The notes beneath the pieces were generated by a model that did not search any database, was not told where the DNA came from, and saw only the letters and a program-made list of their open reading frames with translations. Below are positions 1 to 46,829 of a DNA stretch of 46,829 bases, piece by piece; position 1 is the stretch's first letter; each line of letters begins with the position of its first letter. The stretch is from a virus. Taxonomy: Duplodnaviria > Caudoviricetes. The position numbers were made by a program, and so were the translations under genes. The stretch is from positions 1 through 46,829 of IMG/VR virus record IMGVR_UViG_3300012953_000050; one strand, written 5' to 3'.

Positions 1-199
1 GTAAAGCTTTTGATACATATCTATCATCGCCTAAACCACGCTTCATACCTTCTATTTTTTTATAAGCACCGGTCATATTACCACCCATTTTAAGAGCAAG
101 TTCAACTGCTTTTAAAACTAAATCATCATCGAATTTGCTTTTCGGAAAAAGCATATTTTTTTCATTAAGACTTTCTCTTAATATTTTAAATGTTTTCAT
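1..199 (-). CDS. Putative internal virion protein, 3' end outside window (MKTFKILRESLNE...)
   Basis: Manually translated ORF starting at ATG 199 and open to the window edge; N-terminus resembles a T4 capsid-targeting/gp21 cleavage signal. Confidence 0.6.
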   Translation of the reverse strand, partial: MKTFKILRESLNEKNMLFPKSKFDDDLVLKAVELALKMGGNMTGAYKKIEGMKRGLGDDRYVSKAL

Positions 200-200
200 T

Positions 201-1436
201 TTATCCTCTTACTTTTGCAGCTAGGTCTTTATCTGCCTTGCCCCATGTTCCTGAGGACTTAGTTGCAAACGAGTTAACTCTTGCTAATCCCCACTGTGTT
301 GGATTTGTTCCTGGTCTATGGCTTGTTTTCCAAGCTGCATATCCACGATCAAATACTTTTTTAAGTATACCATAAGGCATACCACTCTTATCGGCCTTTT
401 TCTTGAGAGCTGCTTTTACATCAACTTCATCTAAAGACTGTTTAAAACTTTTTACTTCACCAAACTTCTTTTTAAAATTCTTAGTGTGTTGGCTTTCTGG
501 ATTCTTTCTAGGCTTATCATATTCTTTCTTTTGTTTTGCAGACATTTTAGTATATGATTCACCTGGTGTCATATCTTTGTAAGATGAAGTAAGTTCTTTA
601 GTACCCATCTCGTATCCTTCAATAAGTTCAAGTGAGTCTAACCAACATCGTCTTTTACCATTCGCAAATTCTACTAATACGTAATTAGAACCTAAGAATT
701 TAATTTCTCCTACTTCATTTGTTTCTTTTAATGCAACGAGTTCACCTATTTTAAATAGATTACCTTTAACATATTCTTCTCTTGTTTCAGATACGGCATC
801 TAACTGTACATGTTCTCTATGATTAAATTTTTCTTTTAATCCCATGCCTTTTCTTACAGCATTATATAAGTCTTCAGCAGGAGCTCCGTTAGGTAATCCA
901 TTTGCAAATGATTTTAAATCACCTTCTTTTGCAGCTTGTCTTAGTTTAGATGCTGACATTCCTTTTGCTCCTTCAGCATCTGGATCTCTTACTCCAGCTG
1001 AAACAACATTAACTCCACCTTCAAACTGATAGAATCCATGTTTACCTTTAACACCATTATATTTGTTAAGTAGTTTATCAAATTCTAATACTCTATCTTG
1101 GCCGACAACCATTGTTACTTGTGTATATCCTTCATCATATAAATGTTGAATTACATTAAATGTTGTTCTCATACCACTATTAGACATAATATTACGCGCA
1201 TGCTTTGGATACATTTTACGCATAAATTTTACTTTATCTTTAAATTTAAGAGGATTCTTTTTAGGATCTTGTGATTGTGAGGGGTATATCTTATATACTG
1301 CGCCACGAGCTTGTTTCTTTAAAACATCAAATACTTTTTCATGACCGATAGTCGGTGGATTAAATCTACCAAAGGTAAATACTACTGCGTTACTATCTTC
1401 TGTAACAAATTGACTAAAGCTTTTTATTTCCATCAT
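201..1436 (-). CDS. HIGH-superfamily nucleotidyltransferase (cytidyltransferase/NMNAT-like) with C-terminal DUF5824-like domain
   Basis: FTFGRFNPPTIGH and MSASKLR motifs; C-terminal VFDRGYAAW...QWGLARVNSF; start moved to MMEIKSFSQFVTE. Confidence 0.8.
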   Translation of the reverse strand: MMEIKSFSQFVTEDSNAVVFTFGRFNPPTIGHEKVFDVLKKQARGAVYKIYPSQSQDPKKNPLKFKDKVKFMRKMYPKHARNIMSNSGMRTTFNVIQHLYDEGYTQVTMVVGQDRVLEFDKLLNKYNGVKGKHGFYQFEGGVNVVSAGVRDPDAEGAKGMSASKLRQAAKEGDLKSFANGLPNGAPAEDLYNAVRKGMGLKEKFNHREHVQLDAVSETREEYVKGNLFKIGELVALKETNEVGEIKFLGSNYVLVEFANGKRRCWLDSLELIEGYEMGTKELTSSYKDMTPGESYTKMSAKQKKEYDKPRKNPESQHTKNFKKKFGEVKSFKQSLDEVDVKAALKKKADKSGMPYGILKKVFDRGYAAWKTSHRPGTNPTQWGLARVNSFATKSSGTWGKADKDLAAKVRG

Positions 1437-1437
1437 A

Positions 1438-1803
1438 TTATTCTTCACCACCTTTCGCTTTTTTAGCAAATTTTTCTGATTCTTTCTTCTTAATTGAAGG
1501 TAATAGTTTCTTTGCTAATTGTTTTATCTTACCTTTTTTGGCATCTAATTTCTTTTCTAAACCTTGTCTTTGGCCAAAGGAAAGCTCATCTTTACCCTTG
1601 CCTTTCATTAATTGTTTTATAAGAATATTACGAGCTTGCTTCATAGCTCTTTGTTTTAATTTTTCTGGATTTGCTTTTTTCTTAGCTGCTTTCATACGAG
1701 CAATTTTCATTTTGCCCTTATTCTTTTTAGCAGCTCGCTTCATCTTCATGCGTGTTTGCATGGACATAGCTTCGTCAGCATAAAATTCGTGAAATGATTT
1801 CAT
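1438..1803 (-). CDS. Highly basic putative internal head protein
   Basis: Lys/Arg-rich; start MKSFHEFYADE closely resembles the T4 internal-protein targeting sequence MKTYQEFIAE. Confidence 0.65.
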   Translation of the reverse strand: MKSFHEFYADEAMSMQTRMKMKRAAKKNKGKMKIARMKAAKKKANPEKLKQRAMKQARNILIKQLMKGKGKDELSFGQRQGLEKKLDAKKGKIKQLAKKLLPSIKKKESEKFAKKAKGGEE

Positions 1804-1821
1804 ATATCCTCGGTTTCCCAT

Positions 1822-3063
1822 TTAGCCTGGATTATCCCAGCCCTTTATTATATCTTTGCTGAAGTTATTAGTAGCAAATTCTAATCGATCTACTAACTTG
1901 ACAGCACCACCTTCCATACGATCTATAGCAACGAAACCTTCTGGGTTGGTTACCTTAAATCCGGATTTTGTCTTTACAAACGTCCCAATATTACTGAGAC
2001 TGTTTAGTTTATTTATAATAATTAATTTTGCATCGACCACTGAATTTTGTAAATCGAACACATTTTGTAGGTTTTTTAAGTTCTTTTTATCAAAAAACTT
2101 TAATAATTCATCTCTTTTCTTTTCTCTGTTCTGTATTGCTTGTGCTTTTGATAGTTTATCAATTTCTTTTTGGTATCTATCCCTGACAAACATAATTAAA
2201 CCAGTTGCATGGCTTTTAGTATTAGTAATCCTTTGACCTTCTCTTACTTTTCTATTGTTATAAATGTTTATAACTGCATTTAATTCTTTATCATTTTCAA
2301 TTACTTTTAAGGTATTCGATGCTATCTTTTTAAATAGTTTACCAGCATTAGATAAATGTTTGGTAACTTCTAATGTTTCTTTCTTCGTTAAGGTTGCTGT
2401 TCCTGATAGATCTGGTAATGTTGCGTCTTGCATCCAGACGTTCGGTGAGGATTTTAATTTATTAACTATATCTCTACCGAACTCTGCTTTCATAGTTTCG
2501 AAAGTTCCACCTGAGTATGACGTATGCCATACAATACCTAACTTGGCTTTCTTTATTTCCTTGGCCAAATTGCTGCTATCTGGAATAGCGTAAACAATAG
2601 TATTAGGATGGAAAGTAATGTGCTTAGCTCCATTAATTTTCTCCGTCTTTAAATCAGATTTATCAAACATAAAGTCGCCTTGAATGACTCCTTTAATACC
2701 TAGGTCTTTTAAATTATCAAATGCTAATTTTAGTTTTTTATTTAGATCACCTGATGTATCAGCATCGATATCTGCGTGTGACTTATACACTTTTGGATTT
2801 TTAGCGAATATTCCTTTTTTTGCAACAAAGAATTGATTATCGCTTGGGTCTTCCCCTGCAAAAACAGCGGGGGCACCGTCCCACTTGACCGTAACGTCTA
2901 CTGGCGCCTTCGCGTTACCGGATAACATATCTCGTAGTGATCTTAGAGCGAGAATTGCCTGGCGTGCCCCCTTAACTCCACCGTCCAAGATTAAATCCTC
3001 AATATGAGTCATATGAGTATTCTTGGCTTCGGTTAATATAGTATAGTTTGTTAAACTTTTCAT
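1822..3063 (-). CDS. DUF6267-like protein, ATP-dependent ligase/covalent nucleotidyltransferase fold
   Basis: EAKNTHMTHIED; motif I TVKWDG; QGDFMF; motif IV EGFVAID; motif V AVKLV. Confidence 0.7.
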   Translation of the reverse strand: MKSLTNYTILTEAKNTHMTHIEDLILDGGVKGARQAILALRSLRDMLSGNAKAPVDVTVKWDGAPAVFAGEDPSDNQFFVAKKGIFAKNPKVYKSHADIDADTSGDLNKKLKLAFDNLKDLGIKGVIQGDFMFDKSDLKTEKINGAKHITFHPNTIVYAIPDSSNLAKEIKKAKLGIVWHTSYSGGTFETMKAEFGRDIVNKLKSSPNVWMQDATLPDLSGTATLTKKETLEVTKHLSNAGKLFKKIASNTLKVIENDKELNAVINIYNNRKVREGQRITNTKSHATGLIMFVRDRYQKEIDKLSKAQAIQNREKKRDELLKFFDKKNLKNLQNVFDLQNSVVDAKLIIINKLNSLSNIGTFVKTKSGFKVTNPEGFVAIDRMEGGAVKLVDRLEFATNNFSKDIIKGWDNPG

Positions 3064-3236
3064 GTAGTTGCCTTTTTTCGTTTAATTATTTTTATTGCTG
3101 TTCTTATCTGTTCTTTTTCCCAATCACTTCCATATTTAGCTTGAAAGTCTTGGTCATCTAGCTTCTTAACAATAGCTTCTATCTCCTTCTTCATTTCAGG
3201 AGAAATTTCTTCAAAGAATTTTTTAAAACTATTCAT
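3060..3236 (-). CDS. Small putative virion protein, 58 aa (MNSFKKFFEEISPEM...)
   Basis: Manually found ORF overlapping both neighbours (ATGA junction downstream); targeting-like N-terminus. Confidence 0.65.
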   Translation of the reverse strand: MNSFKKFFEEISPEMKKEIEAIVKKLDDQDFQAKYGSDWEKEQIRTAIKIIKRKKATT

Positions 3237-4599
3237 ATATTTTTACGTATGCGCTAGAATCTTCTGATTTAGATCCAGCATAATTAATTATTTTTGTTAT
3301 CCATCTATTAGCTTTGGGGCCTTGAAACTTATCAACAAAGTAAAGAATATATAAACATGCTAGTTTGGCTGATATCCAATTAACATCCTTTTTAAATAAT
3401 TCTTCTTCGAATTGTTCTTGAGTTTCATTTTTATAAAAGTGATTATATAGTTTAAAGAATACTGCAACAGATCTCGGATCTTTCTTTTTAGCAATTGCTT
3501 TAGCATGCTTATAGATTCCTGATTTATGATCTGGTACTTTCTTTTTAAATACTTGTTTAGCAGCATCTTGCATTATGCTCCAACCTGCTCCACCGCCTCT
3601 TGCAGTTTTAAGTACTATTTCGCCTTTAATAGATCCGCCGGGTGATCCATCTTTAAGAGCAAACTTACCGTCATCAAAGATAATAGTTGCTCCTTTGTTT
3701 GACCAGAAAGTTCCTCTTTTTTCTCCTTGAAAAAGGATTTTCATAACTTTATGGTCATCAGTATCTGGTGGAAGCTTAACATTATATTCTCCATGTTTAG
3801 CTTTCTTTTTAACCAGTTTAAGAGATATACCAACTAACTTTCTGTCTACAAATGCTTGTAGTAAGTCTTTATTATATCCCATTATTGTATCTACGTTTAA
3901 AGATCTAATATTGAATCCTTTTTCTATCGCCCATATATCACCAGGATTCCATTTATCATCTTTGACTGGTTTCTGATCTGAATTTTTATATGCAACATTT
4001 TTAAGAGCGTATATTGCATTCATAAGTTTACTATTTCTATGAAAAACATGAGACTTATTAATATATCCTTGCTTAATAAGTAATCTTGCTGATTCATAAG
4101 AAGAATGAAACCAATCACCTTCAACTGACATTATTTCATCAAATGAAGCGTCTACATCAACTATTTTATAAGCAGCTTTGAGTACATCTTCTGACATGAA
4201 ATAATCTTCATCTTGTATACCATTATCAAGCATTGCTTGACATACTACACATTGATGTGATTCTGTTATTTTTGTATTAAGTGAACCACCGCCTGAGCCG
4301 GATCCACCGCCAAATACTCCAGATTTAGCTAATAGTGATGAACTAAATAGCTTTTCTCCTACAACTAAATTAAATGGTTTACCTAGCTTTTTAAATATTT
4401 CTATTTGAGCGAGTGCATCATCTATATCAGTAACAACTATAGTCCCACCCTTGGCTAATTCAAGTGGAGTTGATGATTTAATTAATCGTTGAAGTATATC
4501 TAAACGAGGTTCTTTGGTTACTGAATTATCTTTTTTTAATTCAGCAGGAGTAAGCTTTGTAGCTTCTCTGAGTGTTGTAAATGATTTTAATTTTAACAT
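3229..4599 (-). CDS. Putative virion protein with PD-(D/E)XK nuclease-like motifs
   Basis: KWNPGDIW...GISLK motif pair; Gly-rich linker; N-terminus KSFTTLREA. Confidence 0.5.
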   Translation of the reverse strand: MLKLKSFTTLREATKLTPAELKKDNSVTKEPRLDILQRLIKSSTPLELAKGGTIVVTDIDDALAQIEIFKKLGKPFNLVVGEKLFSSSLLAKSGVFGGGSGSGGGSLNTKITESHQCVVCQAMLDNGIQDEDYFMSEDVLKAAYKIVDVDASFDEIMSVEGDWFHSSYESARLLIKQGYINKSHVFHRNSKLMNAIYALKNVAYKNSDQKPVKDDKWNPGDIWAIEKGFNIRSLNVDTIMGYNKDLLQAFVDRKLVGISLKLVKKKAKHGEYNVKLPPDTDDHKVMKILFQGEKRGTFWSNKGATIIFDDGKFALKDGSPGGSIKGEIVLKTARGGGAGWSIMQDAAKQVFKKKVPDHKSGIYKHAKAIAKKKDPRSVAVFFKLYNHFYKNETQEQFEEELFKKDVNWISAKLACLYILYFVDKFQGPKANRWITKIINYAGSKSEDSSAYVKIYE

Positions 4600-4605
4600 A
4601 GATGT

Positions 4606-4634
4606 ATTATACCATAAAACTTTTAGTTTGTATA
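4606..4634 (-). promoter_or_regulatory. Sigma70-type promoter variant TATACA-N17-TATAAT
   Basis: TGG before the -10; ATG 6 nt downstream. Confidence 0.55.
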
Positions 4635-4638
4635 CATC

Positions 4639-4646
4639 TATTTATA
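4639..4646 (-). promoter_or_regulatory. T4 late promoter TATAAATA
   Basis: Exact consensus, intergenic, upstream of the putative virion-protein cluster. Confidence 0.75.
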
Positions 4647-4650
4647 ACAT

Positions 4651-4839
4651 TTATTTCCTTGATTCCTCATAAAATGGATGAGGATATATTTCTCCATCTG
4701 TTTTATAAGCAATTATTTTTTGCTCATGCAACATATCGATAGCATTTTCTGCTCCTTTTTTTACGCCTTCTCTATAATAGTGATTGCATAAATACATAAC
4801 ACCACATAATGATACTATTATTAAAGCTATTTCGCTCAT
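4651..4839 (-). CDS. Small membrane-anchored hypothetical protein
   Basis: 62-aa ORF with N-terminal hydrophobic segment; coupled to upstream ORF. Confidence 0.6.
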   Translation of the reverse strand: MSEIALIIVSLCGVMYLCNHYYREGVKKGAENAIDMLHEQKIIAYKTDGEIYPHPFYEESRK

Positions 4840-4988
4840 ATTTCTATACGTTCTAGTGTAGTTTTAAACCCGCGTTTAGCCATTCCAGTTTGGAATTCTA
4901 TTGCCGATCTTAAAGATTCATATAGATATTTAAATTCTTTTGTCTTGTCTTTTTTATCTTGGGCTTTAACTAAAAATGCTGTTGTCAT
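4836..4988 (-). CDS. Hypothetical protein, 50 aa (MTTAFLVKAQDKK...)
   Basis: GGAG SD upstream; ATGA overlap with next gene. Confidence 0.6.
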   Translation of the reverse strand: MTTAFLVKAQDKKDKTKEFKYLYESLRSAIEFQTGMAKRGFKTTLERIEI

Positions 4989-5026
4989 AATATCTCCAAA
5001 AGTGTAATACAGTGTAATACTTTTAT

Positions 5027-5217
5027 AAAAGGTGGAAGGTCTATCTCATCCCTTCCCGGTCAATCCTCAGTGCTCGACATCACGTTGACATAACAGTGAA
5101 ATCACCCTCAGCGGTACCGGTCTCAAGTTCCTCGTTAGAGGCAATGCATCTCTGCAATCTATCGTATTTGCGCTCATCAGCTCCGTGGTACGTACGCGTT
5201 TCTACGTTTGTCATTAT
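5027..5217 (-). ncRNA. Candidate structured ncRNA (alternatively a 44-aa ORF 5080..5214)
   Basis: GC-rich island between a consensus early promoter and a GGAAGG/CCTTCC hairpin followed by a T-run. Confidence 0.4.
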
Positions 5218-5223
5218 AGTTAT

Positions 5224-5252
5224 ATTATACCACATTTCGAGGTAAATGTAAA
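5224..5252 (-). promoter_or_regulatory. Early promoter TTTACA-N17-TATAAT
   Basis: Consensus with TGTGG extended -10. Confidence 0.85.
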
Positions 5253-5255
5253 GGA

Positions 5256-5921
5256 TTATTTTTCAAATATTTCATTATAAGGAAAAATATAATCAATTGC
5301 TTTAGCGCACTCTTTGGCTATTTCCATGTGCTCTTTCTGCGTTCCATTATCAGATCTCAATTCAATATAATGTATCCATGAACGAATTGTTCCGTTTACA
5401 TATAACTTACTTACAGTTAAACCTTCTGGTAAAACTGCTCTGGCCTGCTCTTTAGCGATTCCGGCCTCAATCGCCCATTCATATGCTTTCCTACAACGCT
5501 GAATAATTACTTCTTGATATGATTCCCATACGTAATTAATCGAATCTTCCATAGGAATATCAATGGAGTTCTGTCTGTTCTTATTATCTTGTAGTCTTGC
5601 TTCTCTTGTTGTAAATTCTAAATCTTCAATTGGATTAGCATATCTCTGACTGAATTCTTGAAAAGAAAAAGACCTATGTCTAAGTAACTGTCTTGCAATA
5701 TCTCTAGTAGTAGTAATCTCCATACAACATGAAGCCATTTCAAGTGGTGACCAATGTTTATGTTTAATTAGATACTTAACTAAGCCTTCTGCAGTTTCAG
5801 TATTTAGTTGATTTTCTGGGTTAGATACTCTAGCACAGAATGCAACCAACTGAAGTATATCGGGTGGGATATCCAAGTCTTCAGCTGGCTGCGAATATGA
5901 TATAAGTTTCACTTCCATCAT
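5256..5921 (-). CDS. thyX: FAD-dependent thymidylate synthase
   Basis: RHRSFSFQEFSQRY ThyX motif, HWSPLE. Confidence 0.97.
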   Translation of the reverse strand: MMEVKLISYSQPAEDLDIPPDILQLVAFCARVSNPENQLNTETAEGLVKYLIKHKHWSPLEMASCCMEITTTRDIARQLLRHRSFSFQEFSQRYANPIEDLEFTTREARLQDNKNRQNSIDIPMEDSINYVWESYQEVIIQRCRKAYEWAIEAGIAKEQARAVLPEGLTVSKLYVNGTIRSWIHYIELRSDNGTQKEHMEIAKECAKAIDYIFPYNEIFEK

Positions 5922-5937
5922 AATAAATCGGTACTCC

Positions 5938-6120
5938 TTAGCTTTCTTTCTTAACTAAAGTGTATATACCCCATGCGAGGCCGACCCAAGCTAATAGTTT
6001 AGCTAATCCACCGAATAATATGACAGAACCACAAACTACGATTAAGCCTAAGCCATCGATACTTGTTCTTTCTTTGATTCTATCCATTATCCAATCTTGT
6101 GCGTCATTTAAATAGTCCAT
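5938..6120 (-). CDS. Small membrane protein
   Basis: 60 aa with two hydrophobic segments; GGAG SD. Confidence 0.65.
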   Translation of the reverse strand: MDYLNDAQDWIMDRIKERTSIDGLGLIVVCGSVILFGGLAKLLAWVGLAWGIYTLVKKES

Positions 6121-6129
6121 ATATTTCTC

Positions 6130-7521
6130 CTATACTTTAAAGTCCACAAAGGTATCTTTTGATTCTCGATCTCCCCATGTACTTATTGGTTTATCCGGAG
6201 CCATATCAGTCATTATATCTGATTGAGCTGACTCTTCGACATCATATAATTTCATCCTTGCACGATCGATTCCAACTACAAATCTCTTGTATTTGGTTGG
6301 ATCGTTATAACGATTTTTCAGCTGTTTTACCATCAATTGACCAAGTTCTTCTAGTTCCTCTGTTGATATAAGAGCAAACATAAGATCTGCCGTTGCTGGC
6401 AAGCCGAATGATTCCGAAGTATCTTCCAATCCTACATCAGTATTTGAATAACCAGATCTAGTCGTTTGTGTTGCACTCACGATTGGAACATTAAATTCGA
6501 CGGCAAGGCCACGAAGTTCTTCTGCTATTGCCTTAACGTACGAATAAGTATTTATACTTCCGCCAAGTCCACGGACCCTGCTTGAAGCACAAATATTAAT
6601 ATAATCGATGTATATTATATCTGCCACGAAATTCTTTTTAAGTTTTAATTCATTTAATAAAGCTCTGAAATGACCAACATGAGCTGCGCCTGTTGGATAT
6701 TCTTTTACAATAAGTTTTCCAATTGATTTACTAGCAATCTTTTGTATCTTACCTTCAAATACATTTTGAGGTAATGTATTGATTTGTTGAATAGGATAAT
6801 CCATTAGATTAGCATCTATCCTTTCAGCTATTCTTTCTTCAGCCATTTCCAAAGTAATATATAAAACATTCTTTCCTTGTTCCAATGCAGCTGCTGCGCA
6901 ATGACACATAAAGAGTGATTTACCTACACCAGTACCAGCCATGGCTATATTTAGAGTTTTAGCTGGTAACCCACCTTTAGTTATTTTATTGAAATAATCT
7001 AAATCAAATGGGATTCTTTCTTCTTTTGTATTGTAAAAATCAAATCGATCGGTAGAATTATCTATATAATCGTGTCCAATATTAGGATCAAAAGACACGC
7101 CAAGAGCATTACTGAGTATTTCCGGAATAGCTCCATCTCCTTGCTCTGTATTTTTACCATCAATGATTTGAATGCTTTCCATAATTGCATTATATACTGC
7201 CTTTTCTTTACACCATTTTTCTGATTCTATAATCAGGTATTCTCTATCTATATCAGACTTATCTTTTATTTCGTTAATAAGTTGTGATACAGAATTAAGT
7301 ACTTCTTCAGGCATACTTACTTTCTTTAATTCAAGTTCAAGTACTTTTCCTGAAGGTATTTTATTATGAGTAGTTACAAAATCAACAATAAGATCAAATG
7401 CAATCTTATGTGGTCCTTCAAAATATTCTTTCTTAAGATAAGGTATTACTCTTCGGCAATACTCTTCATCATTTAGAAGGTGATTAAGTACCTGTGTCGG
7501 TATCTGTGTCGATAGTTCCAT
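6130..7521 (-). CDS. gp41: Replicative DNA helicase (T4 gp41-like)
   Basis: AGTGVGKS Walker A, IYIDY, SATQTTR, QLKNRY. Confidence 0.96.
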   Translation of the reverse strand: MELSTQIPTQVLNHLLNDEEYCRRVIPYLKKEYFEGPHKIAFDLIVDFVTTHNKIPSGKVLELELKKVSMPEEVLNSVSQLINEIKDKSDIDREYLIIESEKWCKEKAVYNAIMESIQIIDGKNTEQGDGAIPEILSNALGVSFDPNIGHDYIDNSTDRFDFYNTKEERIPFDLDYFNKITKGGLPAKTLNIAMAGTGVGKSLFMCHCAAAALEQGKNVLYITLEMAEERIAERIDANLMDYPIQQINTLPQNVFEGKIQKIASKSIGKLIVKEYPTGAAHVGHFRALLNELKLKKNFVADIIYIDYINICASSRVRGLGGSINTYSYVKAIAEELRGLAVEFNVPIVSATQTTRSGYSNTDVGLEDTSESFGLPATADLMFALISTEELEELGQLMVKQLKNRYNDPTKYKRFVVGIDRARMKLYDVEESAQSDIMTDMAPDKPISTWGDRESKDTFVDFKV

Positions 7522-7804
7522 CCAATTCCTTGTCTCTAGTTTCTATTACGTGGGTTAATATATCACCTAAATGATTTTTAAACCCTTCATCATTAATTAA
7601 ATCATCATCTGTAAATGGTGCTGATTCTACTAAGTTATATGTAAATGAAAGAGTTGCTATATCCAATTCAGGAGATTCTTTAATTGATACCTTCCCAAAT
7701 TGAAATATAACATCTTTGTATTTACCAGTAAGCAGTTGCACTCCATATAGAGATGAATTCTCATTCACTACATATTTATAGTCATTCTCCTGTATCTTCG
7801 TCAT
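7484..7804 (-). CDS. gp40: gp40-like protein (head assembly chaperone)
   Basis: Size and position between uvsX and gp41 as in T4; YKDVIFQFGKV. Confidence 0.55.
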   Translation of the reverse strand: MTKIQENDYKYVVNENSSLYGVQLLTGKYKDVIFQFGKVSIKESPELDIATLSFTYNLVESAPFTDDDLINDEGFKNHLGDILTHVIETRDKELDGTIDTDTDTGT

Positions 7805-8840
7805 CGAAAAGCTCCACTTCTAATAATGGTTTATGTCCTATTTGATAATGACCTTTAATAAACTTTTTAAAATCAGTTTCTTTGAAGATAGATTCCCAGA
7901 ACTCTCCGTTAAGAGTATCTTTCTCTCTTACTTTACTTCCTAATAGTTCACCAGTTTCTCTATCAACTTTTTGATACCAACCAACTGTTGGCTTAGCTAC
8001 ATAACCACCGGCCATAGCTACTTCAAGTAATCCAGAATATGTTTCTATACCACCTTCCCATGTAACACTAATAGGTACTTTAGATTTTTCTCTAACAAAC
8101 CTTGATTTTTCTACATTAATAATAAAGTGATATCCTTTAATTTCAGTACCTTGCTTTTCTTGCCTTCTACCAATAATCCAAATATTATCTGCTGAGTAAT
8201 AGATACCTGTTCCACCTGAAACTACAGCCTTTGGAAACAAACCAATTTCTTGATATGTATGATTGACAGCGAGTAAAGGGACGTTCTTCATTGTTAAATA
8301 AGGAGTCACCATGCGGAACAGTCCCTTTAAAGCTTTAGCTCTGGACATATCTGCCACAGACTTTTCATTAAGCGCATCTTCTAGTTCCTTTTTAGAAGCT
8401 AGATTACCAATGGAATCTATTACTACGCAAACCTTATCACCACGATCGATATTTTCTAGTTGACCAACTAAATCAAACTTTAATTGTTCTACATCTGTAA
8501 TTGGTGTATGTAATACCCTTGTTGGATCGATACCAAATGCTTCAAAATACGATTGTGGTGAACCAAATTCTGAATCATAAAATAACATTACTGCATCATC
8601 ATGTTCTTTCATATAAGCTGCTGCCATAAGTAAAGCAAATGATGTTTTGAAATGTTTTGATGGACCAGCTAATACTGTTAATCCACTTGTCATTCCTCCA
8701 TCAACATCACCAGATAAAGCTACGTTTATCATTGGAACAGATGTTGCAACTGAATCTTTCTCTTGAAAGAATATAGATTTATCTAAGATATCAGTTCCTT
8801 TAATCTTAGAATTCTTTTTAAGTTTATCCATTATAGACAT
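7782..8840 (-). CDS. uvsX: RecA-like recombinase
   Basis: AGPSKHFKT, YDSEFG, DSIGNLAS. Confidence 0.97.
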   Translation of the reverse strand: MSIMDKLKKNSKIKGTDILDKSIFFQEKDSVATSVPMINVALSGDVDGGMTSGLTVLAGPSKHFKTSFALLMAAAYMKEHDDAVMLFYDSEFGSPQSYFEAFGIDPTRVLHTPITDVEQLKFDLVGQLENIDRGDKVCVVIDSIGNLASKKELEDALNEKSVADMSRAKALKGLFRMVTPYLTMKNVPLLAVNHTYQEIGLFPKAVVSGGTGIYYSADNIWIIGRRQEKQGTEIKGYHFIINVEKSRFVREKSKVPISVTWEGGIETYSGLLEVAMAGGYVAKPTVGWYQKVDRETGELLGSKVREKDTLNGEFWESIFKETDFKKFIKGHYQIGHKPLLEVELFDDEDTGE

Positions 8841-9097
8841 TATACATACCTCCTAGGGTTACGGGATAACTGAGTAGAAGCATGCAACTTTTGTTGTCTT
8901 TTAATAGCTTCTTTCTTTTTCCTTTGTCTTGCTTGAGCAGGTTTTTCATAATACTCTCTTTTACGCACCTCTTGAATTATCCCAGCTCTTTCAACTTGCT
9001 TACGAAATTTTCTAAGGGCTACGTCAAAAGGCATAGGTGTTGCTGGCCTTTTGTCTTTGGGATGCCTCTTACGAGGTCTTAAATCTACACTTGGCAT
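8840..9097 (-). CDS. rpsU: Ribosomal protein bS21
   Basis: PFDVALRKFRKQVERAGIIQEVRKREYYEKP. Confidence 0.92.
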   Translation of the reverse strand: MPSVDLRPRKRHPKDKRPATPMPFDVALRKFRKQVERAGIIQEVRKREYYEKPAQARQRKKKEAIKRQQKLHASTQLSRNPRRYV

Positions 9098-9126
9098 AGT
9101 TTCTCCATTTTTATTTTATATAGTAT

Positions 9127-9155
9127 ATTATACCATAAATTGGTCCAATTGTAAA
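9127..9155 (-). promoter_or_regulatory. Early promoter for rpsU-uvsX-gp40-gp41
   Basis: TTTACA-N17-TATAAT overlapping the end of the upstream gene. Confidence 0.8.
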
Positions 9156-10315
9156 GGATTATTTTCACAAATATAGGATCTTTTTTTATTGTCTTGTACT
9201 AGAAACTTAGTTTCAATTAAGTCTAGTTGATTATCAAAATATTTCTTTATCATACGAGCAGGATGTTCAGCTGTAGTAACTGGTACATTCTGACAAATAT
9301 GATTTAAAGAACGTTTAGGATTTAGTAAGATAAAATCGTCTGGTAGTTTCATTAATGATAAAGCTTCACGTACTGTAAGGTATCTATCTTCATCAGGATG
9401 TGTTAAACATGTAGGCATGTGTCCTACAAAAGCACCTATCTTATCTTTGGGTATTTCTGTTGTTTTACGCATTATATTACCACCAGCTTTCAGCTTATGA
9501 TATTGTCTATCGCATTTTTTAGCTACGTTATCGTATCCATTTTCTCTCATCCATTCAGCTACTTTCTTATAATTAGTTCTTTCTTCTATATAATCCATTG
9601 GATTAGTTGTTTTTTCTAACTTAGCTGCAAATTCTTCATGTGTAATACCACCTTCTAATACTTCTAATACGTATCGATAATATGGATTATCAGAAGGCTT
9701 AGCTTCATTACATAATATCTGACTCATTGGATCGTCTTCTCTACGTTCTACGTTACGTATATCATCAGCAATATTACCTGGTCTTTCTAATATATAATCA
9801 AATAAAGGTACATGATCTCCTTCCCAGAAGAAATAAAATGTTCTATCTCTGACTTGACTTAATCCATGAAGGATTGATTTAGTTTTAAATATAGAAAATG
9901 AATAACCATTCTCTTCACCGATCTTTCTAAGTCTTTTAACTACTGGTTCTCCCATCTTAGATGCTAATCTTGGAGCGTTTTCTCCCCAAAAAACTTTTGG
10001 TTTAACCTCACCTAATACATATTCAGCTGACTTATACATCCAATCATTCATTACATTTGTACTACTTGCTGATGGAGAAAGTGAGCTGAGACCTGCACAT
10101 GGGCATACAGTATTAATCACATCAACTTTTTCTGTGTAACTGTGGCCCTCTGAGAGGTTCAAATATGGGACCTCATTGTTATAACGGTGTAAAAGGTGTT
10201 CTTCATTAGCCTGAAAGCCCTCAAATGTAAGGATATATTCAGGTCTTTTACCAAATATATTTTCCATTGCTATTGTTTCTCCACCTATAAGTGGAACTAT
10301 ACTTGCATACTTCAT
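9128..10315 (-). CDS. C5-cytosine DNA methyltransferase-like protein with atypical motif I
   Basis: Motif IV PCAGLS, VI ENAP, VIII QVRDR, IX RYLTVREALSL, X QNVPV; motif I reads PLIGG instead of FxGxGG. Confidence 0.8.
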   Translation of the reverse strand: MKYASIVPLIGGETIAMENIFGKRPEYILTFEGFQANEEHLLHRYNNEVPYLNLSEGHSYTEKVDVINTVCPCAGLSSLSPSASSTNVMNDWMYKSAEYVLGEVKPKVFWGENAPRLASKMGEPVVKRLRKIGEENGYSFSIFKTKSILHGLSQVRDRTFYFFWEGDHVPLFDYILERPGNIADDIRNVERREDDPMSQILCNEAKPSDNPYYRYVLEVLEGGITHEEFAAKLEKTTNPMDYIEERTNYKKVAEWMRENGYDNVAKKCDRQYHKLKAGGNIMRKTTEIPKDKIGAFVGHMPTCLTHPDEDRYLTVREALSLMKLPDDFILLNPKRSLNHICQNVPVTTAEHPARMIKKYFDNQLDLIETKFLVQDNKKRSYICENNPLQLDQFMV

Positions 10316-11319
10316 CCGAAAAACTCCTCCAAGTCATTTGTATCTTCTTCTAATCCATTCCAATATGGATAGAATTCTCTAGATAAATGAATTGACTTAG
10401 GCTTTTCCATATATGCAAAATCCAATTCACCTTGTTTATTTAATAAATATTTTGTCCATTTAATGCCTAATCCAGAGTTGTGTATAATTTCATTAAACAA
10501 GTTTCGTGCATTATTTCTTTCTTCCCATGTTCCATAAAATGGCTGTCCTTTATAGTAACCTGATTGTGGAAGCTTTCTAGACTCATTTTCGATGGGTAGA
10601 AGTTCGTAAATACGACCTGGAACAGATAAGTTCTTCACCTCCGTTACATATCGTTCAGCTAGATCTTTTACGTTCTTCTCCCAACCGCCTTCCAGTCTAC
10701 AAACATGATGTCTTATATCTATATTACCAAAATAGAATTCTACTGAACCTTCAGTCTCCATATTGATATATGATTCTAATCCATCGTTTAATGCTCCATT
10801 CAATGTTTTAAACGGAACACTATTCACAGTCCAACCTGATCTATACATACAGATCGAATGAGAATCTCCTACAACTAATTTCTTAGTTTGATTTGGATAT
10901 ATAACTGTTTCTGCAGTATCGTACATCCTTTTTAAATTATCTATGTCTACTTCCAACCACTCTGGCTGAACTTCTTTCTTAGCTGACTCAAGTTTGCTTT
11001 GTACCATTTCATGGTACGGTGGAAAATCGATTCCAATTGAGTATACCTTTCCCTTAAATTTAGAAAAGTTAACAGTGTTTTGAACATATGGAAAACCATA
11101 GACACCACCAAACATATTGAGACCACCACTCCAGTCGCTGCCATGATAAACCCAAAGACTATCATAGTCATTGTGGTCGCTAATTGTTCCACCATAATTG
11201 ACATCGCAGTGTCCGTATTTTTGTTGTATTTGATCGCCATATATTACTCCTTGCGCTCCTCTGTGGGATGCTGCTCTTTTTGCAATTGGTATGAAAGGAC
11301 AATTAATAATATTCTTCAT
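10312..11319 (-). CDS. Hypothetical protein with SGNH/GDSL hydrolase-acyltransferase-like C-terminal domain
   Basis: VVGDSHS, FYFGNID, SIHL; start moved to MKNIINCPF. Confidence 0.55.
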   Translation of the reverse strand: MKNIINCPFIPIAKRAASHRGAQGVIYGDQIQQKYGHCDVNYGGTISDHNDYDSLWVYHGSDWSGGLNMFGGVYGFPYVQNTVNFSKFKGKVYSIGIDFPPYHEMVQSKLESAKKEVQPEWLEVDIDNLKRMYDTAETVIYPNQTKKLVVGDSHSICMYRSGWTVNSVPFKTLNGALNDGLESYINMETEGSVEFYFGNIDIRHHVCRLEGGWEKNVKDLAERYVTEVKNLSVPGRIYELLPIENESRKLPQSGYYKGQPFYGTWEERNNARNLFNEIIHNSGLGIKWTKYLLNKQGELDFAYMEKPKSIHLSREFYPYWNGLEEDTNDLEEFFG

Positions 11320-11480
11320 TACCAATGCCTCAATATACCTGATATAATAAAAAAGCAAGTTCCAAAATTTACTAGTACAATAATTGTTCTCATAAGAGCA
11401 ACTATATCAGCTTCCTTTGGATCATCTGATGCTTTTTCTCCTAGGGACTTAGCCCACAATTTCCAATAGTATTTTACCAT
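11319..11480 (-). CDS. Small membrane protein, 53 aa (MVKYYWKLWAKSLGEKAS...)
   Basis: Manually found; fills the gap with overlaps on both sides; C-terminal TM helix. Confidence 0.7.
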   Translation of the reverse strand: MVKYYWKLWAKSLGEKASDDPKEADIVALMRTIIVLVNFGTCFFIISGILRHW

Positions 11481-11773
11481 TTGTCTGTATTAACTCCTCT
11501 AGTATTAAATGTACCAGCAGGTTTAGCCTTATCATAATCATAAGGAACTGATACTGCAAATGGATCTGATAATCCTTTACCTACCCATTCACCTGTGTTG
11601 TAAAGAGTAGAAGGATTTACGTGATCTAAATATCTATCAACCCACATATCATTTTTCTTACACCATGCTTCTATTTCTTCATATGTACCATATACAAGTG
11701 TTCCCATTTTATAGGAACTACCATCTGCATGTAATACTCTTGCAATTTCTTGATGTGAAATACAACCCGACAT
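11474..11773 (-). CDS. Hypothetical protein
   Basis: 99-aa ORF coupled to AOX stop. Confidence 0.65.
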   Translation of the reverse strand: MSGCISHQEIARVLHADGSSYKMGTLVYGTYEEIEAWCKKNDMWVDRYLDHVNPSTLYNTGEWVGKGLSDPFAVSVPYDYDKAKPAGTFNTRGVNTDKW

Positions 11774-12348
11774 TATTTTCTTACTCCATCTGCGTATTTG
11801 TGATTAACTTCGCTATGATGTTGTTCATCAGCTCTAACATGTTTAATTAAATCTGATAATCTTGCATCACTACCCATATCATAATATTGTATAGCTAAAT
11901 GTGGCGCTGGAACATTTTCTACTTCACCGCTTTCAACTAAGTTTAAATATTCTGTATAACTAATAACAGCTTCTTCTTCAAAGTAAGCTATCATTCTATG
12001 TGCTGTTCTATAACTCAGAATATAAACTGCGAAATAGAATAGCATAAAAATTCCTTGTGCTAACATAACCAACGTTCTTTCAAACCAGTTTGGCTTAACT
12101 AATTGTATAAAGAACATTAAATGCATTCTTTCGTTTTCTGCTTCAGCTAGCATTTCTCTTATGTCTGGTCCATAACCAGTTTTCATCTTTCTTAAACTTT
12201 TTAAATGTAACCACATACCAGCCACCATACCTGGAACACCAGCAATAGTTTCTAATACAATAGCTCTATGACCATATCTTTTTGCAAAAAAAGTATCCGC
12301 AATAAAACGGAAAAACTTTGTCATAGCTTTTGCAAATAAATCTCTCAT
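11773..12348 (-). CDS. aox: Alternative oxidase (ubiquinol oxidase, di-iron)
   Basis: LETIAGVPGMV, EAENERMHL, FEEEAVISY, RADEQHH iron-binding motifs. Confidence 0.95.
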   Translation of the reverse strand: MRDLFAKAMTKFFRFIADTFFAKRYGHRAIVLETIAGVPGMVAGMWLHLKSLRKMKTGYGPDIREMLAEAENERMHLMFFIQLVKPNWFERTLVMLAQGIFMLFYFAVYILSYRTAHRMIAYFEEEAVISYTEYLNLVESGEVENVPAPHLAIQYYDMGSDARLSDLIKHVRADEQHHSEVNHKYADGVRK

Positions 12349-13067
12349 TTTCTCCTTCTCATGAATATATCTACTCCGAAAAGAGAACCACTTCCTGCAA
12401 TCTCAAGCTCTGGAAACTCCCAGAAGTTATCATTTTCAAATCCGTAATCAGCGCGTGCTCTTACTATTTTAAAATCTTTCATTATATTATTATACCACAT
12501 TTCCATGAATTTGTAAACGTTTGATTTATTATGTAATTCTAGAGCGAATTCTTCTATATACTTCGGTAATATACCATTGTTTTGTTCTAACCAATGAGCT
12601 TCTGTACCTTCAATATCCATCTTTAAATGTGTTGGTCTATGCTCATCAAGTACTTTATCTATATTATAATTAGTTACTTCATATCTTAATGTTCTTCGTT
12701 TCTTTGAACGATAGTTAGGAGTTACAGAACCTGAACATGTTCCTTGATCTGTAGGAGTTCTATAAAAGGTTAGAGTTTCATCATTTAAATGAGATACTGC
12801 AGCTTTATGAATAATACCTTTATCACTTGGAAAATTCTTAGCTAGAATCTCAAAGTTTTCTGGATCAGCTTCATATCCAATATATTCATCCACGTTTTCA
12901 TTCTTACACATATGAGCAAAGCCACCGATGTTAGCTCCAAAATCTACTACTACAGACCCAGGGAAAAATCTAAAATCTTCGTAGTTATTTCTACAGTCAT
13001 TTATCATATTTCTATCAGTTCTATTTCCTTTTCGATGTAGAACGCCTTTATATTCTCTTAATTCCAT
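12345..13067 (-). CDS. FkbM-family SAM-dependent methyltransferase
   Basis: VVDFGANIG, YEADPEN, LKMDIEGTE. Confidence 0.88.
   Translation of the reverse strand: MELREYKGVLHRKGNRTDRNMINDCRNNYEDFRFFPGSVVVDFGANIGGFAHMCKNENVDEYIGYEADPENFEILAKNFPSDKGIIHKAAVSHLNDETLTFYRTPTDQGTCSGSVTPNYRSKKRRTLRYEVTNYNIDKVLDEHRPTHLKMDIEGTEAHWLEQNNGILPKYIEEFALELHNKSNVYKFMEMWYNNIMKDFKIVRARADYGFENDNFWEFPELEIAGSGSLFGVDIFMRRRK
12489..12517 (-). promoter_or_regulatory. Early promoter embedded in FkbM gene, upstream of aox
   Basis: CGTTTACA-N17-TATAAT with TGTGG. Confidence 0.7.
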
Positions 13068-14140
13068 TACATAAACTCCGATAATGATTGTGTATTTGTT
13101 GTCTTAGCTCTTGCTACTTGCCTACGAGCGCATGCTTTTTCATCATCTCGTATTTGTAGATATACACCAAACTGACAACACAATACTTCTGTTCCATAGT
13201 ATTTAAGAGAGTTTTGTTCTTCAGCAAATAAAGAACTTCCGTCTCTTAGTTTGATATTGAATGCATTCTTATCAAAATCTACATTAGCTGTAAGACCAAC
13301 TTCATCTGAATTTTCTCTTAGAAAGTATATAGCATCTGCATAAGCTTTCTTTGGCGCATTCGGCCACATTAATTTAATTGTATATACTGCACCAGGACCA
13401 GGAGATACGAATCTCTGATCATGATGGTATTTCATTTGGGGTAATACTGAGGTAGAAGCTGCGCAATGGAAGCCATAGTATTCTCCAACTCCTGGTAGGG
13501 TACGAAGAAGCTTATACACTTGTTCCATATTTTGACAATTAAGCATTCCTTCAATTATTTTTGTATCTCTAAACGAAGCAACCCATTCACATACATCGAA
13601 TGCATGGAACTTTCTATTTGGTTGATTATAATAATCCCGACAAAAGTTTCTTGATGCTGTTTGAATTGATGTATGTAATTCTGTTGTACCCCATATTGGT
13701 TGTTTGTTTTTAGTAGCTTTATCTAAATTACCTTTTATATAAGCTTTGTAATCATTCGCTTTGTTAGCAATTCTATCAAAGTCTACAAATTCTCCATCTT
13801 GGCCTGATGCTAAGAAATGAACTCCTCTTGCTCCATAGAAATGAGAGATAATTGTATTACATACAATATTATTTAAACTCATTTGATGAGAAGCAATTTG
13901 AGTACCAATGAATCTCATACGATCATCAAGAGTAATTGTTGGATGGAAATATTCGACATCTTCGCCTAAGCCAAAGTCAATGTCTCCATGCCGGTTTACA
14001 GCTTCGTATTTTTCAGATATAAAGCCTTGCTGGATGCAGGCTCTTTGATTAATTTTATAAAGGAACCAATTAAAGTCCTTCATTAATTCTTTATCGTATG
14101 TATTCCAGTCGTATAAGTATTTAGTATTCGAGTATCCCAT
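13067..14140 (-). CDS. aGPT-Pplase1 / amino acid:DNA transferase-like (HhH glycosylase fold) DNA modification protein
   Basis: LRTLPGVGEYYG HhH, SPGPGA, C-terminal EVLCCQFGVY resembling the family CExxKY box. Confidence 0.65.
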   Translation of the reverse strand: MGYSNTKYLYDWNTYDKELMKDFNWFLYKINQRACIQQGFISEKYEAVNRHGDIDFGLGEDVEYFHPTITLDDRMRFIGTQIASHQMSLNNIVCNTIISHFYGARGVHFLASGQDGEFVDFDRIANKANDYKAYIKGNLDKATKNKQPIWGTTELHTSIQTASRNFCRDYYNQPNRKFHAFDVCEWVASFRDTKIIEGMLNCQNMEQVYKLLRTLPGVGEYYGFHCAASTSVLPQMKYHHDQRFVSPGPGAVYTIKLMWPNAPKKAYADAIYFLRENSDEVGLTANVDFDKNAFNIKLRDGSSLFAEEQNSLKYYGTEVLCCQFGVYLQIRDDEKACARRQVARAKTTNTQSLSEFM

Positions 14141-14495
14141 CTTCTCGTTTCAAATGTATAATATTAAGTTCTGGATGATCTTTCCTAATTTCTTTTATTT
14201 GGATCGGATCATCTTCAAAATGCATTCCAATGTCATAACCTAATTTTTTCAATGTAGTAATTATTCCAGCTTTAAACTTCCCTGAAGTATTTCTATTGTA
14301 TCTAATGTTATCTCTTGCAAGAGGATTCATATATACAGTATTATCTATACCTCTAGAAATAAGCATTTCTTGAGTCTTTTTAAATTCGTAGATCGGCCGC
14401 CCAGTTATGATTATATCACCATAACTAGGTCTTACGCCTGTAAACTCTTCTCCAAAGTAAATTACACCATCAATATCAAATGTATTAATCTTCAT
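14121..14495 (-). CDS. HAD-superfamily phosphatase
   Basis: FDIDGV, ITGR, K, FEDD motifs. Confidence 0.85.
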   Translation of the reverse strand: MKINTFDIDGVIYFGEEFTGVRPSYGDIIITGRPIYEFKKTQEMLISRGIDNTVYMNPLARDNIRYNRNTSGKFKAGIITTLKKLGYDIGMHFEDDPIQIKEIRKDHPELNIIHLKREDGILEY

Positions 14496-15777
14496 AATCC
14501 GTACTATCAGTTTGAAAGGTATGAGCTAAATCTTCAGCTCTTGGACTACTATCAGCTAATTGCAATGATGTAATAGGAGTAAGTGTTCTCCTAGATAACG
14601 CATCACATTCAAATTTTGCATCTGCAGTAAGCATTTGTACTGGTGGAGATTTTTGAGTCCAAGCCGAAGCTCCTCTTAAATATCCTACAATACCCATTTC
14701 ACTTGCTACTTTACAGAATCGAATAGCTGAAACAACTACACCACCAGAGTTTGGCGAATCTTGAACAGAAAGTCTAGCTGACATTTCATATCTTGCTCCA
14801 CCAAATCCATAAGCAACCATATCAAAGTTAGCAATCTTATTATCTGATGCTATATATTCTGCTCCTGGTTTTTGTTGAACGGTAAGAGATGGACCAGCAA
14901 ATAAAGTCATACCTGCTGTAGACTCATCCCTTACAATATTTTGTCCTTTTAGTACATTTTCTTTTGAGACATGTTTTGAATGTAATCTATATTCTTTTGC
15001 CATGTTTAAGAAGTCTGTATTTGCAGTTCTACCAGTTCTAATATGTTCTTGACCTTGAGTAGAACCTGCAGCCATATTCATTTGAATATGTTGTGTGACT
15101 TGTAAACCAGCATCGAGCATAGCGCCTTGTAATACTTCTGACATTCTTGAAGCACCCCAGGCCGATCTCATATCTGATCCGATAATAGTTAATCCTTTAT
15201 CAATAAATCTTTGTTCTACTTCCATTGCTTTATCTGTAGAAATTAAAGTTGGAATACAATTTACAAAATGTACACCAGCATCTAAAGCAACATTAATCCA
15301 ATAATCAGTTGCATCATCTGAACCTACAGGTAAGTAATTAATAAGAACATCCACTTCATGATATTTTAGCAATTCAATTGTTCTCTCTTGAGATTCAGCT
15401 GGAATTGCTCCATTTACAAAGGTAACATCATCAGGATAATCATTCATATGTGGAGCTATTCCGTCCATTTCTGGAGCTGAATAACATAACGCATCTGGAT
15501 GAACACACGAAGTATTTGATATAGTATCAATTTTATCTACATGGTCCATAGAACAGTTAGGTTTAGCTCTTAAAGCTTTGTGTAATTTTTTATTGACTTT
15601 TCTCTTATCAATATCAAATCCACATACAAATTCGAGGTCATTAGTAGTATACCCACCAATATCTGGGTACATTAAACCAACAACATCTTCTGGATTCTCG
15701 TTGTAGTATTGAACGCCCTCAACGAGAGATTTGGCGCATGATCCGACACCTATGATGCCGACTTTTATTTTTGACAT
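14485..15777 (-). CDS. ino1: myo-inositol-1-phosphate synthase
   Basis: GIIGVGSCA, INYLPVGS, NTDFLNM, SKHVSK, DNK, DSPNSGG. Confidence 0.93.
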   Translation of the reverse strand: MSKIKVGIIGVGSCAKSLVEGVQYYNENPEDVVGLMYPDIGGYTTNDLEFVCGFDIDKRKVNKKLHKALRAKPNCSMDHVDKIDTISNTSCVHPDALCYSAPEMDGIAPHMNDYPDDVTFVNGAIPAESQERTIELLKYHEVDVLINYLPVGSDDATDYWINVALDAGVHFVNCIPTLISTDKAMEVEQRFIDKGLTIIGSDMRSAWGASRMSEVLQGAMLDAGLQVTQHIQMNMAAGSTQGQEHIRTGRTANTDFLNMAKEYRLHSKHVSKENVLKGQNIVRDESTAGMTLFAGPSLTVQQKPGAEYIASDNKIANFDMVAYGFGGARYEMSARLSVQDSPNSGGVVVSAIRFCKVASEMGIVGYLRGASAWTQKSPPVQMLTADAKFECDALSRRTLTPITSLQLADSSPRAEDLAHTFQTDSTDYED

Positions 15778-15854
15778 AAGTTTTTCCTCCTTTTATATCA
15801 GTTTATTATAGTGAGTAGATTTGGCTGGAGGCCAGAGTAGCTCACTCTATAATA

Positions 15855-15862
15855 TATTTATA
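15855..15862 (-). promoter_or_regulatory. T4 late promoter with hairpin leader upstream of ino1
   Basis: TATAAATA immediately after dCMP deaminase stop; GTGAG/CTCAC stem at 15811-15845. Confidence 0.7.
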
Positions 15863-15863
15863 A

Positions 15864-16310
15864 TTAAACAAAATCGTACTCAATTCCTGCTTCTTCAAAC
15901 AATTCAAGTGTAGTATATAATGATTGCTTCCATTTAATTGGAACTACACTTGGATCTGATATCTTCGGAGATACTACTCTGAGTATACCAGCTTGAATTA
16001 TTCCTTTAGCACATTCATTGCATACTGGTAATCCATAAACATACATAGTAGAACCTATTAAACTAGATCCTTGATATGCTGCGTTATAGATACAATTCAT
16101 TTCAGCATGTACTACATACTTATACTTTGATTCTTTATCAGCTAATCTAAATTCGTTATCTTCGATACCTCTAGGGAAACCATTATAGCCTTGAGCAATA
16201 ACTCCACCATAATCTGATACTGCTATAGCACCAACTTGAGTGCTAGGATCTTTTGACCATGTTGAAACTTCTTTTGCTAATCCTAAATATCTACTATCCC
16301 ACTTATCCAT
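15864..16310 (-). CDS. cd: dCMP deaminase
   Basis: SKDPSTQVG, GYNG, HAEMN, PVCNEC. Confidence 0.93.
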   Translation of the reverse strand: MDKWDSRYLGLAKEVSTWSKDPSTQVGAIAVSDYGGVIAQGYNGFPRGIEDNEFRLADKESKYKYVVHAEMNCIYNAAYQGSSLIGSTMYVYGLPVCNECAKGIIQAGILRVVSPKISDPSVVPIKWKQSLYTTLELFEEAGIEYDFV

Positions 16311-16994
16311 TTATTTCACCAAATCGAAATGTCTTTCATATACATGTAAATTTTGTACTTGCCAGAATATATCTCCGGCAGTTAATGTTCCATGATATAG
16401 TTCTTTGTTTATATCACTAGTTAAACAATTTAATACATATTCTTGCCAAGCAAAATCGTTACGATATCCGAATACTACATCATTAGATCTCATTTGAACA
16501 ACTGCATCGACTTGACTATTACGAATATAATAAGTTACTGCATTCGTGCAAATAAAATCTGATTTACCACCTTGATAATATTCAGTCCATATAGACGGTC
16601 TTTGATATATCATCGATGCTCTACGAGAATCTGGATTTTCACTTATTTCTTGAAGTACAGATTCATATTGATTATGATATTGTTCTGAATAAATAAGTTT
16701 ACCATAATTCGAATTGATATTACCATGAGGGTCAGCTGATCCAACCCAAGCTGCAGGTGGTTCTCTTTCTCCAGCATATATATCATTTATATTTGTCGAC
16801 TCAGATTCATACCAATCAATTTCTTTATCGATATAATCTGTATTAGGTTTACCAAATATTGCTGGTTTATCTGCTAAGAAATTAGCACCAATTATTTCAA
16901 TTGTTTTACAGCCAGTTTTATCTGTTGTAAACTCTTTATTTTCAAGAGCATTTACAAAGATTTCTGCAATATCTTTAGTCGTGTTCTGATACAT
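16311..16994 (-). CDS. gp42: dCMP hydroxymethyltransferase (T4 gp42-like)
   Basis: DKTGCKTIEIIGA, INSNYG, DFICTN, MRSNDVVFGYRNDFAWQ with Asp at the dCMP-specificity position; start moved to MYQN. Confidence 0.9.
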   Translation of the reverse strand: MYQNTTKDIAEIFVNALENKEFTTDKTGCKTIEIIGANFLADKPAIFGKPNTDYIDKEIDWYESESTNINDIYAGEREPPAAWVGSADPHGNINSNYGKLIYSEQYHNQYESVLQEISENPDSRRASMIYQRPSIWTEYYQGGKSDFICTNAVTYYIRNSQVDAVVQMRSNDVVFGYRNDFAWQEYVLNCLTSDINKELYHGTLTAGDIFWQVQNLHVYERHFDLVK

Positions 16995-17310
16995 CAATTT
17001 TCCTTTTGTTAAACATGTCACGATCAGGATCTTGTCCTTCCATCTTACCACGAATATATGATACTGCAAAACTTGCATAGTTAACCATATCTTTGTAGGT
17101 ATCTTCTAGCGATTCATAATTAGGTTCGTTACCTGATTCTATAATAGAAGTCGCACGCTGCATTTTACCGATCAATATATCATGAATAGTATCAATACCT
17201 CTGCGATAATGCATTGCTTGTAGAACAGTTGATTCCTGACTTTGATAGTCTTGAGATTTTTTAGTTTGCATTTCTGCACATTCTTGTAATACTTTTAAAC
17301 TTTCTTTCAT
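16975..17310 (-). CDS. Nucleotide-modification-associated domain protein (Nmad1/DUF1599-like)
   Basis: KKSQDY...K..R...ESLEDTYKDMVNYA pattern; adjacent to gp42. Confidence 0.7.
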   Translation of the reverse strand: MKESLKVLQECAEMQTKKSQDYQSQESTVLQAMHYRRGIDTIHDILIGKMQRATSIIESGNEPNYESLEDTYKDMVNYASFAVSYIRGKMEGQDPDRDMFNKRKIDVSEHD

Positions 17311-17317
17311 ATTATAT

Positions 17318-17346
17318 ATTATACCATAGTTTCAATGAAATGTAAA
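17318..17346 (-). promoter_or_regulatory. Early promoter, leaderless transcript
   Basis: TTTACA-N17-TATAAT, ATG 7 nt after the -10. Confidence 0.85.
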
Positions 17347-17364
17347 GGATTAATTTCATTTATT

Positions 17365-17784
17365 TTAGTCTGCAATGTAAGTAATACCTTGCTCATTTAA
17401 TATTGCTCGATTCCATAAATGTCCTTGTTCAGTATCGTCTTTTGACTGGCCAAGGTAAGGAACTGCATGATACTCATCAATCATTTGCTGATTCACGCTT
17501 ATCGGGTTATCATCAATAAAAAGTTCACCAAGTATCCTACCAAATTTACCTTTGTCATGAGATACTAATTGAACTTCTTTACCTTCTAGTTTAGAAACAA
17601 GATGTGCTTTACTCGCTTTACCATAGAACTTTTCTTCTAAGTCTCTTGTTCTTGATTCCGGAGTATCTATGCCCATCATTCTTACTCTTTGCTTTTTATA
17701 GATCATTCCAAATCCTAAATCGACATCTACATCAACTGTATCGCCGTCTACGATTCTTGTAACCTCTACTTTATATCTATACAT
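17365..17784 (-). CDS. Thermonuclease (SNase family)
   Basis: IVDGDT, RMMGIDTPE, GKFGRILG; start moved to MYRYKV. Confidence 0.9.
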   Translation of the reverse strand: MYRYKVEVTRIVDGDTVDVDVDLGFGMIYKKQRVRMMGIDTPESRTRDLEEKFYGKASKAHLVSKLEGKEVQLVSHDKGKFGRILGELFIDDNPISVNQQMIDEYHAVPYLGQSKDDTEQGHLWNRAILNEQGITYIAD

Positions 17785-18202
17785 GTCTTCTCCACGTATT
17801 ATCTGTCCATTGCCATCTACTATTGTAAGTATATTCTGATGAGTCAATAGGGTTAATAAAAATAATGAGATGATCCGGCCAATCCATCCACGTTTGATTT
17901 AACTTTATATTAGTAAATTTTTCAATCATAAATGGTATATTATCTATTGAGTTAGTTACTTTAACCTCAACACAATTTCCATCTGGATCGATTACGTCTT
18001 TGTATTCTCGTTCATCATCATCATATCCTAATATATCTATAAGATATAATTCTGCTGCGTGCCCTCTTCGAGTTTGCCTAAGTAAATCTTCCCAACTTCT
18101 ACCACTATCTTTAAATGATATATTTGTTCTAATTTTCTTAGCTTCCTCTAAGGCTCTATCATGAAGCCTTATGGGGTTTATTTCATCAAGTGTAAAATCC
18201 AT
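17777..18202 (-). CDS. Hypothetical protein, possible PD-(D/E)XK fold
   Basis: AAE...DVIDPDGNCVEVK. Confidence 0.5.
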   Translation of the reverse strand: MDFTLDEINPIRLHDRALEEAKKIRTNISFKDSGRSWEDLLRQTRRGHAAELYLIDILGYDDDEREYKDVIDPDGNCVEVKVTNSIDNIPFMIEKFTNIKLNQTWMDWPDHLIIFINPIDSSEYTYNSRWQWTDNTWRRHV

Positions 18203-18396
18203 TATCCAGTTAATAGTATTTGATCAACCCAGTTTTCTGCAAGATTATCTGCATATGATTCTGAATGGTTATACACTTGTCTAGTTTCTACTAGCTTATT
18301 ATCTTCGAAAAGATTAACATAAAAGCCTTCTTCATTTTTCATAACGATTGCTTGTCTATTACCTCTTTCGTAAGTAGAGTATTCTCCTAATGTCAT
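18202..18396 (-). CDS. Hypothetical protein
   Basis: 64-aa ORF with GGAGG SD. Confidence 0.7.
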   Translation of the reverse strand: MTLGEYSTYERGNRQAIVMKNEEGFYVNLFEDNKLVETRQVYNHSESYADNLAENWVDQILLTG

Positions 18397-18405
18397 AGTT
18401 TCCTC

Positions 18406-18933
18406 CTATTTGTAAAATCGATGATCTTCGATTGTTATTACTTCTGTTAAATGATCTGCCCAATATGGGGTTATATATGTCGCATGATACCAAAGGGAAC
18501 CTTCAGTAATATCATTCTGATTATTGTTTAAAGCAATATCAGCAATTCGAATAGATTCTATCCATGTTTTAGAATCTTTCGGTTCATCTGATTTGCCATC
18601 GCAATACCAACTGAATTGACACATTCCTCTATTAGGAATTCGTTCTCCTTTCCATGAAGTATAATATGATTTTGTTTGATATACTACTCCACAGATAGTT
18701 TCTGGAAACTGTAAGTCTTCAACTCTATTTAAAGTTACATGAGCTACAGCTATTTTACCAGCATAAGGTTGATTACCAGATTCAAAATAAATATTTTGAG
18801 CTAGGCAAAACCTATCATTATTTTCGTCATAGCCATAAGCATATTCAGACCAAAAAATGAATCCAATTAAAAATGCCCAAATAGTAAAATGCATTGGCAA
18901 ATACCATTTAGATGATGAGTTAGGTAATTTCAT
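18406..18933 (-). CDS. Cell wall hydrolase (SleB/Hydrolase_2) with N-terminal TM segment
   Basis: CLAQNIYFES, VTLNRV, CQFSW, HRFY; start moved downstream of the tRNA (AAGGAG SD). Confidence 0.9.
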   Translation of the reverse strand: MKLPNSSSKWYLPMHFTIWAFLIGFIFWSEYAYGYDENNDRFCLAQNIYFESGNQPYAGKIAVAHVTLNRVEDLQFPETICGVVYQTKSYYTSWKGERIPNRGMCQFSWYCDGKSDEPKDSKTWIESIRIADIALNNNQNDITEGSLWYHATYITPYWADHLTEVITIEDHRFYK

Positions 18934-18949
18934 AATATTCTCCTTTATA

Positions 18950-19025
18950 TGGTGGAGCTGGAGGGAATCGAACCCACGACCTTTCGGATGCAAACCGAAC
19001 GCTCTCCCAACTGAGCTACAGCCCC
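18950..19025 (-). tRNA. tRNA-Ala(UGC)
   Basis: 76-nt cloverleaf GGGGCTG...CAGCTCCACCA, G3:U70, anticodon TGC, GGTTCGATT T-arm, encoded CCA. Confidence 0.96.
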
Positions 19026-19027
19026 AT

Positions 19028-19945
19028 TTATATATTTTTCCTAAAAACAAATTCAATAGCTCTTTCAGCTTCTTTATCGATTGGTCTTTTTAGATACCAA
19101 TTACCACAATCAGCATCAAGATCTCGAATTATAAATTCAACTTCTTTTGCTGTTATAGGATAACCTTTGCTTACAGCATTACCAGCAACAGATACCATTA
19201 TCTGATAAAGCTTGTAATACCAACCATCGTTTAAAACTTTGTATTCTTCTATTTGTCGTTTGTTGACAAAAGGACAGTCTTTATATCCTGTCCATGAATA
19301 TGATTTGTTATTTAGAGAATTTTCTCTATGCTTTCGTAATCCTTCTTGAATAGCTTTTGGAAGTCTTTCATAAAAGCTTTCTTCAGGTAGAACATATTTG
19401 TGTTTTGACATCAATTCATTAGGGTCCATAATATCGCCATCATGCGTAAATATAAAGTTAAATGAATCTTTATACTTTGCTGGTATATAATACATACGAC
19501 TTAAATCTTTTGTTTGAGCATCTGCTATATCGCCGATTTCTTTATTTAAAGCAAACCAGAAATGTTTAATATTGTCCTTATTAACATTATTTGTTAAAGG
19601 AAATACCAACCTAAAACGAGGCTCGTGTAAACTAGAACTTGCAGTAGAGTAACAAATATATTTATATCTTTCATATTTAGATTCAATATCTTTTATATCA
19701 CCGCTAAAGTTATCAATATCGAGAATACCAAACCCGCCCCAAGCAACCACATTATCGTTAGCCCGAGTAGTATCAGGCAGATATATAGCAGGACTAATAA
19801 GAGGTGCTTCAGACTTTGTACGATATTTGGTGGATTCTGCGAGTCTATAGAGTACTGATTCGAACTCTTCAAACGATTCATAGTCCATCCTTTTAATCGT
19901 TGTATTGTCATATATACTGTCAAAAATTGTTAGGGAGATCGCCAT
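19028..19945 (-). CDS. Archaeo-eukaryotic primase (AEP/PrimPol)-like protein
   Basis: ILDID, YSTASS...PRFRLVFPL, DLSRMYYIP; start moved to MAISLTIF. Confidence 0.65.
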   Translation of the reverse strand: MAISLTIFDSIYDNTTIKRMDYESFEEFESVLYRLAESTKYRTKSEAPLISPAIYLPDTTRANDNVVAWGGFGILDIDNFSGDIKDIESKYERYKYICYSTASSSLHEPRFRLVFPLTNNVNKDNIKHFWFALNKEIGDIADAQTKDLSRMYYIPAKYKDSFNFIFTHDGDIMDPNELMSKHKYVLPEESFYERLPKAIQEGLRKHRENSLNNKSYSWTGYKDCPFVNKRQIEEYKVLNDGWYYKLYQIMVSVAGNAVSKGYPITAKEVEFIIRDLDADCGNWYLKRPIDKEAERAIEFVFRKNI

Positions 19946-20324
19946 AATTACCTTTATGAGATGGTGGTTCCCAATCTTCTCCTTTGACAAGATCTGGTAG
20001 TCCAAGTGGATTAGGCCTAGACTCTTTTACACCAACTGATTTATCCATGTTTGCTACTAAAACTTCATTCCAAGCTTTGTGAGCGTCGACGCCAAATGCA
20101 TCGAGAGTACCGATTGCTACTACACAAAGATCGATAAGACCATCAACGATTTCTTCAGCATCTTCAGCTAAAATCGCTCTTTTAGTTTCATCTAATTCTT
20201 CTTGTAGAAAATCAGCTCTAAAATTCAAAAACTGAATTAGTTTATCTTTGTTTGCCGCTACCCATTCACGCGTACCATATTTGGTTTGCATTTCTGTGAT
20301 ATCTTGTGGCCAGTTCATACTCAT
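19920..20324 (-). CDS. MazG/PRA-PH-like all-alpha NTP pyrophosphohydrolase
   Basis: LQEELDE...EIVDGLID, ANMDK. Confidence 0.8.
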   Translation of the reverse strand: MSMNWPQDITEMQTKYGTREWVAANKDKLIQFLNFRADFLQEELDETKRAILAEDAEEIVDGLIDLCVVAIGTLDAFGVDAHKAWNEVLVANMDKSVGVKESRPNPLGLPDLVKGEDWEPPSHKGNYGDLPNNF

Positions 20325-20620
20325 TACTTTATGATTCCTTTTGATTGGCTTAAGTCAATTGGACTTATTGCCTGTTTAAATTGATCGATCATATCTCCAA
20401 CTGGTTCAATTACAAATAGAATCCATCTATTATTAATAACCAGACCATCTGCAGCTTTTGTATAAGGCATCCACGGCATAAAGCCGATCTTGCCTTCACC
20501 AGCTGGGATCATGACGATACCGTCGTATAGCTTAACATGATCTTCATATGTTTCCACATTAGCTATAATTTCTTCACCAGACGATAGTCTGACGAGTTTG
20601 ATTTCTTTTTTAATTTTCAT
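20324..20620 (-). CDS. Conserved T4-like hypothetical protein (Sm-like)
   Basis: KLVRLSSGEEII...FMPW. Confidence 0.7.
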   Translation of the reverse strand: MKIKKEIKLVRLSSGEEIIANVETYEDHVKLYDGIVMIPAGEGKIGFMPWMPYTKAADGLVINNRWILFVIEPVGDMIDQFKQAISPIDLSQSKGIIK

Positions 20621-20627
20621 ATTGTAT

Positions 20628-20656
20628 ATTATACCATAGTTTGAGCCAAATGTAAA
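20628..20656 (-). promoter_or_regulatory. Early promoter, leaderless transcript
   Basis: TTTACA-N17-TATAAT, ATG 7 nt after the -10. Confidence 0.85.
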
Positions 20657-20661
20657 CGTTT

Positions 20662-23202
20662 TTATGCAAAAAATTCATCTAAAGTAGATCTTTCTTCTGA
20701 AGACCAGCCTATTGCATCCAAGATCGGCTCAATTGGATCGAGGAACGTCTTTTGAAATTGAGTATCAAAGTCAATATATTTATGTAAACCAAATTCATCA
20801 GGCAGATATGTCGGAAACGAGATAACATTCTCATGAATTGGATTTGGAGTACGGAGATAGATAAACTTGATCTTTTCTCCATTCTTGATTTTTTCATACT
20901 TCTTTTGTAGCGATAAGTTTGATAGCATATGATTGTATAGTAAACTACCGCGAACATGTATAGGAGTACCTTTTTTGTACAGGTTTTCTGAATCTTTGAA
21001 TTGCTTAACTTTAGTAACTCCACGTGGAAAAGCAATTTCATCTGGACCAAGCGTTTTGAAATAGCCTTTGAATTGATCGATAGCTTCCTGTGTATTTACT
21101 TCATTCGAAGAAATAATAACTTTGAATATCTGTTTGAGAGCATCACGACATGGAGCTGGCGTAGAAGATTTGATAGCTTCAATACCCATGATTTTAAGCT
21201 TTGGTTCTTTGTATCTTACACCTTCGTTATCATGCACATTGAGGATATATCTTTTCTTGGCTGTCCATATGCCACGATCAGCAATTGCTTCACGTTTCAT
21301 GACCATGCGATTATCGATACCACCAAGTTTAGTATATAACCTATCATAAGACTGAGCGAGTACTGGCTCAAGCATTTCTGATGCAGCTTTATCTAAGAAA
21401 CTAGTAGGATCAGATGGATTGACTTTATTAACAAGATCACCTAGGCCCACATACAGCGAATCGGTGTCGATTGCAAGTACATAGTCTTTGTATTTTTCTG
21501 GTTTAAGCACTCCGTTGAGATAATCATTGAGGGCGTATTCAGCCCATCGTATGGTAAGCTGTCCGGTAAGAGTAATCGCTTCTGCGATTCTTTGATCGAA
21601 GAATCGAAAATAACGATTGCCGAGAGCACCATAAAGAGAGTTAAGGAGAATTTTAATTGCCATTTGTCGATTTTCATTGATGGCAATATCCCTTTCGATT
21701 TTGTATAGTTCTTGTTTATCATTTTTATCTATAAGTTGTAATTGTTGTTGAGCTTGAATCATAGCATTCTTAATGCCAACACGTTCTGTATACATTTCAT
21801 CGATAATTTCAGGTAGAATACCTTTTTTATCAGTTCTGAAATACTGGCCGTTTGCGGCAAGAGCCATGTCTTTTGTACGCACCGGTTTATTATCCGCTAG
21901 TAGTCCTTCAACATCAACTTGTTCGGTTATACCGTTAGCAATAGTCTCAGGAGACATATTATACTGCATAATAATTGAAGGATATAGAGAATTCAAATCA
22001 AAGCTAGTAACCCATTCATGCATTCCAACATGGGGATCTTTTACATAGCCGCCTGGATACATTGTTTTGTGCTTATCTTCAGCAAAAGGGATAGCAATTT
22101 TTTTGTCATTCAGATTTCTGTATATGATACTATCCCAAATAGCTGTAGTACCAAATGTATCAGTGTAGTTAACTCCAGCTTGATAAGCCATAGTTACAGC
22201 AAGAGTAATTAGTCCAAGTTTATCTTCCAATCGATCGACAAGTTCAACGTCTTTGATATTGTAATCAATAAACTTTTGATAATTGTATTTGTATAAAGAG
22301 AATAGATCATTATACTCATCGTACGATAGTTTCTTTTCGCCAAGTACGACATGAGCAATATGATCGAGTTTGTATGTTTCTTGTGGACCGTATGAGTAGC
22401 CAAACTTTTGAAAGAGTTCTAGGTAATCAATAACAGATATACCTTGTATCTTATAACCAGCTTGTTCACGACCAAACTTAGAACTAGGTCTATCATCTTG
22501 GAAAGCATGAGATTTAAGAGAACTTCCCCATGGAGAAAGCTTGTATATTTGTTCTTCACCAATAATTCTTTTGATACGATTTACAATATAAGGTAAATCA
22601 AAGAATCGAACATTCCAACCAGTTAAGACGTCGGGAGTATTTGATGGTTGAGACCAATGAGCAAGAAAATCGTGTAGAAGTAAAGATTCGTTTTCGAACT
22701 TTTTGTATACGACTCTGTGTGTTTTCATAAGAGTCTTGTCTACATCGTAGTCTCCACAACCCCAAACATAATAAGTATTATCAATATTGTTTTTAAGACA
22801 AATTGCAGTGATAGGATACGAAGCCATATCCGGCTCAGGAAACCCGTCATCGGATTGTACCTCGATATCAATTGTTGTTACGTTGATCTGATTACGATCA
22901 AATTCGATTTTGCCAGGGAATTCGTCATTGATAAAGGCTGACACATATCGTATCTGCCCATGGATATCAATTCCAGCAATATGTTTCTTTTCATTAATCC
23001 ATTCTTTAGCATCACGCATAGATTCGAATTCTAGTTCGCCAACTGGCTGGCCATTAAGAGCTTGCCAATCTGTAGGTCGATTCGTAGTAACGTAAAGTCT
23101 AGGTTTGTATTTTATTCGCTTAGCAACTCGTTTACCGTTTTCGATGCCACGATAAAGCAGAGTATTTCCATAGCGAGTCACATTAGTGTAAAAATTTGTC
23201 AT
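20662..23202 (-). CDS. gp43: Family B DNA polymerase
   Basis: DIEV exo [28 protein letters not shown]; start moved to MTNFYTNV. Confidence 0.98.
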
Positions 23203-23209
23203 TATGTAT

Positions 23210-23238
23210 ATTATACCACATTTCAAGTCAAATGTAAA
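23210..23238 (-). promoter_or_regulatory. Early promoter of gp43, leaderless
   Basis: TTTACA-N17-TATAAT, ATG 7 nt after the -10. Confidence 0.85.
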
Positions 23239-23263
23239 CGATTATTTTCATTATTTTAAGGTT

Positions 23264-23285
23264 GGAGGGGATTTGACTCCCCTCC
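23264..23285 (-). terminator. Hairpin GGAGGGGA/TCCCCTCC, probable terminator
   Basis: Perfect GC-rich stem between a small ORF and the gp43 promoter. Confidence 0.55.
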
Positions 23286-23305
23286 GAGTTTTTATCGTTT
23301 GGACC

Positions 23306-23443
23306 CTAACTGATGCTTGCTAGCCAGATTAGAGCTGGAGCTGTACCTATACATACTCCTACTACTAATACAGCTTGTAAAGCTTCATATAAGGTCTTAG
23401 CGATATCATCATGCTTAGCTATTATAGCTTTTATATGTGTCAT
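23306..23443 (-). CDS. Small membrane protein, 45 aa (MTHIKAIIAK...)
   Basis: GGAG SD 7 nt upstream; C-terminal hydrophobic helix. Confidence 0.65.
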   Translation of the reverse strand: MTHIKAIIAKHDDIAKTLYEALQAVLVVGVCIGTAPALIWLASIS

Positions 23444-23502
23444 GATTTATCTCCAGTAAATTTGTGTTTCAACATATCTACTGAGTTTTCGCTAATTGAG
23501 AA

Positions 23503-23958
23503 TTACCCTTTCAGGAATTCTTTCTTCTTTGATGTCCCAGTAGACCCTATTTCGATCTTCCTTGGACGCCTTTCCTCAGGAACTTCAACTCTGGCATGAA
23601 CCACGAGTATACCATTTCTAAGGTCTGCACCATCTATAACTACAAATTCAGAGAGTCGGAAGGACTTCTCGAATTTGCGGGATGAAATGCCTTTGTATGC
23701 GTATTCACGCTCATCCTTATCAGATTTTCCGGCCTTTACTAAAAGAATGCCGTCTTTAACCTCTACAGAAATATTCTCTTCTGAGAATCCTGCAACCGCG
23801 AGCTCAATAATGAAGTTTTCATCATCGACCTTAACAACGTTATGAGGTGGATAGTTATCTTGAGATCTTCCAGCTGAGTGGATTCTTTCAAGTTCATTTA
23901 GTATCGGTTCAAACCCGATAAACAGTGAACGAGGTACGTTCATAGTATTTCTTACCAT
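23503..23958 (-). CDS. Small heat-shock protein (Hsp20/IbpA-like)
   Basis: NYPPHNVV, IELAVAGF, GISSRKF, ADLRNGIL. Confidence 0.95.
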   Translation of the reverse strand: MVRNTMNVPRSLFIGFEPILNELERIHSAGRSQDNYPPHNVVKVDDENFIIELAVAGFSEENISVEVKDGILLVKAGKSDKDEREYAYKGISSRKFEKSFRLSEFVVIDGADLRNGILVVHARVEVPEERRPRKIEIGSTGTSKKKEFLKG

Positions 23959-23966
23959 TTTATTTT

Positions 23967-24015
23967 CCTCCTATTAAATAGCAAGGTTGTTGGAAACTCG
24001 GCCTCTCCGACGTTT
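23967..24015 (-). promoter_or_regulatory. ROSE-like RNA thermometer
   Basis: CCTTGCTAT-TTA-ATAGGAGG hairpin (UUGCU opposite SD, bulged G) plus an upstream hairpin, in the sHsp leader. Confidence 0.7.
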
Positions 24016-24023
24016 CTCAATTA

Positions 24024-24031
24024 TATTTATA
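24024..24031 (-). promoter_or_regulatory. T4 late promoter TATAAATA
   Basis: Exact consensus upstream of sHsp. Confidence 0.75.
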
Positions 24032-24036
24032 ATAGT

Positions 24037-24468
24037 TCAATCTTCAGATTGATTATTACCAATATTATATTTTGGACATAGTTCCCACATTTGCTTATCT
24101 TTATAAGGTATAACCTTAATCTGACGCAGTGGAGCAATGTCCTTTGCTACTTCTGGTTTTAGAATAGAGACTAATCCCCAGTCTGCTAGAAGCGTTGCAA
24201 TTGTATTTCTTCTTTGTACATCATTCTCTATAAGATTAGAAGGTTTCCCATCTAATAGAAAGAGTTCTTTAAAATGTACTATGAAGTATCTGCCTTGTTT
24301 ATGCAGAATATGACACGATTGGAATAGTTTATTATCTTTTCTAGATGCTACTCCGATACGAGTAAGTGTTTCTCTTACCTTTAAAAAATCGTCTGGTTCG
24401 TTTAACGTAATCTCGAGCATCGATGCCGGAGACCAGTCTGTTATTTGATTATTATTTTGATCTTCCAC
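24037..24468 (-). CDS. regA: Translational repressor RegA
   Basis: DDFLKVRETLTRIG, QSCHILHKQGRYFIVHFKELF. Confidence 0.97.
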   Translation of the reverse strand: MEDQNNNQITDWSPASMLEITLNEPDDFLKVRETLTRIGVASRKDNKLFQSCHILHKQGRYFIVHFKELFLLDGKPSNLIENDVQRRNTIATLLADWGLVSILKPEVAKDIAPLRQIKVIPYKDKQMWELCPKYNIGNNQSED

Positions 24469-24832
24469 CTTTGTAAATCCTTTGTCTTAATGCATCGATC
24501 TCATTCTTTCCGAACAATGCTAATACAGATTTAGCTTTCTCATTGCTATATCCATAATATTCTTTGATTATTTCAATATTATCGATCTCAGTTGGCTTAA
24601 GCCATTTAGAGAATCGATTTTTCTTCTTAATTATATTTATAAAAAAATCAAACTGAAGGCGACTATCTATGTTATGATGTATATTCATTTCATTTGCATA
24701 GAGTATAGTATCTTGAAAGTAAGATAAAGATCGATTAACTAAGAACGCAGGGTATTCTTTTTCGGCAAGATCATCAACCATAATGTCTTTCTTTGAGGTA
24801 TTAATTGCTTTTACGTATTCAAACGGATTCAT
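24452..24832 (-). CDS. gp62: Clamp loader small subunit
   Basis: NRSLSYFQDT, RFSKWLK, YYGYSNEKA; synteny. Confidence 0.92.
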   Translation of the reverse strand: MNPFEYVKAINTSKKDIMVDDLAEKEYPAFLVNRSLSYFQDTILYANEMNIHHNIDSRLQFDFFINIIKKKNRFSKWLKPTEIDNIEIIKEYYGYSNEKAKSVLALFGKNEIDALRQRIYKGGRSK

Positions 24833-25022
24833 CTTCTCCATACCTCCCACGAGTTTCATTACCATCGTAATTTAATTCAGTCATGCTTTTTTGTTTTATT
24901 TTAAAATCTGTAATTTCATCATTAAGCTCGCCAATTCTTTTATGTGCTTCAGCAAGTTGAGCTTGTAGTTCTCGTACGTTATGCTTATAGATTTCTAATT
25001 CTTTTGTTACTAATTCTTTCAT
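24819..25022 (-). CDS. Small coiled-coil hypothetical protein
   Basis: ORF overlapping both gp44 and gp62. Confidence 0.6.
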   Translation of the reverse strand: MKELVTKELEIYKHNVRELQAQLAEAHKRIGELNDEITDFKIKQKSMTELNYDGNETRGRYGEDESV

Positions 25023-25954
25023 TTGAATTTAACTCCTGCCATGATTTCAGTTAAGCATGCTACTAGATTAAGTTCATGATCAGCAACAAAACTATTCTTA
25101 TATTGATAATCAGCTAAGATAAGAACTGTTTGAGGAATCGATGCTGGATCGATATAATCATTCATATTATCATATATCTTTCTGAATAAAGCAGCTGGTT
25201 CGCTGTCCATATTATCTGCAACCCATTGTCTCATACCTCTAAAGTTTTTAACTTTTAGATGATTAATAAGTTTATCAATTGCAACATCATTTAGATTAAC
25301 GAGTATACCAGAATCGATCTTACCAGATACTGAATAACGTTGTAATTCATTTAAAACTCTACGCCAATCAGGCATATGTTTCATTAAGAGTTCTGCAATA
25401 ACTTCTTTTTCAAATTCAATCTTTTCTTGCTTTAATATATTCTCGACTCGACTCATAAATTGAGTAAGTAGAGGTGGCATATCTTTCTTAGCAATATTAA
25501 ATTCAACGATTGAACATCTTGAATGAAGTGGTTCTATAATTCTATTCTTAAAATTACATGTAAGAATAAACCGACAGTTTGCACTGAACTCTTCGATAAA
25601 TGCTCTAAGCGCAGGTTGGGTGGACTGTGGATTTAAGTAATCAGCTTCATCAAGGATTACAACCTTGTATCCACCCGAAAGAGATACGCTTGACGCGAAA
25701 TGCTTTATCTTAGTTCTTAATGTATCGATACCAGACTCTTCAGATCCATTGATTAATAGATAATCTAAGTCTAACTCATTACACAAAGCTCTTGCTACTG
25801 TGGTTTTACCAGTACCAGGAGTACCAGTCAATAGCATATTATGTAGCTCTCCTCCGGCTACTACATCTTTAAATGTGTTCTTAATATTGTCGGGCAATAC
25901 TGTATCTGCAATCTTAGCAGGTCTGTATTTTTCTACCCATAAAAATTCATTCAC
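25019..25954 (-). CDS. gp44: Clamp loader large subunit
   Basis: LWVEKYRP, GTGKTT, DEAD, SRC. Confidence 0.97.
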   Translation of the reverse strand: MNEFLWVEKYRPAKIADTVLPDNIKNTFKDVVAGGELHNMLLTGTPGTGKTTVARALCNELDLDYLLINGSEESGIDTLRTKIKHFASSVSLSGGYKVVILDEADYLNPQSTQPALRAFIEEFSANCRFILTCNFKNRIIEPLHSRCSIVEFNIAKKDMPPLLTQFMSRVENILKQEKIEFEKEVIAELLMKHMPDWRRVLNELQRYSVSGKIDSGILVNLNDVAIDKLINHLKVKNFRGMRQWVADNMDSEPAALFRKIYDNMNDYIDPASIPQTVLILADYQYKNSFVADHELNLVACLTEIMAGVKFK

Positions 25955-26210
25955 CTAATACCTCCCAACCTTCGACAGTATCTAATCGAAATGATCTCCA
26001 AGCATCTTTATCTAGCGACCAAACTGGAAAAGCTTCCATTTGCTTACCGCTATAATCAATGCTCATTGTAACACCATTTGCTTCAAGTACTGTGGGATTG
26101 AGAGTACAGGGCATAACTCTAAGTTCCCCTGTGTCTATTTTTCTAAATGATACAGTTACTGTACCTTTTTTGAGTGCGGCAATTAGATCTGCCTTTTCAC
26201 TAGTTTCCAT
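25947..26210 (-). CDS. WYL_2/SH3-like beta-barrel protein
   Basis: FRKIDTGELRVMPCTL...DKDAWRSFR. Confidence 0.75.
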   Translation of the reverse strand: METSEKADLIAALKKGTVTVSFRKIDTGELRVMPCTLNPTVLEANGVTMSIDYSGKQMEAFPVWSLDKDAWRSFRLDTVEGWEVLGE

Positions 26211-26261
26211 AATAATTCCTTATAATATAAATTTGGAGGGGCATTGCGCCCCTCACTAAAA

Positions 26262-26519
26262 TTAAGATTCGTCTGAATCTTCTTCAACAGGTTCTGCATC
26301 CGCTACCGGAACTTCACCTTCGGGCGCATCACCTTCTTTAGGCTGGTTAGCCTCTACGAATGCGACGACTCTGGATCTTAATCCACCGACGACTTCAAGC
26401 TCTGGGCCTTCGAAAGCTCCTCTTTTAGAACATAGATCAACGATTTGAACCATCGTTGCCATGTCTCCTAGAGTAATTCCTGGGGCTTCAGCTGCTGCTG
26501 TTTCATTTTGATCTGCCAT
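26262..26519 (-). CDS. Acidic conserved hypothetical protein
   Basis: IVDLCSKRGAF; AGGAG SD; late promoter at 26590-26597; hairpin at 26237-26254 downstream. Confidence 0.75.
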   Translation of the reverse strand: MADQNETAAAEAPGITLGDMATMVQIVDLCSKRGAFEGPELEVVGGLRSRVVAFVEANQPKEGDAPEGEVPVADAEPVEEDSDES

Positions 26520-26592
26520 AATATTCTCCTATAGGTTAGACAAATTTAAGCGTCCCATAATTGGCGACACTTTTCTTTTCATGTAATTATAT

Positions 26593-27276
26593 TTATACAT
26601 GAAAGTTTGACGATTTCTCTAAAGCGATAAAATAAGTTATAGGATAATTCGAATTTGACCATTGTGAGATCAACTTCGAAGATATCGTAACATAATAATC
26701 CCCTTCGAGAAGCTTCAAATTTGGTATGTTAATTATAAAATTGAATTCGTTTTTACAAGCATTATCTGCATCTAAATCCATATCAAATACATTTGCGCTT
26801 GAGTCTTTAGTATCAAGTACTGATAATTTAACTATACCGTCATTACCACTAATAGAAAGTTCTGAATGTCCTAAGACTGCAGCTGCTTTTCTAATTTGTG
26901 ATAGTTTGTCCGCAGTAAGCTCAATACCAAATTCAGCATCTGGCATTGTAATATCTTTTTGCGGTGTTGTAAGAATCTCTTTATCTGAAAAGAAATACTT
27001 TACTGATGTTTTACCTGGGCCCGTAGTAGCATTTTCGATATTAACCAAATTGGTTTCGAATGCTAAACTTGGACTATCAATTAAATTAAGTACAGATAAA
27101 AATTCGTTTAAATCATAGATTCCAAACTCTGGAAAATCTTCAACTGTCTCTGCGATAGCCATAATGTTTTTGGCTTCAGAGATAGTTTTAAGCTTTTGTC
27201 CAGGTTCAAATACTATATTAGGATTAATCGAAGAAAAGTTCTTCAATACCTCCAGCGTTTCGTTGCTAATATTCAC
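26593..27276 (-). CDS. gp45: Sliding clamp
   Basis: LKNFSSINPN, FGIYDLNEFL, YFIALE; GTG start with GGAGG. Confidence 0.95.
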   Translation of the reverse strand: MNISNETLEVLKNFSSINPNIVFEPGQKLKTISEAKNIMAIAETVEDFPEFGIYDLNEFLSVLNLIDSPSLAFETNLVNIENATTGPGKTSVKYFFSDKEILTTPQKDITMPDAEFGIELTADKLSQIRKAAAVLGHSELSISGNDGIVKLSVLDTKDSSANVFDMDLDADNACKNEFNFIINIPNLKLLEGDYYVTISSKLISQWSNSNYPITYFIALEKSSNFHV

Positions 27277-27582
27277 TTAAGCCTCCTCATGGTGTGATGT
27301 ATTTTTAGTCGTATGCTCATCATGAACATATAACGCAATTATTGCATAATGTAGTACCTTCATTAAGTCGGCACGATTATATCCTTCTTTCTTCCCGTAT
27401 CTTTGGGCATATTTTAGGATATTTCCAATGCAAAATCCTTCACCATGACCTCCGTCAATAATGAATTCAGTTGCTTGAAACTTGTTTTTCGAGTAATGTT
27501 GACTATAAGTCTTCTCGATATACGAAGCCAGCTCTTTGCAGAGCTGATCTTCATTAAAAATAAAATTTGTTTTAGTAGTCAA
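27277..27582 (-). CDS. DUF3310-like protein
   Basis: HYSK...FCIGNILKYAQRYGKK...DLMKVLHYA; probable TTG start after GGAGG. Confidence 0.75.
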   Translation of the reverse strand: MTTKTNFIFNEDQLCKELASYIEKTYSQHYSKNKFQATEFIIDGGHGEGFCIGNILKYAQRYGKKEGYNRADLMKVLHYAIIALYVHDEHTTKNTSHHEEA

Positions 27583-28753
27583 GTATGTCCTCCTCTTGGT
27601 CTGCGACTTCTTCAACTTCAGGTTGATTGAATGCGTTAACATCCGCGTCGATTTTAGTATAAAGATCTAAGAAAGCAGCCTTAGTATCATCATCAAATCT
27701 AGAGATACATAAGTTGATTGCTTTCATTCTATCTCTGAAGATAGAGTAAGTTTGAGCAATATGGCAAAGCCTTCTTGTTGAAATAACTTCATCAACTCCA
27801 TCATCATAGAATGTTTTTCTGATGATATCAGCCCAAGCGATAAGTTTATCAGTAAACTCCTGCCATGATCCGTCATCGGCATCCATTTCATCGAACTTCA
27901 TAAAGTGGTTAATAAGAATTTTCTTTTCAACACCAGCTGAAGCAAACGGTTGATCGATTGCAATAGTAAACCTTTCAAGGAAAGCATCATCGATGATAGA
28001 AGCTGCAGTAAATCTGCCGTCTTCTGAACCTTTACCTTTAGTATTTGCAGTAGCAATTACGTTAAAACCTTTTGTAGGAGAAACAACTTCACCAGTCTTT
28101 TTGACTAGTACTGGCTTACCTTCCAAGATACCTTGTAAACACATGATCTTGTTAGTAGCTCTATCGATCTCATCTAAGAGAAGGATTGCTCCGTTTTCCA
28201 TAGCTTTAAGAACTGGACCTTTAGAGAAAACAGTTTCTCCATTAACAAGTCTGAATCCACCTAGTAAATCATCCTCATCAGTTTCAGGATTAATCTGAAC
28301 TCTGATGAATTCTTTACCAAGCTTAGCACAAGCTTGTTCAACCATAAAAGTTTTACCGTTTCCAGATAGACCAGAAACATATACAGGGTAGAACATTTCA
28401 GAGCTGATAACTTTTTTAATATCAGAAAATGCACCCCAAGGTACAAATGTTGGATCGACTTCAGCGTAAGTCTTTTCAGTATTGACTACTGATTGTGGTG
28501 CCATAGCAATTCCTTGTGCTGGTATTTGAGCAACTGGATTAACAATTGCTGTAGGTGCGTACTCTTCTACAAGAGCTTGCAAATTAAAGACTCCACGTCT
28601 AATTCTATACTCAGCGGAAACTAAGACTCCATAGTCTTTTCCTGTATAGCCTAGATCAAGCGCAGTATCTTCTACCTCGCTTTTTCTGAACTCTTTTTTA
28701 TCGGGGAACCTTTTAGCAAGTTCCTGTAAGATTATTTCTGTTGATTTTTTCAT
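27572..28753 (-). CDS. MoxR/CobS-like AAA+ ATPase
   Basis: GLSGNGKT, LLDEID, TANTKG, FLERF, STRRL. Confidence 0.9.
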   Translation of the reverse strand: MKKSTEIILQELAKRFPDKKEFRKSEVEDTALDLGYTGKDYGVLVSAEYRIRRGVFNLQALVEEYAPTAIVNPVAQIPAQGIAMAPQSVVNTEKTYAEVDPTFVPWGAFSDIKKVISSEMFYPVYVSGLSGNGKTFMVEQACAKLGKEFIRVQINPETDEDDLLGGFRLVNGETVFSKGPVLKAMENGAILLLDEIDRATNKIMCLQGILEGKPVLVKKTGEVVSPTKGFNVIATANTKGKGSEDGRFTAASIIDDAFLERFTIAIDQPFASAGVEKKILINHFMKFDEMDADDGSWQEFTDKLIAWADIIRKTFYDDGVDEVISTRRLCHIAQTYSIFRDRMKAINLCISRFDDDTKAAFLDLYTKIDADVNAFNQPEVEEVADQEEDILDY

Positions 28754-28790
28754 AATGTAGTGGGGCTCCTTATACCCTTTTTTATCAAGT

Positions 28791-28883
28791 TATATGTATA
28801 TTATACCATAGTTCTATGCAAATGTAAACGATTAATTTCACTTTTTGTGAAAATAATTAACACTTTTATCACTTTTTATAAGC
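28791..28883 (-). repeat. Early promoter plus upstream element, copy 1 of a 93-nt repeat
   Basis: -10 at 28800-28805, -35 at 28823-28828; near-identical to 31196-31288. Confidence 0.85.
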
Positions 28884-28898
28884 ATATTCCTATAAATT

Positions 28899-31172
28899 CT
28901 AAGCAACGGCGATACCAAATTTAGTTAGTAGAACTTTGTTTGCTTTCTTAGACTTAGCTTGTTTTCTGAAAGCTGCTCCTATTTGACCTTTTGAAGCGTC
29001 ATCTTGTAATTCGCCAAGAGCTTCGTCAGTTGCAGTACCAAGTTGTTGGCCTTTAACTACATAGAACTCATTGTAACCAATAACGTTTTGGTAATGAGCA
29101 ACTTTTTCTTTTCTGTACATAGTATTAGCTTCTTTATAAACATCACTGCCGTCATAGTATTCTTTAGAATTTACTTCAGATATTTTTGATCTAAAGTCAT
29201 GATTATCAAATGAAACAAAGAAGCCTAAAGTATTACACCCTAGAGTCTTTTGTAAATTTGATAATAAATCCTTAGTACATCTTCTTCCTAAGTCACTAAG
29301 TTCAACTTTCTTTTTATCAATAATAGCTACAGCTCCTCTATTCCAGTATCCACTAGTATCTACTTGATTATCCCATGCGATATCTCCGTGGTGGGTAGAC
29401 ATGCCATTTGAATCTCCATCTGATAAGATTACTAGATTCATTTTTTCAATTGCGTTTTTAGCTCTAAAGTCTTTAACCATTGTATGAGCTGCGACTAGAG
29501 CATGATTAAGAGGAGTAGAACCTAACTGTTCATACGAAGATATCCAGCAATCTAAGTCACATTTAAATCTCCAATCAAGTCCATTATCATCTTCATCCCA
29601 GTAACGAGCATTTGGCTTCATAACAGTAGCTCTTGCAAATAATTGGAATAAAGCTTCTTCATAGTCTGATTTTTTCAGATTAGAATTAATTAAATTTGGT
29701 AATGCTACGTTATGAAAATCAATATCACTATCAATTTGTAATTTATCGATAGAAGGAGCTCTTTTCTGAGATGATGTAAATCCATATACATCAAATGGTA
29801 TTTGTACTGTTTTACAGAAAACAACTAAATGTAATAATTGATCAAGAACATGACTGAGTGTTCCATGCATAGAACCAGAATAATCGATATACATCATCAT
29901 TCCATGATTTTTACTATCAGCTAATTTTGTAGCTCTTAAGAATATATCATCATCAGTTTTGTATGCATGCAATTTATTAACGTTAAGCATTCCAGTTTTA
30001 GCAACTGAAGCTTTTTGCCATCTTTGTGCAGCTTTTCTTTGTTCAAATTCTTTTACTGCAGGTCTAATAGCAGTTTTAATTTCTTTTAATCTAGTAGGCC
30101 AAAGCTTTTTTAACCTATCATAATTTGCTTCATAATCACAATCTGCAGAAGAATCTTCTCCTTTAAAGGCTTTTTCTCTTCTTTTAATTCTGTCTTTAGC
30201 TAGATCTTCATAAGAAATAATTACTTTCTTTAAAACTTCTTTTTTAGGACCGTTTACATACGTGGTTTGTCTACCATTTTCATCTAGGTCAATTAGATCT
30301 CTTTCTGCATTTCTATAGAAGTTATCAGTAAGTGATTGGTCTTCATCAAGAGTTTGAGTTGATTGATTTTCAGCTGTGTCAGCATTTGCCTGATCTTCTG
30401 AACTTTTATCTGTTTCTCCTTGATCTGAATCTGTGTCTCCAGCATTTGAATCTTCTTCTGATTCTTCGTCATCTCCTGAATCGTTTCCTTGTAGTTCTTG
30501 TTGTTCATTTTGTTCTCCTGGAGCTTCCATATCGTCATGCCCCTGTGGTAAATCATCATTGTCATTATTACCAGGTGCTTGCTCATCTTCTGAAACAGGT
30601 GGAGGTGTTAATAATTCTGGTTGATTTTCTTTTGTGAATGCTAAGATTTCTCTACATAATTCTACAACTTCATCAAATGTTTCAGTTGTAAAAGCTCTGT
30701 CAAAATAAGTCTTTTCTTCAGAAGTAAATGGAACTTCAATAAGATCTTGTAATTTAGCTTTAAGATTAATCTTATCAATAAGCTTTACTTCATCCCATTT
30801 AATATTATCTACATCTGAAAAGAATCCATCTTCTAAAAGAATCTTATAACCATTAGCCATTGGCCTAATTAGACCAGGATAATCGCTTCTTACAAATCTT
30901 TCAATTCTAGCATCTTCAATTACATTGATATAAGATCTAGGACAACCCTCAAGTTTCTCTGGAGAATCGTGCCAGCCTTCATAAGGAGTATATAAAGCAT
31001 GACCAATTTCATGTCCAACCAAAAGATCATATACATCTTTACCCATGTCTTTCCAGATTGGAAGACCGAGTACTCTATCTTTTACATCAAACCATGCAGT
31101 GTGATAATTACCGTGTTGAACAGTAACATTTTCTTTTGCAAGTAGTTTTGCGATTGTTGGATTATGGTTCAT
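28899..31172 (-). CDS. CobT-like VWA-domain protein with N-terminal HExxH metallopeptidase-like domain
   Basis: GHEIGHAL, NVIEDARIE, acidic linker, MIDAS DYSGS...STP...SDG. Confidence 0.85.
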   Translation of the reverse strand: MNHNPTIAKLLAKENVTVQHGNYHTAWFDVKDRVLGLPIWKDMGKDVYDLLVGHEIGHALYTPYEGWHDSPEKLEGCPRSYINVIEDARIERFVRSDYPGLIRPMANGYKILLEDGFFSDVDNIKWDEVKLIDKINLKAKLQDLIEVPFTSEEKTYFDRAFTTETFDEVVELCREILAFTKENQPELLTPPPVSEDEQAPGNNDNDDLPQGHDDMEAPGEQNEQQELQGNDSGDDEESEEDSNAGDTDSDQGETDKSSEDQANADTAENQSTQTLDEDQSLTDNFYRNAERDLIDLDENGRQTTYVNGPKKEVLKKVIISYEDLAKDRIKRREKAFKGEDSSADCDYEANYDRLKKLWPTRLKEIKTAIRPAVKEFEQRKAAQRWQKASVAKTGMLNVNKLHAYKTDDDIFLRATKLADSKNHGMMMYIDYSGSMHGTLSHVLDQLLHLVVFCKTVQIPFDVYGFTSSQKRAPSIDKLQIDSDIDFHNVALPNLINSNLKKSDYEEALFQLFARATVMKPNARYWDEDDNGLDWRFKCDLDCWISSYEQLGSTPLNHALVAAHTMVKDFRAKNAIEKMNLVILSDGDSNGMSTHHGDIAWDNQVDTSGYWNRGAVAIIDKKKVELSDLGRRCTKDLLSNLQKTLGCNTLGFFVSFDNHDFRSKISEVNSKEYYDGSDVYKEANTMYRKEKVAHYQNVIGYNEFYVVKGQQLGTATDEALGELQDDASKGQIGAAFRKQAKSKKANKVLLTKFGIAVA

Positions 31173-31195
31173 TTTACTCCCTTTTTTATTATCAA

Positions 31196-31288
31196 TATAT
31201 GTATATTATACTACATTTCGAGGCAAATGTAAACGATTAATTTCACTTTTGGTGAAAATAATTAGCACTGGTATCACTTTTTATAAGC
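31196..31288 (-). repeat. Early promoter plus upstream element, copy 2
   Basis: -10 at 31205-31210, -35 at 31228-31233. Confidence 0.85.
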
Positions 31289-31315
31289 TTAGAACTCAGA
31301 GTTATAAAAAAATCA

Positions 31316-31498
31316 CTAATCTCTATCTTTTTTAAGGCAAACTTGACCTTGAGTATCAATATAAAGTATGAACTTATCTCCTTGTTTAAAGTCATGTTTA
31401 TCTAATTGTTCCATTGTCAGTTTATCCGGACCTTCATCTGAAAACTGAATACCGTATGGACTCATTGTTAATTTGTAATCTATATAAGTTACTTGCAT
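31316..31498 (-). CDS. Hypothetical protein
   Basis: 60-aa ORF directly downstream of tRNA-Arg. Confidence 0.6.
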   Translation of the reverse strand: MQVTYIDYKLTMSPYGIQFSDEGPDKLTMEQLDKHDFKQGDKFILYIDTQGQVCLKKDRD

Positions 31499-31511
31499 TT
31501 TCTTTCCTGTG

Positions 31512-31586
31512 TGGTGTTCCCGACAGGAGTCGAACCTGTATCAGCGGTTTAGAAGACCGATATTCTATCCATTGAACTACGAGAAC
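31512..31586 (-). tRNA. tRNA-Arg(UCU)
   Basis: 75-nt cloverleaf GTTCTCG...CGGGAACACCA, anticodon loop CTTCTAA, GGTTCGACT T-arm. Confidence 0.93.
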
Positions 31587-31594
31587 TGTAAGTG

Positions 31595-33310
31595 TTATCT
31601 AATTTTACTAAAGTTTCTATCCTTATAGAACTCGATTTTAGATCTGAATTTATCCTCTAATATATCTCCTTTATGAGATATAATAAAGATGTTTGTACCT
31701 TCTTCTAAGGTGCTGAGAATTTTAGTTAGATTATTTACACCATCAACATCTAGACTAGAATCAAATGTCTCATCAAGAATCAGTAGATTTGTAGCTGCTG
31801 AATTCTTCATCTTAGCAATTTGTCTCCAAGTAAAGAGTAATGATAAATCAATTCTCTGTTTTTCTCCTTCTGAGAACGATGCATAATTAAATGCATCTCT
31901 ATGTCTGGAACGAATAGTTTCACTAAAGTTCTCATCAAGATGAAATGCTACGAAAAAATCTAATACTTGCAGATACTGATTAATCAAGCGATTCATGACT
32001 GGCAAATATTGCTTGATCACTTTCGTCTTGATACCAGTATCTTTAAGCATCTCCCCTATTACTTCATTATAGGTTCTTTCCTCGACATATTCTAACTTCT
32101 TATCAGTAAAAGTATCTTTTGAATCTCTCATATCTGATAATTCTGTTTTTGCTGATTTAACATCTCCTTGAGAAGAGTTAATCTTATTTATTTCTTTCTG
32201 AATTTTGTCAATTTCTTTTTGTAATATACCAACAGCATCATTGTTACTATTAATCTTATTCTGACTAGCTCTTAACGAATCTAGGTTTGCTTTGATTGTA
32301 GTACCTTCTGCAGACAAGACATTGAGTTTTCTTTGCATGTCTTCTTTTTCTGTTTGTACATCTCTTGCACATGATTTAACATGGCTGATTTTTGATTCTT
32401 TCTTTTCTTCAGATATGTCTTGGTCACAGGTTGGACAGACGTTGTTATCTTCATAAAATTTTGACTCCGAAACTAAATCTTTTATTTTATTATTTAGTAC
32501 TTGATTGTGGGATTTAATATGAGCTACTTGATCAGTATACTTTTGATAAGCTTCTTCTTCAGAGGTAATCATAGTTGTTAGATTTTTTCCAATTGTTTTT
32601 GATTCTTCGAATAGACGTTTGATTTCTGTTTTATGTTCCTTAATTGAATCACGTTTCTGTTCTATCAAATCGTTATTGAGATCTTTTAAATTACGTATAT
32701 ACTTATTTTGAGAATCAATCTTGTTCTTAGTTAAATCTAATTGATGATTGATATCTACTAATTGTTCACGTATCTTTGAATTGCGCTCTTTTAACAATTG
32801 GTTCATCTTTGAAAATATATTAATATCTAATAAGTCTTCTATTATCTCTCTTCTAGACCAAACTGGCAATTGCATGAATGGAATAAAAGAACTTGATCCA
32901 AGTACTACTACTTGATGAAATGACTTATGGTTTAGTTTTAATATATTCTGTTCTAAGAATTTCTGATAATCTCTTGCATTTGATGATTGATTAATAAGAT
33001 TACCATTTTGCCAAATTTCGAATTTGCCTGGTCTTATACCTCGGTGTACTTTAAATTCAGTACCACCTATTTCAAACTCAACTTCAACTACCGTCCTCTT
33101 ACCGTTCACTGAGTTAATCAGCTGATCCTTTTTTATATCCCTATGAGGTTTATTAAATAATCCATAAGAAAGTGCATCTAAAAGGGTAGATTTACCTGCA
33201 CCGTTTTGCCCAACTACTAAAGTTGATGGCGTTCTATCTAATTGTATTTCAATAAACTCATTACCAGTGGAGAGGAAATTCTTCCACCTACATGTTTTAA
33301 AATGTATCAT
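31595..33310 (-). CDS. gp46: Recombination endonuclease ATPase subunit (Rad50/SbcC-like)
   Basis: GQNGAGKS, CPTC hook, FSEGEK, LDE. Confidence 0.96.
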   Translation of the reverse strand: MIHFKTCRWKNFLSTGNEFIEIQLDRTPSTLVVGQNGAGKSTLLDALSYGLFNKPHRDIKKDQLINSVNGKRTVVEVEFEIGGTEFKVHRGIRPGKFEIWQNGNLINQSSNARDYQKFLEQNILKLNHKSFHQVVVLGSSSFIPFMQLPVWSRREIIEDLLDINIFSKMNQLLKERNSKIREQLVDINHQLDLTKNKIDSQNKYIRNLKDLNNDLIEQKRDSIKEHKTEIKRLFEESKTIGKNLTTMITSEEEAYQKYTDQVAHIKSHNQVLNNKIKDLVSESKFYEDNNVCPTCDQDISEEKKESKISHVKSCARDVQTEKEDMQRKLNVLSAEGTTIKANLDSLRASQNKINSNNDAVGILQKEIDKIQKEINKINSSQGDVKSAKTELSDMRDSKDTFTDKKLEYVEERTYNEVIGEMLKDTGIKTKVIKQYLPVMNRLINQYLQVLDFFVAFHLDENFSETIRSRHRDAFNYASFSEGEKQRIDLSLLFTWRQIAKMKNSAATNLLILDETFDSSLDVDGVNNLTKILSTLEEGTNIFIISHKGDILEDKFRSKIEFYKDRNFSKIR

Positions 33311-34368
33311 ATAATCTCTAAATTTTGAGCTTCTGTATAAAACTCTCTCAATTTCAATTTAAGTTTCTCTTTATCTAAATCTGTTTCTACTGCTTCTACA
33401 TAAGAATCCAGCAATTCAGTAGTATCTTCTAAAGAGACCTTTTCATCTTCTACGCTTTCGCCAAGAAACTCTTCAAAGTTCTCAGCTATCTTGAGCTCGT
33501 AAGTTTCAATAGATTGAAGTCGATCAATAAATTTATCGAACATATAAAGGTCAGTTTTGTTTAATACAATGATCTTTACAAACTTTTTCTCAAACTCATT
33601 TATATTTATATTGTCGTAATCGTTGTTCTCGTCGTCATATATAAACTTTTTGAACATTGTTATAGGATTACGGACTTGAGTTATTTCTCTTGTTTCAGTA
33701 TCAAGTACATGAAAATACTTAGGGTCATCTACATCAGCCCACGTGAATTCCATTTGAGATCCAAGATATGTTACATTACCTTGACTTGATTTAGTATGAA
33801 AATGTCCTGATAAAACCATTTCAAATCTAGAAAAAACATCAGCACTCATGCCATGTGGATTAGGCATTCCTGCCATCATATCAAATCCTTTCAGTTCTAG
33901 ATGAGCACCAAGAATAGGAGCGTTACATGTCATTGCAAATTTAGTATATTCTTCATAATTTGCGTTATTAATCCATGGAATTACTGCTACTCCTAATCCG
34001 TCATAATCAATTACTTTTGGTTCCATTATAATATTTACATTAGAAGTAAAGTAACCAAGTAATTCTTTAAGAGAACAAAGCTCGTTAGTATTTTTAAAAT
34101 ACACATCATGGTTACCTGGAATGATATCCATAGTAATACCTGCATCACGCATAGGTTCTAGAAAGTCTTTTCTATTCTGATTTAAAGCTTTAAAGTTAAC
34201 AAACTTACGATGTTCATAATAGTCACCTAAATGAAGTATTTGTTTTATATCGTTTTCTTTGAGATAAGGAAAGAATACTTCTTCGTAAAATCTTTTTTGA
34301 TAGTTTAAGAATATATCAGACGAGTTTCTCACACCACAATGGGTGTCATTTAATATTGCTACTTTCAT
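33307..34368 (-). CDS. gp47: Recombination endonuclease nuclease subunit (Mre11/SbcD-like)
   Basis: DTHCG, LGD, GNHD, SGHFH. Confidence 0.96.
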   Translation of the reverse strand: MKVAILNDTHCGVRNSSDIFLNYQKRFYEEVFFPYLKENDIKQILHLGDYYEHRKFVNFKALNQNRKDFLEPMRDAGITMDIIPGNHDVYFKNTNELCSLKELLGYFTSNVNIIMEPKVIDYDGLGVAVIPWINNANYEEYTKFAMTCNAPILGAHLELKGFDMMAGMPNPHGMSADVFSRFEMVLSGHFHTKSSQGNVTYLGSQMEFTWADVDDPKYFHVLDTETREITQVRNPITMFKKFIYDDENNDYDNININEFEKKFVKIIVLNKTDLYMFDKFIDRLQSIETYELKIAENFEEFLGESVEDEKVSLEDTTELLDSYVEAVETDLDKEKLKLKLREFYTEAQNLEII

Positions 34369-34369
34369 A

Positions 34370-34954
34370 CTAGCCCATAAAAAGCTCGAGTTTTTGAGCT
34401 TCTTTCTTTTCTTTTATTTTTTCTTGCTTAGCAAAGTCTTTAATAGCTTTATCTTTATCTTGTACTTTATTAATACGCTGACGTAAAGTATCTACATAGT
34501 TCATAGTTTGTTCAGCACCTTCAGCATCCATACCCATTTGTACGAAATCTTCAATGCCCATTTTTTCGATGAACTTAAACTTGATATCTTGTTGTTTCTT
34601 TTCTTTTGCAATTCTTCTGATAAAAGCAAAATAACATATTTGAGTAAAATATGAGAAAGCATTTGGTTTACCTGTTCTAGTAGCTGTTTCAATATTGTAA
34701 TTATTGATTGCTCTTAAACAGTTTTCGACTCCATCCATAACCATTTCTTCTCTATATGTATACCTTACAAAGTTTGGCCTATGACTTAGACCCTCTGCAA
34801 TCTTGATAAAACACGTAGCGATATAATCAGTTACTTTTGGTATTTGCGAGTTTTCTGCTCTAGCTTTATGTACGTTCGTTGCATAGTCCATAACAGCTTC
34901 AGAAAAATCTCTATTATTCACGTAATGTGGTTTCTTTTTAGCGGCACTTGCCAT
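34370..34954 (-). CDS. gp55: Late transcription sigma factor
   Basis: HYVNN, IAEGLSHRPNF, NAFSYFTQI, RRIAKEKKQ. Confidence 0.95.
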   Translation of the reverse strand: MASAAKKKPHYVNNRDFSEAVMDYATNVHKARAENSQIPKVTDYIATCFIKIAEGLSHRPNFVRYTYREEMVMDGVENCLRAINNYNIETATRTGKPNAFSYFTQICYFAFIRRIAKEKKQQDIKFKFIEKMGIEDFVQMGMDAEGAEQTMNYVDTLRQRINKVQDKDKAIKDFAKQEKIKEKKEAQKLELFMG

Positions 34955-34990
34955 AATAATTATTCTCCAAAATTAAATTATATAAGTTAT

Positions 34991-35019
34991 ATTATACCAC
35001 AGTTCGGCCCATTTGTAAA
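34991..35019 (-). promoter_or_regulatory. Early promoter of gp55-47-46
   Basis: TTTACA-N17-TATAAT with TGTGG. Confidence 0.85.
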
Positions 35020-35064
35020 CGTTTATTTGTAATTAATTTATTTTAAAAAAAGTGAAATTAATCG

Positions 35065-35093
35065 TTTACATTTGACTAGAAATATGATATAAT
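35065..35093 (+). promoter_or_regulatory. Plus-strand (antisense) early-type promoter followed by a G-tract
   Basis: AAAGTGAAATTAATCG-TTTACA-N17-TATAAT, then GGGGAGGGGGAAGG at 35107-35120. Confidence 0.75.
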
Positions 35094-35129
35094 ATATAAG
35101 TACACCGGGGAGGGGGAAGGATAGAGATA

Positions 35130-35525
35130 TTAATGAATCGTTTTATCACTTGCTTGGATCTCATCATCAAAGTCTTCTATCATTTCTTCCATCTCTTCAT
35201 ACATGTCATCAGTAGATTTCATACTAACCTTTCTAACAGAAGGAGCTTCAGAAGTAGCAATCTTAATATATTCTTGAGCTACATCTTCATCTAGTCTGAC
35301 ATCATGTACAATAGTGTTCTTATTTAAGCTATAAAGTTTCTGCTTAGAAAAAGGAAACCATGGCGTAAAGTGTATACCACCTAGCATATTAGTTACGATC
35401 TTAAAAGGTCGTTCTATTACAATTGTTGATGGATCAGTATTATCATATCCTTGTGTTACTAATCCAATAATTTCTTCGCCACTCATCAGTTTAAAATGTC
35501 TAATATTTATTTCTGACTTATCCAA
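35130..35525 (-). CDS. Conserved T4-like hypothetical protein (Sm-like)
   Basis: FKLMSGEEIIG...FTPW; usual position after uvsW. Confidence 0.75.
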   Translation of the reverse strand: MDKSEINIRHFKLMSGEEIIGLVTQGYDNTDPSTIVIERPFKIVTNMLGGIHFTPWFPFSKQKLYSLNKNTIVHDVRLDEDVAQEYIKIATSEAPSVRKVSMKSTDDMYEEMEEMIEDFDDEIQASDKTIH

Positions 35526-37014
35526 TTTTTACCTCATGTACTTTATAGTTAAATTTCTCTTTAGCATACAGCTTAATTCTATCAGCTGCATGATTAAGTG
35601 TATAGTTCTTTTTACTCTTCCAATGTAAGTCATCAGCAATATCAAATACTTGAGTCTTACGATCAGATTTTCTAAGTCCTCTACCAATTGATTGCAATAC
35701 TCTTATCTGTGACTTCGATGGTGAAGCAAAGATTAAATTATGCAACCTCTTTATATTTATACCTGTGGAAAACGTACCGATACTTGCTACAATAATAGCG
35801 TTCTCTTCTTTTTCAGTGATAGCTCTTATTGCTTCTCTGTCATCTACGTCAGTTTCTCCAGATACATAAAATAACTTTCTATCTTTATCTATCTTAGTTT
35901 TAAGCAGATCATGTAAAGGTTTACCATGTTTCTCAACAAAATTAAATAATATAAGTGTATTACCTTTTTGGTCTACTGCTAGATTAGATATAAAGTTATT
36001 TCTTGGACCATATCTTACGATAAAGTCTAATTCTTCTTGGTACTTAGCTTTACATACTTCTTTACATATTTCATCTTTATATTTTAAGAGTAATACAGAT
36101 ATGTCTAATTGTTCTAATGTACCAGCATCTATTAATTCTTTAGTGGTAGTAACCTTATATACTGGACCAAATAATCCTTCTAATACTAACTGATGCGTCT
36201 GTGTTCCATCCAATGTACCGGTTGTACCCATTCTATATTGGGCATTAGTACATTTTTCCATAATTGCAGTAAGAGATTTAGCTTTAAAATTATGCGCCTC
36301 GTCTCCTACAACCATGCCAAAATCTTGAAACCAAGGATGTGGTAATTTAAATATAGATTGCCATGTGGATATAATAACTCGATTCTTTATTCCATGCTTT
36401 TCTCTACCACCCATTATTTGATGACATTGCTCTGTGGCTTCCCAATCATCGTCGAGTACAGAATAGTCTTGAAAATCATTATACATTTGAGCTACAAGAC
36501 TTGTAGTAGGTACTATAATTAATACTTTACCTTCGTGGTGTTTTAAATAGTATCTCATGGCCAAATATATTATCATACTCTTACCAGAACCCGTCGGTGA
36601 TAATAAAAGGGATTTCTGCTTTGAAAGCGTGTGCGAGAGTCCCTCGATTTGATATGGCCTTGGGGTTACTAAGGAACGGTTCACAGTCAGTGTAATATCA
36701 GACAAAAGGCCCTCTAGTAAGGGTTCGAGAACTTCACCCGGAGTACCATAGTATTTTGACCCCTCTGAAACCACACTATAGTCCCTTATCGAGGCAAAGT
36801 CTTTCAGATAGTCAAAAAGGCCCACATAGAGTGTTTTTTTCCTTGAATCATACAACCTGATTTTACCATCCCATATCTTATTTCTATAAGCTGGCATAAA
36901 TTTATACCCTGGAACGTAAAAACAAAAATGTTCTGATAATTCTCTTTCTATAGATGGTTCACATTCGACATCTAGCCAAGTTTCATTCTTCTTTTTAACT
37001 GTAATTACTTCCAT
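35518..37014 (-). CDS. uvsW: RNA-DNA/DNA helicase UvsW
   Basis: PGYKFMP, SPTGSGKS, DEAH, QSIGRGLR. Confidence 0.96.
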   Translation of the reverse strand: MEVITVKKKNETWLDVECEPSIERELSEHFCFYVPGYKFMPAYRNKIWDGKIRLYDSRKKTLYVGLFDYLKDFASIRDYSVVSEGSKYYGTPGEVLEPLLEGLLSDITLTVNRSLVTPRPYQIEGLSHTLSKQKSLLLSPTGSGKSMIIYLAMRYYLKHHEGKVLIIVPTTSLVAQMYNDFQDYSVLDDDWEATEQCHQIMGGREKHGIKNRVIISTWQSIFKLPHPWFQDFGMVVGDEAHNFKAKSLTAIMEKCTNAQYRMGTTGTLDGTQTHQLVLEGLFGPVYKVTTTKELIDAGTLEQLDISVLLLKYKDEICKEVCKAKYQEELDFIVRYGPRNNFISNLAVDQKGNTLILFNFVEKHGKPLHDLLKTKIDKDRKLFYVSGETDVDDREAIRAITEKEENAIIVASIGTFSTGINIKRLHNLIFASPSKSQIRVLQSIGRGLRKSDRKTQVFDIADDLHWKSKKNYTLNHAADRIKLYAKEKFNYKVHEVKIG

Positions 37015-37538
37015 CTTGGACCTACAACCCAACCTACAATTGATTGTCTACTACCTTTAGTTAAAGGAGTAATTCTATGATATAGTAAAGATGGAAACAC
37101 TATAATTGTTCCTCTATCTCCAGCATTAGCCAAGTCAACCTTAGCATCTCTAAATTCAAAATCACCGCCTTCATATTCTTCTTTATTTGTCAACTGTATT
37201 ATATATGTAAACTTTCGGTGTTCTTTCGGAGACCATAAAACGTCTTGATGCCAGTCATATTTACCACCAACATCGTATTTAAGTAGTTTAGTTTCATTTA
37301 TAGCATTCCAAGATGATATATCATATCCATAATCTTTATTTATTTTTTTAACGAATGCTAATACTTTAAAATCTAGCCATTCTAGCTTATGTGTTATATC
37401 ATAGGTCTTAACTATTCTAAGATCAGAAGGCTCATTTGTTCTACCATGTTCCCACGTAGGATATGTGAGACCAATTTGAGTTATTTCTTTATCGTTTAAA
37501 AAGTTGTTATATACCACTGGTAAATTTACGCCATTCAA
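37005..37538 (-). CDS. 2OG-Fe(II) oxygenase
   Basis: YDWHQD, YEGG, FPS..HRITP..G.R.S. Confidence 0.9.
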   Translation of the reverse strand: MNGVNLPVVYNNFLNDKEITQIGLTYPTWEHGRTNEPSDLRIVKTYDITHKLEWLDFKVLAFVKKINKDYGYDISSWNAINETKLLKYDVGGKYDWHQDVLWSPKEHRKFTYIIQLTNKEEYEGGDFEFRDAKVDLANAGDRGTIIVFPSLLYHRITPLTKGSRQSIVGWVVGPRWK

Positions 37539-37953
37539 TCATGTTCTTTATATTTTGATGACGCCATTTTATATTGTCTAATATTTCTTTTAAAGTATCA
37601 TTAATATTTTGTAGGTAGGCTATTTTTGCTTGAGCTTCTTGAATAACTGGATCAGCGTCATACCACTTATCCATATCTCCTTTAAGTACTGTATTACCAT
37701 GTAATGGATCATATTCCCATCCTTTTGAATCTAATTCATCTTGGGATAGTTTACCACCATAATGCATAAATTTATCTCGCAATAGAACTTTAAAGTCCAT
37801 TTCAGACTTTTTAAGTTTCATACGATTTACACTGAGTATTTCTAGATACTTAGCGTGTAGTTTAGCAGAGTTCATGGAAGTTTCGTCAAGCTTCATCTCA
37901 TCGATTACTGAGTCTTTCTTCCACATTTCAAGGATTTGTTCTAAATTATTCAT
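37507..37953 (-). CDS. uvsY: Recombination mediator UvsY
   Basis: WKKDSVID, LHAKYL, IKNMIEWRKF. Confidence 0.93.
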   Translation of the reverse strand: MNNLEQILEMWKKDSVIDEMKLDETSMNSAKLHAKYLEILSVNRMKLKKSEMDFKVLLRDKFMHYGGKLSQDELDSKGWEYDPLHGNTVLKGDMDKWYDADPVIQEAQAKIAYLQNINDTLKEILDNIKWRHQNIKNMIEWRKFTSGI

Positions 37954-37960
37954 ATTATAT

Positions 37961-37989
37961 ATTATACCACAAAAACGCCTAAATGTAAA
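37961..37989 (-). promoter_or_regulatory. Early promoter of uvsY, leaderless
   Basis: TTTACA-N17-TATAAT, ATG 7 nt after the -10. Confidence 0.85.
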
Positions 37990-37996
37990 CGTTTAT

Positions 37997-38458
37997 TTAC
38001 TCAAACTCAAAATATGTGTATTTAAATGTAGCAGATGCTTCTAAATATTGTATTTCAGTTTCTTTTGCACTGAATTCTAAAGTATCTAAATTAGTTGGAA
38101 ATATATCTAAAAATTTAATTGTTTTACCCACATTATTATGTGATGTAAGGACAGATAATCTAGCATCTGATACAAACGGTTCGCCTGTATTAATGAGATT
38201 ATGCATCCAATCAAATAGTTCTATATAGTTTTCAAAGTTTTCAGTTACATTAAACTTAATAGTTAAGTCTTCAAAGTTGATTCGATCTCCAGTAAATGCT
38301 ACATTAGAACCTTTATATGGTAATGGAGCTTCAGCGAGCGATATACCTGGTACGTTAACACCAGTACAGAAATATTCTAAATTTCCATATTTCTCTCTGT
38401 CTATTAGAAAATTAAATCCTATAGGACTTACGTAGTTTTTATTAGTTGTAACTGCCAT
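37997..38458 (-). CDS. gp3: Tail tube terminator/completion protein
   Basis: VNVPGISL, GDRINFEDL, ENYIELFDW; synteny after gp23. Confidence 0.8.
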   Translation of the reverse strand: MAVTTNKNYVSPIGFNFLIDREKYGNLEYFCTGVNVPGISLAEAPLPYKGSNVAFTGDRINFEDLTIKFNVTENFENYIELFDWMHNLINTGEPFVSDARLSVLTSHNNVGKTIKFLDIFPTNLDTLEFSAKETEIQYLEASATFKYTYFEFE

Positions 38459-38462
38459 CTAT

Positions 38463-38594
38463 TTAACCTTGTTGTATTGTCTTATTCCAGACCTTGTTTA
38501 ATCTTCCACTTTTCATAATTTTATGAAATTCTTTTTCCTTCTTTTCTAGGTGTAATATCATAATATGAAAGTCATTCTTCATTTTTTCTATCAT
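38463..38594 (-). CDS. Hypothetical protein, 43 aa (MIEKMKNDFH...)
   Basis: Manually found ORF 5 nt after late promoter TATAAATA (38600-38607). Confidence 0.5.
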   Translation of the reverse strand: MIEKMKNDFHIMILHLEKKEKEFHKIMKSGRLNKVWNKTIQQG

Positions 38595-38629
38595 ATATCT
38601 ATTTATAAGGATAGAAATGTTAGTCTAGA

Positions 38630-38655
38630 ACAAAGGGACTCCGAAGAGTCCCCTT
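38630..38655 (-). terminator. Terminator hairpin with cUUCGg tetraloop
   Basis: GGGACTC-TTCG-GAGTCCC-TTTGTT. Confidence 0.8.
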
Positions 38656-38665
38656 GCCATCTATA

Positions 38666-38830
38666 TTAAGCTACCCACTTAACACCACGGTAAGTTCCGC
38701 TTTTTGGTGCTTTAGGTGACTTTTCTAGATCTTTAGATTTCCAAGAAATTCCTCTATAAACTCCTTCTTCCTGTTTAGAAGAAATTGTTTTAGCTACTTT
38801 CTCGGCCTTGATACCTCTATAGTAAGTCAT
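38666..38830 (-). CDS. DUF4278-like YRG-repeat peptide, 54 aa
   Basis: MTYYRGIK...GVYRGISW...GTYRGVKWVA; GGAGG SD; below ORF-track cutoff. Confidence 0.8.
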   Translation of the reverse strand: MTYYRGIKAEKVAKTISSKQEEGVYRGISWKSKDLEKSPKAPKSGTYRGVKWVA

Positions 38831-38892
38831 ATCAACCTCCAGTTTTCGTTTCGATTTCGTACATACGGAACTAAGCCGTACACCCTTCTCAA

Positions 38893-39009
38893 CGCGTTCC
38901 TTCGGTAACTTTCGGTCTCGTTCAGCATATCTGCCTACTTGCTATCCCTGCAATGCATTGCAGGAGGTTTTCAGGTTATCCTACTTCCGCCATATTTCTA
39001 TGGTGAACG
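38893..39009 (-). ncRNA. glnA-type glutamine riboswitch with expanded P3
   Basis: CGTTC-A-CCATA gaaa TATGG-CGGAAGTA-GG...CC-GAAG-GAACG-CG matches the glnA aptamer architecture. Confidence 0.75.
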
Positions 39010-39015
39010 TAATAT

Positions 39016-39023
39016 TATTTATA
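39016..39023 (-). promoter_or_regulatory. T4 late promoter TATAAATA
   Basis: Exact consensus 6 nt upstream of the riboswitch P1. Confidence 0.8.
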
Positions 39024-39040
39024 CAAGTTAGAATCCAGGC

Positions 39041-39069
39041 AAAAAAAAGGAGCTCCGGAGAGCCCCTTT
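39041..39069 (-). terminator. Rho-independent terminator of gp23
   Basis: GGGGCT/AGCTCC stem followed by T8. Confidence 0.85.
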
Positions 39070-39098
39070 AATTCGAATTAGAATTAACTAATTAAGGT

Positions 39099-40424
39099 TT
39101 ACACCATAATGTCGTCAACTCTGAAGATTCTGAAGTATGGGTTAGCACGGTTAGTACCAGTTCCATCTGCCGCAACAAATGGGTTAGCAACCATTCCATA
39201 TCTAGTTTTGAATCCGATTCTAGGTTGGAAGTCTTCCTCACCAACGGCTTTAACCATTTGTAAAGGAACGTATGGGCAGTAGAACATACCAGCGTCATAC
39301 GGGTTAGAACCTCTGTACCCTACACAAGCGTAATCGCCAGTTGCATAAGGATCAATGTATACTTTCATTCTTCCGTTAAGAACACCAGCAAAAGTATTAC
39401 CAGTATCGTCAACATTCAATGAAGTATTCATTGCTGGGCTGTAATCTAACATTCCAGCAGCAGCCAACGCTGAAGCAACGTCTGAAGAACAGATAACATA
39501 GTTACCTTTTCCACGTCTTGTTTCTTTAGCGATGATGTTAGCTTCTCTTTCGAGTTGCATAACTAAGCCTTTAAACTTCTCAGCACTCCATCTACCGTCA
39601 GAGTCAGTGTTAACATTGAAAACACCGCTTAGAGCAGTTGATGATTGAAGTGCACCGATTTTAGCTTTAGTTAGAATAGTTCTTACAACTTCTCTGTTGA
39701 TTTCCGCAAGGATTTCAGCAGATAGGATGTTAGCCAATTCTGACTCAGCGTCCAATCCGTGGATAGCTTTAAGGTCTTGTGCTAGTTCGATAGTGTACTC
39801 AGCTTTTAGAGCTCTTGACTTCGCAGTCACTGTAGATTTCTCGATTGAGAAAGCCATTTCTCCAAATGCTGCACCAGCACCACCTGACATACCTCTTTGT
39901 TCAGCTGTAGCTGTAGGTAAACCAGTACCGATACCAGAAACAGTATCAGATTCATCCGCGATGCTTCCGGAAGCTGGAGATTCTGAATCGACTACTCCAA
40001 CTAAACCTGAAGGATCAGCTTCGTGTGTACCTGTACCAGAGAAGTCAGTATCAGCTTCATTAAATAAAGCTTCAGTTCCACCCTGAGTTGAGTACTTAGA
40101 TTTCATTGCAAAGATAAGTCCTGTAGGACCATTCATTGGCTGTACGCCAGCGATATCATAAGCAATAAGGTTTGGCATTGCACGTCTTACTAAAGAGATT
40201 AAGACTGGGTCAAAGTTAGCAATATTAGAACCAGTAGCATTAGCGTGAGCCTCTGATACTTGTCCAAAACTTTCGTTGACTTTCTGTTCTCTTTGGGCAA
40301 TTTCTTGGTTTTCCAAGAGTCGTGCAGTTACCGCTTTACGATATTTGTCGCCAATAGATGGAGCATCTTCATGATCCAATACTGGTGACCATTTCTCGAT
40401 TAAATTTTGGTCTGCGTTAAACAT
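39099..40424 (-). CDS. gp23: Major capsid protein
   Basis: LIEKWSPVL, VQPMNGPTGLIFAM, AKSRALKAEYT, GFKTRYG. Confidence 0.98.
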   Translation of the reverse strand: MFNADQNLIEKWSPVLDHEDAPSIGDKYRKAVTARLLENQEIAQREQKVNESFGQVSEAHANATGSNIANFDPVLISLVRRAMPNLIAYDIAGVQPMNGPTGLIFAMKSKYSTQGGTEALFNEADTDFSGTGTHEADPSGLVGVVDSESPASGSIADESDTVSGIGTGLPTATAEQRGMSGGAGAAFGEMAFSIEKSTVTAKSRALKAEYTIELAQDLKAIHGLDAESELANILSAEILAEINREVVRTILTKAKIGALQSSTALSGVFNVNTDSDGRWSAEKFKGLVMQLEREANIIAKETRRGKGNYVICSSDVASALAAAGMLDYSPAMNTSLNVDDTGNTFAGVLNGRMKVYIDPYATGDYACVGYRGSNPYDAGMFYCPYVPLQMVKAVGEEDFQPRIGFKTRYGMVANPFVAADGTGTNRANPYFRIFRVDDIMV

Positions 40425-40444
40425 TTTTGTTTATCCCCTATTAT

Positions 40445-41605
40445 TTATTTTAAGTGTTTTGTGATAGCTTGAGTATATGCATCCATTGAACCTGTTCCAG
40501 CCGGAGCTGTATCATTTCCAATTAGTGCATCAGCTTCATCTACTGTTTCACTTTTACCGTTAGAGAAATATGATTCTTTGATAGTTTTCACTTTCATTTC
40601 GAAAGTTTCTTCATCTTCGAATTCAACATCTTCTACTAATGATCCAAGTTTCTCAGCTTCTGTAGCTGCTAAGCCCGAAGCATTTCTTCTAATAACATCA
40701 GCTTTAGCATAAGCTTGATTAGCCGCTGTTAATTGAATATTGTCTTCTGTGGATTTATTAAGGTTCTCTTCAAGTTCAGTAACTTCAGCTGATAGTTCAT
40801 CAACTAAATCTACTTTTCCTTCTGGAACTTCAATGTAGTGTTCCTTAAATACTGATTGTAATCCAGTCATAAAGTCTTCAGCGATTTCAGTCCTAAGACC
40901 TTGCTCAACTGCAACTTCATTTTCTTTCATCCAATTTTCTACTACATAGTTTAAGTAAGAATCTACTTTTTCTACGATTGTAGACTGTATTTCAGCAACT
41001 TCTTCTTCAAGATTTTGCGCCATTTCAGCTTCGATCTTATCAACAGCATCTCCGACTTTCGCCTTTAATGCAGCTTCAAATACGATACCAGCTTTATCAC
41101 GGAATCCATCAGATAGCGTAGCTTCTTCAGATACTAATGCATCTAAATCTTCAGAGTAATCAACATCAAAATCTAATTCCTTTGCAGGAGTAGATTCTTC
41201 AGCTACTACTTCTTCAGACTCTTCAACACCTTCTTTGATGCCAGCCATCTTTTTAAACATAGCTTGCGCTTCATGTTTTCTTGCTTTCTTAAGCATCTCT
41301 ACTGCAGCGTTTATAGTGCCAGCTTTAGTTTTAGGAACTTGAACTTCTTCAACTTCCTCGTCGTCTTCCTCAGAATCTTCATCAGAAGGATCTTCATCGT
41401 CATCATCCATTTTACCGTATGTTTCAGATTTTTCTTCTTCTTCGTCTTCTTCTTTGTCTTCAGACTCTTTTTTAGCTTTAGCTTCTTCTATATTTGCGTC
41501 TTCTAGAACTTCTTCCTCGTTTTCAACGAGCTCTTCAGATTCTTGAATTTGCTCTTCATCAGAGATGACTTCTTCAGCGTTATTGTTGTCTATTTCATTT
41601 GACAT
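40445..41605 (-). CDS. gp22: Prohead core scaffold protein
   Basis: Acidic; VDSYLNYVVENW, FKEHYIEVP; synteny. Confidence 0.92.
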   Translation of the reverse strand: MSNEIDNNNAEEVISDEEQIQESEELVENEEEVLEDANIEEAKAKKESEDKEEDEEEEKSETYGKMDDDDEDPSDEDSEEDDEEVEEVQVPKTKAGTINAAVEMLKKARKHEAQAMFKKMAGIKEGVEESEEVVAEESTPAKELDFDVDYSEDLDALVSEEATLSDGFRDKAGIVFEAALKAKVGDAVDKIEAEMAQNLEEEVAEIQSTIVEKVDSYLNYVVENWMKENEVAVEQGLRTEIAEDFMTGLQSVFKEHYIEVPEGKVDLVDELSAEVTELEENLNKSTEDNIQLTAANQAYAKADVIRRNASGLAATEAEKLGSLVEDVEFEDEETFEMKVKTIKESYFSNGKSETVDEADALIGNDTAPAGTGSMDAYTQAITKHLK

Positions 41606-41629
41606 AGCTTTTTAGTCTCCTAAATATAT

Positions 41630-42277
41630 TTAAAGTTTAGAGAGGAAATTCTTGAACGCCTTTATTTCCGCGCCAGCTAGATGCTTTGACGGAGTACGTT
41701 TTATTTCAGTCTCGATTTTTTCAATTTCCTGAGGAGCTAAGATTCCATTATTCCATATCCAATCAACACCTTCCATAACACCATTGACAAATGCCGATGG
41801 TGCAGAAGGGTCTTGGACTATATCTACGGAGGCTAACATAAAGTCAGACTTCACATACATGGCGCCTTTGCGGTTCTCAAGAGTACCCATTCCACGACTA
41901 GATACACCAACTTTCACACCACCGTCAAGAAGACCTTCTACGATCTTACCCATAGGGGTGTTTAAAATTGATGCTTTTCCATAAACATCATTTCCCTCAA
42001 ATTTGAGTTTAGTGATTTTATGAGAAACTTTATCAAGGTTTATTTGAGGTCCAGCTGGATGATCTAATTCTCCAACTGCTCTACCTTGACTAACTTGCTC
42101 TTTGACATATTTGTCAACAGCAGCTTGTAATATTTCTTTTTCATACACTCGGCCGTTTCTATTTTTTTGTTCAGCCTGCATGAAAACACCTTCGATGACT
42201 AATTGCTTAGCACCGCTTTTTGTTTTTTCTTCGATAACTTGTAAATTGTTATCTACATATTCTGAGATTAGTTTCAT
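41630..42277 (-). CDS. gp21: Prohead protease
   Basis: NRNGRVY, GELDHP, GVSSRGMG, DPSAP. Confidence 0.97.
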   Translation of the reverse strand: MKLISEYVDNNLQVIEEKTKSGAKQLVIEGVFMQAEQKNRNGRVYEKEILQAAVDKYVKEQVSQGRAVGELDHPAGPQINLDKVSHKITKLKFEGNDVYGKASILNTPMGKIVEGLLDGGVKVGVSSRGMGTLENRKGAMYVKSDFMLASVDIVQDPSAPSAFVNGVMEGVDWIWNNGILAPQEIEKIETEIKRTPSKHLAGAEIKAFKNFLSKL

Positions 42278-42504
42278 TATTCTGTTTCTTCTCCCATAAG
42301 TTTCATGAAGTCATTGGCTGCTTTTTCAGCATCCTTTTGACTTTTGAAGCTATTATCTAATAATTCGCCTTTTATATAAGCAGCAAATTTATTACCCTTT
42401 TTAGCGATAATAACTTCATTGTTTTTTCTTTTCCCGCCCTTGAATTTCTTAACCTGTTTATATCCAGGGTCAAGTTTTTCCATGAGCTCTGAAAACTTTA
42501 ACAT
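42277..42504 (-). CDS. Prohead core protein (gp68-like position)
   Basis: Basic small ORF between gp67-like and gp21; MLKFSELME start. Confidence 0.6.
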   Translation of the reverse strand: MLKFSELMEKLDPGYKQVKKFKGGKRKNNEVIIAKKGNKFAAYIKGELLDNSFKSQKDAEKAANDFMKLMGEETE

Positions 42505-42671
42505 TACTCTTCGTCTTGTTCTTGTTTTCTTTGGACTAAATTTGAAGCCACTTCAACCTTTTTAGCTTGTAACGCATCTTTGAGTTTACCATCAATGATG
42601 TTATTAAAAGCCTTAGTTGCATTTACATTGTCGCCAGCGGCAACTTTGTCAATCATGTCTTTTACTTCCAT
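42504..42671 (-). CDS. gp67: Prohead core protein gp67-like, 55 aa
   Basis: Manually found MEVKDMIDKVAAGDNVNATKAF...; late promoter at 42691-42698; synteny. Confidence 0.7.
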   Translation of the reverse strand: MEVKDMIDKVAAGDNVNATKAFNNIIDGKLKDALQAKKVEVASNLVQRKQEQDEE

Positions 42672-42703
42672 TTTATTTATCCTCTACCTTTATTTATAAA
42701 AAA

Positions 42704-44203
42704 TTATATGTCAAGATCATCTAAATCGTCCTCATCGCCACCTGCTGCCTTCTCATCTTCCATTTGTTTATCCAAATCTTCGATTTCTTCATCAGATTGC
42801 CTCAGAACATTCTTTCTGACCCATTCGTTTGAAATATATTTACCTACGTATTCATCTAGACTAGCTAGCATTTCAAAACGTTCTCTATACATTTCACTTG
42901 CTTTCAATTCACTAAAGTAGTTATCCTCAATAAAGTCGAATGCTATATCTTCTTTAAAATCAGCCCAATCATCCTTAGTAATTATCCCTTTTAACAATAA
43001 TTGAGTTTTCAATAGTTGTATAAAGAGATCTGAAAATCTTTTTCTTAGTCTATCAACAAACTTCTTAAATTTAACCTCATCTCGAGATATTTCTGAAGCT
43101 CGTCCTAAACTAAACTGCGCACTTTCTTCTGTTGTTAATCTACCAACAGGTACATTCAGTGCTTTATATAACTTCCTTTGGAAATAGATTATATCATCTA
43201 TCTGCCCTAGGTTTTCACCTCCAGGAAGCGTTGTAATTTCTGTTCCTCTTCCACCTTCTCTTCTTGGTAGGAAAAAGTCTTCAAGCATTGACATATGTTT
43301 TTTGTCATCTTTAATATCGCCAGTGCTTGCATCATAAACCAATTTATTTCTATATTGATTCATTATATTCTTTAAGTATTCTTCTGCTTTACCCTTAGGT
43401 AAGTTACCAACATCAATATAGAATATTCTACGTTCTGGTGCTCTACTTATTCTGTAGATAACCAAAGAATCTTCCATCATTCTTAATTGGTTTACAGGTT
43501 TTAATGCTTTATGCAAATATGATAATATACGTTTTCTATCAGATGATAACATACCAGATGTACAGTATGCTATAGCATCTGGATGAATTCTTAATCCTTC
43601 TTGGGATGAATTCATTTTATCATCTTGAAATATAAAATATTCTTCACCCTTTTTAATTATTTCTGCTCCAGTCCTAGGATCAGTTTCTTTAATAATTTCT
43701 TTTACTTTACGTAATTTAATTGGATCGATATATCTTAGTTCTTGTATACCTTTAGCTGGGCTTTTATCATCTATGATAATATGATATGGTAATCTACCAT
43801 CAATATACCATTTTCTAAAAGTATCGTGCCCGTAAGCATTAAAGCTTAATAATGATAATATATTATCAAACTCTTCTCTAATTGTTTCTTTGATATTGTC
43901 TGAAGCTTCTAGTTTATCTAATACAATATTTACTGGTGCTTCATCATGATCACCAATAATTGAATCATTAACTATATCTTCTATTGCTGCATCACACTCA
44001 GGTTGAGTTGATACATCCCTATACTTAAGTATAAGATCTATTTCATTTGCTGCCTTGTCTCCATCTACATCAAGATATTGACCAAAGTGTCCGCCAGATT
44101 GAATTACACCTGCACCATCCGATTCAGTATCGGGCACAAAGGATATTCTTTCTGGTTCCTTAGTCTTTTTTCTATTGATTTCGAATCCGAAAAATTCTGC
44201 CAT
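42704..44203 (-). CDS. gp20: Portal protein
   Basis: YRISRAPERRIFYIDVGNLPKGKAE, LPRREGGRGTE. Confidence 0.98.
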   Translation of the reverse strand: MAEFFGFEINRKKTKEPERISFVPDTESDGAGVIQSGGHFGQYLDVDGDKAANEIDLILKYRDVSTQPECDAAIEDIVNDSIIGDHDEAPVNIVLDKLEASDNIKETIREEFDNILSLLSFNAYGHDTFRKWYIDGRLPYHIIIDDKSPAKGIQELRYIDPIKLRKVKEIIKETDPRTGAEIIKKGEEYFIFQDDKMNSSQEGLRIHPDAIAYCTSGMLSSDRKRILSYLHKALKPVNQLRMMEDSLVIYRISRAPERRIFYIDVGNLPKGKAEEYLKNIMNQYRNKLVYDASTGDIKDDKKHMSMLEDFFLPRREGGRGTEITTLPGGENLGQIDDIIYFQRKLYKALNVPVGRLTTEESAQFSLGRASEISRDEVKFKKFVDRLRKRFSDLFIQLLKTQLLLKGIITKDDWADFKEDIAFDFIEDNYFSELKASEMYRERFEMLASLDEYVGKYISNEWVRKNVLRQSDEEIEDLDKQMEDEKAAGGDEDDLDDLDI

Positions 44204-44251
44204 AATTTACCTCATATAATCAGAGGGGAAATAAATCCCCTCATCATATAT

Positions 44252-44259
44252 TATTTATA
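44252..44259 (-). promoter_or_regulatory. T4 late promoter with leader hairpin (GAGGGGA/TCCCCTC)
   Basis: TATAAATA upstream of gp20. Confidence 0.75.
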
Positions 44260-44263
44260 CCTC

Positions 44264-44791
44264 TTACGAAGTAGTGTTCGATTCCCAATATTGTACTTGA
44301 AGTTCAACTGTAAACTCTTCAATTGTATTTTCTGAGTCATAGTTAACATCAATAGCACTTAAATTAGTTGGGAAAGCCCCTCTAATGTTGTAAGTTTTAG
44401 TAACTACACCTTGCTTGTTTAACTGCTCAACAACAACGTCAGCTTCATAATCCGCAGGATCAGAAAGACCAGTGTTATTATTGTGTTCGTTAATTCCATT
44501 CATCCAAGCTTCAAAGCCATCTCTTACCTTAAACTCTACGTCATTAATGACTGTAAGAGTTACAGGTTCGAAAGTTCTATCTCCAGCTAACTGAAGTTGT
44601 CTGCCTCTGAACGGTACAGGTATTGGTGCAATAACTGAACTTGGAAACTGAGCTCCTTTACATAAGAAAGAAGTTAATTCCACGTCCCCATTTGCATATG
44701 AAGGAAAGTTAACAGTAGCTTTGAACATGTTTGCACGTGCGCCACCACCTGTTAGCTTAGATTTAAAATCGTCTACGCCTAAAATTGCCAT
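44264..44791 (-). CDS. gp19: Tail tube protein
   Basis: GGARANMF, FRGR..AGDRTF, IEEFTVE. Confidence 0.96.
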   Translation of the reverse strand: MAILGVDDFKSKLTGGGARANMFKATVNFPSYANGDVELTSFLCKGAQFPSSVIAPIPVPFRGRQLQLAGDRTFEPVTLTVINDVEFKVRDGFEAWMNGINEHNNNTGLSDPADYEADVVVEQLNKQGVVTKTYNIRGAFPTNLSAIDVNYDSENTIEEFTVELQVQYWESNTTS

Positions 44792-44805
44792 TAGTTATTC
44801 CCCCT

Positions 44806-46497
44806 TTACCCTGAAGTTCCAGCGATTTCTGTAAATTCTACGCCAGATCTTGTTGCAATAAAGTTAAGTGTAATAAAATTAATCGATCTTGCAGGTTTGA
44901 TATAAATATCAGCTACAAATTGATTAGAATTAATCACTTGACTAGTGTTGTTAGTTAAATCGCAAACAACTAGAAAATCTTCTAGTCCTCTACGTCCTTT
45001 TACATTCCTTAAGAAAGGCTCTACTAGATTCTTAAATTGAGCTCTAGTAAATTCGTCGTTAAATTCGAATAATTGGAATTTAGCTGCAGTAGCTACTGAT
45101 TTTTCTAAAACATTAAATAGCCTTCTTACATTGATTCTATCAAATGCAGATGGTTTAGATTGTAATGTTTTATCGCCAAATAGTACTGTTCCTTGTCCTG
45201 GAAATGCTACGATTGGATTTACTCTTGCTTTATACAATGTATCTCTATCAGCTTGATTAGGATTATAAGCTAGTTTTGTTACACCTAGTAACTGTCCTCT
45301 GGTAAATCCAGCAGGAGAGAACCATGCATCTGCAACATTATCAGTGTTAGCACATAAGCCAGCAACATGTCCAGCTGCTCCAATGTAACGATAAACATCA
45401 TTGTATTTATCATAAACATATAGTGCGCCTGAATCACATGAAGCATATGAGCTAGATGTTAATGTGTCTGCAAATGTTTTCACATCTGCTGCAGGTGAAG
45501 AAGAACCAACGGTATCTTCTATAGGTGGTGATACAAAAGCCATACAATCTTTTCTAGCTGTTGCTATAGAGATTAAATCGTTTGCAATAGTATTTGCTCC
45601 ATTTGCGTCAGGAACAGCAAACAATAAGTTTACATCAACTGTTTCCGAATCTTCGAATAGGTCAAAACCTAATTGAATTTCGCCAGTTGTTGGCACGTTA
45701 TCGTCTGTTCCACCAGAAAGAGAATCTTCCATTGCAGATGTTGGTTTAGCTATTGAGCTTAAACCTGATAGAGCTGATCCAGCATTAGTTAAATTTGAAT
45801 CATGGTCCATCCATCTTACATACTCAGATTCCGCGTTGATTACATCTACATAATAGTTTGATGTACCATCGTTTTTCTTAGCATCTGACCCTTGAGAAAC
45901 AAAAGCAAAAGTTTCTAATACAGTTCCCACTGTGCCAGAAATTAAGCCATCTTCATCGACTACTGCTACGTGCATCTCATCACCAAGTGATGATTTGCCT
46001 AGACTTACTGCATATTCTGAAGTTCCAGGAGCTCCGTCAAAGCTTGAACTATAAGTCCAGCCTGAGAAACTTGAAATTCCAGATGATATTACACTTACCT
46101 TCAGACTATTACCTAAGGTGCCTGGGAATTTTGCAGCCCATTCACCAACAGATCCTTGTCCAGAAGAGTAAGAGTTTTGATATACAGTATCATTTTTTAT
46201 CAAAAGTCCAGCACCGTCAGAAGTAGCATTTTTGTTACCTGTAGCGGATCGGACAACTTTCAAAGCTCCACCATACTTTAAGTATGAAGAAGCAGTTAGA
46301 AAGTATTTTGCAGTATTAGAATCTGGTGTTCCAAATTTCTCTGCTAGTTCCTTTTCAGTACTAACAGTAGTAACTTCTTCGACCGGACCCCAATTAAATA
46401 CACCTGCAAATCCACCAATACTGGTAGATACCGCAGGTACGACGTTCGTTGCGTCAATTTCCTTGACCTGAACGCCAGGTGATACCTGAATTGCCAT
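44806..46497 (-). CDS. gp18: Tail sheath protein
   Basis: SPGVQVKEID, WFSPAG, FDRINVRRLF, FEFND. Confidence 0.97.
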   Translation of the reverse strand: MAIQVSPGVQVKEIDATNVVPAVSTSIGGFAGVFNWGPVEEVTTVSTEKELAEKFGTPDSNTAKYFLTASSYLKYGGALKVVRSATGNKNATSDGAGLLIKNDTVYQNSYSSGQGSVGEWAAKFPGTLGNSLKVSVISSGISSFSGWTYSSSFDGAPGTSEYAVSLGKSSLGDEMHVAVVDEDGLISGTVGTVLETFAFVSQGSDAKKNDGTSNYYVDVINAESEYVRWMDHDSNLTNAGSALSGLSSIAKPTSAMEDSLSGGTDDNVPTTGEIQLGFDLFEDSETVDVNLLFAVPDANGANTIANDLISIATARKDCMAFVSPPIEDTVGSSSPAADVKTFADTLTSSSYASCDSGALYVYDKYNDVYRYIGAAGHVAGLCANTDNVADAWFSPAGFTRGQLLGVTKLAYNPNQADRDTLYKARVNPIVAFPGQGTVLFGDKTLQSKPSAFDRINVRRLFNVLEKSVATAAKFQLFEFNDEFTRAQFKNLVEPFLRNVKGRRGLEDFLVVCDLTNNTSQVINSNQFVADIYIKPARSINFITLNFIATRSGVEFTEIAGTSG

Positions 46498-46564
46498 CGC
46501 TTTACCCTCTTTTAAATTGAGTTAATATATTAAGTTATCATAATACGGTTATATTCAATATAGT

Positions 46565-46572
46565 TATTTATA
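46565..46572 (-). promoter_or_regulatory. T4 late promoter TATAAATA
   Basis: Exact consensus upstream of gp18. Confidence 0.8.
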
Positions 46573-46583
46573 AAAAACGCGAA

Positions 46584-46829
46584 TTAAAGAGTCCCTTTCC
46601 ATTTCGTGTCTTGTTCAAACCAAACCGTACCTTCATCATCTTTAAATGATTCAGGGCCATCTCTACCATCGTTTATAATACCAAATGGTAGTAAATCATC
46701 CTGAATCGCCTTTAATTGTTCTTTGTACAACATATTTTTCATATCTATATTAGATAATGACTGAAATACATCTGTTGTAGTAAACCACGCAAATAATACT
46801 AAATTCATCATTAAATCATCATGATTAGA
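46584..46829 (-). CDS. gp17: Terminase large subunit, C-terminal end (partial)
   Basis: HDDLMMNLVLFAW...PFGIINDG; frame open to window edge; synteny. Confidence 0.85.
   Translation of the reverse strand, partial: SNHDDLMMNLVLFAWFTTTDVFQSLSNIDMKNMLYKEQLKAIQDDLLPFGIINDGRDGPESFKDDEGTVWFEQDTKWKGTL

Follow-up and report, generated by a model that had tools for sequence, protein, structure and literature searches.

The stretch of DNA analysed here, hereafter the window (46,829 nt; positions 1 to 46,829 of virus record IMGVR_UViG_3300012953_000050), is a T4-like genome. Behind its gp23 gene lies a short unit in which a glutamine-I riboswitch aptamer encloses 65 additional nucleotides within its P3 stem. 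What is this insert, and what does it contribute to the switch? The initial annotation had read the element as a structurally expanded glutamine switch, with a second ligand or protein site, by which a probably non-cyanobacterial phage would sense the nitrogen status of its host late in infection.

The outer aptamer and its unit

The unit lies 3′ of gp23 (39099-40424) on the minus strand, as do all its parts. After a terminator-like hairpin with a U run (39046-39069, found by a terminator scan) comes a T4-type late promoter, TATAAATA (39016-39023), 6 nt upstream of the first aptamer base. The aptamer is followed by a 3′ leader (38844-38893) that consists of a hairpin (38859-38883) and three CGAAA repeats (38844-38859), by a Shine-Dalgarno (SD) sequence, GGAGG (38836-38840), and by the gene for a 54-aa basic protein (38666-38830). 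A GC-rich hairpin with a short U run (38632-38653), recognized by its sequence and missed by the terminator scan, is the likely end of the unit. All the elements that the initial annotation had named (terminator, TATAAATA, P1, P2, CGGAAGUA, P3, 65-nt insert, hairpins, CGAAA repeats and SD) were found in place on this strand, and its view of a self-contained late unit is supported.

The window has 17 copies of TATAAATA compared with 9.5 expected, a count of at least 17 being reached in 2 of 100 shuffles. Sixteen of the 17 are on the coding strand, and a late sigma factor gene is present at 34370-34954. Among homologues of the element, TATAAATA was found 5-9 nt upstream of the aptamer in 15 and 20-25 nt upstream in 15 others. 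Late RNA polymerase would thus likely start just ahead of C1. Contigs of relatives are also present in RNA libraries: a 997-nt contig spans 38836-38977 with 16 differences, and a 160-nt contig spans 38648-38807 with 2 differences. These contigs attest presence in RNA libraries and say nothing on transcription, its start or its strand. A second TATAAATA (38600-38607) was noted ahead of a charged ORF of 43 aa that matched no family (38463-38607, minus strand), with a tail-tube-like gene (37997-38458) downstream of it.

The outer RNA is a member of the glutamine-I family by all the features that we examined. The Rfam model RF01739 matched 38891-39011 with 44.7 bits (cut-off 35; E 1.2e-6), the sole Rfam match above cut-off at this RNA, and left 72 nt of P3 unmodelled, so that the RNA is not covered end to end and is indeed an expanded variant. 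The entire expanded aptamer is 116 nt long (38894-39009) and scored 107 bits with our own covariance model, R1. P1 is formed by 39005-39009, with C1 at 39009, and 38895-38899; its 5′ strand was unchanged in 53 of 53 representatives, but this was set by the extraction pattern. P2 is a hairpin at 38990-39003, and the 5′ strand of P3 (38975-38981) pairs with 38904-38909, leaving one bulged A; both P2 and P3 covary. Between them, J2/3 (CGGAAGUA, 38982-38989) provides G22 (38988), G23 (38987) and one strand of the outer E-loop. The segment 38894-38909 carries the 3′ strand of P3, the GAA of the outer E-loop and the 3′ strand of P1, with C58 at 38896, G59 at 38895 and C60 at 38894. The three-way junction of P1, P2 and P3 is therefore present with an E-loop at the base of P3. 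Glutamine is described as contacting C1, G59, C58 and G22 next to a long-range pair G23-C60 (PMC6698751, PMC5393176), and all of these bases are in place (39009, 38895, 38896 and 38988; pair 38987-38894). When the sequence was folded singly, the result was ordinary (z -1.9; 9 of 200 shuffles equally good), and the case therefore rests on homologues.

The aptamer is in the 5′ leader of a DUF4278 gene, whose ATG is 64 nt past C60. The encoded protein is lysine-rich, contains three YRG repeats and matched DUF4278 (PF14105) over residues 3-51 of 54 aa with 33.1 bits (cut-off 25.3). The three repeats were invariant in 46 aligned relatives, which had been chosen for three YRG. A protein word search matched the protein itself only, and its look-alikes in the Atlas were DUF4278 clusters (0.83-0.84), to be taken as leads only. 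This type of target is usual: in the published account of cyanobacterial glutamine switches, DUF4278 genes follow most of them, in 25 of 28 genomes (PMC6212724). Glutamine synthetase (GS) is the published guess for the target of DUF4278 proteins. The window protein resembles the GS inactivating factor IF17 in its DUF4278 match above cut-off, its small size, its basic nature and its place under a glutamine switch. It differs in consisting of the three YRG repeats alone, without the IF7-like GS-binding part; the DUF4278 part, N-terminal in IF17, has been reported as dispensable for GS inactivation (PMC6316151). Complex prediction for a dimer of SAR86 GS and the YRG protein native to SAR86 gave a score of 0.00, which is no answer and weighs neither way.

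Among the nearest cultured relatives of the capsid protein were those of the pelagiphage HTVC008M (65%), Melnitz (62%) and Mosig (61%), compared with 57-61% for cyanophages. The capsid protein is thus closest to those of SAR11 and OM43 phages, in agreement with the suggestion that the phage is non-cyanobacterial. Host assignment drew on capsid similarity and on the cassette shared with SAR86 (see below), and the host may be SAR86 or a related gammaproteobacterium. A glutamine switch in such a phage is not new, as one had been implied to be: glutamine riboswitches have been described in phages, non-cyanobacterial ones included (PMC9004378, PMC9964418), among them Melnitz, a Methylophilales phage, and Mosig, a Pelagibacter phage, both marine and T4-like (PMC9004378). 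Those aptamers, however, are plain (49 and 54 nt) and located elsewhere; the interval that follows gp23 is empty in both phages. The gene annotated after gp23 starts no more than about 100 nt away in Melnitz, Mosig and C48C1, so the promoter-switch-gene unit of the window is an added cassette. A blastn search against cultured phages gave no match to this element.

Other features of the window include two different thymidylate-synthase-type genes and a dCMP deaminase gene (5256-5921, 15864-17078 (-)), with methyltransferase- and cytidyltransferase-like genes close by, a set that may point to nucleotide modification. There are two tRNA genes (18953-19025, 31515-31586 (-)), with the anticodons UGC and UCU by alignment.

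The nested domain and its conservation

The nested domain (65 nt, 38910-38974) is enclosed by P3. Its 5′ side is an A-rich motif, GAAAACCUC (38964-38972), containing a CCUC complementary to the SD. A hairpin, Pa (38948-38963), is followed by the strand GG-N-W-AGC-(U)-AAGUA (38936-38947), by a second hairpin, Pb (38924-38935), and by the strand GAAC-(A)-GAGACCGA (38912-38923). A second AGUA/GAA E-loop (38936-38939/38921-38923) flanks Pb, which thus caps an inner E-loop arm; GAGACCGA forms the invariant 3′ motif.

Pattern scans of viral contigs, metagenomes and genomes provided at least 107 distinct full RNAs (49 viral, 42 from genomes, 15 from metagenomes, and the window). Several of these scans had fixed inner motifs; conservation was therefore counted separately in the four whose patterns were confined to the outer aptamer. 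Among the matches listed from these, there were 90 distinct inserts of at least 35 nt, and 51 were of the type found in the window, membership allowing 2 mismatches per motif. The other 39 comprised 25 of a different nested type, 4 tandem pairs and 10 unrelated, degenerate or chance matches. In all 51 listed copies of the window's type, GAAAACCUC, GG-N-W-AGC, AGUA and GAGACCGA were unchanged, while the same copies had 46 distinct Pa sequences and 37 distinct Pb sequences.

The pairing of both hairpins was kept. Over the 107 copies, the first three pairs were canonical in 318 of 321 cases for Pa (at most 239 in 1000 shuffles of the partners) and in 286 of 321 for Pb (at most 204). Covariation among homologues, proposed as a check on the structure, was clear in 53 representatives: 12 of the 17 modelled pairs changed on both sides, with a value of 0.556 compared with 0.174 after shuffling, a control that related sequences inflate, and at most 0.149 after sliding. 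The U after AGC and the A after GAAC, on opposite strands, occurred jointly in 16 of the 107 copies, were both lacking in 91 and never occurred alone. This reads as a single additional pair and sets the register for the arm with the second E-loop. For the core, nearest-neighbour energies favored a register with U-G/C-G extending Pa in 105 of 107 copies, CUC:GAG in 2, and CC:GG with GA:UC in none. RNAalifold offered an alternative in which CCG pairs with the outer CGG, and between such core registers invariant pairs cannot discriminate. The base following CCUC was a pyrimidine in 106 of 107, and the length of P3 from core to insert ranged from 3 to 9 nt per side.

In summary, about 29 invariant bases, unpaired or in non-canonical pairs, lie between freely changing stems. 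Such invariant bases are the signature of a binding pocket or of a tertiary core. Shared ancestry of the copies, which come from SAR86 and marine phages, inflates the invariance.

The initial annotation had also drawn attention to a perfect 18-nt palindrome (38947-38964). It is present, but it has no meaning of its own. Palindromes of at least 12 nt occurred in just 3 of 95 distinct inserts, and a 116-nt copy with 3 differences (L001) breaks the palindrome and retains its pairs as G-U. The palindrome is incidental, being hairpin Pa without a loop mismatch, and a role as a dimer or protein site was rejected because it is not conserved.

Searched alone against 4227 Rfam families, the insert had no match (best E 2.4-3.1). 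Several known aptamers were compared with it individually. In a second glutamine-I aptamer, the equivalents of C1-G59, G2-C58 and G23-C60 would be needed; these positions read otherwise in the insert, and RF01739 did not match it. Origin by duplication of the glutamine aptamer was not supported either, the likeness to the outer aptamer being no greater than in shuffles (220-1733 of 3000). For glutamine-II (RF01704) there was neither a model match nor a CGUUCA/CGCA core in the insert, although the other nested type, described below, did give a weak match. A glycine aptamer (RF00504) needs a CCGAAG strand that pairs with CUCUCAGG and leaves a U bulged out. AG follows CCGA in 0 of 107 inserts, where a hairpin replaces the single A, and in 39 of 39 parsed glycine aptamers, for which the parsing pattern had fixed it. 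The blocks GAGA, CCGA, GAA...CUC and GG of RF00504 are present in circularly permuted order, without a model match; 19, 66 and 416 of 3000 shuffles reached the block score (p 0.006, 0.022 and 0.14 before correction), and support for a remote homology falls away once the after-the-fact choice of the family is counted. The GGGGAGUAG and UCAACAUAC loops of the Mn2+ riboswitch (RF00080), of which three natural copies were compared, are not found in the insert.

This insert has long been deposited. Fifteen full rows and one shortened row of the 2010 glnA alignment (PMC2864571, supplement file 5) carry it, unaligned and left-justified in the insert columns, and the consensus drawing of the same work (file 6) has a plain P3. 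Full-text searches of the literature and passages of PMC9481103, PMC12452182, PMC5066625 and PMC7161355 gave no description of it, and within this scope the conserved nested domain seems to be undescribed.

Occurrence and natural variants

The inner pattern matched at least 53 genome stretches, 48 of them nested in a glutamine aptamer; the 5 others lacked the 5′ motif and the outer aptamer. Records with SAR86 in their title account for 43 of the 48; the remainder are three copies from unnamed gammaproteobacteria and one each from a Halieaceae bin and a "Flavobacteriales" bin. In the last (L533) the cassette follows a gp23 gene, and it is likely misbinned phage DNA. The SAR86 copies are among housekeeping genes, either next to the gene of an ammonium transporter or flanked by a secF-like and a suhB-like gene (names by reading of translations), and have the same 3′ leader and triple-YRG gene as the window. 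The same switch and gene are on SAR86 chromosomes; the expanded form is therefore host-type, and neither a phage adaptation nor a phage invention.

In one SAR86 family, the inner pattern was found in 41 of 50 genomes, 39 of them with the hairpin, compared with 7 genomes for a reversed control. Our own model detected 44 full-length copies in 151 genomes of the SAR86 order, 1 positive genome among 151 in a phylum-wide sample (the seed genome) and 2 among 151 in the family of the genome G003. The Rfam model RF01739 exceeded its cut-off in none of five insert-bearing genomes (four bacterial and one phage-bearing bin). No stand-alone or circularly permuted insert with both flanks was present among 103 viral pattern matches or the 53 genome matches. 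With a looser pattern for a stand-alone insert, a class sample of 401 genomes gave matches no more often than the reversed control. Forms lacking Pb were absent from 120 matches in viral contigs.

RF01739 in SAR86 has been mentioned before (PMC12379486). By a pattern for plain glutamine-I aptamers, these occur singly, in tandem or in triple in 105 of 266 genomes of the SAR86 order (L913-L942), where they precede glutamine synthetase, a glutamate-synthase-like gene (name by reading) and small basic proteins.

Natural variants of the locus are informative about the insert. At the site behind gp23, 16 loci (17 rows, one locus appearing twice) have the nested form, and three (L568, L577 and L615) have two plain aptamers in tandem. 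The tandem loci precede a related triple-YRG protein, that of L577 being the fifth closest to the window's (29/54), and L568 and L577 also share the next gene with the window. Tandem glutamine riboswitches are known from 157 doublets (PMC9481103) and, like the nested form, place two units before one expression platform, at the same phage locus. In the doublets, however, the units are side by side and of the same class, whereas the nested unit is without a glutamine pocket. In the SAR86 genome G031, the amtB-adjacent locus and the leader are the same and the protein is 65% identical, but P3 is plain. In L754 (301-422, minus strand) and L1136 (1501-1624, plus strand), the two hairpins and A-rich linkers are kept and the invariant motifs and E-loop are lost; the protein of this subtype has WRG at its end in place of the third YRG. 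One row of the 2010 glnA alignment is without arm Pb.

The second nested type is an unrelated 60-nt insert, also in P3, common in viral contigs, for example in L367 (775-885), and found in cyanophages, S-CREM1 (OP535465.1:164227-164330) among them. In S-CREM1 it corresponds to a 99-nt glnA element (PMC9964418, Table 4), which resembles ours in its long P3 insert and its YRG proteins and differs in the type of insert. This type has its own CGUUCA hairpin and an upstream GGAACG and resembles a rearranged glutamine aptamer, although the Rfam match is weak (E 0.02-0.035). It precedes glutamine-rich 2-YRG proteins. Since it occurs in the same arm, P3 is a place hosting a second aptamer-like unit. 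L655 (322-473) has a glutamine-I-like aptamer in which P2 is very long and P3 holds an insert of a third kind, 80 nt in length; no YRG gene was found behind it.

Possible roles of the nested domain

Our preferred reading, held tentatively and at somewhat less than even chances, is that of a glutamine-I switch with an intact pocket, transcribed late, that would turn on translation of the triple-YRG protein and would be tuned by a second small ligand bound to the nested domain. Glutamine would likely close P1 and the G23-C60 pair and thereby free the ribosome site. Such ON logic has been proposed for the cyanobacterial gifB switch (PMC6212724, section 20). The phage likely obtained the cassette from a host of the SAR86 type and would with it produce a nitrogen-status protein of the host type. 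Compared with the Synechocystis gifB leader and RF01739 (PMC6212724, PMC2864571), the window RNA is alike in the P1-P2-P3 junction, E-loop, pocket bases and DUF4278 gene; it differs from the RF01739 consensus in the 65-nt two-hairpin domain of P3, in a host type that would be SAR86 and not cyanobacterial, and in the late phage promoter. P3 rotates against P1 and P2 when the ligand binds (PMC6212724, with reference to Ren 2015), so that a domain at the end of P3 could couple to the pocket. We put a second ligand site first because of the approximately 29 invariant bases, because a tandem pair can stand in place of the nested form at one locus, and because a parallel aptamer-like unit occupies the same arm. 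Against it, the insert was never found outside a glutamine aptamer, so no gene context suggests a ligand, and it is dispensable, as seen in the plain P3 of G031, the lost motifs of L754 and L1136, and the row lacking Pb. E-loops and A-rich strands are also usual parts of scaffolds, which counts against a ligand too.

A bolder form of this reading is possible but doubtful. The insert might represent an undescribed aptamer class that exists only nested in the glutamine aptamer. A single RNA would then read two signals, glutamine and a second metabolite or ion, via one stem; the arrangement would be native to SAR86, and their phages would have hijacked it and placed it under a late promoter.

With no ligand of its own, the domain could instead be a scaffold, an explanation that we consider possible though improbable on balance: the A-rich strand and E-loop arm, either folded on themselves or docked onto P1/P2, would shape the pocket in advance and so determine its affinity or the rate of folding. 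Its parts (E-loop, purine-purine pairs and A run) are typical tertiary modules, it was never found alone, and it can be removed or replaced by a tandem pair. The "ghost aptamers" of glycine switches (PMC5066625) provide a precedent. However, the solved structure (PMC6698751) shows P3 pointing away from the core, the variation in P3 length (3-9 nt per side) is awkward for a fixed dock, and plain aptamers work without the insert.

We regard it as unlikely that the domain is a protein site, whether for the triple-YRG product, which would then control its own mRNA by feedback, or for a protein of the host. The proteins encoded behind the nested form do suggest a link, as 104 of 104 distinct ones have 2 or 3 YRG repeats, which are rare behind plain aptamers (5 of 45 proteins for single aptamers, 4 of 89 for tandem ones). 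The lysine-rich nature of the protein and a GAAAAC-like word that recurs upstream of the SD are consistent with binding. The same type of protein, however, is encoded without the insert in G031 and at 4 tandem loci, and 2-YRG proteins likewise follow the other nested type in 29 of 34 cases. The link between insert and protein may reflect shared descent.

Still less probable is a domain that serves mainly as an expression platform, in which CCUC would pair with the SD in the glutamine-free state and be hidden in the junction in the bound state. In the lowest-energy fold of the leader, 38963-38969 pair with the SD region (probability 0.65), and the near-constant pyrimidine after CCUC would fit such a role. 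In homologues, however, CCUC-SD pairing was predicted at >0.5 in only 13 of 92 long-leader copies and in 0 of 13 short-leader copies. The latter, which are the 13 of 105 homologues missing the 3′ leader, keep the motif despite an SD hairpin of their own. Pairing in a minority of copies does not account for the invariance of the motif, and GAAAA, the E-loop and GAGACCGA would be left unexplained. CCUC-SD pairing can be a side role under any of the other readings.

It is very improbable that the insert is a remnant of a duplicated aptamer or of a mobile element, tolerated without any role today. The loss in G031, the decayed motifs of L754 and L1136 and a topology like that of the outer aptamer would fit, but the motifs are exact in 51 of 51 copies while the stems undergo compensated changes, the insert is kept by 39 of the 50 genomes in one SAR86 family, and its resemblance to the outer aptamer does not exceed that of shuffled sequences.

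If the nested domain does bind a ligand, it would be a new riboswitch class in a new architecture, one aptamer inside the arm of another. The class would be present in marine phages and in a bacterial group that ranks among the most abundant of the ocean, and would have been overlooked since 2010 in the alignment of a known family. Natural controls are at hand in the clean deletion (G031), the tandem replacement at the phage locus, the motif-less subtype and the compensating U/A insertion. Even if the domain is a scaffold, current models under-annotate glutamine switches in SAR86. Glutamine switches have been viewed as restricted to cyanobacteria (PMC6316151). The plain-aptamer pattern, on the contrary, suggests that glutamine sensing by RNA is common in the SAR86 order.
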